In this document: one piece after another, positions 1 to 64,000 of the stretch
How the letters are laid out: every line of letters begins with the position of its first letter
Position numbering within the stretch: position 1 is the first letter of the stretch
Source: Piromyces finnis finn
Taxonomy: Eukaryota; Fungi; Neocallimastigomycota
DNA length: 64,000 bases
Assembly: GCA_002104945.1 (NCBI GenBank)
Contig: MCFH01000035.1
Span: 62,001-126,000, forward strand
Direction of reading: 5' to 3'
Program-made: the position numbers and the translations under genes
Notes under the pieces: model-generated
The model's database searches: none
What the model was told of the DNA's origin: nothing
What the model saw: the letters and a program-made list of their open reading frames with translations, nothing else

Positions 1-2594
1 CAATATCTTCATTATTTTCATCATGATTACTTAATGATATTTTATCTCCAAACTTGGCTTGTTCGATTAATTGTTTTATATGATCACCTAAATATTATTT
101 AAGAAAAATAGAAATATTAATAAATTATACACAATAAATATTTATTTTCGAGAAATATTTACAAAAGAATGGTATAACATTATCATCTGGGTATGGTTGT
201 AATTCTAATTGTTGTATTTCATAATGATAATTATAAGAGTTTGAGAATATATTATCTAATTCTTCCATACTTTCAATTAAATCATTTGGTAATGACTGTT
301 TAAAAATAAATAGAATAATATATATTAATCTTAATTACTAAAAAAAAAAAAAAGACATTAATTTATATAGTATAAAATAATAGAATTACCTCCCATAATA
401 CATGTTGTCTTACAAATAATTGATTTTTCAAACTGAAATATATTGCTGCGGCTGAATTATAATTCTTATTCACTAAACAGGCCTATTTTAGGTAAATATT
501 AAATTAATTTAAAATATATAATGATTTAATTTATATCTAATATTCTATTTCTACCTTGGCGATTTTTATAAATTTTTTTAATGCAAATAATTTTTTCTTT
601 ATAGTTAATTGTTCTCCAATTACAGTAATAGTATATTGAGATAACTATTAAAATATATGAAAAAAAAATTTTAGTATTAATTATAGTAGTAGCTGTTTTC
701 GGTTGATACTGATAACTTACCTGATAAAACCATGAAATGTAACTCAAAACTATTCTTATTGGTTTATATAGCGTAAATTTACCAAAATTTTCATCCATCA
801 ACTTTGTACCTTCTAGTAAATATATATAATAATCTGGTTCAATATCTTTAAATAACTGTTTTTCATGCAATAATAATTGAGAGCTGAATTCTTGAGATGT
901 CATAATTAATGCCCATGGTTTTTTATTATCATTTGGAATTGAAAATTTTGATTTTGTTGGATTGCTTGAATTTTCATTTATAAATGTATATTGTTTGGTG
1001 AAAAGAGTTAATTTCTACATATATATGATAACAATAAAATATTTATATTAATATTTTATTATTGAAATTTAAAAAAAGTATGAATAGTTTATATTATAGC
1101 ATTATATATATAATATATATTTTTTTAATACTTGTTTTCTCAACACAGTATCTAGTTTTGTATACTCTCCGTAAAGATTAGTATTATTTATTAAATCGCC
1201 AATTTGGTTCATAAATTTATTTAATAAACCCATTACAGCACTACTAGTAAAATCATGCCAATGTAATCTTATCCAAAAGTTTAATAATTTCAAACATCTC
1301 TGCTGAATATTTTTTTTATTCTCATCATAGAAAAATTCTTGATCTTTAGTTGGATTTTGCGGTAATTTAACATTAAACCATGATATAATAAATTTTAATA
1401 AATCAAGTGGTGTAATATAGAATCTATAGGATACTAAGAAAGCATCTGTTAATTGCGTTTCTGTTTTCCATATTTATTGAAATTTTTTTTGTTAATTTTA
1501 AATACATAAATTAGTAAAAAAAAAAAAAAAATATATAGTTTTATTTAAATTCATTATAATAATTTGTTTTATTACAAGTACCTTGAGCAGTTGGGAAAAT
1601 TAAACTATCCATTACAGCTTCCAATGAGCCTTCGTATGGAATAGCTTTACCTTCTATTTCTTTATATTTAATACCATCTATCCTCATATCAAGTTCATCT
1701 TTTATTAATAAAATATAAATTATTGTATAATTTATACTTTTAATATATAAATTGCCCTATTTATTTTTTTATGATTTTATATATATAAATATAATTCCTT
1801 TATCTTTTCATGTTTTAATTTAATAATACCTTTATATATATTTAATTCTCTCGATAATGTTTGTATATCTATAGAAAAAAATAAATTATTGAACATAAAA
1901 TAAATATTGTAATTTTGTTACCCATACCATTTTATTAATCATATAAAATCTTAAAATATTAATATTAATAATATTAACCATTAACATCACACTCCGGAAA
2001 TATTTTTGGTTGGGTTCTCCAAAATGGTTCATGATCTAATGAATATATAAAATTCTCACCTGTTCTCATAATATTATTATATATTTCTGGAAAATCTATT
2101 ATACATAGATGTGAATATATAAGTCATTATAATTTAAATAGCATAATTAGTTTAATATATTCAATAACATAACTGAATTATATGTAAGGCTATCTATATT
2201 ATACCATGATTACTATCATATTCTTTTAGCTGAAGTAAAGTACATAAATTTGCATTTGAATCTATTATAGTTGGATCCTATGCAAATTATTTATAATAAT
2301 TTTAATATTATAAAATAAAAATTGGTATGAATAAAAACTATTTATAAATAAGATTTGTCAAATATTTTAAACTCATTTTCATTACTTCAATTACTGGCTT
2401 TTCATCAACGATATTTTCTTTTTTTTTTTTTTAATGTGTTTTAAAATAATATTGGATAATAAAATAAAAATAATTTTGTTTTAATTATATAACAACTTAA
2501 TAATATTATAAAGTTATTATGCATTATATCTTATTCATTACTTTTTAAAAAGTCATCTAGCCATTGTTGGGATGATTTATTCTTTTTAAATACT

Positions 2595-2625
<31 letters not shown>

Positions 2626-3204
2626 TTATTAATTTATATATATGAGTATTAATTTTTTTTAATTGTAAAACCATTTTAAAATGATTTTAATTGAATAGAA
2701 AATCGTATAATCTTTTTTTTTTATACCAAATATTTTATCTTTGAACGATTTAATTTTTGGTGAAGAAACAGAATTATTTGATATTGTTTGTAAACTAGCT
2801 GAAACATTACAAGTTAATGATTTATCTTCTCCACTACAACTTCTAGTCATTTTTTGAGTTCGAATTGATTTATTTAATGTAAACATATTTGGAGTGCTTC
2901 CAGTATAATCTTTTAAATTTGTGTTTACGTTATACATTGTAATTGCTCGATTAGAATAACAGGTATATAGTGATCTTCTATGATTAACTAAATCATCAAC
3001 ACTTGTCATATACTGTCTAGAAGTTATCAAATTTTTATTACCATTTATATCATCTCCCATCCCTTTTGTAAGTGATTTTGTATATGAATTTTGTTTTTGA
3101 AGAGGTAATCCTGTTAAAATAGAAAGAGAAGAGTCTTTTGCTTTTGACATAGTATTGGTTGGCTCCATCTCTTTCGACTTTATTTCATTATTTATCTCAT
3201 CCAT
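1..3204 (-). CDS. Ras guanine-nucleotide exchange factor (REM + CDC25 domain), multi-exon, 3' end outside the window
   Basis: Exons give a REM-like segment (YEGSLEAVMDSL..TDAFLVSYRFYITPLDLLKF..IQQRCLKLLNFWIRLHWHDF). They also give CDC25-like segments (QEFSSQLLLHEKQLFKDI; NKNYNSAAAIYFSLKNQLFVRQHVLWE). ORFs 2659-3204, 1102-1293 and 526-903 are exon read-throughs. Confidence 0.8.
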
Positions 3205-4411
3205 TTTCTTTATGTATTATATATATCTTAAATGGTTGAATTATGAATGAAATCTATATCTAAAATATATGTTTTAATTATGTATTATAATTAATAATTA
3301 ATTGTGATTATTAAATCTTTGAATAGATATATTATTGATATTTTTAAAAAAAAATTCTTTGGATCATTAATCCTTCTATATATATTATAATCTTTATCGC
3401 TTTTCAATATTTTATATGTAACTGAACAATATATATTAATTTTTTTTATGATATATATGTATATCTGTATATTTATGTATAAATAAAAAGATATAAATCA
3501 AATGTATACTGTGATCATTAAAAAAATTTACAAATTAATAATGAAATACTTCAATAAGAATATGTTAAAATATTATTGTTTGGGAAGAGGAAACCTATAT
3601 TTTTAATAGTTTAAACTTTACAAAAATATAGCAGAAATAATAGGATAGTACCAATAATATTGTAATAGTCTATATATTCATTTAAATTCTAATAATTGGG
3701 AATTTATTAAAAGTTTAAATTTTACAAAAGTATATTATATATAAATATTAAGATAGTACATAATATTAATGTAGGTAGAGAGTATTATATGTTTTATTAA
3801 TCTTTAAAAAACCACATAAATTTTAAATTCTAGTAATTTAAAAAAAATAATAATAATAATAATAATAATAATTTATGTCTCATTCTCTAAAAAAAATATT
3901 TTTAATTATTATTATTTTATTTATATAAATATTATTATAATAAATATAATTTAAATATAGTGAATCACTTTATTTTAAATTTAATAAAAAAAAACATATA
4001 TATATACTTGTGATTAAAAAACTTATAATTTTTAATTTGATAAAGTATTTTTTTTTTTTTTTTATTTCTTCCTTTTATAAAAATAAAAAGTCAATATAAA
4101 ATATATATAGAGCTATTATATATATAAATTATATATTATATTTTAAATAAATAAAAAGATGATAAATACATAATATTTATAATAATATTAATTAAAACCA
4201 TTATATTTTCTTTTTTAAAATTTATTTTATATTTTATTGATGTCTTGTTTTTTTTTATTTGTTTTTTTATTTGTTTAGCAATTTCATTATGTTTGATTTT
4301 AATGAAAAGTATACATATATATATTCATTATCATTACTTCATTGCTTTTAAATTCACATATATATACATTTGTTTTACACTATATATTGTTATTATTATT
4401 TTGAAAATGCC

Positions 4412-5875
4412 TTAAAATTTAGTGGTACTATTTTCAGATTTATCCTTATCATCATTTAACTCTGTTTTTATTTCAATTTCTAATTGATCCAAATAATCAG
4501 ATATAGCATTCATTGAATCACTAAATATCTTTACAGTATCTAAAAATGTATTTTGAATTTCAACGTTGTCCTTTGAAAGTTTCATAATAACGTCGGTAGT
4601 ATTTTTGATACAATCAGAAATGAATTCGGGTATATTATCCTTATTCTTATCTAAGGAAGTTGATAAATTTGAGGCTTCTCGGAAAGCTCTTGAAATTGGC
4701 TTTGCAGAAACTTTAATGATTTTTTTATTTGATTTTTTATCATTGGTGACTTTTACCATATCATTAACAAAATCAACAACTCTAGCGTTACTCTCTTTTG
4801 GATCAATGTTATTATTTATCACTATAGTGGAATCCTCTTTGGTTTTTTCTTGATTCTTTGCACTTTCTTCACCCCAACTTTTTAATTTTTTTTCGATGTC
4901 TTTCATTAAATTTTCATCATTAATACTATCAGAATTAATTTTAATACTTTCATTATTTCTTAAATTATTAATTTTAATTTCAGAAGGAGATTTGCTTATA
5001 TTATTAATGATATCGGTATAGGCTTCTTCAATTTCTTTATCAAATTCTGATATAGTTTCTTCCTCTTTATTTCCGAATCCAAAAAAGGAGCCAATATAGC
5101 TTATGGTATCATTAATATTTGTTTTTGTAGTTTTTTTAGTTGTATTTTCAGCTGTTTTAATTTCGGTGGTAGTAATAACATTTTCGGAATCCTTTTTAGA
5201 ATCATAATTAATTTTTGTGACGCTTTCTTCTTTAGGAGTCTTTTCCTTGATTTTAATATCTAAAACAACATCGTCTTTCATTTCTTTACCTTGTGGTCTA
5301 CTGGTGATATTTATTTGGGCTTGTTTGCGAAGTTCTTGTAATTCAGCATTTCTACTATCTTCTTTATTACTAGGTATTGAATAACTGTTTAATAATTCTT
5401 TAATATCATATCTTTCATCATCACTTTTATTATTTAAATAATAATTAATACCAAAACCTATTCCTACTCCTCCTAAAATTGAAAATAAAACTTTTGAAAA
5501 GTCACTCTTTCCTTTTTTTGATTTTTTACTTTTATCTTCTTCTTCTTTTAATTCATTGACTTTTGTTGAAATATTTTCATTACTATTTGAAGAATCAACT
5601 TTTGTTTCTTTATTTAGTTCATTAACTAAATCATTTTCTTCTTTATTTGATTCAGTTACATATCTTCTTAATAATATGTTATTATAATTATAATTTAAAT
5701 TATGTTTTTGTATTTGAAATGAATTTATATTTCTATTATCGAGATTTAAATGGAAATTAATATTATTATGTAAAATATAATTTCTCTTACTTAGAATAGA
5801 GATACTTTGTTGTCTTAAACTATTTAAACAATAATTATTAATAATTCTATTCTTTACGATAATATTTTGTAACAT
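4412..5875 (-). CDS. Orphan 487-aa single-exon protein with presequence-like N-terminus and one TM helix (probable hydrogenosomal/mitochondrial membrane protein)
   Basis: Starts ML, with a basic, acid-poor first ~70 aa ending LLRRY|VTES. One hydrophobic segment (VLFSILGGVGIGFGINYYL) flanked by Lys, then a charged helical region. No recognisable catalytic motif. Confidence 0.65.
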   Translation of the reverse strand: MLQNIIVKNRIINNYCLNSLRQQSISILSKRNYILHNNINFHLNLDNRNINSFQIQKHNLNYNYNNILLRRYVTESNKEENDLVNELNKETKVDSSNSNENISTKVNELKEEEDKSKKSKKGKSDFSKVLFSILGGVGIGFGINYYLNNKSDDERYDIKELLNSYSIPSNKEDSRNAELQELRKQAQINITSRPQGKEMKDDVVLDIKIKEKTPKEESVTKINYDSKKDSENVITTTEIKTAENTTKKTTKTNINDTISYIGSFFGFGNKEEETISEFDKEIEEAYTDIINNISKSPSEIKINNLRNNESIKINSDSINDENLMKDIEKKLKSWGEESAKNQEKTKEDSTIVINNNIDPKESNARVVDFVNDMVKVTNDKKSNKKIIKVSAKPISRAFREASNLSTSLDKNKDNIPEFISDCIKNTTDVIMKLSKDNVEIQNTFLDTVKIFSDSMNAISDYLDQLEIEIKTELNDDKDKSENSTTKF

Positions 5876-6615
5876 TTTTTTTTTTTTTTTACTTTAATTG
5901 ACTTTTAGTCGAAAACAATGATTTATCCAACTATAATGAATTTTTAAATAATATATTTCAAATTCAAAAAAAAAAAAAAAAAAAAAGATAATTTATTTTA
6001 TAATTGTTATTCATACATGAAATTATTACACGTGATAACGTGATACATATAATAATATGAGTTAGTTTTATGTAAAATAAATAAATTCTAATTTATTTAT
6101 AAAATTTTATTATAAACTTTTATTAGTAATTTTTAATATATCTCATAGTATCAAAAAAAAGTTTCTTTGGTGTTGTCTTATACTATAATAAAATTAGTAT
6201 AAATAATGAGTTTACTTATACTAATGAATCTTATTAAATACCTAATTGTTCAATTATAATACTATAATACTATGGTTATATGGATCATACATTTATAATA
6301 TTTCTTTGTTACTTTATCATATTACACTTTTTTCATAACACAAATTTTTAAATTGTAAAAAAATGATTAATGTTTTGTATATTTAATTATAAGATAATAA
6401 TGTTGTCTCACATTTTAGTTTTGTTTTTATTCCAAACAATCAAACAAATGTATTTAATTTTATTTTATTTATATATGATTTATATATTTCTATCTATAAA
6501 ATTATAAAGTTTATATAATAAATTTTTATAAATTAACAAAAAAAAAAAAAAAAAAGGTTATATCCTTATGAATGGCCTAATTAGAACGTTTTCAATTATT
6601 TTTTGTTTATTTGTT

Positions 6616-7188
6616 TTAAGAGGCTTCTTCAGCTGGGGCATCAGTAATATTTAATAATTCCTTTACCTTTGTTTCCATATCATCTGGTTTGTATGTTGGG
6701 GAATATCTACCAATAACATTTCCTTCCTTATCAACTAAAAACTTTGTAAAATTCCATTGGATATCACCTGGTTTTTTACATGTAGAACTAATTGCCTTAA
6801 TAGCTTTCATAGCCATTTTGTTTTTTAGCCCATCAATTGTATCGTCTTGTATTTTTTCCTTTAACAAAGTGAATAAAGGAGAAGCTTCTTCGCCATTTAC
6901 ATCAATTTTTTGGAATTGATCAAAAGTAGTATTATATTTAAGAGTACAAAAGTTATGAATTTCATCATCAGTACCTGGTGCTTGTTTTCCAAATTGATTG
7001 CATGGGAAATCTAATACTTCCAATCCTTTACTGTGATAATTCTTATATAATTTTTCTAATCCTTCATACTGTGGAGTAAAACCGCAACCAGTAGCAGTAT
7101 TAACGATAATTAAAACTTTATCTTTAAAATCATTCAATTTAACATCTTCACCTTTTCTATTTTTTATTGTAATGTCGTAAATGTTCAT
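6616..7188 (-). CDS. gpx: Cys-type glutathione peroxidase family protein (thioredoxin-dependent GPx/BtuE-like), intronless
   Basis: Signature motifs KVLIIVNTATGCGFTPQYEGL, LDFPCNQFGKQAPG, KIDVNG and IQWNFTKFLVDKEG. The peroxidatic residue is encoded by TGC (Cys, not Sec). A putative resolving Cys lies in FCTLKY. Confidence 0.95.
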   Translation of the reverse strand: MNIYDITIKNRKGEDVKLNDFKDKVLIIVNTATGCGFTPQYEGLEKLYKNYHSKGLEVLDFPCNQFGKQAPGTDDEIHNFCTLKYNTTFDQFQKIDVNGEEASPLFTLLKEKIQDDTIDGLKNKMAMKAIKAISSTCKKPGDIQWNFTKFLVDKEGNVIGRYSPTYKPDDMETKVKELLNITDAPAEEAS

Positions 7189-7849
7189 TTTACTTTATTT
7201 CCACTTTTTAAAAAAAATGATAATAATAATAATAATACTAAACAAATTAGTGACTTTTTATTTAATTATAGAAAATAAAAATTACTTTTATACTTTTATA
7301 TAAATAGATGTATTTTAACTTTTTAACACTTTATTTATAAACTTTATAAATATACAAAATGAGTTCATTATTTCTTAATTATTCCAAGTTTAAAGTTTAT
7401 TTATTTAGCCTATTTTTTTTTCTACATTAACGGATAATTAAAGAAAATAAAGTTAAAAAAAAAAACTTTACTAAATATATTTTTTATTGTATAAAGCATG
7501 CATCAAATGTTTTATTTATAAATAAGGCATCAACTATTTGTTCATTATTCCGTATTTAAACTTTATCAACTATTTTTTCAATATAACATATGAAGGGAAC
7601 AATGAATAGTTTAAAAAAGTTAATTTTATAAAAAAAGTTACTATAAACTTTCATCAATAAAAAAAATTTTTTTAGCTATTTTTAACTTGAATACAACATT
7701 ATGTTTACTTTACACTATTTATAATTTATTCAGTAAAAAAAAAAAAAAAAAAAAAACTGAAAAATAAACCTTATATTAACTATAAATTCATTCCTATTTT
7801 TTTTTTTAAAAAAAAAAGAAACTTTTTTTATTTACTCATTTTATATACT

Positions 7850-7887
<38 letters not shown>

Positions 7888-8121
7888 GGCATCAAATATT
7901 TTAAACTTTATTATTAATTTAATTAAAATTATAATACATGAAACATAAAAATTAAAATAAAATAAAAATAAAAAAATATGTTTAAATAAACACAAATGAA
8001 TAAAAATTGGGTATAATGTATTCTAGTAATTTTAATTAAAGTAAGAAAGCCACTATCATACTAAAGTATAATAATTGTATTTGACTTCCAATGGGACACC
8101 GAGCCAAAGATCAAAATTTTA

Positions 8122-8990
8122 TCATGGAACAAAATAATGATCTCCATTGGTTGCGCTGGCCCTCCTGGCCTGTCTTACTGTTTCTTCAGCATTGACGCTC
8201 TTGGATGTTGCTTCAAACCTTTTGAACATTGACCATTGCTGGCCAATAGCAAAAGGCATGATTTTGGTTAGAAGTTCCGCGGTTACCGTCAAGAATGGTG
8301 TTCCTTCATTAGTACCAGATTGAATCTGATGCTTACAAAGTTCTTTCCATTCCCTTGAATTGTAATTGATATTGTTAAAACTTCTTCCCCCAAGAAGGAA
8401 TTTAAATATTTTACTGCACACACTAGAATAATCATACACATTAATATTCACCGGATTATTAGAACTATTACTATCATTAACTAAATTACTATCTAAATTA
8501 GAATTATTATCTTCACTATTGCTATCATTACTAATATTATTATTTCTATTACTACTATTGTTATTATTACTATTGTTACTATTACTATTGTTATTACTAC
8601 TATTGTTACTATTACTATTACTGTTATTGCTATCTCTGCTGATATTAACATTTTCATTATTATTGATAGGACTATTGGAATTACGTTGACTGAAAAAATT
8701 TAAAAGATGGACTATAGAATCATAATGTTTAATACGGATATCTCTAAATGTTGGACAATCTAATAACCAATGTTTAATACTTTGATCTCCACACTTGCAA
8801 CATGGACAGTAGTTAGGACAAACTGGATCAACAAATTTAGCAGCTTTGGCAACTCTAGCATCCAACTTGTATCCGCTTCTTGCTTTCAATAGCCAGTAGA
8901 AGCCATAGGCAAACTCTGGGTACTCATAACATAATTTAATAAAATCTTTAGTTTCAATAAATTTATTATCATCATAATATTGTTTTATAT
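8122..8990 (-). mobile_element. 5'-truncated non-LTR retrotransposon (LINE) fragment: C-terminus of ORF2 with CCHC zinc knuckle
   Basis: The frame is open upstream of the tracked start to ~8990 (..YPEFAYGFYWLLKARSG..). It contains CPCCKCGDQSIKHWLLDC, a CCHC knuckle preceded by an LL-K-AR-SG motif, as at LINE ORF2 C-termini. Locally raised GC. No RT or endonuclease domain present. Confidence 0.75.
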
Positions 8991-10030
8991 ACTAATAATC
9001 CATTTTTATCATAAATTTAAATTAAATGGAAAATAATAAATAGAATTACCAATTTTTAATAATTAATTCTATTTAATTCATTTCTTTTAAGAAAATAAAA
9101 ATAATCAACAATACTACTTTTATTGGTTGTGATTTAATTACTCAACAATACAACTATTAAAAAGGTATGTTGTGTAACTCTAATAAATATTAATAAAATA
9201 TAAGATTAATTTTACTTTTTATTAAAAAAAATTAAATCAAATTCATCCCCTCAACAATAATAAATTTTAATTAATTCTTAATTTTTTAACTATTTTATTA
9301 AATTTCTTTTGGTCAAAATTTTTTTTGACCTTTTATAAAATATAATGAATAATCTAATATTAAGCATTTCAAATATGCTATGAGAAAATTCTTTATATTT
9401 TTTTCTTTCTACTTTTTCTTTTTTTTTTTTATTTCTTTGTTTCTGTTGTTATTTTTAGATAGTTATAATAAAATTAAAGACCTTATCAAAGACTTTACCT
9501 TTTTTTTTATAAAAGGTAATTAATAGTTTTTCATATTTCTAAAATTTTATAATAATATTACCTTTTTTATATAATATATATTAATAATAATATTATGTAT
9601 AAATTAAAAATTCATTCAATTTACACTATATTTTTATATCTTTTTTTTATTTATTTATTTCTTTAACTATAAATTAATTTTTAAAAAATATATTACTATT
9701 ATTATAATGATTAAAAAATATATTGTTTTTAAAAACAAACTATGTTATGAAATAATCTACAAAATAATTTCTTTTTCTTTTTTTAATACAATTTTAACTT
9801 AATATAATTATAATATATTAATGTTTTGTTTTTTTTTGTTTTTTTTGTTTGTTTTTTTTTTTTTCCTATTTTAATTTGTATATAATTTATTCTTTAAAAA
9901 ATGTTTCACAAGATTAGTAAATCATTATTTTAAATTTATAATTTTTAGTTTATTTTTATTTTATTATATACTTTTCTATATTATTGCTTGATAGAGTTAA
10001 TAGATGCTATATATGCTATTTGCTATTTAT

Positions 10031-11427
10031 TTATTTAATTTCAAGTTTTGCTTCTGGGAAAGAGCTATCTAATGGTTCTGATGGTAAATCATGTAATTCA
10101 ATACGTGGAAGACCATCACTTCCAAACATATAATCTGGCATGTCTCTGTAGTTAACTTCTGGGTGATCAGCATGTCTAGTTTCATTCTTCTTTGAAGATC
10201 TGGTAACACTTCTCTTAAGTTGAGTAGCAGATCTACTAACACTACGCTTAATGTTATCGAAAGCTTCTGGGAATCTTTGTCTTAATTCATCATATTTACC
10301 TGGACTTTGCTTCTTTAAATAAATTAAACCAATACCAGCAGCACCAGAAACAGTTAATACACCAGAAAGAACACCTACAGTGTAAGAATTATTATCTTCT
10401 TCTTTATCTGGGAATTGACTTTCAAGAACCTTAATATCTTCTTCAGAATAGGTAGTTTGGTTTGGATCAACAACCTTAGATTGACCAACAATTGGAGCAT
10501 CATCTGGAATACTGTTATCGTCAGATTCACCAGTAATAATATTAATATCACCGAGACCTGCAATAGATGGAACAGTATTTTCTTCAGAAGTGTTATTAGC
10601 AACAGTAACAATTGGTTCTGAGGTAATTTGAGCTTGAACAGCAGTAGTAGTAACTGGAGCCTTAGTTGTAGTTGGTTTTACAGTAGTAGTCTTCTTGGTA
10701 GTAGTAGTAACTGGGACATCATTCTTATTGAATTTAGAATGAGTAACACCATGAGTAATCATATATAAAGCTTGCTTCTTGTACATAGAAATGAATTGAG
10801 ATTTGCTTAAACCGAAATATTTCTTGGCAAAGCTTTCAGTCTTTGAAGATGGGTAAACAATATCTCTAGTAACAGATCCATTAGATTTAGCAGCGACCCA
10901 AACGATTGGGAAATGACCATCTCCCTTCTTACGAATGTTATTAAAAGCCTTTTCACTAACATCAATGTGTGATCTTTCACATTCTCTGCAACTATCAACA
11001 ATCTTTACCTTGACTGTAATATTATAAAATAAATTAATATTTTCTTTTTTTTATCCTAAAATATCAATATTTCTATACATACCCATTTTTCCAAGATATT
11101 CACTGTCTTTATTATCTACAGCCATAACAACTGCATAATTATTACATAAGTCCTTTGCATATGTTGAACTCTATTTATTATTAAATAAAATAAATAAATT
11201 TGTTACTACTGAATCTTACCATTAAACTAATATCACAATAATATTTTTATACATACAACAGCAGCATAATAATCAGTATCTGGGTATTTTTCACCAGTAC
11301 AAGATGGATTCATTTCTCTATGATGATCATTTGAACCACCATACCAAGTAGCTTCATATGCAGTACCATCAGCTCTAATAAAAGCTACGCATAAAGCAAT
11401 TATTAAAGAAAAGTATATAGTTTTCAT
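10031..11427 (-). CDS. Secreted expansin-like/RlpA double-psi beta-barrel (DPBB) protein with Thr-rich linker, TM helix and cytoplasmic tail; 3 exons (11427-11257, 11170-11083, 11013-10031)
   Basis: Signal peptide MKTIYFSLIIALCVAFIRA. DPBB motifs ATWY, SC, YYAAVSS, VKVKIVDSCRECERSHIDVSEKAF. TTTTKKTTTVKPTTT linker and TM VGVLSGVLTVSGAAGIGLIYL. Both GT-AG introns checked to keep frame. Confidence 0.85.
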
Positions 11428-13244
11428 CTTTTATACTTTTTATTTCTCTATTTCTTTATTTATATTATTTCTTACTGATAGCATACATTTTTGATATTTA
11501 TAAAATAAAAAAATGTTAGTCAATTTTCTTTCATCGTTTTTACATTTATAAATATTATATATTTGAAATTTTAAATTTCAAAAATTAAAATATGTATTAA
11601 AAATTTGTTAACACTGCTTTTACTTTTCTTCTTTTTTTTTAATATATATCTTCAACATTTAATTTATTATTTATTAATAAATATCTATTTTTTTCTTTTT
11701 TATTTTTTGATAATATTGATACTTTAATTAAATTTCTTTTTTCATCAATTTTAATATCTTATTTTTTTTATTATTCCTATAATTCAATATTATTTTTTTT
11801 CTTAAATGGTACTGAAAATATATCACAATTTAATTACATTACTATAATATAATCCATTTATATAATTATACTTTTAACAAAACAAATAAAAAACATTATT
11901 AATATTTACATTATATTTTTGTATAAAAATTAATATTTAAACTTATAACATTAATTACTTTTTAAAATTTTATACAAAACTATTAAAAAAAATTATAATT
12001 TTAGGCCTTTTTTTTGCTATTTTATATATTTTACTATTGTACATTTTTTTAATACACACCTATATTGAAAAAAAAATATTAACAAATAATTTTAAAATTA
12101 ATTAATTTTTAATTTATTAGAATTTCATTTTGAATATTAATATTTATTATTAATATATAGTTAATATGTCTATTCAATATAAATATTATATATTATAATT
12201 GATACAATATTTATTATGTAACAACAATAAATTAAAAAATTATACCATAATAATCATAAAAAAACAATAGTTTAATCATCTAAATATAATAGTTTTTTTT
12301 TTAAAAAATTAGTATTATTTATACCAAATTCATTCCATAATAAAAAGGATAAGGTTAAAAGTGAAAAAAATAGTTTATTTTATTTTGAATTTCTAAATAA
12401 TTAACCTTATATATAAAATAGGAATAAATAATAAAAAGTTTTAATATTCAATAAAAGAATCTAGATTAAAATGCCAAAAATGGCCGTTTTTAATAAAAGC
12501 AAAAATAATTATATATATTAATTAACCCTAATTAAAGTATATTAATGACCTTCAATAAATTTAAAATTTCATTCAGTATAACAAATAAAAAACGATGAAT
12601 ATTAAAAAAACACAAATTATATTAAATAAATTAAATTAGTGATAATAAAATGAGAAACTAAAACTTTTAATTTTAAATATATTACTTGTTTTAATAGGGA
12701 ATATATAGCAATACTATTTCAATTTATTAGTATTTAAATTAAATTTTATTTATTATTTTTTTTAAACTAATTATTTTTAATCTTTGTTTTATCTAGAGAG
12801 CAAATAACTGAAGGTCTTAATATACATAATTTATTACAATTTATTAAAATAATAATATAATTTATATTGTAATTGTAATTGTTAATAAAAAGAAATATTG
12901 GATATATTCTATATATAATATAAAAAAAAGTAATTAATAGATTTAAAACATAATAGATTATAAATACTATTAAATATTTAGTAAGTTTATATTATCAATA
13001 TAATAGAGAAATAATATTTCTTTTATTTTAAAATATTAAGATTTAAGATTACAATTTATTTTTATTATTTATTTACATATATTATTTTATGTTTCGATAA
13101 AAACATGTTAAACTTTATAAAGAGATAACCAATAAAACTTTTCCTCTTCCTAAAAAACCCTTTGAAATGCCTTTTTTACTATTAATAAATTTTATATAAT
13201 GAATATAAAATTATAAAATAATATTATTATTAAAATGGATAAAA

Positions 13245-14080
13245 TTGATATTATTTTTATATATTATTTATTATAATATATTCAATACATATTCTTTATA
13301 CTCTATTGAAATTGATGATAATACTAGTTTTTATAGCTTGAATACTACTGATATTATTGACAATAATATAAAAATATATACGTATGATAATATTACTGAG
13401 TGTGAAATAAAAAATCAATTTATTTATTCAAGTAATAATATTATAAGTAAAAAAATGTATTAAAAATCATAGGAAGTAGTGACAGTTATTTTTGCAAAAA
13501 TGATAATTGTGTTCTTGTAGATAATTTTCTTAAACATTTTTTTATTGAATTTCCAGATGAAAACAAAAATAATAAATTATATATTTTACCTGTAAGAGAT
13601 TTAACATTTGAAAATATCACTTATCAATATAATTGTATTGATAATATTTGTGTTTCAGCTTATTGCTCTTCTAATTCACAATGTTTATATGATAAATGTG
13701 TTAATAATAAATGTATTCATAATAAAGATGTATCTGTTGTTCATTGTACTTATGTTATTGATAAATTTCTTGGTATGGAAAAAACACCTTCATATATGCA
13801 TTGTGGAATACAAGATGGTGAATCATGCAATTCTAATAAAGAATGTTCATCTAAATTATGCAAAAATCAAATATGTCTAAACGATTATATTGAAATTTCT
13901 GATTCCACTGGTACAAAATATACAATATTTATATGCGTTATAATGTATGCAATTATTATACTTACTATTACATGTTTTTGTTGTTGCATATTTCCAAAAA
14001 AGAAAAAATATATTGTAGGAGGTTTAATGTTATTTATTGGTTATATAATTATAGATTATTGGAAATTATTTTTTAATTAA
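13245..14080 (+). pseudogene. Cys-rich single-pass membrane protein gene with a frameshift and no clear in-frame ATG (pseudogene or assembly indel)
   Basis: The first ORF (..ECEIKNQFIYSSNNIISKK) shifts frame at the A7 run at 13449-13455. It continues as NVLKIIGSSDSYFCKNDNC..YCSSNSQCLYDKCVNNKC..HCGIQDGESCNSNKECSSKLCKNQIC, then a TM (TIFICVIMYAIIILTITCFCCCIF) and PKKKK. Confidence 0.6.
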
Positions 14081-15174
14081 AACAAAATATTTCATAAATA
14101 TATATTTATAAATAATTCTTTATTAGTATTATATTATATATAAAATATACACAAAAATAAAAATATAAAATATATTTTAGAATTAGAATTTTATAAACCA
14201 ATATTATATCTCAAGATAATATTTTAAAAGTTTATATAATTAAAATATTTTTTATAGTAAAATAATCTTATGTATTTATTTAATTTAATGACACATAATT
14301 ATATATATTATATAAATATGCGTTATATCCCTATATATATGCTAATGAAAATAAAGATATAATAAAAAATAAAGCTATTCATTAAAATATAACACTATAT
14401 TATTAGAAAAGAATATTATAAAATTAGAATTTATATAAAAAAAAAAGAAAAGTTTGTAATAATTATTTTTAATAATTCTTTTGGGTGTTTTTTTTTTTTT
14501 ATAAATTCTCTTGATCATGAATAAAAGAATTTTTTTTATTTTTTAAAAACTATATTCTTGGCATTTTAAAATGTGGGTTAGAAATGAATGTTTATTGAAT
14601 TATTAACACTTTTTAGATGATTATTTTATTAATAGTACATACGTACGTGCACATTTTAAAATATTCCATGAAATAAGTGACTCTGTAAACCTTTTTATAT
14701 AATATAGAAATAATAATTATATTGACCTTCAATCTAAATAACCTCTTAATAAATATTTATCAAACTTTAATTATACTAATTGTTGTGACCGGCATATTTA
14801 ATAGCATTAATTTTTTTTATTGCTGAAAAGGATTTAATAAGACTTGAAATAACTTTATAATTTTTTTTTTATTTTATTTATATATTACCTTAAATTTCTT
14901 CAATTAGAAAAAAAGTTAATATATAAAATAAATATTGCTTAAATATTATCTATAATAATTAAATTGAATTAACATTATAATAAAGTAATAACTAGGCATG
15001 AGTTTGAAAGAAACAAAGTTTTAATATAATTCATTTATTTTTATATTTTTTTTTTTTTAATTTTTCAAAAATCATAGGTTAGTATGCACAACATGATGTA
15101 TATTTTCATTGAAACAAATAATTTTATTTATAAGGCATCTATTGTTAATTAATAATATATCATTGTTGTTTTAC

Positions 15175-15541
15175 AAGTACAATATATATATATATATAAA
15201 GAAGTAATTAAAATATTAATAATTGTTTATAATTATTATCATTTTTTATTATTAATTTTTCATTTCAAGTTCTCTTTAACTAATTATTAATTATTATAAG
15301 TACAATATATATATATATAAAGAAGTAATTAAAATATTAATAATTGTTTATAATTATTATCATTTTTTATTATTAATTTTTCATTTCAAGTTCTCTTTAA
15401 CTAATTATTAATTATTATAAGTACAATATATATATATATATAAAGAAGTAATTAAAATATTAATAATTGTTTATAATTATTATCATTTTTTATTATTAAT
15501 TTTTCATTTCAAGTTCTCTTTAACTAATTATTAATTATTAT
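15175..15541. repeat. Three tandem copies of a ~122-bp unit
   Basis: Units start with aagtacaata at 15175, 15298 and 15419 and are identical except for the length of an internal (TA)n (123/121/123 bp). Confidence 0.95.
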
Positions 15542-16391
15542 ACGAAAATTAGTGCTAGACTGTACAACTAATAAATTTGATATATGCTAAAAATAAAGAT
15601 CTAATAAAAATGATATGTGTGGATAAAATAGAAATTTCTTTGTGTGTTATTATTATTATTAATTATTTTAATTATTAAATATATTATATTAATTATTAAT
15701 AAAAAAATTGAAAGTAATATGATATACTTTGACATAAACAAATCAATATCCTATATATCAAACAGTAATTATAAAAACAAATCAATGTCCTATATATAAA
15801 TAAAGTGAAACTAAAAAGTATTCCCTGATTAATTTGACATATTAATTTTTTTTTTTAAAAAAAAAAAAAAGAAAAATCTATGAATTTTAATTTAAAAGTT
15901 TAGGAGATGTTTTTTTTTTTTAAAAATTTTTATATTAAAAATGTTTTATAATTTTTTATCTAAATTAAGGAGAAAATTTAGGTAAAATAAAATGTTTTAT
16001 TAAGAGGAAATAAAAAAAAAAGAAAAAAGAAGAACCAATAATAAATTGTATTAGCATCTATTAATATATTTTTTTAATAAATAATAGAAAATATTATGTT
16101 TAAATGTCATTACTGAAAATGTTTGTTTTGAATGGAGCTCTGAAAATAAAGTTAAACTTATTGATTCTAAATGTTAGTGTGTAAATTATTAAAAAAAAAA
16201 TGAAATGGAACATTTTCTTTTCTTTTCTAAATAACACCTAACTATTTAATTTTTCTATTTAAAAGAAAAAAAAAAAAAGTTGATTCTTTTTTTGAATTAA
16301 TTTAAAAAAAATAATTAATATAACATATATAACGTAAATAACATAACATAAAAGTTAAATAAATAAATAATATAAATCTAACTTTTTAAAC

Positions 16392-16436
<45 letters not shown>

Positions 16437-16567
16437 AAATATTATAATATATATCTATATATAGAATTATTGTCACAATATATACATAAATCTATATTTT
16501 TTTAATATTATTAAATGTTAAAATAATGTATATAGAAATGAATGTCGTTATCACATGGATGGTTTAA

Positions 16568-16616
<49 letters not shown>

Positions 16617-17452
16617 TTTTAATCTTAAAAATTAAATAAAAATACATTTAAAAAGAAAATCAAGCATTGTTGTTTTATACTTTAAATATTATATATAATA
16701 TTTGGAGTTAATATTGTTTCTTTAAGAAAAAAAAAAAAGTATTGTATTTTTATGAGATAAGCACAAAAAATTAAAAAGTTCATTCTTAACAAATTAATGC
16801 CTAAACTATTAAACAACAATGTCGATTTTTTTATATTAATAATATTGCTTAAATACTTATAATAGTTAAATTGAATTAGCATTATTATAATAAAGGAATA
16901 ATTTATCATAACTAATTAGGCATGAATTTGAAAGAAAAAAATTTATATTTTTTTTTGAACATTAAAAAGTAAAATAATAATAAAAGTTAATTTAAATAAT
17001 TAAAATATCTAATGTTTAAATGAAACATTTAAAAATGAAAAATTTGAAATTTAAAAATTCATTAGAATATAAAAATATGATATATTTTAAAGGGATTAAT
17101 AAAACCTTTTTATAATAATTTAATATTTTAATTTCTTTTAAAAAGTCGTTTCAAAAGAACCTTTTAATTGAATTCTAGTTATTTATTTATTTTCATTTTC
17201 ATCAACTTAGAAAGCTTTTTATTGGAGGTCTTATCATCTTTAAGAAAGAATAAATTTTACTGCATAATATTTATCTTTGTCCAAATTTTTAAATAAGATT
17301 TTTTTTTTAACTTCCGAGTGCATATCTCCCATCCATCAGAATATGCCTCATATTCTGATAAATATTCAATGGTGGTTTTTAGAGAAATTTTTAAGTACGG
17401 AATGATTTCTTGAAATTTATTAAATAAAATTTATGGAATAATAAGATGAAAG

Positions 17453-17581
17453 TTTATTTAAAAATAGTAAAGTTATAAGTTCCCATATACCATAAATTTT
17501 GATACTTTACCTTAATTTTATTTTTTAACTTTACTATTTTTAAATAAAGTATTAAAATTTATGGTATATGGGAACTTATAA
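17453..17581. repeat. Two interleaved inverted repeats (A-B-spacer-A'-B')
   Basis: 17473-17509 vs 17545-17581 is a 37-bp inverted repeat with 1 mismatch. 17453-17475 vs 17526-17548 is a 23-bp perfect inverted repeat. Confidence 0.9.
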
Positions 17582-18031
17582 AGAAATTATTGATCTATAT
17601 TTAATGAAACAATGAAAAACTTTTTATTTAAAAAGGAAATTCTTTAAAGATATTTAAAATTTATAAAATTCTCAAAAAATAATTTTAGATTATTAAATTA
17701 TATGTTTTATAATTTTTTTTTTTAATTAGCTTATTATGCCGTTTATTTGGTTTTTAAATAACCTTTTATTGCGCAGTACCATGTATTAAAATTAAAAATA
17801 TCTTGTAGTTTTTCTTTTCCTTTTAACTTATTTTTTATTTAATTTTATTAAATGGAAATTTGTATTTTAATATTTATTACATTTTTTTTAAATCTTTTAC
17901 TAATTAATATTAATTATTGATATTCATCTAACCCATATATTAAATCAATAGTGTATTTAAAAATATTTATTTGTTTTCTGTATTTTATAAAAATTTAATT
18001 TTTTTTTTTCTATAGACATTATAAAGAATTT

Positions 18032-19936
18032 ATGATAATGGCATCATTGCAATATTTTAGTAAACCTTTAAATCAGTTTAAATTCTCATTCATCAGGAAT
18101 TTATCGTCATGTTATCAAGCTGTCACTAAAAATAAAAAATTTAATATTGATTATCAAATCTATATAAGTAAATTTTAAAATGAAATTTTTAGCATTTTTA
18201 TTATAATAACAAAATAAACAATTTACTACTAATTAATATCAATATAAATTAATTAGTAAATTATTTTAATATATTTATATAATTATTTCATATTAAGGAC
18301 AAAAAAAATGTTAATATATATTATTTATTTTTATAAATACAAATAAAGAGAAAAAATTAGATTCAAAAATCATTTCTCCATTTCATGACATTCCATTATT
18401 AGCAAATGAAAAAGAAAAAATATATAATATGGTCGTTGAAATTCCACGTTGGACTTCAACTAAATTTGAAGTAAGGAATTCATAAATCAACACTATATAT
18501 TTTTTTAAATAAATATATATTCTGAATAACAAACTAAATATCAATTACAAATATAAATTTAATTTTCAGATTAATAAAAGTATCAAATTAAATCCAATTT
18601 CATATGATTTAAAGAAGAATAACTTAAGATACGTTCCAAATTGTTTTCCATATCATGGATATTTATGGAATTATGGTGCAATCCCTCAAGTATTTATTTT
18701 GATTAATTTTTATATTTCATATAATAATATTTGTCTTTTTTTTTAAACCAAAACAAAAAAAAAACTCTTTTTATTTTGTATTTTTAATATATAATAAAAT
18801 ATATCGATTAAAATAATTGAAAGACTTGGGAAAATCCAACTTTAAAAAATAAAGATACTCAAACTTATGGGGATAATGATCCACTTGATATTATTGAGAT
18901 AGGTCAAAAAATTGCTAAACAAGGTGAAGTTAAACAAGTCAAAATCCTTGGAGTTATGGCATTTATTGATGAAGGTGTGAACTTTATATAATATTTATTG
19001 TTATTATTGTATTTAATCATTAATTTTAATTTATTTAAATATATATATATATAAAAGGTGAAACGGATTGGAAACTTATTGGTATTGATATTAATGATCC
19101 AATGTCTTCAAAATTAGATGGTAAATATTATTTATATAAAATATAGAATATAATATTAAAATGCATCAATTTGTACTAAAATTAATAAATACATATTTAT
19201 ATATTAAAAGATGTTGATAGCATTAAAAAATATTGTCCAGGTTTTATTGAAAATACTAGAAGATGGTTTGAAATTTACAAAATTCCAGATGGAAAACAAA
19301 AAAATATTTTTGTTTTTAATGGTGAATTTAAAAATAAGGAATATGCAAACAATGTTATCCATGAAGCTCATTTAGAATGGAAAAAATTAATTACTGGAAA
19401 AATTCCAAACAAAACTGATAAATATGATATTAATGTGTAATTTTTTCTTTTTTTTTTTTTTTTTTTATTTCTTCTTTTTATATTATAGTAATAGGATATC
19501 TTAACAATTAATAGTAGGACTATTTATATTTTAAATATAATTCCAAAGTTTAACATTATACCATTTATTTATATATTTAGTGAAAATACAACCTTAGATT
19601 ATAGTCCATATAAAGTTTCTCCAGAAAAGATTGTTAATGCTAATGAATTGGTATTTTTTTTTTTTTATAATTTTAAATATATATAGTTAAAAAAATATAT
19701 ATATATATATTGTGTAATATTAATATCTATGTATTTCTTAATACTATATGGTATTCTAAATAGACTGATTTTGTTGGATCAGAAAATGTTAATAGAGGTA
19801 AAATAGATATAAATATTTAATATTATACAATAATATTTTATTATTTTATAAAAAAAAAAATTATCTAATCGTATTCATTTTCATTCTTTTTTTTTTTTAA
19901 CATTCAGAACCTGAGGAATGGTCATACGTTGAATAA
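18032..19936 (+). CDS. IPP1: Family I soluble inorganic pyrophosphatase with N-terminal presequence-like extension, multi-exon
   Basis: Motifs [70 protein letters not shown] and [11 protein letters not shown]. Leader [25 protein letters not shown]. Confidence 0.93.
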
Positions 19937-20916
19937 CAACAACAACAACAATAACAACAACAACAGCAACAGCAACAAGAATAAAAGCCAATATTCAAAT
20001 TTATAATAAAATATAAATTGTTAAAAAAAAAAAAAAAAAGAATAAATTCAAAGAATCAATATTAAAAAACAAAAAAATAGTTAATGAATTAAATTGAACT
20101 ATAGATATTAAATATTCATATATATATTTTTTTCTCTTTTCCTTTTTTTTTTTTTTAATTCGTATATTAGTATATTAAAATTGCTTAAAATAATTTATTT
20201 TAAAAAAAAAGTAAAAAAAAAAAAAAAAAATTATAAATAATAAAAAATTTTATTATTAAACGTTGGTCATCTTTTTTTTAAACTTTCTTTTTTTCATCAT
20301 TCTATTCATTTTTTTTTTCAATATACAAGAATACTTATATATATATTTTAATTATTTTATATTTATTTTATTTTTTTTCTTTTACTTTTTATTTATTTTT
20401 GCTTCTACTATGTAGTACTAAATATGAATTGTAAAATATTGTTAAATCATAGAAATCAATTTTACTTTATATAAATTTTTAAGAGGAGAGAAATTTGGCC
20501 TTTTATTGATGATTTTTTTTTTATTTTTATAAAAAGATAATATTATTCATTATAGTTACTGATTTTTTTTTTATTAAATTGAATTTGCTATTGAATCAAG
20601 TATCCATATTGATTCATCATATTTCAATGATGCTTAAAATACTATTATATTAAATTAAGGTGTGTATATGTATGTCAAATAAATTTATTAAAAGACAAAA
20701 CATACACATAAAATAAATAAAGGTGTTTTAACTAATAAAAATAATATATAAATAAGAAGAATATATATATTTTTACTTTATATTATTTCTCATTTATATA
20801 AATATTAATTTTTATTAGTTTTATTTGTTTTTTTCTTTTTTATACAAATCTTTTGTTCTATAATTAAAAAGAAAATAACTGTGTATGAATTTATAAATAC
20901 AGATATATTAAGCTGT

Positions 20917-22721
20917 TTATTGGAAGAAAGATAAGTTCATACCAACTTTATGAACATTTTCACCTAATCTTTGAGTATCGAAACTACCACCAACACTAAC
21001 TCTTACACCATTGTCAAGGTTTTGAGTGTATCCAAGACCAAGTCTACCGTTCATATCAATCTTAGCCTATAATATTTTATAATTAAATATATTATTATTT
21101 TGTTGTTCCATTTTTTAAGTAAAACATTTAATATACAAACGAGATTAAACATTTGTTATCTCATTTTATTTCTAGTATAAAAAAAATATTTTTTTTTACC
21201 TTAACAAAGGCATCCTTGTTAAGAATGTATCTGGTACCGAATTCAATGTTAACTGGTCCAGCACTGCTCTTGTTCCAAGTAGCCTTAGTACCAGCTTCAA
21301 GTTCTGGCTTAATTTTGTGGAAGTATGAGGCAGCATAAGTGTTGAAACCTTCAAAACTATTTAAACAGATTTACAAATTTTTTTAAAATGAAAATTATTA
21401 TTACTTTAATCAAGTATTATTAATATATATTTATATTTGCAATTTAATCTTACGCTTGTAAAGCTAAACTGTATTCTGGAGTATTGTAAGCAACACCAAC
21501 ATTATAGCGAGTAAGCTTAGAGTCTCTTAAGTTGTAAGAAGCGTCACCACCAACAAGAACACCATTTTGGCTTTTTACATTAACATTTTTATTTTATATT
21601 AGCATTCTATTTATATTTTAAAAATTTATATCTTTATAATACTTACTGAATACAGAAATCAGCATTGACAGTTGGTCCCTTGAATAAATCAATGTTACAA
21701 CGAGAAAATATGTTTCTCTTCTTGTAATCAGCAGCAACTCTAGCATTCTTATTACTGTTTTTGTATTATTTATTTATTTAAAATAAAATAATGTTAATTT
21801 TTTGTTATTTTTTATTTTATTATACGAATTATTTGATAAAAACATTCATTATTAAATTTACCCGTTAGTTGGATTGAAAGAACCACTAACTTCTAATCTT
21901 AAACCTGGAGAAAGAGTATTACAGAATTCAATAGTAGAACTAAGAACATTGTTTGAATTCCAACCTTCACTGAAAATAACACCTATTTAATATAATATTA
22001 TTGTTTATAAATATTAATTGTTTGATTATTATGTATAAACATAATATTTTAACACTTCAATTATATTTACCATGAACTTTATCGTGATATCTAGTTCTCA
22101 TTTCACCAGAAATAGCACCAGTCTTTGAATCTCTTAAACCGTTAACAGAGAAATTCTTTTTTTTTTTTTAATAATTATTATATATTTAATTTAAGTAATT
22201 ATTGCTATAGTATTTTATTTATTTCTAAATTTAAATATTCTTATATATTTGATAATTTTATAATTTTATACTTACAACACCGGTAGAAGTAACAGATTTG
22301 GCATCTAATCTAATTCCATTAGTTGGGTAATCAGCACCTAAAAGGACATTGATAGATTTACCGACTTCTCTAAAAGCAAGTGGGCGGAAAATTGGTGGTG
22401 GTGGAATCTATAATAATTTACATTTTATGAATTAAATATTTTATAAAAAGTTTAAAATCTACTACATTTATTATTCATTTTATTTCTTTTAATTAAATGA
22501 TGTTAATTTTCAATACAAATAACAATAAAAAGTTTATTGTTATTTGTATTTTAATTTATTTTTATTTTGAAAATTTGTAAAAATAATAAAAGAAAAAAAC
22601 ATTTTACCATTGGCTTTCCAGCTGGCTTGTCCATAGCTGGAGCACTTGATGGTGGTGGAGGATTACCACCAACAACAAATTGTTCAATTTTTGGTGCTTT
22701 ATCTCTTTTAAATCCAAACAT
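20917..22721 (-). CDS. VDAC: Voltage-dependent anion channel (mitochondrial/hydrogenosomal outer-membrane porin), multi-exon, with Pro-rich N-terminal extension
   Basis: Spliced product has the N-helix PLAFREVGKSINVLLGADY followed by alternating beta-strand segments, and ends with the typical AKIDMNGRLGLGYTQNLDNGVRVSVGGSFDTQRLGENVHKVGMNLSF. Confidence 0.88.
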
Positions 22722-23172
22722 CTTTAATCTTTACTTTAATATAATATGAGAAAAAAAAGTGTAAGAAAAAAATTTTTTTAAATTTAATCAATATAGATAT
22801 TATTAAGAGAATATATTTTGATATATTATTAGTATTCTGAAATATATTAGATAATTGAAAAAAATCTAACAAAAATAGATTAAAATCAATATTTGCATAT
22901 ATTATATATATATTATATATAAATATATTTATTTTTTTTAATATTGATTTATAATTATAATAATTATAATATATGATTAATATATAATATGAAAAGATGA
23001 ATATTTATATATTTATATTTCAATAGAGGTTATAGGATAATTATTTTCTTTCTAGCTAGCTAGCTAGGTAATAATTAATTCGTTAAGCATTATGATACTA
23101 TTGAATTATAAAATATGAAGGAATTTTTAGAGGAAATAAAAAATAAGATTTGCTAAAGGTTAATAAAAAAGA

Positions 23173-23236
23173 AAAATATAATAAATTATTATCAAGTTTT
23201 ATAATATTAAAACTTGATAATAATTTATTATATTTT
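23173..23236. repeat. Perfect 29-bp inverted repeat with 6-nt loop
   Basis: 23173-23201 pairs base-for-base with 23208-23236 (core ttatcaagtttta / taaaacttgataa). Confidence 0.9.
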
Positions 23237-23769
23237 CGAATTATCTGAAATATTTTCAAAATAAACAAAAGTTTTAATTTTGTTTTACTTCAAGGTGGTA
23301 TCAATAGCAGTTATTTCCTTTAAAAAATAAAGATATTTTAATTTTATTATTAAATATTTATACCAACAAAAACTATTAAAACTGAACTGATTAATTGTGC
23401 CAATAATCAATTTTTTTTTTTTTTTTAAATTTTGTTTATGAAAATCAAACTTTTACTTTATTGGTTAAGATACTATTTTTTAATAATTTTTTGACATTTA
23501 TCAATGTAAAGAGTTTATCTCTATTCTTAATAAATGTGTACATTCATATAATGTTTACATATTAATTTATTTTAATAATAATTAATAATACTAAGTAAAA
23601 AGGAAAAAAAAAAGTTGTTATTCATGAAAAAAGTGATAAAAATATGCGTTTAAATAATATTTCTTAAATATTGTTTGTAATTATTATTAAAGTAATAAAT
23701 AATTATATATAATATTGGTAAAAATAATTTTAAATTTTGGATCATATATTAACAAAAATTATTTAAAGG

Positions 23770-23926
23770 AAAGTGATATAAACCTAAATTATTATGATGA
23801 ATTAATATTTATTCTAGATTTTTTTAGCTTTTTTTTGAAAATTTCCTGATATAAAGTCTGGCTAAAATCCCAAAAAACTAAGATAAATATTACTTCATCA
23901 TAATAATTTATGTTTTATATCACTTT
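23770..23926. repeat. ~44-bp imperfect inverted repeat enclosing ~70 bp (MITE-like)
   Basis: aaagtgatataaacctaaattattatgatgaattaatatttat (23770-23812) vs the reverse complement of 23883-23926, with about 3 differences. Confidence 0.7.
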
Positions 23927-24124
23927 TCTATAATTTTTTTTGGCTATATGTAAAAATTTAGTGCTAGAATTTAGCTTCTATTATTATATCCAATCCAATC
24001 ATTTTTATTGTATATATATAAGGAATAATAATAAAAATTTAATATCGAAAATAATTTTACATTTTATAATTAACCTTATTATTTTCTGAAAATAAAATAA
24101 TTTGAAATTTAAATTCTATATACA

Positions 24125-25165
24125 ATGGCAGCATTAAATAATTTAAAAAATTGCTCATTAAAATTATTAAATAATACTACAAAAAATGTTATAGCTACCC
24201 AGTGCTTATCAAGAATTCCATTATTATCTGTTCCATGTAAAATTAATGTTTCAAAAAGATCTTTATTTACTTCAAACCTAGCAATTAAAAATAATTTTAA
24301 TGTCAAACAAAATATTTTCAACTTAAAGCAAGGTACTTTTGAGATAGAGATTAAATAAATATATATAAGTATAATAATTATATTTAAAATAAATCTCATT
24401 TTAAATAAGTCTCTATTTATATATTATTATTAACAACACTAACATTTTTAATTAATTAATAAATTGTGAAGCTCGTAGTATGTTTATTGATGTTGGTAAA
24501 TATTATAAAGCTATACTTTTTATAAATATCTTTTTCTTTTTATAATATAATATATGAAAGAATGAAGTGACGTGTATATTAAATATAAAATTTTTAAAAT
24601 ATTATTAAAAGATGCTACACCAAATGTCAATACTTTAAAATTCAAGCCAAAAGGAGCAACTATTTTACCACAAAATCAAACTATGGAATTTTTAAGTTTA
24701 GAAACTGCAAGTGAAACTTCTCCACTTGCTGAAGAATTAATGGAAATTGAAGGTGTTCAATCTGTTTTATTTGGTAGTGATTTTATTTCAATTACAAAAG
24801 AATATGATGCTGAATGGCAAATGTTAAAACCAGATGTTTATGCAATTATTGCTGATTATATTGAATCAGGTGATCCAATATTATCAAATACAGATGGAAA
24901 AGTTAAACCAGTTACTCACACTAAGAAAGACAATGAAAATAGCACTGTTAATGAAATAAAAGAATTAATTGAACATAGAATTAGACCATCAATTCAACTT
25001 GATGGTGGTGATGTTGAATATGTTGATTATATAGATAATGTTGTTTATGTAAAATTATTAGGTGCTTGCCGTTCCTGCAGTATGGCTGAACTTACTTTAA
25101 AACAAGGCATTGAAAACATGTTAAAGCATTACATTCCTGAAATTAAGAGTGTTGAAAAAGTTTAG
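24125..25165 (+). CDS. NFU1: NFU1 iron-sulfur cluster carrier with presequence, 3 exons
   Basis: RSMFIDV|DATPNVNTLKF N-terminal domain. NifU C-domain IKELIEHRIRPSIQLDGGDVEY with the CxxC motif LGACRSC. Basic N-terminal leader. Confidence 0.95.
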
Positions 25166-25998
25166 AATATTACCATTTATTCCTTAAATAATAATTATAG
25201 AAATATGTTCTCCTAAAAAAACAAAAATCAAAGATACCAAATGATATTCCTAAAAATAAAATGTTTATATATAATAATAAATAAAAAAAAAAATAATATT
25301 ATAAATGAAATAGTTAAATAAACTAAGAAATTATTGTCAAATCACAAATTAAAAAAAAAAAAAAAAGATTATAAGAAAAATAAAGTACGTATTTCATATT
25401 AAAAAAAATCAATAACATTGAGAAGAAATTAGATATTTAATAGAACAAAAAGTAATAAATAATTAATAAATAAATAAACAAATAAATAAATTAGATATTA
25501 TTTAACAGAATTTAGCCATCCTATATTGAATTATAATTTTAGAATCGTTAAAGATGTAGTATAGTTGATTTAGTTATTAATGAAAAATTACTATATATAT
25601 TCAGTTTATATTATAATCTTTATTTAAATTTTAATACAATTAAACTCAATTTAATTTTTTCTTTTTCTTTTTGTTAGTATAGTTTTATTTTATAGTTTGG
25701 TTAATATATTTTAGTTTTATTTATTTATTTATTTATTATAGAGTAACATAAAATTAAATAATGTGTTTTTCTTTCTTTTTTTTTTTCTTTTTAAAAAAAA
25801 AAGACTAAAAAATCTTTAATAAAAGGGTGATAAAAACTCTAACCTCTATTAATATATATTACAGAATTTAAAATAATAATAATATTAATAATAATAATAA
25901 TAATAAAAAAAAAACTTGTTTTATTTTAAACATAATTTATAATAGAATTATTCATTATTAATCATCATTTTTTATCAATCTCTGTGTTTAGCAAGATT

Positions 25999-28384
25999 TT
26001 AGATATTATTAAGACTGGATTCACTCCTCATTAGATCATTTACTTTTTCTGCTGGTAAAATTTTAATATTCTTTCTTTTGTTAGTTATTTTTAATATTCT
26101 TGGTAAGAAGATTTCACTTAATAATTCAATTTCAACAATAATTAAAGTTAGTATAAGTAAAACTGTAACAGGGATTTTAATATAGTTGAATATTAAGAAA
26201 AGAAGGATAAGTGAAATTTGGAAAAGGAAAATAAAAAAGGAATGAATTGTTAAAGAACTATTAATATAAGTTGTAATAACAGCATTATTATTCATTTCAC
26301 TTATATTATTTGCAATTTTTTCATTACTACATTTATCAATAATATTTTGAGCTTTTGGGTTTGCAAAACTTTTATTATTAGCTAAATCCATAATTGAATT
26401 TTTTAAGCTGTCCTTTTTTAATCTATAAAAATTTTCTTTTCTTAATTTTAGTTGTTCACTATTTATACTGGCTTTTGAATCCATTTTTAATAAATTTTTT
26501 CTATTCATATTATTATTTATAGCACTTTCAATATTAGTTTCACTATTTGTTGTAACTTTTGAATTACTTTCACCATTTGCTTCATCATTATTGAAGTCAA
26601 TACTTGATTTAATAACATTTTGATTTTCTGTTGAATTATTTGTATTTATACTTTTTGTTGATGCTGAAATATTTGTTTTTTTGATATTTTCATAACTATT
26701 ATTTTCATTTGAAGAATTATCGATAATGGTTGAAGATGTATAGCGATGAAGAAATTTCATGAGAAAAACAGAAATAAATGTAAGTAAAAAGGCAACCGCT
26801 AACAAAGCTTTTATTTCATCAATTGAATGAACAGCTTTACCTAGATTAATGTTATTATTTCTTGAATGCACTTCCTCACTTGTTGATTGACTTTTAAATT
26901 TATCTGACGTATAAAAAATTTCTAATCCAGAATAATAAGAAGAAGGAAGTTTGGGAGAAAGAGTTTCATCAAATGTATTATTAGGGTAATTACGATATAC
27001 ATATATATTTTTAACTATGATTGAAAGGCTAACACCAATTAGTGTTAAACCTAAATGTAATGGTAAATGTAAAAGTCTCCAAATACAACCAAAAAAAGGG
27101 GAAATTAGATTTAAAGCATGATTAATAGTTAGCACACTATTAACTGAATTATAAATATACCCAGAACTAATCACAATTATTCCACATATTATTGTATATA
27201 TAATGTTATGAATTGTAATGGAAAAACTGTATGATGGTATGAATACTACTGGGATAACTATTTATTTTATTGAAGATATTTAATAAAATAAATTAGAAAT
27301 GAGGTTTATTTAATAAGATTAATTGACATATTAAGAAATATCATTTATATTTAAACATTTATAAATACATATTTATTTTTATACCTATAAGGAGAAGAGT
27401 TAACAATGTAAAACGCTCAATCCAATTTTTTTTGTTAAAAATTGGAAATTTATCAGTGTTGCCACTTCCTGTGGAAAGCATATTGAGAGTAGCATATAAT
27501 CGACTTTGGATAAACACAATTATTACAAAAAACAGTATATCTATTATAAATGTTGTGTAATATATAACATATTTTTCTGTTACAGATTTTTTTATGAAAA
27601 TAGATATAATGAGTGGAGTTAATGCTACTATGGAATACATTGGAAGACATACTAATAGATATTTTGGTCCAGGGGCTGCCATAATATATGTTACAACACA
27701 GTATAAGCGAATAATAATTGACATAATAATAAAGAAATTGAAAAATGCATTGGGCTTTTTAATTTCAGATATGACATCTTCTCTTATACAAAATATCATC
27801 AAAATATATGATCCATATTTAATAATATGACTTAACCAACTTATACATTCTGGAAATCCAATTAAATCAGAGTGATGTGATAAAATAAACCAATGCCTAT
27901 AATTAACATTATAAATGGTTTTATCATGGTATCGATTGAATTGAAGAAAAATATTATAAATATAAATATATTAAAATAGCATTAGTAAATTTTATATATT
28001 ATTTTGAATACAATAATTTTTGAGGAATACTTCATTTTTTTTATAATATAATTCTAAAAATTGATATTAAATTACTTACTCCCATATGTAAATAAAAAAA
28101 ATAATAATACCAAAGAAAAATGTATTATTAAATGTGTTATTCAAAAGAATGTTTGCTAAAAATTATTTATATAATATATCAAGCTTTATTAATAAAGATT
28201 ACATAATCAAATATTATACTAGCATTAAATGATATACGAATTAATATATACCAATTCTTAAAATTCCAAAGCCTAATATGAAATCTAGTAGTATCTATTA
28301 AATATCAATATTATATATATTAATATATTGAAACACACCACCTAATCTATCAATGATACTAATTTAATTTTCAATAAAAATCAT
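25999..28384 (-). CDS. Multi-pass membrane protein, LtrA (low-temperature requirement A)-like; 5' exon structure uncertain
   Basis: Recognisable segments: LLDFILGFG (cf. ELFFDLVFV), FNRY, NWIERFTLLTLLL (cf. HLxERxGLFTIIVLG), GYIY, HALN..WRLLHLPLHLGL (cf. WxYLHLPL). A long Asn/Ser-rich loop precedes the last TM helices. Confidence 0.55.
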
Positions 28385-29393
28385 GAAATATTTACATCAT
28401 TTTTATAAGAAGTTATATTGTTAAATACATATGTTGTCTTATAATAATATTGATTTAAAATGGGTAAAAAAAAGCGATGTATCCCTTTTTCCTCTATTTC
28501 TTCAACTTCTACAGTCTATATATTTGTTGATAAAAATATTTATAATTAATACACATATTATAATGAATAATATTATTAAATATCATTCAATATGCATAAT
28601 ATTCATTGTACTATATGTAGAAAATAATAACAATTCTTACATTGGATTCTTTTACCATACTTATCACTTTTCTATATTATTTTTTATTTTTATTTTTTTT
28701 TAAATGCAATTAATGATATTAATTATTAATTGAATATATATATATGTTATTATTGAATTTTATACTCTATAAATAAAGTCTTTTTTACATTATATATATA
28801 TATTTTTTATGATTGTAATAATTTAAATTAATATTTTTTATCGTATTTTTTTGTTTTTTAGGAAATAAAATCTTTAGTATTCTTAAACAATTGATACAAA
28901 CTTGCTTTTCTTAATCTATTATATATTATAAATTAATAATACTTAAAAATAAAAAGAATTGCGAAATAAAATGAAGGATTTGTTAAAAAACAAAAACAAA
29001 TATATATATATATGTATATTAAATAGATAATAGTTTGAATAATTTACAAAATTAATTATTTTTCATTTAATGTTTTTTTTTTCTTTATGCGCTTTAATTT
29101 TACTTAACGGAGTATATTAAAAAAGAAAATTTGAATATATTATTAATTAAAGTTTATATTAAAAAAAATTTTTTTTTTTTTTTAAAATATTTATTAATTG
29201 GTATATTAAATTATTTTATTTTAAATTTTATATCTATAGTTGTATCGATGGCAAACGATGTAGGTATTTTTAAAGAATGATAAATAGTGTCTTTATTAAA
29301 GTTTCTATATTTTTCATATAATTATATTTTTTTATTTAATTACATTAATTATTTCAAAATTTATGAATAAAATTGAATGATATATGCTATCTA

Positions 29394-31124
29394 TTAATGT
29401 TTTCTAAAATCTTTACAATATATAGGACCAATATTATAAAGATTTGTTTTTAATTCATTTTCTTGGATATTGCATGATAAAACAAAAGCATTCTTTTTTT
29501 TCTTAAGTGGTCGTAAATACTTATTAAGATTTTGATTCCAAAGTGATACTAAACGATCTGTATCAAAGTCAATTTTTTCGGTTGGGTCATTCTCAAATGA
29601 AAGAATGGTTAAAAAATCTTCAAAGATTGTCGCTTGAGTAATATCTACAGATTTTGAAGTGTAATCTGGCGTAGAAGAAATATAACTATCTTCTTGTAGG
29701 GAATCACCATTGGATTCATTTGCTGTTGATAATGCTAACTTAAACGGATCTGTCTTTCTTAAATGATTTTGAACCATTGATAATGTAATTTGTCTAGTAA
29801 TAGGTTTACGACCTCTTTTTCGTTTTAACCCACCTCTAATCTTGATAAAATCTTCAGGTTTATATTGTCCGTAAAATTGCTTAGTTGAATGAATATCTAA
29901 AAAAACATATATTGAATTAAATTTTGAATTAGTTGAAAAAGATGATGATGGTGAATAAGCAGGTGATGAAGACATTTCTTGACTGTCTCTATAAGTATCA
30001 TTTGTTGTATCTTGAAGAATTAATTGAATAGGAGAGTAGACAAAAGTTAATTCTTTCATATGATGACAATGTTTCCAAAAGGCTTTTTGAATTATAAATC
30101 CAATAAAATAATTTATTTTTTGATCAATAGTATTTTTAAATTTTATTCCGTTAATGAATGAAGTAATGTTAGTAGCTTCTTGTTGAAATAGAAATTCATT
30201 ACATTTATTACAATAAATTTGAATGGTATCTAATATATCATCTACAGAATCTCTTTTTTTAGTACTTCTATATGAATTCGTTGATTCTATTGGATATTCT
30301 AAAGGTATTGAATTATTTGTTCGATTAAAAATGATTTTTGATATGAAAGCATCCACACTTGCTAAACCTATAATAATAAAATTTATATATAAATAAAAAA
30401 AATAAAATAAAAATTAATAAATAATCAAAATAGAATGTTTATAAGTTTATATATTAATTAATATATTATATATTTATATTACCATTATATCTTGATTTTA
30501 TTAGTGATTCAATGGTATCAAAATCTTTTGGTTTAATGGCTTTTGAATATTCAATTAGTTTTTCTTGAATATTTATTGGTATATTACTGGATGCTTTAAT
30601 TCTAGTATATTTTGTCGCATATAAAACTAGTTCTAATATTTAAAATTTAATATAAATAATTAAAAATAAATAAGAAAGTAGGAAAATAAGTAATTAATAA
30701 TGCATACCATTGTTTGATTCTTCATGAATAATCAAATCAAAGAAATCATACATTTGCTGTTCATTAATATGAATGTATTGAAGGAGATCAGATAATATCA
30801 TTAAACTATTATTTTAGTAAAGATCATTAAGTAATAACAATTAATAATTTAAATAATAATAGCTTATAAATTAAAAATTATATATTATACATTTGAATAG
30901 TAGCTTTATTATTATCAACATCTATAATTTCAACTTTCCATAATTCATAAGTTTCATTATCATCGCTTATTTTTATATCTTTCATACTACTGATAGGTAT
31001 TCCTTGAATATTAATACATTTATTTTTGTAATTTACTAATTGTTTTACAGTAACAAAAGTAGAAAAAGTGGGTGGTGTTTCAGTATTAAATTGATCTGAA
31101 TCTATATATTTAATTTTTAATTAC

Positions 31125-31170
<46 letters not shown>

Positions 31171-34100
31171 CATTTATTATATATTTTTATGATTTTTCAA
31201 TAACAGATATTTATACTATTTTTACCTTTAAATAAAAATTTTGTAAATAGATCATTTTTAGTCCAATTTTGGATTTCTAATACTCTGTTTGTAATTTCAG
31301 AATTGACTGTTAAAATTTTGAATTTATATATATATATATATTTTTTTTAAAAAAAAAAAAAAAACATTTTATAAATATTAATAAAAATACTATTATAGAT
31401 AATATCATAATATCATATTTTTAAATTACTTACTGTTATTAAGATTGATGGTGCTTTTACCATTAATGTTTTTAATAATAAAAAATCGTGATGAATAGTT
31501 ATTATTTCCCCAGCCTACAGTATTTGCCATTACTTTATTTTTATATTTTGAAAGCGTTAAATTAACAAATAAAATAATATCTCCTACAGTAATTTTTTCA
31601 ACCCAACTACTATTATTTCTCCAAAAAATTATAGGAAAAAAAGAGTGAGATTGATCTGAAATTAAAACAGAAGAAATTCGTATTGATGTATCTGTGCTAT
31701 CAAAAATATTGATAGCTTTACTTTTATCTTTTGGTTGAATGGTATCTGTATTATTTTTATGAACAACTACTCCAATGAAATTATATTTCTTTTTGGGTTT
31801 ATAATTTTTAAAATTATTAAATGGTTGCTCATTTTTAAAAGTTTGGTTTGTTTGAAGTTCAACTTCATATTGTTTTACCAAAAAATCCAATGAATCGACA
31901 ATTTCAATATCGGGTGGAAGAATCATTGGATAATACTTATCTTCTTCTAAAGGATTATCTTCAAATGATGAAATAGATGAAATTGTTTTAGGTATAGAAC
32001 TAGGTAATCCAAAATCTCTAGGATTACTTGATTGAGAAGAAATCATATTTTGAAGTTTACTTGGAGAATGATTAGGTGCATTAATAAATGTCATTGAATT
32101 TAAAGAATGTCCATTTATTTCTTTTTGGGTGGAAGGGCTAGTAGAAGAATTCGAAGGAATTATCTTATTTGAGCTTTCATTCAAATTTTTATTCACTATA
32201 ATGCTATTTTCATTAATTTTACTTTTATTAATTTGAATACTCTGATCTTTTGAATTAAAAATATAGTTTTGGACAAATGGTGTTGGTGTACTCATTACAA
32301 AAGAGTGTTCTGGAGAAATAATAAATTCTGGATTAATACCAATATTGATAAACGAATTATCTTTATAATTATTTGAATCTGAAGGATGTTTTGTTTTATC
32401 ATGAATTTCTTTATTAAAGGACGTATTTGAAAATTTATTGATAGGCGTTTTTGCATGAGATGGGGAAACAATTAAACCGGAAATGTCATTTAATTTATTA
32501 GTATCAGATAAATTAGAAAATTTTCTATTTGACTCATTTTCATTATTTAATTTATTATCTAAGGAAAGATCGCCAAATGCTGGTCCCAAATCCTCTTTTA
32601 TTTCTTTTTCAGATAGCAATGATAAATCGTCACTATCTCTGGGTTTAAGGACAGGAATAGGTGAAGAGTAAAATATATAATTGCTATCACTAGACTTTTG
32701 GCTAGGTATAGACACAATTTCCTTATTGTTTAAGCCTTTCTTTTTATTTAATATTTCTCTAGAACTATTTACTTTTAAATCATCTAAAATATTTTCAGTA
32801 ATTATGTTTTCATTTAGATTATCAAAAATATTAGTTTTATCAAGATACTCTTCAATGAAGTTATTAATAATATTTTCTTCATAAGTTTCATTCTCTATAA
32901 ATGATTTAGATGGATTGTCAATAAATATATTACTATCTGTTTTAACTAATTCTGGATAATTTTCATTTTTGGATATAAAATGAGAAATTACTGGACTGTG
33001 CAATTCATATTCGGAATTATTTTTATTGTATTCAATATCTAGCGCTTTTGTTAGTAATTTTTTTTCTATCATTTTGTTTTTACTTACGTTATTGAGGGGA
33101 TTGTCTTTAATTTCATTATTTTTCTTCTCTATATCATTTTCATATATTTTTGTGTTAACCTTTTCATTTTCATCAATTTTTTCTTTATTGACTGTTATTG
33201 AATTGTCATTTACTTTTATAATAATTTCAGGAGATAAAAGGTCATCTTGATATAGCCTAGGTGAAAATAACGGATTAGTACTAGAGCATTGACTATTATT
33301 TATACTTTGATCCTGGTCTTCTTGAATAATTTCATCATTTTGATTTTGAGATATTTCTTTCATAAGTATTATTATTAAACAATAAATTGTTAAAGCTTTA
33401 GTATATAAAATTATATATATTTTTTAAATGAATTTTATTAATAATATATTATTATATATACTTATTTCTTCGATGTCTTGATTCATAGATTTATCATCAA
33501 TTATTTGTTCTTGGTCTTTGTTTAAATTTGAACTTATATTAAAATAACTCATAATATTTTTATTTTGATCCATTAAATTATTTTCTTTTTTATTAGGTGT
33601 ATAGATTGGTGTTTTGTCTTTATTTTCTGGTGCATTTAATTTAGTTTGAGAGTATAAGTTTGTTTTTGGTAATAAAAGATCAGGAGTTTTTATAGAATTT
33701 TTAATTTGATTGGAATGAAAATGAGAGTCTAAATCCTTATTTGACGAAATCTTTAAATTACCAGATGCATTACTTTTAGCTTTTTTAAGTTCTGGCGATA
33801 GTAACATATCATTATCTGGGGAAAGAAGATCTAGTTCTTGAGAATTTGAAATTATTTGATTTAAGCTTATGTTATTACGATTTGATAATGGCGATTCAAT
33901 GTTAATTTCCATTTTTTGAGTTTCTGTATTTAATTCTTGTCCAAAGTTATTTTCCGGGGATAGAAGTTCTTTTCCTTGAGAAGACATTCCTTCATGTTCT
34001 TCTATCATTACTTCATCAGCATTTTCCAATAACTCTTTCTGTGTTTCTATTAATTGTTGCATTCTTGGAGATAATATTTCATCTTGTGATAGTATTTTTG

Positions 34101-36472
34101 GTGATACATTATACTGATTACTTCTAGGTGATATTAATTCTTCCTCTTGAGAAGCTATTTTTTGAGTATCCATATAGCGATGAATATCAGAAGGTGATAT
34201 AAATATGAAGTCTTGTGATTGTTGTTGTTTCTTATTTTCTAATTTATTTATAGGTATTGGTGAAAATGTTATTGATTCTTGTGATTGTTGCTGTTTTTGA
34301 TTTTCCAATTTATTTAGATGTATTGGTGAAAATATTATTGATTCTTGTGATTGTGATGGTATTTTTTGAGTATCCATATATTTATTATCTTTAGCATCAA
34401 TCATTTGTGTTGATATTTGAGTATCGATATAACTTTTATCCTTACTTTTTTCCTTATTATGTGGTGATATAAAATTATTAAATTCAGGAGATCCTATACT
34501 GGGTGATTCTAAGAAAATTGGATTGTATTCCTGAGATAAGGAATTCTTAATTTCATTATATTTATTTTTAGTTTTTGTATTTGATGTTAAATCAGAAACT
34601 GTTCTTCTAGATTTATTATTTATATTTGGCGTTTCCTCATCAGATTCTGATGCTAATACTTCATCTGAATCTGATTCTGAATTATTAATTTTTTTACGCT
34701 TTGGCGAAGAAAAGACATTAGAATTAATAATTACTGAATCATAATCATCTAATTGCAAGAATGAACGCTTATTAGATATATCATCATCATTTCCAATATC
34801 CTATTATAATATAATAATTAGCGTATTATATAATTATAAGCTTTTAATATTTTTTTTTACTTTATATTATATTTATAACTATCAATGATAATACTCGATA
34901 ACTTACAGAATAACTTCCATTAAAATTACTTAATGTGTATCCCAAAGAATTTTCAAATTCAGACTCGGTCTCAGGAATAATATTTTCATCAAATTCATTG
35001 TATTTATTTCTATTATCATCAATAGAAATGTCATTAAGATCTTGTATACAATCTTGTGTATCAGTTTCAATATATTCTTGAGTTGCAACATATGATGCTT
35101 CATAATTTTGAGTTTGTGTTACTTGAGAAAAGTCATTTGTTAATTCATATGGTTGAGTACTATTATTATTGTTATTTGGTAATAATAGATCATTTGGTTT
35201 AATAAAAGTTGGATTTTTAATTTTTGAAGAACTAGTAGAATCATTAGAAAGCTGTCTATTATCAGAATTCTCATCTTTATTAGGTATATTACTCATTAAT
35301 ATTGTATTAGTAAATTCATTTTCTTTTTTCATTATTAAATTGCTTTTTTCAATTGGAATAATATTTCTTAATTCCGCTTCATTTATAGGAATTGTATTAG
35401 GTAATTCATTTTCATTTATAGGAATTGTATTTGGAAATTCATTTTCATTTATAGGAATTGTATTAGGCAATTCATTTTCATTTATAGGAATTGTATTTGG
35501 AAATTCATTTTCATTATTTATAGGAATTGTATTAGGAAATTCATTTTCATTATTTATAGGAATTGTATTAGGAAATTCATTTCCATTATTTATAGGAATT
35601 GTATTAGGAAATTCATTTTCATTATTTATAGGAATTGTATTAGGAAATTCATTTTCATTATTTATAGGAATTGTATTAGGAAATTCATTTTCATTATTTA
35701 TAGGAATTGTATTAGGAAATTCATTTTCATTATTTATAGGAATTGTATTAGGAAATTCATTTTCATTATTTATAGGAATTGTATTAGGAAATTCATTTTC
35801 ATTATTTATAGGAATTGTATTAGGAAATTCATTTCCATTATTTATAGGAATTGTATTAGGAAATTCATTTCCATTATTTATAGGAATTGTATTAGGAAAT
35901 TCATTTTCATTATTTATAGGAATTGTATTAGGAAATTCATTTCCATTTACTGGAATAGTATTAGGTATTTTATTTTCATTTATTATTACTGCATTTAGTA
36001 ATTCATTTTCATTTATAGGGATAGTATTTGGTAATTCATTTTCATTTATTAGAACATTATTAGGAAACATATTTTTATTTGTTTGTATAACATTAGTAAA
36101 TTTATTTCCATTAATAGGAATAGTATTTAAAAGTTCAGTATCAGTTATTTCATTTTTATTAGCTATTTTTGCATTGATAGATACAATGTTTAATAAATCA
36201 TTAAATTTAAAATTAACTAATTCTGATTTTGATAGCTGCTGTTTCATTTTATCCTTATTAGTAAACATTTCCGGTATTTGATAAAAAAAATATAAAGAAG
36301 AATTCACTTTATATTTATGTTCCATAGGAACATCACCTTTCTTCTTTTCAAAGGAAAAATTTTCATTGGAAATATTATATTTGTCATTTATTAAATTTTT
36401 ATATTTTAGGTTTTTAGGAAAATTAAATTTTAAATAAACATCTTTTTGAATTCTTTTCCTTTGCATTGGCAT
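29394..36472 (-). CDS. Large protein with long disordered N-terminus and C-terminal OB folds resembling shieldin subunit 2 (SHLD2/FAM35A); multi-exon
   Basis: ORFs 34862-36472, 33424-34758 and 31426-33363 splice in frame (GT at 34906, AG before 34800; GT at 33461, AG before 33395 or inside ATGAAAG). First OB fold: KYNFIGVVV..VLISDQSHSFFPIIFWRNNSSWVEKITVGDIILFVN. Further small exons lie at ~31320-30480. The last exon has CNKC, YSPIQLILQD and FVLSCNIQENE. Confidence 0.65.
35370..36130. repeat. Coding minisatellite: ~12 copies of a 36-bp unit (NEFPNTIPINNE/G) flanked by degenerate 33-bp copies
   Basis: Unit taggaattgtattaggaaattcattttcattattta is visible on the + strand. The repeats are read directly in ORF 34862-36472. 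Confidence 0.97.
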
Positions 36473-37580
36473 AAATTTAGATAGTAATTTTAAAAATAAA
36501 ATAAATAAAATATAAATAAATATTTTATATAATTGTGTTAATTTATATAAAATTTAATATGTTGTTATCAAAATTTGAATTATATAATACTAATTTATAC
36601 AATTGTTAGGTTTTAAAAATGTTTATTGTTATTTTTATTGTTATTACTACTATTTTTATTATCAATAACTGCTCTGTTTATATTAATTAAAATTTCATCC
36701 TTTCTCTCGATTCTTTATATTATTATCATTTTGTTTCTTTTTCATTTACTTGGAATTTTTAATTGCATTATTAATAATAAAACTATTTAAATAAATATTT
36801 TATAAAATTAATAACATATATAATATTATAATTAAATAAAATCAAAATATTATAATATTGCTTATAAGTAATAGCTATAGTATTTACTATTAATATAAAT
36901 TCAATTAGTTTAACACTTAAAGAATATTTGTATATATTCATAAAAATAAAATAAAAAAAATAAAAAAAAAAAAAAAGTATTATTTTAAAAGTGAAATTAT
37001 ATATTAAATCATAATATTTAAAGCCATATATCTCTTCAAATAATATATTGATTGTATAAAAATAAATATTTAAAATAGTTTTACTAGCCACTAAATTATT
37101 ATACATTTTTAAATAATAATAGTTTTTTTTAATAATTATTAAATAATAAATTAATATATTAATTATTCATAATTAATTAATTAATTTATAAACATATTAA
37201 TAATTTTTTTTTTTTTTTTTTGAAAAAGTGATTAATATGTTTTTATTTTAAAAAAATTGAATAATATTTATAAATTAAATATTAAATTTAAAAATAAAAA
37301 CATTTTTTTTATTTCTTATAATAATTAAATATTTTTTTTTTCAAAAAAATAAAAATAAAAAAAAAAATAAAAGTAATAATAAAGTAGTATTAAAATTATT
37401 AATAACATAAAAATATTTTGATCATTAAAATTAATATTGTATTTATATTTTTATTATAATTTCTTTATAATATAATTTTATAATTTTAGCAAATTAGTAT
37501 ATTCATTAAATATACTTTTTTAATATCAATTTCAAGCAGAAAATAAATTATCATTTTATACAAATTATTAATAATTAACG

Positions 37581-39000
37581 ATGGAAGTTCTTCTTGGTAT
37601 TCAAGGAAAGGATTTTGTTTTAGTTGCTAGTGATGCTTTAGCCATTACTTCAATTGTTGCAATGAAACGTAATCATAATAAAACTAGAAAATTAAATGAT
37701 AATGTATTATTAATGTTTTCAGGTGAAGGTGGTGATTCTGTACAATTTTGTGAATTTATTCAACGTAATGTTCAATTAAATGGCATTCGTAGAGGATATC
37801 CTTTATCCACAAAAGCAGCTGCAAACTTTACAAGAGTTGAATTAGCTGAATCACTTAGATCAAGAGTAAATATTTCATAATATTATAAAGAATGTTAAAT
37901 TAAAATAATATAAAAGAATCAATATACTATAAATAATCAAATTTTACAAGTTATAATTCAATAATCATACCATGGTTGATACATTTGAGATAGTAATTAT
38001 TCAAACATTACAATTATATTTAATTAATATAATGATAAAACGTCTAAACAGAATTTGAAAATGTATAGTTATTTGAAATAGCATATTTTAAAATTTTAAA
38101 ATAAAAATAGTAGAAAATGGAAATAATATTTATTTAAAGAATAAAATAATAAAATAATCATAATTATTGTTTGTTATTAATACTGTTATAATTTAAAATA
38201 ATTTTGAAGTTCAAATTTATTAAGAATGAAATAATTAATAAAACAGTTTAAAAAAATAACATATAATCAATACTAAATGTATTAACCATCAATCATTAAA
38301 TATTAAAATATTCATAATGCAAAGATAAATAACAAAACACAAATAAGATGAAAAGCTTATAATTAATAAAGAGTAATAATAAAAAGAAATTAATACATCA
38401 AACAAAATAAAAAATCATCAATAAAAAAAAACCTATATCAATAAAAAATAATTATTTTTAAGTAGATCAGATAATTTAAAAAATAAAAATCTGAAATTTC
38501 AATATTTTATTCCATATTCAAAATAGAATCAAATAAATAATAAAAAGTTAATTATATGACTTTCACTTTTGAAAATAATTAAATATAAAAATCAAATTTA
38601 ATATTAATAATATTACTAAAATATAAAATATAAAATATGTAAATTCAAAAATTAATCATATATTTTATTCTTATTTAATAATATAAATATTTACTAGCAT
38701 CCATATCAAGTTAATTTATTAATTGCTGGTTGTGACCCTGACACTGGTGTTCCAGAATTATATTGGATGGATTATTTAGCATCATTAAAAAAATTACCAT
38801 TTGCTGTTCAAGGTTATGGTCAATACTTTTGTAACTCAACTATGGATAGATACTACCGTCCAGATATGAACTTAGAAGAAGCTAAGGCTTTAATGAAAAA
38901 ATGTATCAATGAATTAAAGGTTCGTTTTATCATTAACTTTAGTGATTTCGTATTCCAAGTTGTAGATAAAGATGGTATCAAAGAAATTAAATTGGAATAA
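37581..39000 (+). CDS. PRE1: 20S proteasome subunit beta4 (beta type-2); exons 37581-37865 and 38698-39000
   Basis: MEVLLGIQGKDFVLVASD, GEGGDSVQFCEFIQRNVQL, AAANFTRVELAESLRSR|HPYQVNLLIAG, ELYWMDYLAS, QGYGQYF. Confidence 0.96.
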
Positions 39001-40007
39001 ACAAGTTAATTAAAACACCTTATCACATAAAATATAATAATACACAAATACATTTTATCATTATGGCATTTATTAAATAAATCAGATTAATAATAAAAAA
39101 AAATTTAATATTACAAACTAACAATTGTACTTAAAAAAGGAAACACAATATTTTAAAATAAAGTAACAAAGAAATTTAATAATAATAACTATAATAAAAT
39201 AGTATATATAAAAAAAAAATTAATAAAAATTAATAAAAAAATATCAAAAACTATAAACTAATTATAAAAGAATTTAAATTTATTAATAAAGGACAATTAA
39301 AAAATATATAAAATGATATATCATATTATAAAGCTATCTTTACATAAAAAGAAAGAAAGGTCTTTTTCAATAGAAAAAAATTATCGTTTTATATTTTTTA
39401 TCTTATTAACAATAATAACAATTAAATAGGATATAAAAATTATTAGAATTTTATCATATTATATTAAGTTTGGTTTTAATTATTTTAACAAATAGAAATT
39501 TATGGTTAATTTACCTCTAACAATTATAAAAATGTCATTAATATAAGGTCAATGAAAAACTATGTATTTTCTACTTTTGATCTGTAAAAATAACCTCAAT
39601 TTGAGAAATAATATAATTATATATATTATTAATTTCTTATTTAAATAATGTTTTTTTTTTAAAAAAAAAAAAATTATCTTATATTTAAAATTTTCATACA
39701 AAATTTGGATGGTTATCTTTAAATGTGATAAAAAAAAATGAATGATTAACACAATTTTATAAGATAGTAATCTATATAGATAATTAATTTTTCATTATAT
39801 ATATTATTTTGTTTAGTTTTGCTTTTTTTATTTATTAAAGTTCATGTTTTAATGTTAAACTTTAATTTTTTTTTATTATATTATATAAATATATAAATCA
39901 TTTTATTTTACCTTTAAAGTTTTTTATTTTACTTCATAGTATCATATTAGAATTGTTTTTTATTAAATTTGCAAATTTTTAATCTATAGATTATATGATT
40001 CAAAATT

Positions 40008-42481
40008 ATGGACAATAGTCAAAAAAATTCAGTCAAAAGAATACATCAAATATTAAATCATTTAACTGACGCGAATACAGAATGTATATTTTAAATAAAA
40101 TAAATTAAAATATTAATAATATAATATTATAACTTTTTAAATCACCTTAAAAAAATCTTCATTTAAAAATAATGATAATAATTTAACACAACCCCTTTTA
40201 TTATTTTATGCTGAATAATCTTTTAAAACTATCAAAACATAGCATCAACTTTTGATAATGTTTATTTTGCCCCAAAAGATGCAATTTTTTCATTATCCTA
40301 TGACTATGAAATGGATCCAGCGTCACAAAAAATTGATATAAGTGTTGGAGCCTATCGAGATGAAAATGTATATCATATCTTAATTATGTAATATAATACA
40401 AAAAATAATTTCTAATGATTATTATTAATATATATATATATATTTTATGTGATATTTAAATTTTGAACTATGAATTATCATGATTATGATAACATGATAT
40501 TTTAAAATAAACATCTATTAAATAAAATGAATACAAAAATCACTTTATTCACTATTATGAAAAGGGAAAACCATGGGTATTACCAGTAGTAAGAAAGGTA
40601 TTTCATTCCTACACAATTGCTATTATCAAAAAAATTATATATATATATAAGATTTATATTCAATATATAATAAATAATTTTTAAAAGTGAGACATATTGT
40701 TAATATATATATTTGTTATAATAATACAAAAGGCAACGAAAATGGTAATTTCAGATCCAAATTATAATCATGAATATTTGTCAATGATAGGTGATCGAGA
40801 ATTTACAACATCAGCATTAAAATTGATTTTAGGACCTGATAATCAATCAATATTGGAAAATAGAGTAAAAAAAAAAAAATAAAATAAAAATACATTTTTA
40901 ATGATAATAACATAGAATCAATATTCACATGTTTTGATATAATAATTAATAATTATTTAATAATAAAACAACAATATAGGCAAGTGGAATTCAAACAATT
41001 TCTGGAACAGGTGCTCTACGATTATGCTGTGAATTCTTAAAGAAATTTACCACTAATAAAATTTACATTTCAGATCCAACATGGTGTAATTGCTCATTAT
41101 TTAATATATCATTAATATTATTATAATTTATTATAAAAGAAGAGACTATTATAAAACTATATTTGTATTATTTATGATATATTTATATTATTATTCTCAT
41201 TATAATTCACATTATTATTAATTAGCAAACCATATTAGGATTATTGAAGAAGCTGGTTTAGAATATGATTATTATTACTATTGGGATAAAAATGAAAAAA
41301 AAATCAATATTGATAAATGGATAGAAACAATTAAAGTATATATATATATATGTATTAATAATGAAGTAATAAATTTTAGTACAATTATTCTTAGAAATTT
41401 TATTTTTATATATTTATTTCTTAATCATTTAAAGAATGCACCTGACCATTCTGTATTTTTAATGCATGCATGCGCACATAATCCAACTGGAATGGATCCA
41501 ACTTCTGAACAATGGATAAGGATTCGAGATGCAATGATAGTAAATTTACTATTTAATATAATAAAAAAATTAAATATTTTTGCAAATAGTATTTATTATT
41601 ATAATACTTTTTCATATAAGTAAAATCAACTTCTATGTCAATAATATGCTTTTTTGCTAGGTTAAACAACATATACCATTATTTGATTGTGCGTATCAAG
41701 GATTTGCTAGTGGTGACCTTAATAGAGATGCTTTTGCTGTTCGACTTTTTGCAAATTCAAAATTCGAAATGTTTGTTGCTCAATCATTTTCAAAGAATTT
41801 AGGATTGTATAGTGAACGCTGTGGGTGTCTTTCTATGATATGTAACACAACTAGTGCTATGGAACGCTGTCGATCACAGTTAGCTTACATTGCTAGAGCT
41901 CACATATCTAATCCTCCTGCATTTGGTGCAAAAATAGCAACTCTAATTATAAATACACCTGAATTATATTATGAATGGTAAAAGAATGAAAATAATTTTC
42001 ACAAAATTTATATATCTTCAAAATTTATAATAAGAAAAAAAATAAATATGTATATCATATTAAATTTTTTATATATTTATATTATTGAATAATAGGGAAG
42101 AAAATCTTGCTGTAATGTCAGGAAGAATAAAACAAATGCGTAAAAGATTTTATAATATTTTACTAGATCTTAATACCCCAGGTAACTGGAAACATATCAT
42201 TGAACAAATCGGGCCATTTTGTTACACGGGTTTAACAAGTAAATTATTTAAAATAGAGCAGATTTAAAAATTTACAACAAATCATTTATTATTTAAATTT
42301 CTATTAATTAATTTTTTTTTTCTTTAATATCAATTTAATAGAAAAACAATCCATTACTTTAAGAGAAAAATTCCATATATATTTAACAGATTCTGGTAGA
42401 ATATCCGTTACCGGTTTAAATGATAGTAATATTCGATATTTCGTAGAATCATTCGATTGGGTAGTTAGACACATCAATTAG
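40008..42481 (+). CDS. AAT2: Aspartate aminotransferase (cytosolic/peroxisomal type), multi-exon, N-terminal PTS2
   Basis: [54 protein letters not shown]-lysine motif [21 protein letters not shown]. Exon 1 (40008-40083) joins exon 2 (from 40243) in frame. Confidence 0.93.
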
Positions 42482-42841
42482 GAAAATATAAAAAAAAATA
42501 AATCATAATTCATATTTAAATTTTTTTGAGTATTTTCAAAATTTTATAAAATAAAAAATACTTATATAAATAATAATGTATTAAATGGAATTTTTATTAT
42601 TTTATATCGTTTAGTTTTATTGTATCTTATATATATTAATAAAAATTGAAAGACTACATCTTTTCATTATAATTTATCTTTATTGAGTATTTTAATTATA
42701 TATATATATATATCAAAGAGTAAATATTAACGAAAATATTTATTACAATTAAAACATTTTATATTTAAAAATCACTTTTTTATAAATAACAATTATTCAA
42801 TTATTATTTATATTTATATATATTTATAAATAATTGTTGTC

Positions 42842-43017
<176 letters not shown>

Positions 43018-43349
43018 TTATAAGTTTTATTAAATATGTACACTATTTTATATCTACATTTAAAAATTGATAATATTAAACATTTCATCTATAACAACAA
43101 AGGTTTTTTTCAAATTTTATGTTATTTAAAATTTTGTAAAAAAAACTTTAATTAAAATTTTTAATATAAATTTTATTATTATTTTAATAAAAAATAAGTA
43201 AAAATTTTATACATTATTAAAACTATTAAAATAAAATGACAATTTCTAAATGAAAATATAAAAAATAAATATATATATATAAAAGAAACAACAGTGAAAG
43301 GAATTTTTTAAGATATATTTAATAAGGAATTAAAGGAAAATAAAAAAAA

Positions 43350-46262
43350 ATGTCTCTATCTACCGAAAAGGAAGCAACAAAAATAATGGTTGCTGCAAGA
43401 CAATCAGCATTAAAAAGAATTTCAGAAATGTAATTATTAAAATTCATTAAATATTTACAATAATTGTGGTCTTTTATAATATAATAAGCCGGAATATAGA
43501 ATAACGAAGCTAATATATATAAATAAATAATTTATAATTTTTTAATAACTTATGGACTTAATAATATAAATTTTACTCAGCATGTTATTATATAATTTCC
43601 TAATTAATAACAAAATATAAAATATGTTATCTTCAACTATCTTCTTAATAATGCATTGAAGTTATATTGCTTCAATAATTCACTTTTTTATTGTATATAA
43701 AAAATAAAGAAAGAAAATAAAAAAAAAAAAAAAAATAGAAAAAAAATTAGAATCACATGAAATTAAATTTCAAAAATGTTTTATTTATTTAATATTATGA
43801 ATAATAATAAAAATAATATCTTTTTATATATTTTTTATTTATAATTTCTATATCTAATAATTTAAATATTAATACTCAATTATTAGTTTAAAACATCCAG
43901 ATGACCTTAATACCAAATTAGCAAGAACTCGACAAAAAATATATTTTGAAAAAGCATCTATTGATGCTCAAATGAAATCATTAGTACAGTCACAGTTGGA
44001 TGATTCACAACGTGGCTTGGAAATTCTTGATGAATCTAAGAAAGAAACAGCTATCATAAAAAAAAATTTAGAATCAATTGATTCTCTATGCCTTGATAGT
44101 CAAGGAATGATAAATAACTTTCCAGAAATAAAAAAAGTAATATAAAACTTATTTAAATATAAAAATAATGATAATAACCATTTTAAAAATAAATATATAT
44201 TAATAATTAAATAAAATTTTTTGTTGTTGTTTATTCAATATATTTAATAATAAATATATTAATAATATTATATATATATTATTTCATAATGAAATCATTG
44301 AAATATTCTTTCAATACTTAATTAAATATTAAAAAAAAAAAAAAAAAGTTATCAAAAGCAAGAACCAATTTTGTACATACAAAAGAAATGGTAGAAAGTT
44401 TCCTACATCTAGATGAAAAATTAAGTGTAATAGATCAACTTCTTACACAAGAAATAGAGAAAGAAAAATATGCCACAGAAATGCTTTTAGTTATTCATTT
44501 TAAAATTTCAGAATTAAAATTATTTCAAGAAAGAATTATGTATAAAGCTCAAACTTTATCATCAGATGAACGCTTAACTCTTGTAAATTATTTTTCAACA
44601 CTTAATCATCAAATAGAAAGTTTTGAAAAATACTTTTGGTCACTTGTCGAAAATATTTATGATGTATTAATAAACACAAATGTTAAATCAATCATTTATA
44701 TTTTAAAAATTATAGAGGCAGAAGAGCAATTTGATGATCGTCTTAAACATAATGATAAAACAAAAATGCTTCATAAAGCCAGCGGATATAGAGAAAAATT
44801 TTTCAATATTGTAAGTAAAGCAATTGATAAACGTTTTATGGAGCAGTTTCAATTCAAAGGTGAAGAAGGTGAAGAGGCATCGGTAGAAATTTTAGAACGT
44901 ACTGGTTTTATTATTGATGATTTAACCATGGTTCATGATGAATTCATTCCTAAATTCCCAAAAAAATATGCTATTTTTAATTATTTTATGTTAGAATACC
45001 ATCGTCATATGAAATCTGTCATGGATAGAATTATTGCGGATGTTTCAGATACCGGAGCCATTTTAATGATTCTTCGTTGGGTCCAAGAATATTATACCGA
45101 TATGAGTACACGTTTAGGAGTTGCTGAAGATTCATTGGAACCACAGCTTCTTGATGGTAAAGAAGATAAATTAATTAATGATTATCTTTCTTTGAATCAT
45201 CAAAAATCTGTAGAATGGATTACCAATATTATGAGTTCCGGTATTAAGCGTTTCAGTGAAAGAGAAGAACCACCAGAAGTTAATCCAAATGGTAATTATA
45301 ATCTCTCACTATCTGTGATCCTCTTCCAAATTATTAATCAACAAATTAATTTGGCAAAGTCTTCTAACCGTAGTGAATTGGCCTTTGATGTAGTTATGGA
45401 ATGTAAAAAAACCATTCGAATTTTCCAAAATGGATGGAAAGATACGGTTAATAAAGAATACCAATTTTATGTTAATTCTCCAGAAACCAGTCCTAAGGGT
45501 CTTCCAGAATATTTAATTGCCTTAGCAAATGATTGTTTATGGTGTTCAGAATATACTGAGGAAATTATCAAGGAAGTAAAGCATATCTTTAATGAAGAAG
45601 AAAATGAAAAAATTAGTAAAGAATTAGGTGAGGTACAAAAAGAATTTATGAATGTCTCCAAACGATGTATCTATATTTTAATTGAAATTATGATGATGGA
45701 TGTAAAGTCAACCTTCTCACAATTATACAGTCAGGGATGGTACGAAGAATCACAAATGAATGTAATTATTTGTACCTTACTTGATTATTGTGGTGATTTC
45801 CAAGAATATTTCCAAGAATATCTCTTTACTAAATTCATTACTGACTTAAATGAGCGTTTCGTTATTGCTTACTTGGAAGCATTTTCAAATCGTAATGCAA
45901 AATTAAAAATGCCAAGTTGTACTACAATTATTGAATCTGATATAAAGCAAGCAGAAGAATTCTTTAGTAATTATCGTTCATCGAAACGTGTTACTGAATC
46001 TTTCAAACCTATCCATTTATTTGTAGCCATGATTACTAGTAGTCCAACAATGATATTTTTGGATTATTATTCACTCTATAAAGAATATTCAGATGTTCCA
46101 TTGAATTTCATAGATAATGTTTTACATAAAAGAGATGATCTTCAAAATGTTCAAATTAAAGATATTATGGAACAGTGTAATCAAAAAGCAAAAGAAGAAA
46201 AAGAAAAAATGACAGATGCTACTAAAGAAATATCTTCTGTTTTCTCTAGATTGTCTATATAA
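43350..46262 (+). CDS. SEC6: Exocyst complex component Sec6/EXOC3, 3 exons
   Basis: N-terminal LKHPDDLNTKL..EKASIDAQMKSLVQSQLD, IEAEEQFD, IFNYFMLEYH, ILMILRWVQEY, YLIALAND, ICTLLDYCGDF. Helical 624-aa final exon. Confidence 0.9.
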
Positions 46263-47753
46263 ATTTAAACCAAAATATTAAAAAGTATATATATTTCATG
46301 TAACAAAAAACAAAAATTTTTTTTAAAAAAAAAAAAAGTATTTATCAACAATAAAATGATAATGTCAATAATATAATTAACACAAATTAAAAAAAAAAAA
46401 AAAAATTATTATTATATTATTTATTAATTAATAGTAATTATGATTATAAAGTATTATGTTGATTATATATAATAAAATTTATATATTTTTCATAATTATT
46501 TTCTTTTTTTTTTTTTATTTTCTATTTTTTTTTTTTTTTTTTTTTTTAATCTATTATTTTTTCTTTAAATTATCCCATATTTTTATTTGGTGTAAATAAA
46601 GCAAATAAAAAATATTGAAATATTTAATTGTAAAAAAATAAAAATGATGCATTATTGAAGAAAAAAAATTTTATATTAAAAATTAAATAAAAAAGTTTTT
46701 TTTGTGGGAAGGTTAGTAAAAAGTATATATATTATGGACACTTATTAAAATAAACCATTAATATATAAATGTTGTAATATTTTTCATAACTATCGATAAT
46801 ATATATTTTTTTACCTATTTAATAAATATTATTGAAGATTTAAACTTTTGAACAAGGTAAAAGAATAAAAAAAATTATTTTCTTATTATTATCTCCCCTT
46901 TTTATGCCAATTATTAATTTTTTAACTTTCATAAATTATAAATTCATTTCATATATATAATAATATATAATAGATAAGGCTTTTTCTTTCATCGTTTATT
47001 CTCATTTTAATTATTCTCTATTGGGTTTAAATTTGATTACTATTATAAGATTGTTTTCTATATTTACTTTTTTTTTTTAACTTTCTGTTTTTTGTTTTTT
47101 TTTTTTTTTTTTTTTTTAATTGTTTAACTTTTTGTCGTAATTTGAAGAGTTTCTTTAAGTATTTGATATTTCATTTTTCAATAAAGAAAATAAATTTTAT
47201 TAATTCTTTTAAATTGAAAACTACTTTAACAATACTTTATTATTAATTATAATACTATCAAATTTTATTTTTAAGTTCTCTATTTTTATAAATTAGAATT
47301 AACGTTTTTCCTTTTAATTTAAATAAATTATATTGGTTTTATATAATTATTAAAAATTTTACAATGAATATTTTTAATTTTTGTATTAAAATTAGAATTA
47401 AATACTGAAGTTATTTTTCTATGATTATATTGTTATTTTTTAATATGGATAAACATACTTTTAAATTATTTTTGAGTTGTTGTTGTTGTTGTTATTGTTC
47501 TTTTGAAAATTTAATATTTTTTTAACTTTAATTTTTTTACCTTTATAAAAAGTTTTTGTAAGTTTTTTTTATAAAATTGTATATATATAAATAGTTATAT
47601 CAAAAATATATAATATATTTAAAAAATAAGGAAATAAAATATAAAGATTATTATAAAAAACAAATTATTAAAGATAAATATTAAATAAGACCCTATTTTT
47701 TATATATTATATTATTTTTTGTATAACAATTTTTTGCAATTTCACTGCCAATT

Positions 47754-48845
47754 TTACTTCTTTCCATTAACCTTAATCCATTGAGCACGTGCACCTAAAA
47801 TAGAACTAGTAATACCGAATAAACCAAGGTAAAGTGGATCAATTTTGTAGAAACCTAAGGATGATATTGGGTGAACGAAATCACAGAAGTGTTGAGTTAA
47901 AGTTAAGTAGTGGTTTCTCTTTTTAACAAGAAGATTCTTAAGATCATCAGCATTTCTCTTTTGGATTTCTGGATCCTTTTCATCAGATGGAGTAACATTA
48001 GTAATAGAAGCAATCTTTTCAGTAGTCTTCTTTAATTTGAAAGATTCGTTAATGATACCACAAATGATACCAATAAACCAGAATCTTTGAGCATTCTTAG
48101 TAATTTGCTTAATATTTTCTTGCTTTTTAACACCAGATTTGTGGAACCAAACCATCATATCGAAAGTGAGGTAAATAGTATAGGCAAGGTTACGACCAAG
48201 GAGACAATATTTTGATAAATCGTCCTTTGCAGTTAAAGTCTTGTAAAAAGTGTTAGCGTGTTCTAATGGCTTACCAATACGAACAACTATAGTTTAAAAA
48301 TATGACATTAATACATATTCATATAATAATTTCTTCATTATTAACTACTTTATATATACTTACATTTACGAGATAATTGAATGTTCTTAATTACATTTCT
48401 AATCCAAGCAATGGTTTCTTCCTTACCATTGTATTTGATATTGTAGGCAAGAAGGAACTTGAATGTATGTTGTAAAGTTCTATATTTTTTATTTAATATT
48501 AAAATATATTATTATTATTTTATTTTTAAATAATACTATAATATTTTTAATAAAATTATCATTACCTATTAACCTTGTCACGACCAGTAGTGGTATTGAT
48601 GTACTTGAAGAACTATTTTAAAACATTTAAAATTAAGATATTATATATTATTAATAAAAGAAATAATAAAATTCATTTTTAAAAAAAATATTTTAAAGAT
48701 CTTTATAAGAAACTTCTTTATATATCAATTTGGTAAATAATTATCATATAAAATATTTCTATTTCATCTAAATTTTAGTCTTCTTTTTTTCAATATACAT
48801 ATTTTATAAACTTACTTGATTAACTAAAATTTGAGCGTTAGACAT
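47754..48845 (-). CDS. PEX11: Peroxisomal membrane protein Pex11, 4 exons
   Basis: Spliced: FFKYINTTTGRDK..RTLQHTFKFL..LSRKLFRIGKPLEH..TFDMMVWFHKSG..AQRFWFIGI..HFCDFVHPISSLG..LGLFGITSSILGARAQW. This follows the Pex11 family pattern. Confidence 0.9.
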
Positions 48846-49224
48846 GTTTTTTATTTTTAATAAATATCTATTTGAATTGATATTAATATGATAAAATATA
48901 GTGAATAAAATAAAAAAAGAGAAAATTAGTTCATCATTTATAATAAAAAATATATATTACTGAACATAAATTTAAATATCTAATATTATAAAAATATATA
49001 TAATTAAATATGTCAATTTTACAATAATTGAAGTTTTAGGGATTAAATTATTATATAATCTAATTTTAAGATTTATTTTTGAATAATTACGTTTTTAAAA
49101 TAGTGATAGAATAAATTTGAATTTTTGCTTATTTTTCCTGTTTTTTATTTGTTTTTTTTTTTTTTATAAATAATATTAGTTACAATTTAATAATTATATT
49201 TATAATATATCTTTACTATTTAAT

Positions 49225-49416
<192 letters not shown>

Positions 49417-51679
49417 GTTTTTTTTTTTTCAAAAAATTTTTGTCGAGTCATTTTTCAATTGAAAAATTTCTATTAAAGTATAAAGGTAGAACATATTATA
49501 ATATATTACATATATAATTTATTATATTTTTTATATTATTATACATTAAATTAATATATGTATAATACATTTTAATATATTATAAAAAAAAGTGATTTTT
49601 ATTTAAAATACATGAGGAATAAATTTAAAGTACTATTTATAATTGATTCTAATATATAGTATATTATATATTAATAAGATTGATGATACATTTATTTTAT
49701 CATAGTTAATTAAAAAAATATATATACACATATATTATTATATATATAATATAATTTTTAAATAATGGTAAGAACACTTTTTAAAACTTGATCTTTAATT
49801 AAATTTTAATATTTATATATAAAGTAATATATTATAAAAATTAAATTGAAATTAATAGAAAATTCATTTACATTGATATACATTAATATACGTATTTGTA
49901 GTTGTACAAAAAATATTTTTTATTCTAGTTTCATTTATTATTTATTGAATGAAGAATAATTTAGAATTTTTAGACCTGTAACATTAAAAAAAGACGACTT
50001 TAGCAAGAATTTGTGAAATGGTGGTATAAAAATACGCATTAATTATACATTATCATTTTGATAATAGTAGGCACCCTTTATGGTAATAAACCAGCTTAGC
50101 GAATCTTTATAACTAATATTAAAAAATAAGTAATAAATTAATAAAATGATGTCATGATAAACCATTACTTTTTTTATACAATATTATTATCAAAAAAATA
50201 ATAATTAAGCTAATAAAATTTAATATTAGTAGTTAATTATATAGGTACTAATGTATAAAAGTATCGTATCATGTATCATTTAATTCCATTTCATTTAAAA
50301 AATGAATTATGTTGTAAACTAATTAATTTTACAATTAAAAGAATTATTGGCATCTATTGAATATGTAGCTTAAAATATATATATCATTTCTAAAGCTTTA
50401 TTAATTACTTTTCTTGTTTAAATGCTTTTTTATATATATATTATATTATAAAAAAAAAAACATAAAACTATGACCTTCTTAATCAATTTTTTCTATATTT
50501 CTCAATATATTTTAATATATATGAAATAAATATTTTATAATTTATTTTAAAACCTCTTATATATTAATAGTGCATTATAATATATATTCATATATTAATT
50601 TATTAAAAATGATTTGGTAAGGCTAACTCTTTCAACCTATAAATTTCAAATTAATGAAAAAATCAAAAATTGACTATTCATTTATTGGACAAATGCTTTA
50701 AATATAATTATATCATTTATATATTATTTATATTGCATAATGGATTATGAGACGATACACTCTACACTATAACCATGAAACACATCAAGAAATAATTTTG
50801 GTTGGTACATGAATCCTAAATAAGATTTTTTATCTAGAGGTAAAAAAATAATTCATATTTTTTAAACTATTATAGTTTATAAAACAATACTATGACTTTT
50901 TTTTTTAATGAACTTTTGTAATGGTGTAGCATTTAAAATATCTCTATTAATAAAGGTTTTATAAAAAAAAAAATAACTGATTTTATTGTAAATAACAAAT
51001 AATAAACTATTATAATAAAATAAAATACTTTTTTTTATTTAATTTGTGTACCATTTCATGACAAGAGAAATTTGACTAAATAATTATCCTTTTTAAATTT
51101 TTATTGTTTCCTTAAAAAGAATCAATAAACCATATTCCACTAATTTTTCATAAATGAGCAAGTCCTTAAAAAATAGTATTAAATTAATATCTTTTCCTGA
51201 ATTAATATTACTCATTAAAGAAAATCTTTAATAAACTTTTTTTTTTTTTAATTAATGAAAAAATAAAAATATATATTAATTATGACATAAAATTTTATAT
51301 TAAATTCGTCCATATAAAAATGAATTTACCTTCTTTTCTTTTGAAAAGGTTAATAATATGTAATAATATTGTATTAACAATTAAAAGTGTACTACTATTA
51401 ATATTATTGTGTTAAAAGATTAAAGAATGAAAAATTAATAATAAAAACATATAATTTTAATATATTTTAAAATTTTAAATATTAAAAGCCTTATATTTAT
51501 ATTTATATGCATAAATGAAAATTTTATTTGTATATTAGTAGTTGTTTTTTTTTTTTTTTTGTTAATAAAATAATATATTAACAATAAATGACTAAAAGAA
51601 TATATATATATATATATACAATTAAATGATAAAATAAAAGAAAGTACATAGTATTTATTTATAAAGATATAACTTAATT

Positions 51680-55621
<3,942 letters not shown>

Positions 55622-56531
55622 TTTTATTAGTAACTATTATTGTTGTTATTATTATTATGATTACTAAAAAAAAAAAAAAAAAAAAAAAGATATAAACATT
55701 CTTTTATATAAAGGAAAATATTATATATATATATATATATTTTTTTTTTTTTAATAATCTCGATAAAATTATCTTTTATTTCAAAATAATATATAAAAAT
55801 TGCACAATAATTAAAAAATAATTAATTTATGAGAAAATATAATAATAATGAAAGAATATTATTTTTTTTAATTTATAAATTAGTGTTAAAAAAATAAAAT
55901 ATATATGACACTTGTTTATAAAGATATAAATATATAATTATTATAATAAAACCTCAATTTTATGAAATTGTAATTATTTTGTCTATTATTTAGAGGATGA
56001 GATTAATATAAAGATATTTTTTTTTTATTGAAGTATTTTTTAATTTTTAAAATTTCATTATAAACTATAAAATAATGAAAATTATATAATCTAATCTTTT
56101 GGTATTATTGGAAAATTTTTAACTTTTTAAAATTTTATTTTTTAATTAATTAATATATTGTTTCAACATATTATTATTTATAATTTTAAAATTATATATC
56201 TTAATATTTAATAAATTCAAATGAAATTGAATCATATATTATAATAAAGAAAACAATGCTATTAACCAATAGAACTGAAGCATTAAGTTCTTTTTTTTTT
56301 TTTTTTTTTATTAATATTTTATAAAGATATAATAAATAAAACTTGATATTTTTTAATATTTATCTTAAAATTAAAAGAAAGGGTTTAATAAAAGTCTTTT
56401 CTTTAATAATTATAAAAAAAAAAGGAATTTAATCTGGATATTAAACATATCATAATATACCATTTTAATAGTATAAGTCTATTATTTTAAATATTTAAAT
56501 TACTTATTTTACTATAATTAATATACCCAAA

Positions 56532-59862
<3,331 letters not shown>

Positions 59863-60523
59863 AGTATTTGTATAAAAATGTGAAACTAAAATCCCGGAAT
59901 TTTTTTTTAAAAAGGACAAACTTATATAATTATATTATTGAATTAATATTTTATTTAAGAATATATATATATATATAAATGACCTAAATATATATATATT
60001 TATCTTTATAAAAATATATGTATAAATACAACAAATTTTCATTCTATCTAAAATAGAAAACATTTTTTTATCTGTTATACTATAGTTATAATAATTTAAT
60101 TTTCTGATTATTAAATAATCATTTTAAACATTTAATCTTTTTTCTTTTTAATAGTAAATTAGAGTATAAAATGAAATAAAAAATATATATATTTTTATAA
60201 GAATGAATAATATTATTAAATATTGTTTTTATTTTTTGTATTTTTATTTTTATTATCACTAAAATTATAAAAATTTACATTTTTATGTGGTGGTTGAAAT
60301 GAAATAATGGAAATTTTGATGTTCTATAAGACTGTCGAAAATGATTGAAAAACTTTATTTAATAATTCAATGATATATATTAAATATATTAAATATAAAA
60401 ATATATATTATATATTATATATGGTTTTGGTGTAACAATTTTAATAGTTAGACTATAATTTTATGAACTCCGATATTTGTATATTTATTGAAAAAAATAT
60501 ATTTTTTAAATGCTGACCAATGA

Positions 60524-60658
<135 letters not shown>

Positions 60659-61133
60659 TGAGTTCGAAAAAAAAATAATATAAATTATATATGATTTATA
60701 ATTTTTTTATTTAAAAGTATGATAAAATCCAATTTTTTTTTTTTAGTTGCCTATTATAAAGTAGAATTATGAGGTAATAAAATATTTTTTGGTAAAGCAT
60801 ATAAATTTTAATAAATGAAAAATTTATTCGCAAATTTTAAAAAGTTAAAATTATGATATTAAAAAATAAAAGTAAACATTTTTCTATAATTTATTAATTA
60901 ATGCTCAAATTTAATTATAAAATATAATTTAAATTTTATTTTTTAAAAACTGTGAATATGAGCAGTAAATCTCATTATTTTTTTTTTTTTTAAAAATTAT
61001 ATTGACAAAATTTATGTATATATGTATATATATAAAGATAAAAAGAAAGATTAATATTTTTTAAATATTATATACCACGTATACCACATTCTTTTTTTTT
61101 TTTTTTATTAAATAATTAAATAAAAATCAACCA

Positions 61134-61338
61134 TTAATTATAAATATAAAACCAATATAATATTAAATAAAGAATCAAGTTTGTTTAGAATTATACTTAT
61201 TAATAAGAAGAAATAACATAACTGTTATCAAAATCAACTATTAATTATAAATATAAAACCAATATAATATTAAATAAAGAATCAAGTTTGTTTAGAATTA
61301 TACTTATTAATAAGAAGAAATAACATAACTGTTATCAA
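61134..61338. repeat. Perfect 98-bp direct duplication (period 107 bp)
   Basis: 61134-61231 equals 61241-61338 (ttaattataaatataaaacc...actgttatcaa), separated by a 9-nt spacer. Confidence 0.93.
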
Positions 61339-61509
61339 TATTAACATTATATTAATCAATAATAAAATAATACAGTTTTTATACAACGAAATTATATAAT
61401 TAGAACATAGATTTTATATATATATGTATTTATAAAACCAACCTCTTAGAGCATAAATTTTAAGCCTTACCTAAATACCCAATATATATATTATAAAAAA
61501 ATAAAAAAA

Positions 61510-64000
61510 ATGTCAAGGCATTATGATATGAGGTATGAAATAATTTAAAATTATATAAAAATTTTGATATAATTATATTTTATAATTTTACTTAAATAAA
61601 ATAAAAATAAAAATTAAAAGAGAGTTTTCTGTTACTGAGCAAGTAAATGATGATAAATCCGAATATTTTGATGAAATTAGAAGATCAAGATCATTAACTC
61701 GTAAACCAGTTGGAAATAGATCACAAAGTATAGATTATAATAATGTAATGAAAAAAGGAATAATAAAAATATAACATAAACATTTTTTTATGCAAAATTT
61801 ATAATAGAATTTATAAAATGTTAACTAATACAAAATATTTTAATATATATAATTCTGTAATCTTCTTTTTATTCATTATATATAAAATATTTTTGATTCA
61901 TCGATAAATATTAACACAAAAATAAATTAAATTATTTAGACAGGAAATACAAAAATAAAAATTAGATACAATGTTAAAGATATATCAAGAGATAGTGATT
62001 TATCATCCAGAGATCATCACCATCATCACCATCATCAAAAAGAATCCCTTTCACCGAAAACTTTTCTGTCAATAAAAAAGAAGCCTAGATCATTATCCGT
62101 TTCTGTGAGAAGAGAAGTAACTGATTTTAACAAACATGATGAACATCATTCTTCTAGTCGTCATAGAAAAGATAAAAGTAAAGATATAGATTCTAAACAT
62201 CATCATAGAAGTAGTCATAGTAGAGATACTAAAAGAAGTGATTTAAAAAAAGAAGCATCTATAGAAAGACATTATGACGAAGATAATTCAATTATTAATT
62301 ATGATGAAAAGAAAAAACATAGAAAGAGTAGTAGACATTATGATGAAGAATTAGATAATGATAAAGAAAACATCATACCAAACAAAAAAAAAGATAAAAA
62401 AAGTAAAAAGCTTTTGAGTAATGAGGATGATTCCATTTCACTAAGTAGTTTTAGTATTAATCGAAAACATCGTGAAAAACGTTTAAAAAATAAGGTTAGA
62501 AATAGAGAATCTTCGAATGACAATTTATCACATTTATCTAGAAAAGAAAGTAAGCAAAAAGTAGTTAGTGATAATAATGGACGAATTAGTTCTAATAATA
62601 TTGTTCCAACTTACCCACCACCAATGAGTCCATCTATTAAAACCTCCTCTTTAAAATATTCAAGATCAATGTCAATAGATAAGGGTAGTATGAAAAGTAT
62701 TTCATCAAGATCACCTGAAACAATTACTGGTAATCGATCCTTATCCAAAAGTCGTTCTGTTTCTATTTCTAATCAAGTTTCTATCTATTCAAGTGATGCA
62801 GAAAGTGTAAATCAATCTTCTATGGGTAAATCATATTCTAGTATACATGATCTTCCATTATATAAATCTAACAGTGAGAGCATACGGGAATTAAGAGAAA
62901 GTGTTTTACATAAATATGCAAGTTCTGAAATATTGACACCAATAACAAACACAAATGAAAAGAGTCTAAAAGATCATCATAACTCTATGAAACGCTCTGT
63001 ATCTAATGATACCTCAAAATTAAGACATTCACACAGTAAAACTATTGACAAAAATGATATTGAACATAAAAAAAAGAAAAAATCTCGTTCTCAATCGTTA
63101 TCAAAGGAAAGCAAATCTGAGAAAATTAAAAAGAAGAATAAAACTGACGATAAAACGGAAAAAGAAAAAGAAAAAAAAAGGGATAAAAAAAAAGACATAG
63201 AAGAAAAGAATGGTAAAGATGGTGGCGAAGATGGTGAAAAAAAAAGTAAGAGAAACAAAGAAAGACATCAACACAAACATCGATCAACTTCTAAAGATCA
63301 AGAATATCAAATGTCAAATGTTAAGGAAAAAGATGAAAAAAAGAAAATAAAAAAACATGCAAATATTCCTGCACCAATACCACCAGAAGAATCATTGAAA
63401 AAAAAACCTTTACCAAAACCTCCAAAAATAAAAGAAAACGAAGAGAATACTAATGAAAACGATTTAGCTATTAAACCAGTCAAACCAGTTATTGAAAACT
63501 CATTTAATAAAGAAAAAAGTAGTATACTTACTTTTTACCCAGAAGGTTATACCCCCTCTATCAATGATAGTGTTAAAACTAAAATTAATGAAGAGGATGA
63601 AGATAATTCAGAAAAGAAAAAAATTAAGAGATCAAAATCAAAATCTCATTCTCGTAGTCATAGCCATCATCATAGATCCAGATCAAAGTCGAAAAATAGA
63701 AATAATTCTGTAGACCATGAAGATAATATGACTAATGATGAAAACAAAAAACATAAAAGTATGAAATTAATAGATATTTGATGTCATACACCATAATATA
63801 CCATTTATATAATATTTGATTTTATTAACTTTTATTATTTATTAATTATTTATTTATAAATAAAAGGACATAAATCTAAAGTAATTTTAGATGAAAATAG
63901 TACAATAATAGAGAAGTTAGAGGAGTACCCTTATGATAAGAATATATTTGAAAATTTAAAGAAAAAACCGGAAGATTTTAAAAATAGTAATATTTGTATT
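61510..64000 (+). CDS. Lys/Ser/His/Arg-rich low-complexity protein, multi-exon, continues beyond the window
   Basis: ATG at 61510, short exons (~61620-61745, ~61940 onward) and the long ORF 62105-63781. An in-frame splice at ~63760 leads to an exon RHKSKVILDEN..NICI that is still open at base 64000. No folded domain seen inside the window. Confidence 0.7.

Follow-up and report, generated by a model that had tools for sequence, protein, structure and literature searches.

In animal SHLD2 (FAM35A) proteins, which are about 600-900 aa in length, an extended disordered N-terminal region leads into three OB folds at the C-terminus. The N-terminal beta strands of SHLD2 (Phe10 region) bind SHLD3 and open REV7 (PMC7181697). 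According to published work, yeast and other model organisms lack the shieldin subunits other than REV7, or these subunits are undetectable outside vertebrates (PMC11616998; bioRxiv 10.1101/2024.10.22.619677); for fungi, this reported absence has prompted proposals of alternative Rev7 mechanisms. Cryptococcus has Njf1, an NHEJ factor called 'shieldin-like', whose binding partners are Rev7, Rif1 and Rev3 and for which a shieldin-like action downstream of a 53BP1/Rad9-type protein is proposed; it reportedly captures Rev7 in a SHLD3-like manner and is reportedly detectable in basidiomycetes only (bioRxiv 10.1101/2024.10.22.619677). Njf1 resembles the protein described below in being fungal and in the shieldin-like proposal, and the two are set side by side by description only.

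The window analysed here is a stretch of 64,000 nucleotides from the anaerobic fungus Piromyces finnis (contig MCFH01000035.1, positions 62,001 to 126,000), and its assembly and translation give, on the minus strand, a single gene of eight exons and seven introns, all of them GT-AG, with a product of 2113 aa. This product is very probably a genuine, divergent member of the SHLD2 (FAM35A) family. A sequence-only reading of the window had proposed a distant SHLD2 relative, and the proposal is supported by the Pfam assignment of the first OB fold (OB1), by an exhaustive protein search, by a transitive profile link of the C-terminal half and by shape searches. As in animal SHLD2, a long disordered N-terminal part comes first (the very long disordered N-terminus seen by that reading was borne out, with about 1470 low-complexity residues ahead of OB1) and three beta-rich C-terminal domains come after it; the two proteins also align co-linearly at the beginning of OB3, at the zinc ribbon, and at both the Y-x-P-x-x-L-x-L-x-D strand and the terminal strand. 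The fungal protein differs from animal SHLD2 in its greater length, in a linker that adds a 19-copy repeat array and an S/TQ cluster, in having no direct PF22779 or PF15793 match, in a second zinc knuckle that reads HCHH after a 27-residue insert, in a large disordered insert within OB3, and in N-terminal SHLD3/REV7-binding strands that are not demonstrably conserved. All peptides quoted in the sequence-only reading are present on the minus strand, and the coordinates of the features are collected in Table 1.

Table 1. Features of the SHLD2-family gene, in positions of the window.
Feature	Coordinates	Strand	Basis or remark
Whole gene	29394..36472	-	exon order backed by P0003, P0004, P0002 and L002
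Exon 1, residues 1-522	34907..36472	-	GTAAGT donor
Conserved N-terminal module, about 100 aa, in exon 1	36472..36173	-	conserved against L002
Tandem repeat, 36 nt x 19, within exon 1	35381..36046	-	Tandem Repeats Finder: 90% matches, score 1024
Exon 2, residues 523-968, disordered	33462..34800	-	
S/TQ cluster in exon 2, residues 611-842	34536..33841	-	
Exon 3, residues 969-1609, disordered with conserved patches, then OB fold 1	31434..33356	-	ORF
OB fold 1, SHLD2_OB1 domain	31434..31800	-	Pfam match PF21669 over 31800..31525
KYNFIGVVV	31788..31762	-	
FFPIIFWRNNSSW	31641..31603	-	
VGDIILFVN	31587..31561	-	
Exon 4, 27 aa, predicted OB1-OB2 linking helix	31226..31306	-	phase-1 GT-AG; aligned with P0003
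Exon 5, part of OB fold 2	31101..30891	-	
Exon 6, part of OB fold 2	30805..30708	-	
Exon 7	30632..30483	-	first part to about 30560 is OB2; 30543..30483 is OB3
OB fold 2	30560..31101	-	exon 5, exon 6 and first part of exon 7, with the introns between
Intron 7	30482..30368	-	
Exon 8, bulk of OB fold 3	30367..29394	-	
OB fold 3: zinc ribbon, long disordered insert, C-terminal closing strands	29394..30543	-	hhalign
CNKC, first zinc knuckle	30212..30201	-	aligned with first CxxC of chytrid, Mortierellomycota and animal SHLD2 (alignment A4; hhalign)
HCHH, at position of second CxxC knuckle, after lineage-specific insert of about 27 residues	30060..30071	-	A4; hhalign
YSPIQLILQD	30038..30009	-	
FVLSCNIQENE, C-terminal strand	29486..29454	-	aligned with final strand of chytrid and Nematostella SHLD2 (A4, columns about 760-780)

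Judged from sequence, the likeness of the first OB fold to SHLD2 is far above chance. It matches Pfam SHLD2_OB1 (PF21669) at 50.1 bits (E 3e-13; curated cut-off 26), against 29.0 bits for POT1, 19.1 for CDC24_OB3 and 13.2 for REPA_OB_2, and profile searches thus put it with SHLD2_OB1 and not with POT1, CDC24_OB3 or RPA; the orthologous protein of Anaeromyces robustus (P0003) has the same best family, at 49.6 bits. PF21669 also matches some archaeal RPA-like proteins, so that the model is not exclusive to SHLD2. Membership of the POT1/TEBP-alpha family was considered and rejected, with PF02765 at 29.0 bits standing exactly at its cut-off and 21 bits under SHLD2_OB1, POT1PC reaching 13.3 bits against a cut-off of 27.2, and the OB folds being C-terminal, not N-terminal. 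RPA70 membership was rejected likewise, as REPA_OB_2 gives 13.2 bits against a cut-off of 27 and Rep_fac-A_C has no match on the C-terminal half. The maximum-likelihood tree of OB1 supported only taxon clades and not the deep order, and it speaks neither for nor against vertical descent; the anaerobic-fungal clade is not nested within an animal clade.

An exhaustive profile search of 1.84 billion proteins returned 28 matches outside the anaerobic fungi, for every one of which PF21669 was the best Pfam family, and it returned no POT1, CTC1, Cdc13 or RPA70 protein. The matches include SHLD2 from Nematostella, Trichoplax and a sponge (Geodia), as well as chytrid and Mortierellomycota proteins; those of Nematostella (P0026/P0042) and Trichoplax (P0011) contain all three SHLD2 Pfam domains, PF21669, PF22779 and PF15793. 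As a test in the reverse direction, this search returned only SHLD2_OB1 proteins, bona fide animal SHLD2 among them. The OB1 family is shared by proteins from Chytridiomycota (Spizellomyces P0017, Borealophlyctis P0019, Powellomyces P0015, Fimicolochytrium P0034) and Mortierellomycota (Dissophora P0012, Actinomortierella P0025, Mortierella P0022), for which no experimental study was found in the literature. The chytrid and Mortierella proteins are 500-1270 aa long and, unlike the anaerobic-fungal protein, keep both CxxC knuckles, and those of chytrids have an N-terminal h-x-h-F-x-P-P strand motif in common with Nematostella and Trichoplax.

A SHLD2-family protein is found in three early-diverging fungal phyla (Neocallimastigomycota, Chytridiomycota and Mortierellomycota) and in sponges, placozoans and cnidarians, which makes the ssDNA-binding subunit at least opisthokont-old; it is evidently absent from the model yeasts examined to date. 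How the 53BP1-RIF1-shieldin axis originated thereby becomes a question that can be tested in fungi, and some chytrids, e.g. Spizellomyces, can be transformed. The weight of the finding is tempered by the role being predicted only and by the name, which automated annotation has already brought into GenBank and UniRef, where several fungal homologues are called "Shieldin complex subunit 2". The earlier statement that no such protein had been characterised in fungi consequently holds for the literature, in which no paper describing a fungal SHLD2 homologue was found, but not for the databases, where fungal homologues are known as automatic labels.

The resemblance of OB2 and OB3 to SHLD2 is transitive only, with OB3 reaching SHLD2_C via chytrid intermediates. 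Pfam OB_SHLD2_2nd (PF22779) and SHLD2_C (PF15793) gave no match at E <= 10 to the exons of the gene or to its A. robustus orthologue, the C-termini of the chytrid and Mortierella proteins were likewise without a Pfam match, and three unnamed relatives gave sub-threshold SHLD2_C or OB_SHLD2_2nd matches only. Profile-profile comparison with hhalign, on the other hand, linked the region after OB1 of the anaerobic-fungal set to that of the chytrid/Mortierella set (95.7%, E 8.5e-9), the chytrid/Mortierella C-termini to those of animal SHLD2 (91.9%, E 7e-7), and the anaerobic-fungal C-termini to those of all other SHLD2-family proteins (96.1%, E 3.2e-9; reversed control 0.3%), whereas the direct comparison of anaerobic-fungal and animal C-termini was insignificant (4.9%, E 0.008). 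OB2 taken alone is covered by no significant hhalign link, and in the multiple alignment A4 it is co-linear with the second OB fold of SHLD2 from chytrids and animals. The blocks F-x-S-I-x-x-L, G-x-A, CxxC, Y-x-P-x-x-L-x-L-x-D and the final strand are co-linear in the same alignment. Both the Y-x-P-x-x-L-x-L-x-D strand and the C-terminal strand singled out by the sequence-only reading line up with chytrid and animal SHLD2 in A4 and hhalign; of the CxxC knuckles of the last OB fold, the first, CNKC, is present and aligned, and HCHH takes the place of the second.

Three OB folds in tandem are predicted for the C-terminal 640 or so residues, with a zinc ribbon in the third. The AF2 model of the orthologue has a pLDDT of about 90 for OB1, a helix at 127-142 that corresponds to the exon 4 linker, an OB2 beta-barrel at residues about 170-270 (pLDDT 70-89) and an OB3 at pLDDT 50-84, in which the FVLSCNIQENE strand is of low confidence. 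The order of the OB folds matches RPA70 DBD-A/B/C, and Foldseek against the PDB returned RPA70, TEBP-alpha, POT1, Teb1, CTC1 and RADX at E 1e-11 to 1e-7 (best solved-structure matches 9pd4_N, 4gop_C, 1ph1_A, 3kjo_A and 8sok_D), from which the predicted fold is therefore taken to be that of tandem-OB ssDNA binders. RPA70 (DBD-A/B/C), POT1/TEBP-alpha and CTC1 thus have the same fold and the same OB order with a zinc ribbon in the last OB fold, but their sequence likeness is marginal with a family-wide profile (E 0.007-0.05) and nil with the anaerobic-fungal profile, their Pfam scores lie 21-37 bits below SHLD2_OB1, and the fungal protein has neither an RPA70N domain nor the N-terminal OB placement of the POT1 type. 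Searching the PDB by sequence with the OB1 piece, exon 8, P0003 and profile A1 gave nothing useful.

In Atlas shape searches vertebrate SHLD2 was listed first in three of three, clearly ahead in two of them, with TM 0.46 against 0.31 or less for other proteins in one and 0.38 against 0.30 or less in the other. A second AF2 model, restricted to OB2-OB3 and of lower pLDDT (56), gave SHLD2 at TM 0.36 over 266 aligned residues and archaeal RPA at TM 0.37, so that the shape of OB2-OB3 alone does not discriminate between SHLD2 and RPA-like proteins.

The N-terminal part begins in exon 1 with the conserved module, which is followed by the NENEFPNTIPIN repeat array, whose 36-nt repeat encodes 12-residue PNTIPIN-type units; a related JGI contig (L002) also has PNTIP[IV]N repeats. 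S/TQ sites number 29 in the whole protein against 14.4 +/- 3.4 in shuffles, and 13 of them fall inside 200 residues, for which the shuffle maximum was 9; a similar S/TQ-rich stretch is visible in the relative P0002. The segments VYLKFNFPKNL and ENFSFEKKKG line up with the N-terminal motifs of chytrids and Nematostella, a match that falls short of significance (PSSM P about 0.06; E 0.37 by hhalign) and that in the PSSM scan is not the best-scoring site in its own protein. In a PDB profile search with the N-terminal motif, the SHLD2 peptide known from the crystal structure with SHLD3 and REV7 (SHLD3-REV7-SHLD2) was not among the matches, and an Atlas feature search with residues 1-110 gave no match.

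The joint reading that we consider probable is that this SHLD2-family member was inherited from the animal-fungal ancestor and serves a shieldin-like end protection. The family would go back to the ancestor that animals share with fungi and would have been retained in Neocallimastigomycota, Chytridiomycota and Mortierellomycota. Its OB folds may bind ssDNA at resected double-strand-break or chromosome ends, while the conserved N-terminal module of about 100 residues, together with the long disordered linker, would tether this binder to upstream factors, which by analogy could be a REV7-type HORMA protein and damage-kinase signalling, the latter proposed because the linker holds the S/TQ cluster; as an outcome, resection would be limited, or fill-in and end-joining favoured. 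We infer an end-protection or telomere role for the protein, and a shieldin-like mechanism of end protection, drawn by analogy, is much less certain than the family membership. More tentatively, a shieldin-type module older than the animal-fungal split might still operate in early-diverging fungi, the anaerobic-fungal SHLD2 having absorbed the recruitment into its 1470-residue N-terminal part; the conserved docking module, the 19-copy repeat array and the S/TQ cluster for damage kinases would then take over, within one polypeptide, the part played in vertebrates by SHLD3, RIF1 and 53BP1.

It is rather unlikely that a true SHLD2 homologue does another job here, as a telomere or replication-fork ssDNA binder like POT1, CTC1 or Cdc13 that takes no part in 53BP1/RIF1/REV7-dependent break shielding. 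POT1 is the second-best Pfam family for OB1 (25.9 bits in Actinomortierella, beside the 29.0 bits of this protein), clusters of POT1, CTC1, MEIOB and Cdc24 are among the neighbours of the C-terminal half in feature space, and TEBP-alpha and POT1 rank high in Foldseek; moreover, no SHLD1/SHLD3 partner is known in fungi, where papers report shieldin subunits missing. The OB folds of POT1/TEBP, however, lie at the extreme N-terminus, and in the present protein they follow about 1470 disordered residues, as they follow a disordered part in SHLD2, and POT1, CTC1 and Cdc13 are all absent from the exhaustive-search matches.

The position of the domains within the protein, which SHLD2 shares, also speaks for SHLD2 kinship as such, as does an SHLD2_OB1 score that exceeds POT1 by 21 bits and REPA_OB_2 by 37 bits. 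A lineage-specific RPA70-like tandem-OB paralogue could cross-match the SHLD2_OB1 profile through distant OB relatedness: PF21669 matches 16-76% of the members in some archaeal RPA-like clusters, the OB2-OB3 model fits archaeal RPA no worse than SHLD2, and the family-wide profile A2 has weak, co-linear PDB matches to RPA70 and POT1 (E 0.007-0.05). This origin is nevertheless improbable, given that the outside matches are SHLD2_OB1 proteins in 28 cases of 28 and RPA70 in none, that Rep_fac-A_C and REPA are without a match on the C-terminal half, and that an independent C-terminal profile link leads to the chytrid proteins and via these to animal SHLD2.

The gene model underlying the SHLD2-family assignment is built from four long ORFs plus four short exons, which together read in a single frame of 2113 codons and a stop, with zero internal stops, and it starts at an ATG at 36472 that is preceded by intergenic DNA of 8-12% GC. 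Four sequencing runs, all of one organism and presumed to be RNA, contain 0.45-0.81 of the sampled sequence words. The exon order and splice joins of the model are supported by the sequences of relatives. The splicing of the A. robustus protein is identical over exons 3 to 8, and a 441-aa protein on a 1390-nt contig (P0004) has the same junction residues as the modelled gene and looks like a spliced transcript, because the contig is too short for the three introns between exons 5 and 8; the co-splicing of the downstream exons with the first OB fold, on which the sequence-only reading depended, is seen in relatives. Upstream, L002 has a 511-aa ORF orthologous to exon 1 (E 1e-61) with a well-kept N-terminus. 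That the 7-kb span holds a pair of genes, or a single one in decay, with exons 1-2 a separate low-complexity gene and the OB protein made from exons 3-8 only, is very improbable, for although the A. robustus model begins just 95 residues ahead of OB1 and a prokaryote-style gene caller splits L002 into 511-aa and 1062-aa products, the former model is cut by its contig end, P0002 passes from exon 2 into exon 3 sequence within a single ORF, two JGI contigs (L002 and L003) have the exon 1 orthologue in the same order and orientation, about 170 nt upstream, with the exon 2 start KRSFLQLD conserved behind an AG, every junction is in frame with canonical sites, and gaps of 60-110 nt leave too little room for a promoter in this genome. 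P0002 reads continuously through the exon 2/3 join, and for the acceptor of exon 3 it favours 33356 over the alternative 33395.

The protein encoded by the minus-strand gene at 36472..29394 has the same overall architecture as shieldin complex subunit 2 (SHLD2), with three predicted tandem OB folds (OB1, OB2 and OB3) at its C-terminal end. Judged by sequence profiles, an SHLD2_OB1 domain (PF21669) is present: exon 3 ends in 222 residues that match it with E 3e-13 and 50.1 bits (curated cut-off 26), against 29.0 bits for POT1, 19.1 for CDC24_OB3, 13.3 for POT1PC and 13.2 for REPA_OB_2, and the SHLD2-like first OB fold claimed by the sequence-only reading is borne out by these scores. PF21669 alone is not exclusive to SHLD2, because some archaeal RPA-like clusters match it too. 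An HMMER search of 1.84 billion representative proteins with A1, a profile built from the anaerobic-fungal sequences, gave 37 matches, nine of them anaerobic-fungal fragments; all 28 matches from outside this group aligned to A1 over OB1 only and had PF21669 as their best Pfam family. Those named come from animals (Trichoplax TRIADDRAFT_54129, a Nematostella 'shieldin complex subunit 2' and Geodia barretti SHLD2), from Mortierellomycota (Dissophora, Actinomortierella and Mortierella polycephala) and from Chytridiomycota (Borealophlyctis, Powellomyces, Spizellomyces and Fimicolochytrium), the Trichoplax and Nematostella proteins each passing the cut-offs of all three SHLD2 Pfam domains. No POT1, RPA70 or CTC1 protein was among the 37.

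Features of the SHLD2-like gene and its neighbours (positions in the window; exons joined by reading the sequence)
Feature	Position	Strand	Remark
Exon 1	36472..34907	-	
Exon 2	34800..33462	-	
Exon 3	33356..31434	-	
Exon 4	31306..31226	-	
Exon 5	31101..30891	-	
Exon 6	30805..30708	-	
Exon 7	30632..30483	-	
Exon 8	30367..29394	-	
Tandem repeat	35381-36046	-	exon 1; 36 nt x 19
YYPMILPPDIEIV patch	31935..31897	-	just ahead of OB1
(AT)n microsatellite	31320-31345	-	intron 3
(AT)n microsatellite	31130-31170	-	intron 4
Putative zinc ribbon	30060-30212	-	last OB fold
Neighbour gene	25999-27802	-	downstream of SHLD2-like gene; no Pfam match
NFU1-type iron-sulfur scaffold gene	24572-25165	+	Nfu_N + NifU domains; downstream of SHLD2-like gene
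Exocyst Sec6	44388-46262	+	full-length, intronless 624-aa ORF; Pfam E 1e-114

Beyond OB1, Pfam gave no match in single exons or in residues 230-724 of P0003, the Anaeromyces robustus orthologue, and PDB sequence searches with this C-terminal half gave none either. Profile-profile comparison restricted to the regions after OB1 linked the Anaeromyces, Pecoramyces and window set to the chytrid and Mortierella set (95.7%, E 8.5e-9), and the latter to the animal set, with SHLD2_C, the Pfam domain of the last SHLD2 OB fold, covered (91.9%, E 7e-7); three unnamed relatives also matched the animal set (95.4%, E 1.9e-8). The anaerobic-fungal set scored 96.1% (E 3.2e-9) against all others combined, versus 0.3% (E 0.21) in the control with reversed sequences, and 4.9% (E 0.008) against the animal set directly. 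At the profile level, the link is thus significant to the chytrid and Mortierella proteins and, via them, to animal SHLD2 C-termini. Blocks shared in the multiple alignment are a strand block in OB2 (CINIQG...WKVEI...), the beginning of OB3 (F-D-[ST]-I-E-x-L-I...G-L-A-x-V-x-A-F-I-x-K-I-I-F), one CxxC knuckle, a strand reading Y-x-P-I-Q-L-I-L-Q-D and, as the last strand, FVLSCNIQENE. The peptides quoted in the sequence-only reading are all found in the window, and the C-terminal elements that it had singled out (CNKC, YSPIQLILQD and FVLSCNIQENE) fall in these family blocks. Unlike other SHLD2-family proteins, those of anaerobic fungi carry an insert of ~27 residues inside the putative zinc ribbon, ahead of an HCHH that replaces the second CxxC; the window's protein keeps CNKC as the first knuckle.

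The N-terminal part starts with a conserved module of ~100 residues, followed in exon 1 by a tandem repeat that encodes NENEFPNTIPIN units. In L002, a JGI contig with the orthologous gene, PNTIP[IV]N repeats are joined by spacers that differ from those of the window array, which points to a fast-evolving array whose proline-rich core is kept. The whole protein contains 29 S/TQ sites, where 14.4 +/- 3.4 are expected, and 13 of them fall inside a single 200-residue stretch, in the exon 2 part (shuffle maximum 9); a comparable S/TQ-rich stretch is present in P0002, another anaerobic-fungal relative. Clustered S/TQ sites typify the targets of ATM/ATR-type kinases, and the exon 2 cluster may be a target region of this type.

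Human SHLD2 binds SHLD3 and opens REV7 through its N-terminal strands, which include Phe10 (PMC7181697). An N-terminal h-x-h-F-x-P-P strand motif is common to the proteins of the chytrids Spizellomyces (P0017), Borealophlyctis (P0019), Powellomyces (P0015) and Fimicolochytrium (P0034), as well as Nematostella (P0042) and Trichoplax (P0011), suggesting, at a level that is not statistically established, an ancient origin for the partner-docking end of SHLD2 as well. In the window's protein, VYLKFNFPKNL and ENFSFEKKKG align with these N-terminal motifs in a non-significant match. The best match within the window's protein, likewise non-significant, is the YYPMILPPDIEIV patch, a possible docking site in a block with strong conservation across the anaerobic fungi.

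The structural comparison suggested in the sequence-only reading gave three predicted OB folds. The AlphaFold2 model of P0003:95-724, built from a 33-row alignment, had a mean pLDDT of 64 (~90 in OB1, 70-89 in OB2 and 50-84 in OB3) and a disordered tail. Foldseek matched it in the PDB to RPA70 (9pd4_N, 4gop_C), Oxytricha TEBP-alpha, POT1, Teb1, CTC1, BRCA2 and RADX (E 1e-11 to 1e-7), so the predicted fold is of the tandem-OB ssDNA-binder type. In the ESM Atlas shape search, the vertebrate SHLD2 cluster came first, with TM 0.38 over 354 residues, where archaeal RPA reached at most 0.30 and MEIOB 0.26; SHLD2 also led when the query was the model that the Atlas itself makes of residues 230-724, a stretch without OB1 (TM 0.46 vs <=0.31). 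A second AlphaFold2 model, of OB2-OB3 only (pLDDT 56), again placed SHLD2 first, with 266 residues aligned and archaeal RPA tied (TM 0.37 vs 0.36). The modelled shape supports the tandem-OB reading, whereas the assignment to SHLD2 rests on sequence.

As a SHLD2 relative, the protein would bind ssDNA ends through its OB folds, dock partners through its N-terminus, be controlled by damage kinases and act in limiting resection. The main alternative keeps the family assignment but has the protein working at telomeres or replication forks instead, and the structural matches to TEBP-alpha and POT1 could be read in that way as well. A pure RPA-like paralogue, a reading touched by the PF21669 matches of archaeal RPA-like clusters and the archaeal RPA tie, is unlikely beside the A1 search and the C-terminal profile link.

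No paper on a fungal SHLD2 was found in the literature search; an unrelated basidiomycete factor, Njf1, has been called shieldin-like (bioRxiv 10.1101/2024.10.22.619677). In the databases, P0003 bears the UniRef name 'Shieldin complex subunit 2', as do several chytrid and Mortierellomycota proteins in GenBank, and the window gene is therefore a new, very divergent addition to a known family. That SHLD2 dates back at least to the opisthokont ancestor can be seen in databases, but is apparently unpublished.

The predicted gene is intact and multi-exon. In a region of 15-30% GC with spacers of 8-15% GC, the minus strand holds three long ORFs (536, 444 and 645 aa), a 320-aa terminal ORF and a number of short coding segments, and the eight-exon model has GT-AG at all introns and a CDS of 6342 nt that encodes 2113 aa with no internal stops. 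Introns 3 and 4 each contain a microsatellite. The closest homologues are from Anaeromyces and Pecoramyces and, with the base composition, assign the window to Neocallimastigomycota; P0003 (BCR32DRAFT_270421, 724 aa) is ~62% identical and spliced identically from exons 3 to 8, its short N-terminus being an artefact because no more than 439 nt separate the gene from the end of its contig. Another relative, P0004 (441 aa), covers exons 5-8 on a contig of 1390 nt, into which the introns would not fit, and also has the exon 7/8 junction residues. Two genes in this span are unlikely: exon 1 does have a separate ORF as orthologue in two JGI contigs (511 aa, E 1e-61, first ~100 residues well conserved), separated by 170 nt from the exon 2-3 ORF downstream of it, and there the KRSFLQLD start of exon 2 is conserved and preceded by AG, while the exon 2/3 join is uninterrupted in P0002, with acceptor 33356 favoured. 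Synteny links the locus to that of A. robustus, since on contig MCFG01000233 the SHLD2-like gene, an unknown gene and NifU on the opposite strand agree in order and orientation with the window.

What the first reader, a model, noticed from the sequence alone, without database searches (positions are those of the whole stretch)
40008..40250. Hidden first exon gives aspartate aminotransferase a canonical PTS2
Seen: ATG 40008 reads [25 protein letters not shown]. It splices (GT 40084, AG 40241-2) in frame to [15 protein letters not shown], the start of the catalytic fold. This exon is too short to appear in the ORF track. Known: the PTS2 consensus is R-[LIVQ]-x-x-[LIVH]-[LSGA]-x-[HQ]-[LA], and RIHQILNHL matches at every position. 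Peroxisomal AAT takes part in a malate/aspartate redox shuttle in yeasts. Inference: Pex7-dependent import into a peroxisome-like organelle in an obligately anaerobic, hydrogenosome-bearing fungus.
Basis: partly seen in the sequence, partly recalled or inferred. Interest (0 to 1): 0.75.

Follow-up and report, generated by a model that had tools for sequence, protein, structure and literature searches.

The report
Peroxisome address tag on gut-fungus aminotransferase
The short first exon is real and gives an aspartate aminotransferase of the anaerobic gut fungus Piromyces finnis a conserved peroxisome-import tag (PTS2), which suggests these oxygen-free fungi still import enzymes into peroxisomes; the exon is already in the public gene model, and such tags on fungal aminotransferases are known.

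Summary
ATG 40008 opens a 76-nt coding exon. Spliced cDNA contigs from 4 public runs (3 studies) join 40083 directly to 40243, exactly as predicted. All ten exons translate to the public protein ORX46376.1 of Piromyces finnis (428 aa), so the exon is short but not hidden.

RIHQILNHL (residues 11-19) is the only strict PTS2 match in the six-frame translation of the window. About 5e-5 would be expected by chance in this exon. It lies in a 26-residue extension ahead of the solved AAT fold.

The orthologues keep R-I-x-x-I-x-x-H-L while the flanks drift. A second gut-fungus paralogue clade carries an invariant RIALIASH[LF]. A third clade (407 aa) has no extension. N-terminal R[LIV]x5[HQ][LF] is widespread in fungal Aat2-type enzymes, so the tag is most likely ancestral and retained. 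PTS2 on fungal Aat2 is published (PMC6099311).

An intact-looking PEX11 lies about 5 kb away. I could not test PEX7, because no referenced seed sequence was available.

The scan has already noted PTS2 on pyruvate formate-lyase and citrate synthase, and PEX5, PEX7 and PEX39-like genes, elsewhere in this genome; I did not check those notes.

Verdict: a new member of a known kind, in an interesting setting. The papers I could search do not describe peroxisomes in anaerobic fungi.

The parts
39915..40007 (+). 5' untranslated region, minimum extent
   Evidence: cDNA contigs begin at 39915 (X1), 39936 (X2), 39950 (X3) and 39974 (X4) and run without a break to 40083 (table 8).
39995..40018 (+). Short out-of-frame upstream ORF (7 codons plus stop) that overlaps the main start
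   Evidence: Read from the sequence. Its context is weak (T at -3, A at +4), against A at -3 and G at +4 for ATG 40008.
40008..40083 (+). Coding part of exon 1: 25 codons plus the first base of a split Ser codon
   Evidence: Identical to residues 1-25 of ORX46376.1. Joined to 40243 in cDNA contigs.
40038..40064 (+). PTS2 nonapeptide RIHQILNHL (residues 11-19)
   Evidence: Only strict-consensus match in the six-frame translation of the window. R, I, I, H and L are invariant in 7 distinct orthologue N-termini.
40084..40242 (+). Intron 1 (159 nt, GTATAT...TAG)
   Evidence: Skipped in the cDNA contigs of X3 and X4, with matching lengths in X1 and X2. Intron 2 uses the same GTATAT donor.
40243..40367 (+). 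Exon 2, start of the AAT fold ([16 protein letters not shown]...GAYRDEN)
   Evidence: Contig pieces 40243-40367. Solved AAT structures align from residues 27-29 of the protein.
40565..42481 (+). Exons 3-10 with the stop codon: 40565-40597, 40733-40864, 40980-41085, 41226-41335, 41435-41539, 41661-41977, 42096-42238 and 42342-42481. The C-terminus is ...VVRHIN, with no PTS1.
   Evidence: Pfam PF00155. Exon translations match P0122 in order.
47757..48293 (-). Large exon of a PEX11 gene (peroxisome division factor). Supporting context, not part of the AAT gene.
   Evidence: Pfam PF05648 PEX11, E=1.4e-37, profile positions 59-222 of 222. Candidate upstream exons were seen.

Best explanation
This is the already annotated Piromyces finnis gene for an Aat2-type (cytosolic-family) aspartate aminotransferase, ORX46376.1. 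Its 76-nt first coding exon adds a 26-residue N-terminal extension to the enzyme, and that extension holds a type-2 peroxisomal targeting signal, RIHQILNHL.

Shown: the exon is transcribed and spliced in frame. The extension lies outside the catalytic fold. The key signal residues are held constant in several gut-fungus lineages and in a second paralogue clade, while the flanks change.

Inferred: the signal forms the usual short helix that the WD40 receptor Pex7 binds, with a Pex20-type co-receptor. This paralogue is thereby imported into peroxisomes that work without oxygen. There it interconverts aspartate plus 2-oxoglutarate with oxaloacetate plus glutamate, probably as part of an amino-acid or redox shuttle across the peroxisomal membrane. 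The extension-less third paralogue (407 aa) would serve the cytosol. The tag is most likely inherited from the fungal ancestor rather than newly gained.
For: Splicing:
- The 40083|40243 join is present in cDNA contigs of 4 runs from 3 studies.
- The same exon 1/exon 2 join occurs in a cDNA contig of another species, L010, which reads KRINQIVNHLTDTDTE-S-SHFDN.

Identity:
- All exons match ORX46376.1 [Piromyces finnis].
- Pfam PF00155.
- The best solved relatives are cytosolic AATs at E=3e-125. They align from residues 27-29, so residues 1-26 are an add-on.
- The catalytic motifs are kept in that alignment: SFSK, AYQGF, HNPTG, R-x3-SNPP and GRIS.

Motif:
- It is the only strict match in the window, against about 5e-5 expected in this exon.

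Conservation:
- Clade A reads [36 protein letters not shown] and RINLIGNHL, with variable flanks.
- Clade B reads RIALIASH[LF], unchanged behind leaders of 4 to 22 variable residues.
- The invariant Ile codons differ synonymously between species: ATA, ATC and ATT.

Phylogeny:
- The three gut-fungus clades form one group (SH-aLRT 97), arranged as A with (B, C) on a midpoint-rooted tree. In an alignment cut before the signal, 61 of 125 fungal relatives carry R[LIV]x5[HQ][LF].

Context:
- PEX11 lies in the window.
- Gut-fungus transcriptomes were reported to contain peroxisomal import machinery (PMC5168858).
- Most fungal Aat2 proteins carry PTS1 or PTS2 (PMC6099311).
- AAT is predicted in the anaerobic peroxisomes of Pelomyxa (PMC8887013).
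Against: - No localisation data exist.
- I did not verify PEX7, a Pex20-type co-receptor, PEX13/14 or a peroxisomal malate dehydrogenase in this genome. The scan notes that claim PEX5 and PEX7 are unchecked.
- The TCDB-based 'peroxisomal import' hits in PMC5168858 include generic WD40 and E2 proteins, so they are weak evidence.
- In several orthologues position 6 of the motif is V. This lies outside the strict consensus, although it fits R[LI]x5HL.
- Hansenula polymorpha Aat2 reaches peroxisomes without Pex7 (PMC6099311), so AAT import does not always use this route.
- Clade A sits on a long branch (0.76 changes per site), so its exact substrate preference could have shifted.
Confidence: 0.7

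Rival explanations
1. The motif is a relic. It was inherited from aerobic fungal ancestors, but gut fungi no longer import PTS2 proteins, and the enzyme stays in the cytosol.
For: Many anaerobic eukaryotes have lost peroxisomes (PMC4690255). [quoted passage not shown] PEX7 was not verified here.
Against: An unused 9-residue motif should decay. Instead its key residues are invariant in two paralogue clades and several genera, while neighbouring residues and leader lengths vary freely and the conserved Ile codons differ synonymously. A separate extension-less paralogue already covers the cytosol. PEX11 looks intact in the window.
Confidence: 0.12
2. The extension works as a different signal. It could be a hydrogenosomal (mitochondrial-type) presequence, or it could direct Pex7-independent, Pex20-type import as in Hansenula Aat2.
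For: Gut fungi import many enzymes into hydrogenosomes. H. polymorpha Aat2 uses Pex20 without Pex7 (PMC6099311).
Against: The leader has acidic residues at positions 2-6 in all orthologues (MDNSQK, MDDSQE, MDDFSEQ), no Arg/Ser/Ala-rich amphipathic stretch, and a net charge near zero. That is unlike mitochondrial-type presequences (judged by eye from established knowledge; no predictor was run). H. polymorpha Aat2 lacks any PTS2, whereas here the PTS2 positions themselves are what is conserved.
Confidence: 0.08
3. The match is a chance occurrence in an AT-rich exon, or exon 1 is an artefact of gene prediction.
For: AT-rich genomes encode many I/L/N/K-rich peptides. Two looser R[LI]x5HL matches occur elsewhere in the window in non-genic frames.
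Against: The expected number in this exon is about 5e-5. The splice is seen in cDNA from three studies and in a second species. The motif is conserved in orthologues.
Confidence: 0.01

Closest known systems
Fungal Aat2-type aspartate aminotransferases with PTS1 or PTS2 (S. cerevisiae Aat2 has PTS1; filamentous ascomycetes carry PTS2 and/or PTS1; Kiel et al. 2009, as cited in PMC6099311)
   Same: Same enzyme family. The best solved relatives are 6jpk and the yeast enzyme 1yaa. The protein groups with fungal Aat2-type sequences. The N-terminal R[LIV]x5[HQ]L sits at the same place, just ahead of the fold.
   Different: The host is an obligate anaerobe with hydrogenosomes. The gene has triplicated: two PTS2 forms and one form without a tag. 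There is no PTS1, and no internal Met that could give a second, cytosolic isoform from this gene.
Plant peroxisomal/glyoxysomal aspartate aminotransferase with PTS2 (Arabidopsis and tomato AAT, RLx5HL; PMC9328179)
   Same: An N-terminal PTS2 on an AAT. It is thought to work with malate dehydrogenase in redox and carbon exchange across the peroxisomal membrane.
   Different: This is another kingdom, and whether the tag has a common origin was not tested. Plant PTS2 leaders are cut off by DEG15 near a Cys (from my own knowledge). No Cys follows the signal here, and processing was not tested.
Anaerobic peroxisomes of Archamoebae (Mastigamoeba, Pelomyxa, Entamoeba; PMC8629394, PMC8887013)
   Same: Peroxisomes kept in anaerobes. 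They hold malate dehydrogenase, and in Pelomyxa a predicted AAT. The Pelomyxa study (PMC8887013) reports Pex7 there and the same peroxin set in Mastigamoeba.
   Different: Those organelles were shown by proteomics and microscopy. For gut fungi I found only sequence-level hints. The lineages are unrelated.

Membership tests
Aspartate aminotransferase, class I aminotransferase fold (Pfam PF00155, cytosolic/Aat2 type) | Full-length similarity to solved AATs and to the family profile | tested here: met
   PF00155, E=4.9e-71 over residues 54-419. 6jpk E=3.2e-125 and 1yaa E=2.5e-124, aligned from residues 27-29 to residues 425-427 of the 428.
Aspartate aminotransferase, class I aminotransferase fold (Pfam PF00155, cytosolic/Aat2 type) | PLP-binding Lys (SxSK) and the substrate and cofactor residues (Asn in HNPTG, Asp and Tyr in D-x-AYQGF, Arg before SNPP, Arg in GRI) | tested here: met
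   All are present and aligned to the same residues of 6jpk in the printed alignment. Enzyme activity itself was not tested.
PTS2 cargo protein | Nonapeptide R-[LIVQ]-x-x-[LIVH]-[LSGA]-x-[HQ]-[LA] within about the first 40 residues | tested here: met
   RIHQILNHL at residues 11-19. Only strict match in the window; chance about 5e-5.
PTS2 cargo protein | Signal conserved in orthologues while the flanks vary | tested here: met
   R, I, I, H and L are invariant in 7 distinct clade A N-termini. RIALIASH[LF] is invariant in 10 clade B N-termini.
PTS2 cargo protein | The organism has the receptor Pex7 and a co-receptor | not tested
Scan notes s1-190451 (PEX7) and s1-183669 (PEX39-like) claim such genes but are unchecked.
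PTS2 cargo protein | Pex7-dependent import into peroxisomes | not testable with these tools
   Needs a reporter assay or organelle proteomics.
Mitochondrial/hydrogenosomal presequence | Basic, amphipathic N-terminus without acidic residues | tested here: not met
   Asp at position 2, and Asp or Glu at positions 3-6 in some orthologues. Judged by eye; no predictor was run.
PEX11 (neighbouring gene, context only) | Match to the PEX11 family profile | tested here: met
   PF05648, E=1.4e-37, for window:47757-48293:-.

The most novel reading that the evidence does not exclude
Anaerobic gut fungi (Neocallimastigomycota) keep working peroxisomes beside their hydrogenosomes. They send two different aspartate aminotransferase isoenzymes into these peroxisomes by the PTS2 route, as part of an oxygen-independent amino-acid and redox exchange. 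This would be the first anaerobic peroxisome described in fungi. It would also revisit the 1990s debate about whether the 'microbodies' of Neocallimastix were peroxisome-like.
Probability: 0.55. Interest if true: 0.6.

Novelty: new member of a known kind. Interest (0 to 1): 0.42.

Why it matters
Peroxisomes are usually thought to be lost, or to have no role, in strict anaerobes. Anaerobic peroxisomes have so far been shown only in Archamoebae. In the papers I could search, peroxisomes of gut fungi are mentioned only as an open question (PMC5168858).

A PTS2 tag held under clear purifying selection on two AAT paralogues, next to an intact-looking PEX11, indicates that the import route is still in use. 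It also supplies a ready-made test cargo for localisation work in these fungi, which matter for biomass conversion.

On its own, though, this gene is an ordinary member of the PTS2-tagged fungal Aat2 family and is already correctly annotated.

Tried and rejected
Exons were searched one by one by reference. Full-length searches used natural contiguous sequences instead: the cDNA contig L010:112-1377 and the public protein P0122.

2. The word search with exon 8 alone found only exon-sized fragments because of its length window. It did lead to one orthologous genomic contig that includes exon 1 (L001).

3. The metagenome scan gave one close relative, L010, which is chimeric at its 5' end. The other 79 loci are AATs only 51-58% identical, from other organisms, and were not used.

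4. PEX7: no referenced seed sequence could be obtained. The one inspected looks like a generic WD40 protein, so the TCDB label is not proof of Pex7.

5. Literature searches for peroxins or peroxisomes together with Neocallimastigomycota, Neocallimastix or Piromyces found no study of gut-fungus peroxisomes beyond one hedged sentence. The Mastigamoeba PNAS paper is not held.

6. The big representative search, structure prediction and fold search were not used, because the protein's identity was never in doubt.

7. Contig pieces that map inside intron 1 (around 40168-40183) run on into unrelated sequence. I took them for AT-rich cross-matches, not intron retention.

Full report
**Observation**

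The window is AT-rich (19% G+C). At 40008 an ATG opens the reading [25 protein letters not shown]. One further base (t, 40083) is followed by GTATAT. After the acceptor AG at 40241-42, 'ca' completes a Ser codon and the frame continues [15 protein letters not shown].

ATG 40008 is the first in-frame ATG after a stop, with A at -3 and G at +4. The only upstream ATG (39995) is out of frame, has a weak context and ends after 7 codons.

I laid the contigs of four public runs from three studies on 39300-42780. They are spliced, so they derive from RNA. In X3 record 3 and X4 record 4, position 40083 is followed directly by 40243. The X1 and X2 contigs have exactly the expected number of letters between 40083 and 40729. 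The 5' UTR reaches back to at least 39915. This join is read from the contig pieces; the joints table dropped rows next to a skipped repeat at 40084-40117. Six of the other introns appear there as GT..AG joints, and the remaining two junctions fit the contig lengths.

The reads corrected my first count: exon 2 ends at 40367.

**Identity**

Taken one by one, the exons hit Pfam PF00155 and solved aspartate aminotransferases.

A metagenome scan with exon 8 returned a natural spliced cDNA contig of a related species, L010. Its frame 112-1377 is a complete AAT. Using that contig as the query, the word search returned P0122, 'PLP-dependent transferase [Piromyces finnis]' (ORX46376.1, 428 aa). All ten exon translations of the window occur in it in order, with the split codons in between.

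So the window is Piromyces finnis, an anaerobic gut fungus, and the first exon is already part of the public gene model. It escapes only an ORF list.

P0122 aligns to solved cytosolic-type AATs at E=3e-125, from residues 27-29 onward. The catalytic Lys and the other active-site motifs are in place. Residues 1-26, which are exon 1, form an extension in front of the fold. The C-terminus (VVRHIN) is not a PTS1.

**Is the motif more than chance?**

The strict PTS2 pattern occurs once in all six frames of the window, at 40038. Shuffled windows give 0.35 matches, or about 5e-5 for the 17 positions available in this exon.

**Conservation**

Distinct orthologue N-termini were recovered from Neocallimastix californiae/lanati, from unnamed gut-fungus transcriptomes and from a genomic contig, L001. 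They read [36 protein letters not shown] and RINLIGNHL. Positions R1, I2, I5, H8 and L9 never change, while the residues before and after the motif do. The invariant Ile codons differ synonymously between species (ATA, ATC, ATT).

A second paralogue clade includes P. finnis ORX60077.1, N. californiae and Piromyces sp. E2. It carries RIALIASH[LF] unchanged behind leaders of 4 to 22 variable residues. A third clade (P. finnis ORX55412.1, Anaeromyces, Neocallimastix; 407 aa) starts directly at the fold.

I built a maximum-likelihood tree on an alignment cut before the signal. It groups the three gut-fungus clades together (SH-aLRT 97) as A with (B, C) under a midpoint root, and clade A sits on a long stem.

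Among 125 fungal relatives, 61 carry R[LIV]x5[HQ][LF] at the N-terminus. They include chytrids, Mucoromycota, Glomeromycota and some Dikarya. The simplest reading is an ancestral fungal PTS2 that was kept in two of three gut-fungus paralogues and lost in the cytosolic one.

**Context**

A PEX11 gene lies about 5 kb downstream on the other strand (Pfam PF05648, E=1.4e-37). This tests and agrees with scan note s1-186124.

Other notes of this scan claim PEX5, PEX7, a PEX39-like gene, a DEG15-type protease and PTS2 on citrate synthase and pyruvate formate-lyase in the same genome. I could not check them and use them only as leads.

I could not test PEX7 myself.

**Literature**

- Most fungal Aat2 proteins carry PTS1 or PTS2 (PMC6099311, citing Kiel et al. 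2009).
- Plant AAT carries RLx5HL (PMC9328179).
- Anaerobic peroxisomes with malate dehydrogenase, and in Pelomyxa a predicted AAT, are known in Archamoebae (PMC8887013, PMC8629394).
[quoted passage not shown] The supporting table rests on loose TCDB matches.
- Searches that combined peroxin or peroxisome terms with gut-fungus names found nothing further.

**Mechanism**

Shown:
- A transcribed, correctly spliced first exon.
- A 26-residue extension outside the fold.
- A PTS2 under purifying selection.

Inferred:
- Binding by Pex7 and a co-receptor.
- Import into oxygen-independent peroxisomes.
- Transamination there as part of an amino-acid or redox exchange.
- The untagged paralogue serving the cytosol.

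**Rivals**

- An unused relic. This is unlikely, given selective conservation in two clades.
- A hydrogenosomal or Pex7-independent signal. The leader is acidic at its start, and the conserved residues are exactly the PTS2 positions.
- Chance or annotation artefact. Refuted.

**Verdict**

The gene is a new member of the known PTS2-tagged Aat2 family and is already annotated. Its interest lies in the organism, as one of several sequence-level hints that anaerobic gut fungi keep working peroxisomes.

Noticed in passing
window:47757-48845 (- strand): PEX11 gene. The large exon 47757-48293 matches Pfam PEX11 (E=1.4e-37). Small upstream exons read MSNAQILVNQVSL and ...TTTGRDKVNR. The full exon model and its expression were not worked out.
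   Followed up: partly
window:42838-43015: Long (ATT)n microsatellite, about 60 units, roughly 350 nt downstream of the AAT stop codon.
   Followed up: no
window:39995-40018: Seven-codon upstream ORF that overlaps the AAT start codon out of frame. Its context is weak, so scanning ribosomes probably pass it.
   Followed up: no
L010:1-111 and L010:1484-3241: The JGI contig Ga0138317_1005011 is a chimeric transcript assembly. Unrelated sequence replaces the first 10 codons of the AAT. A second ORF of 585 aa with PNGPEPN repeats follows the AAT.
   Followed up: no
P0129 / P0135 (other P. finnis loci, not in the window): P. finnis has three Aat2-type paralogues. ORX60077.1 (431 aa) has an invariant PTS2, RIALIASHL. 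ORX55412.1 (407 aa) has no extension. The same trio occurs in Neocallimastix.
   Followed up: partly
P0164, P0166, P0169, P0175 and other Mortierellomycota proteins: Mortierella-type Aat2 proteins read RLQQIS[NS]HI, with Ile instead of Leu at the last PTS2 position. This may be a lineage-wide variant of the signal.
   Followed up: no
window:38767-39000 (+ strand): An ORF just upstream of the AAT gene (MDYLASLKKLPFAVQGYGQYF...) looks by eye like the last exon of a proteasome beta-type subunit. It was not tested.
   Followed up: no
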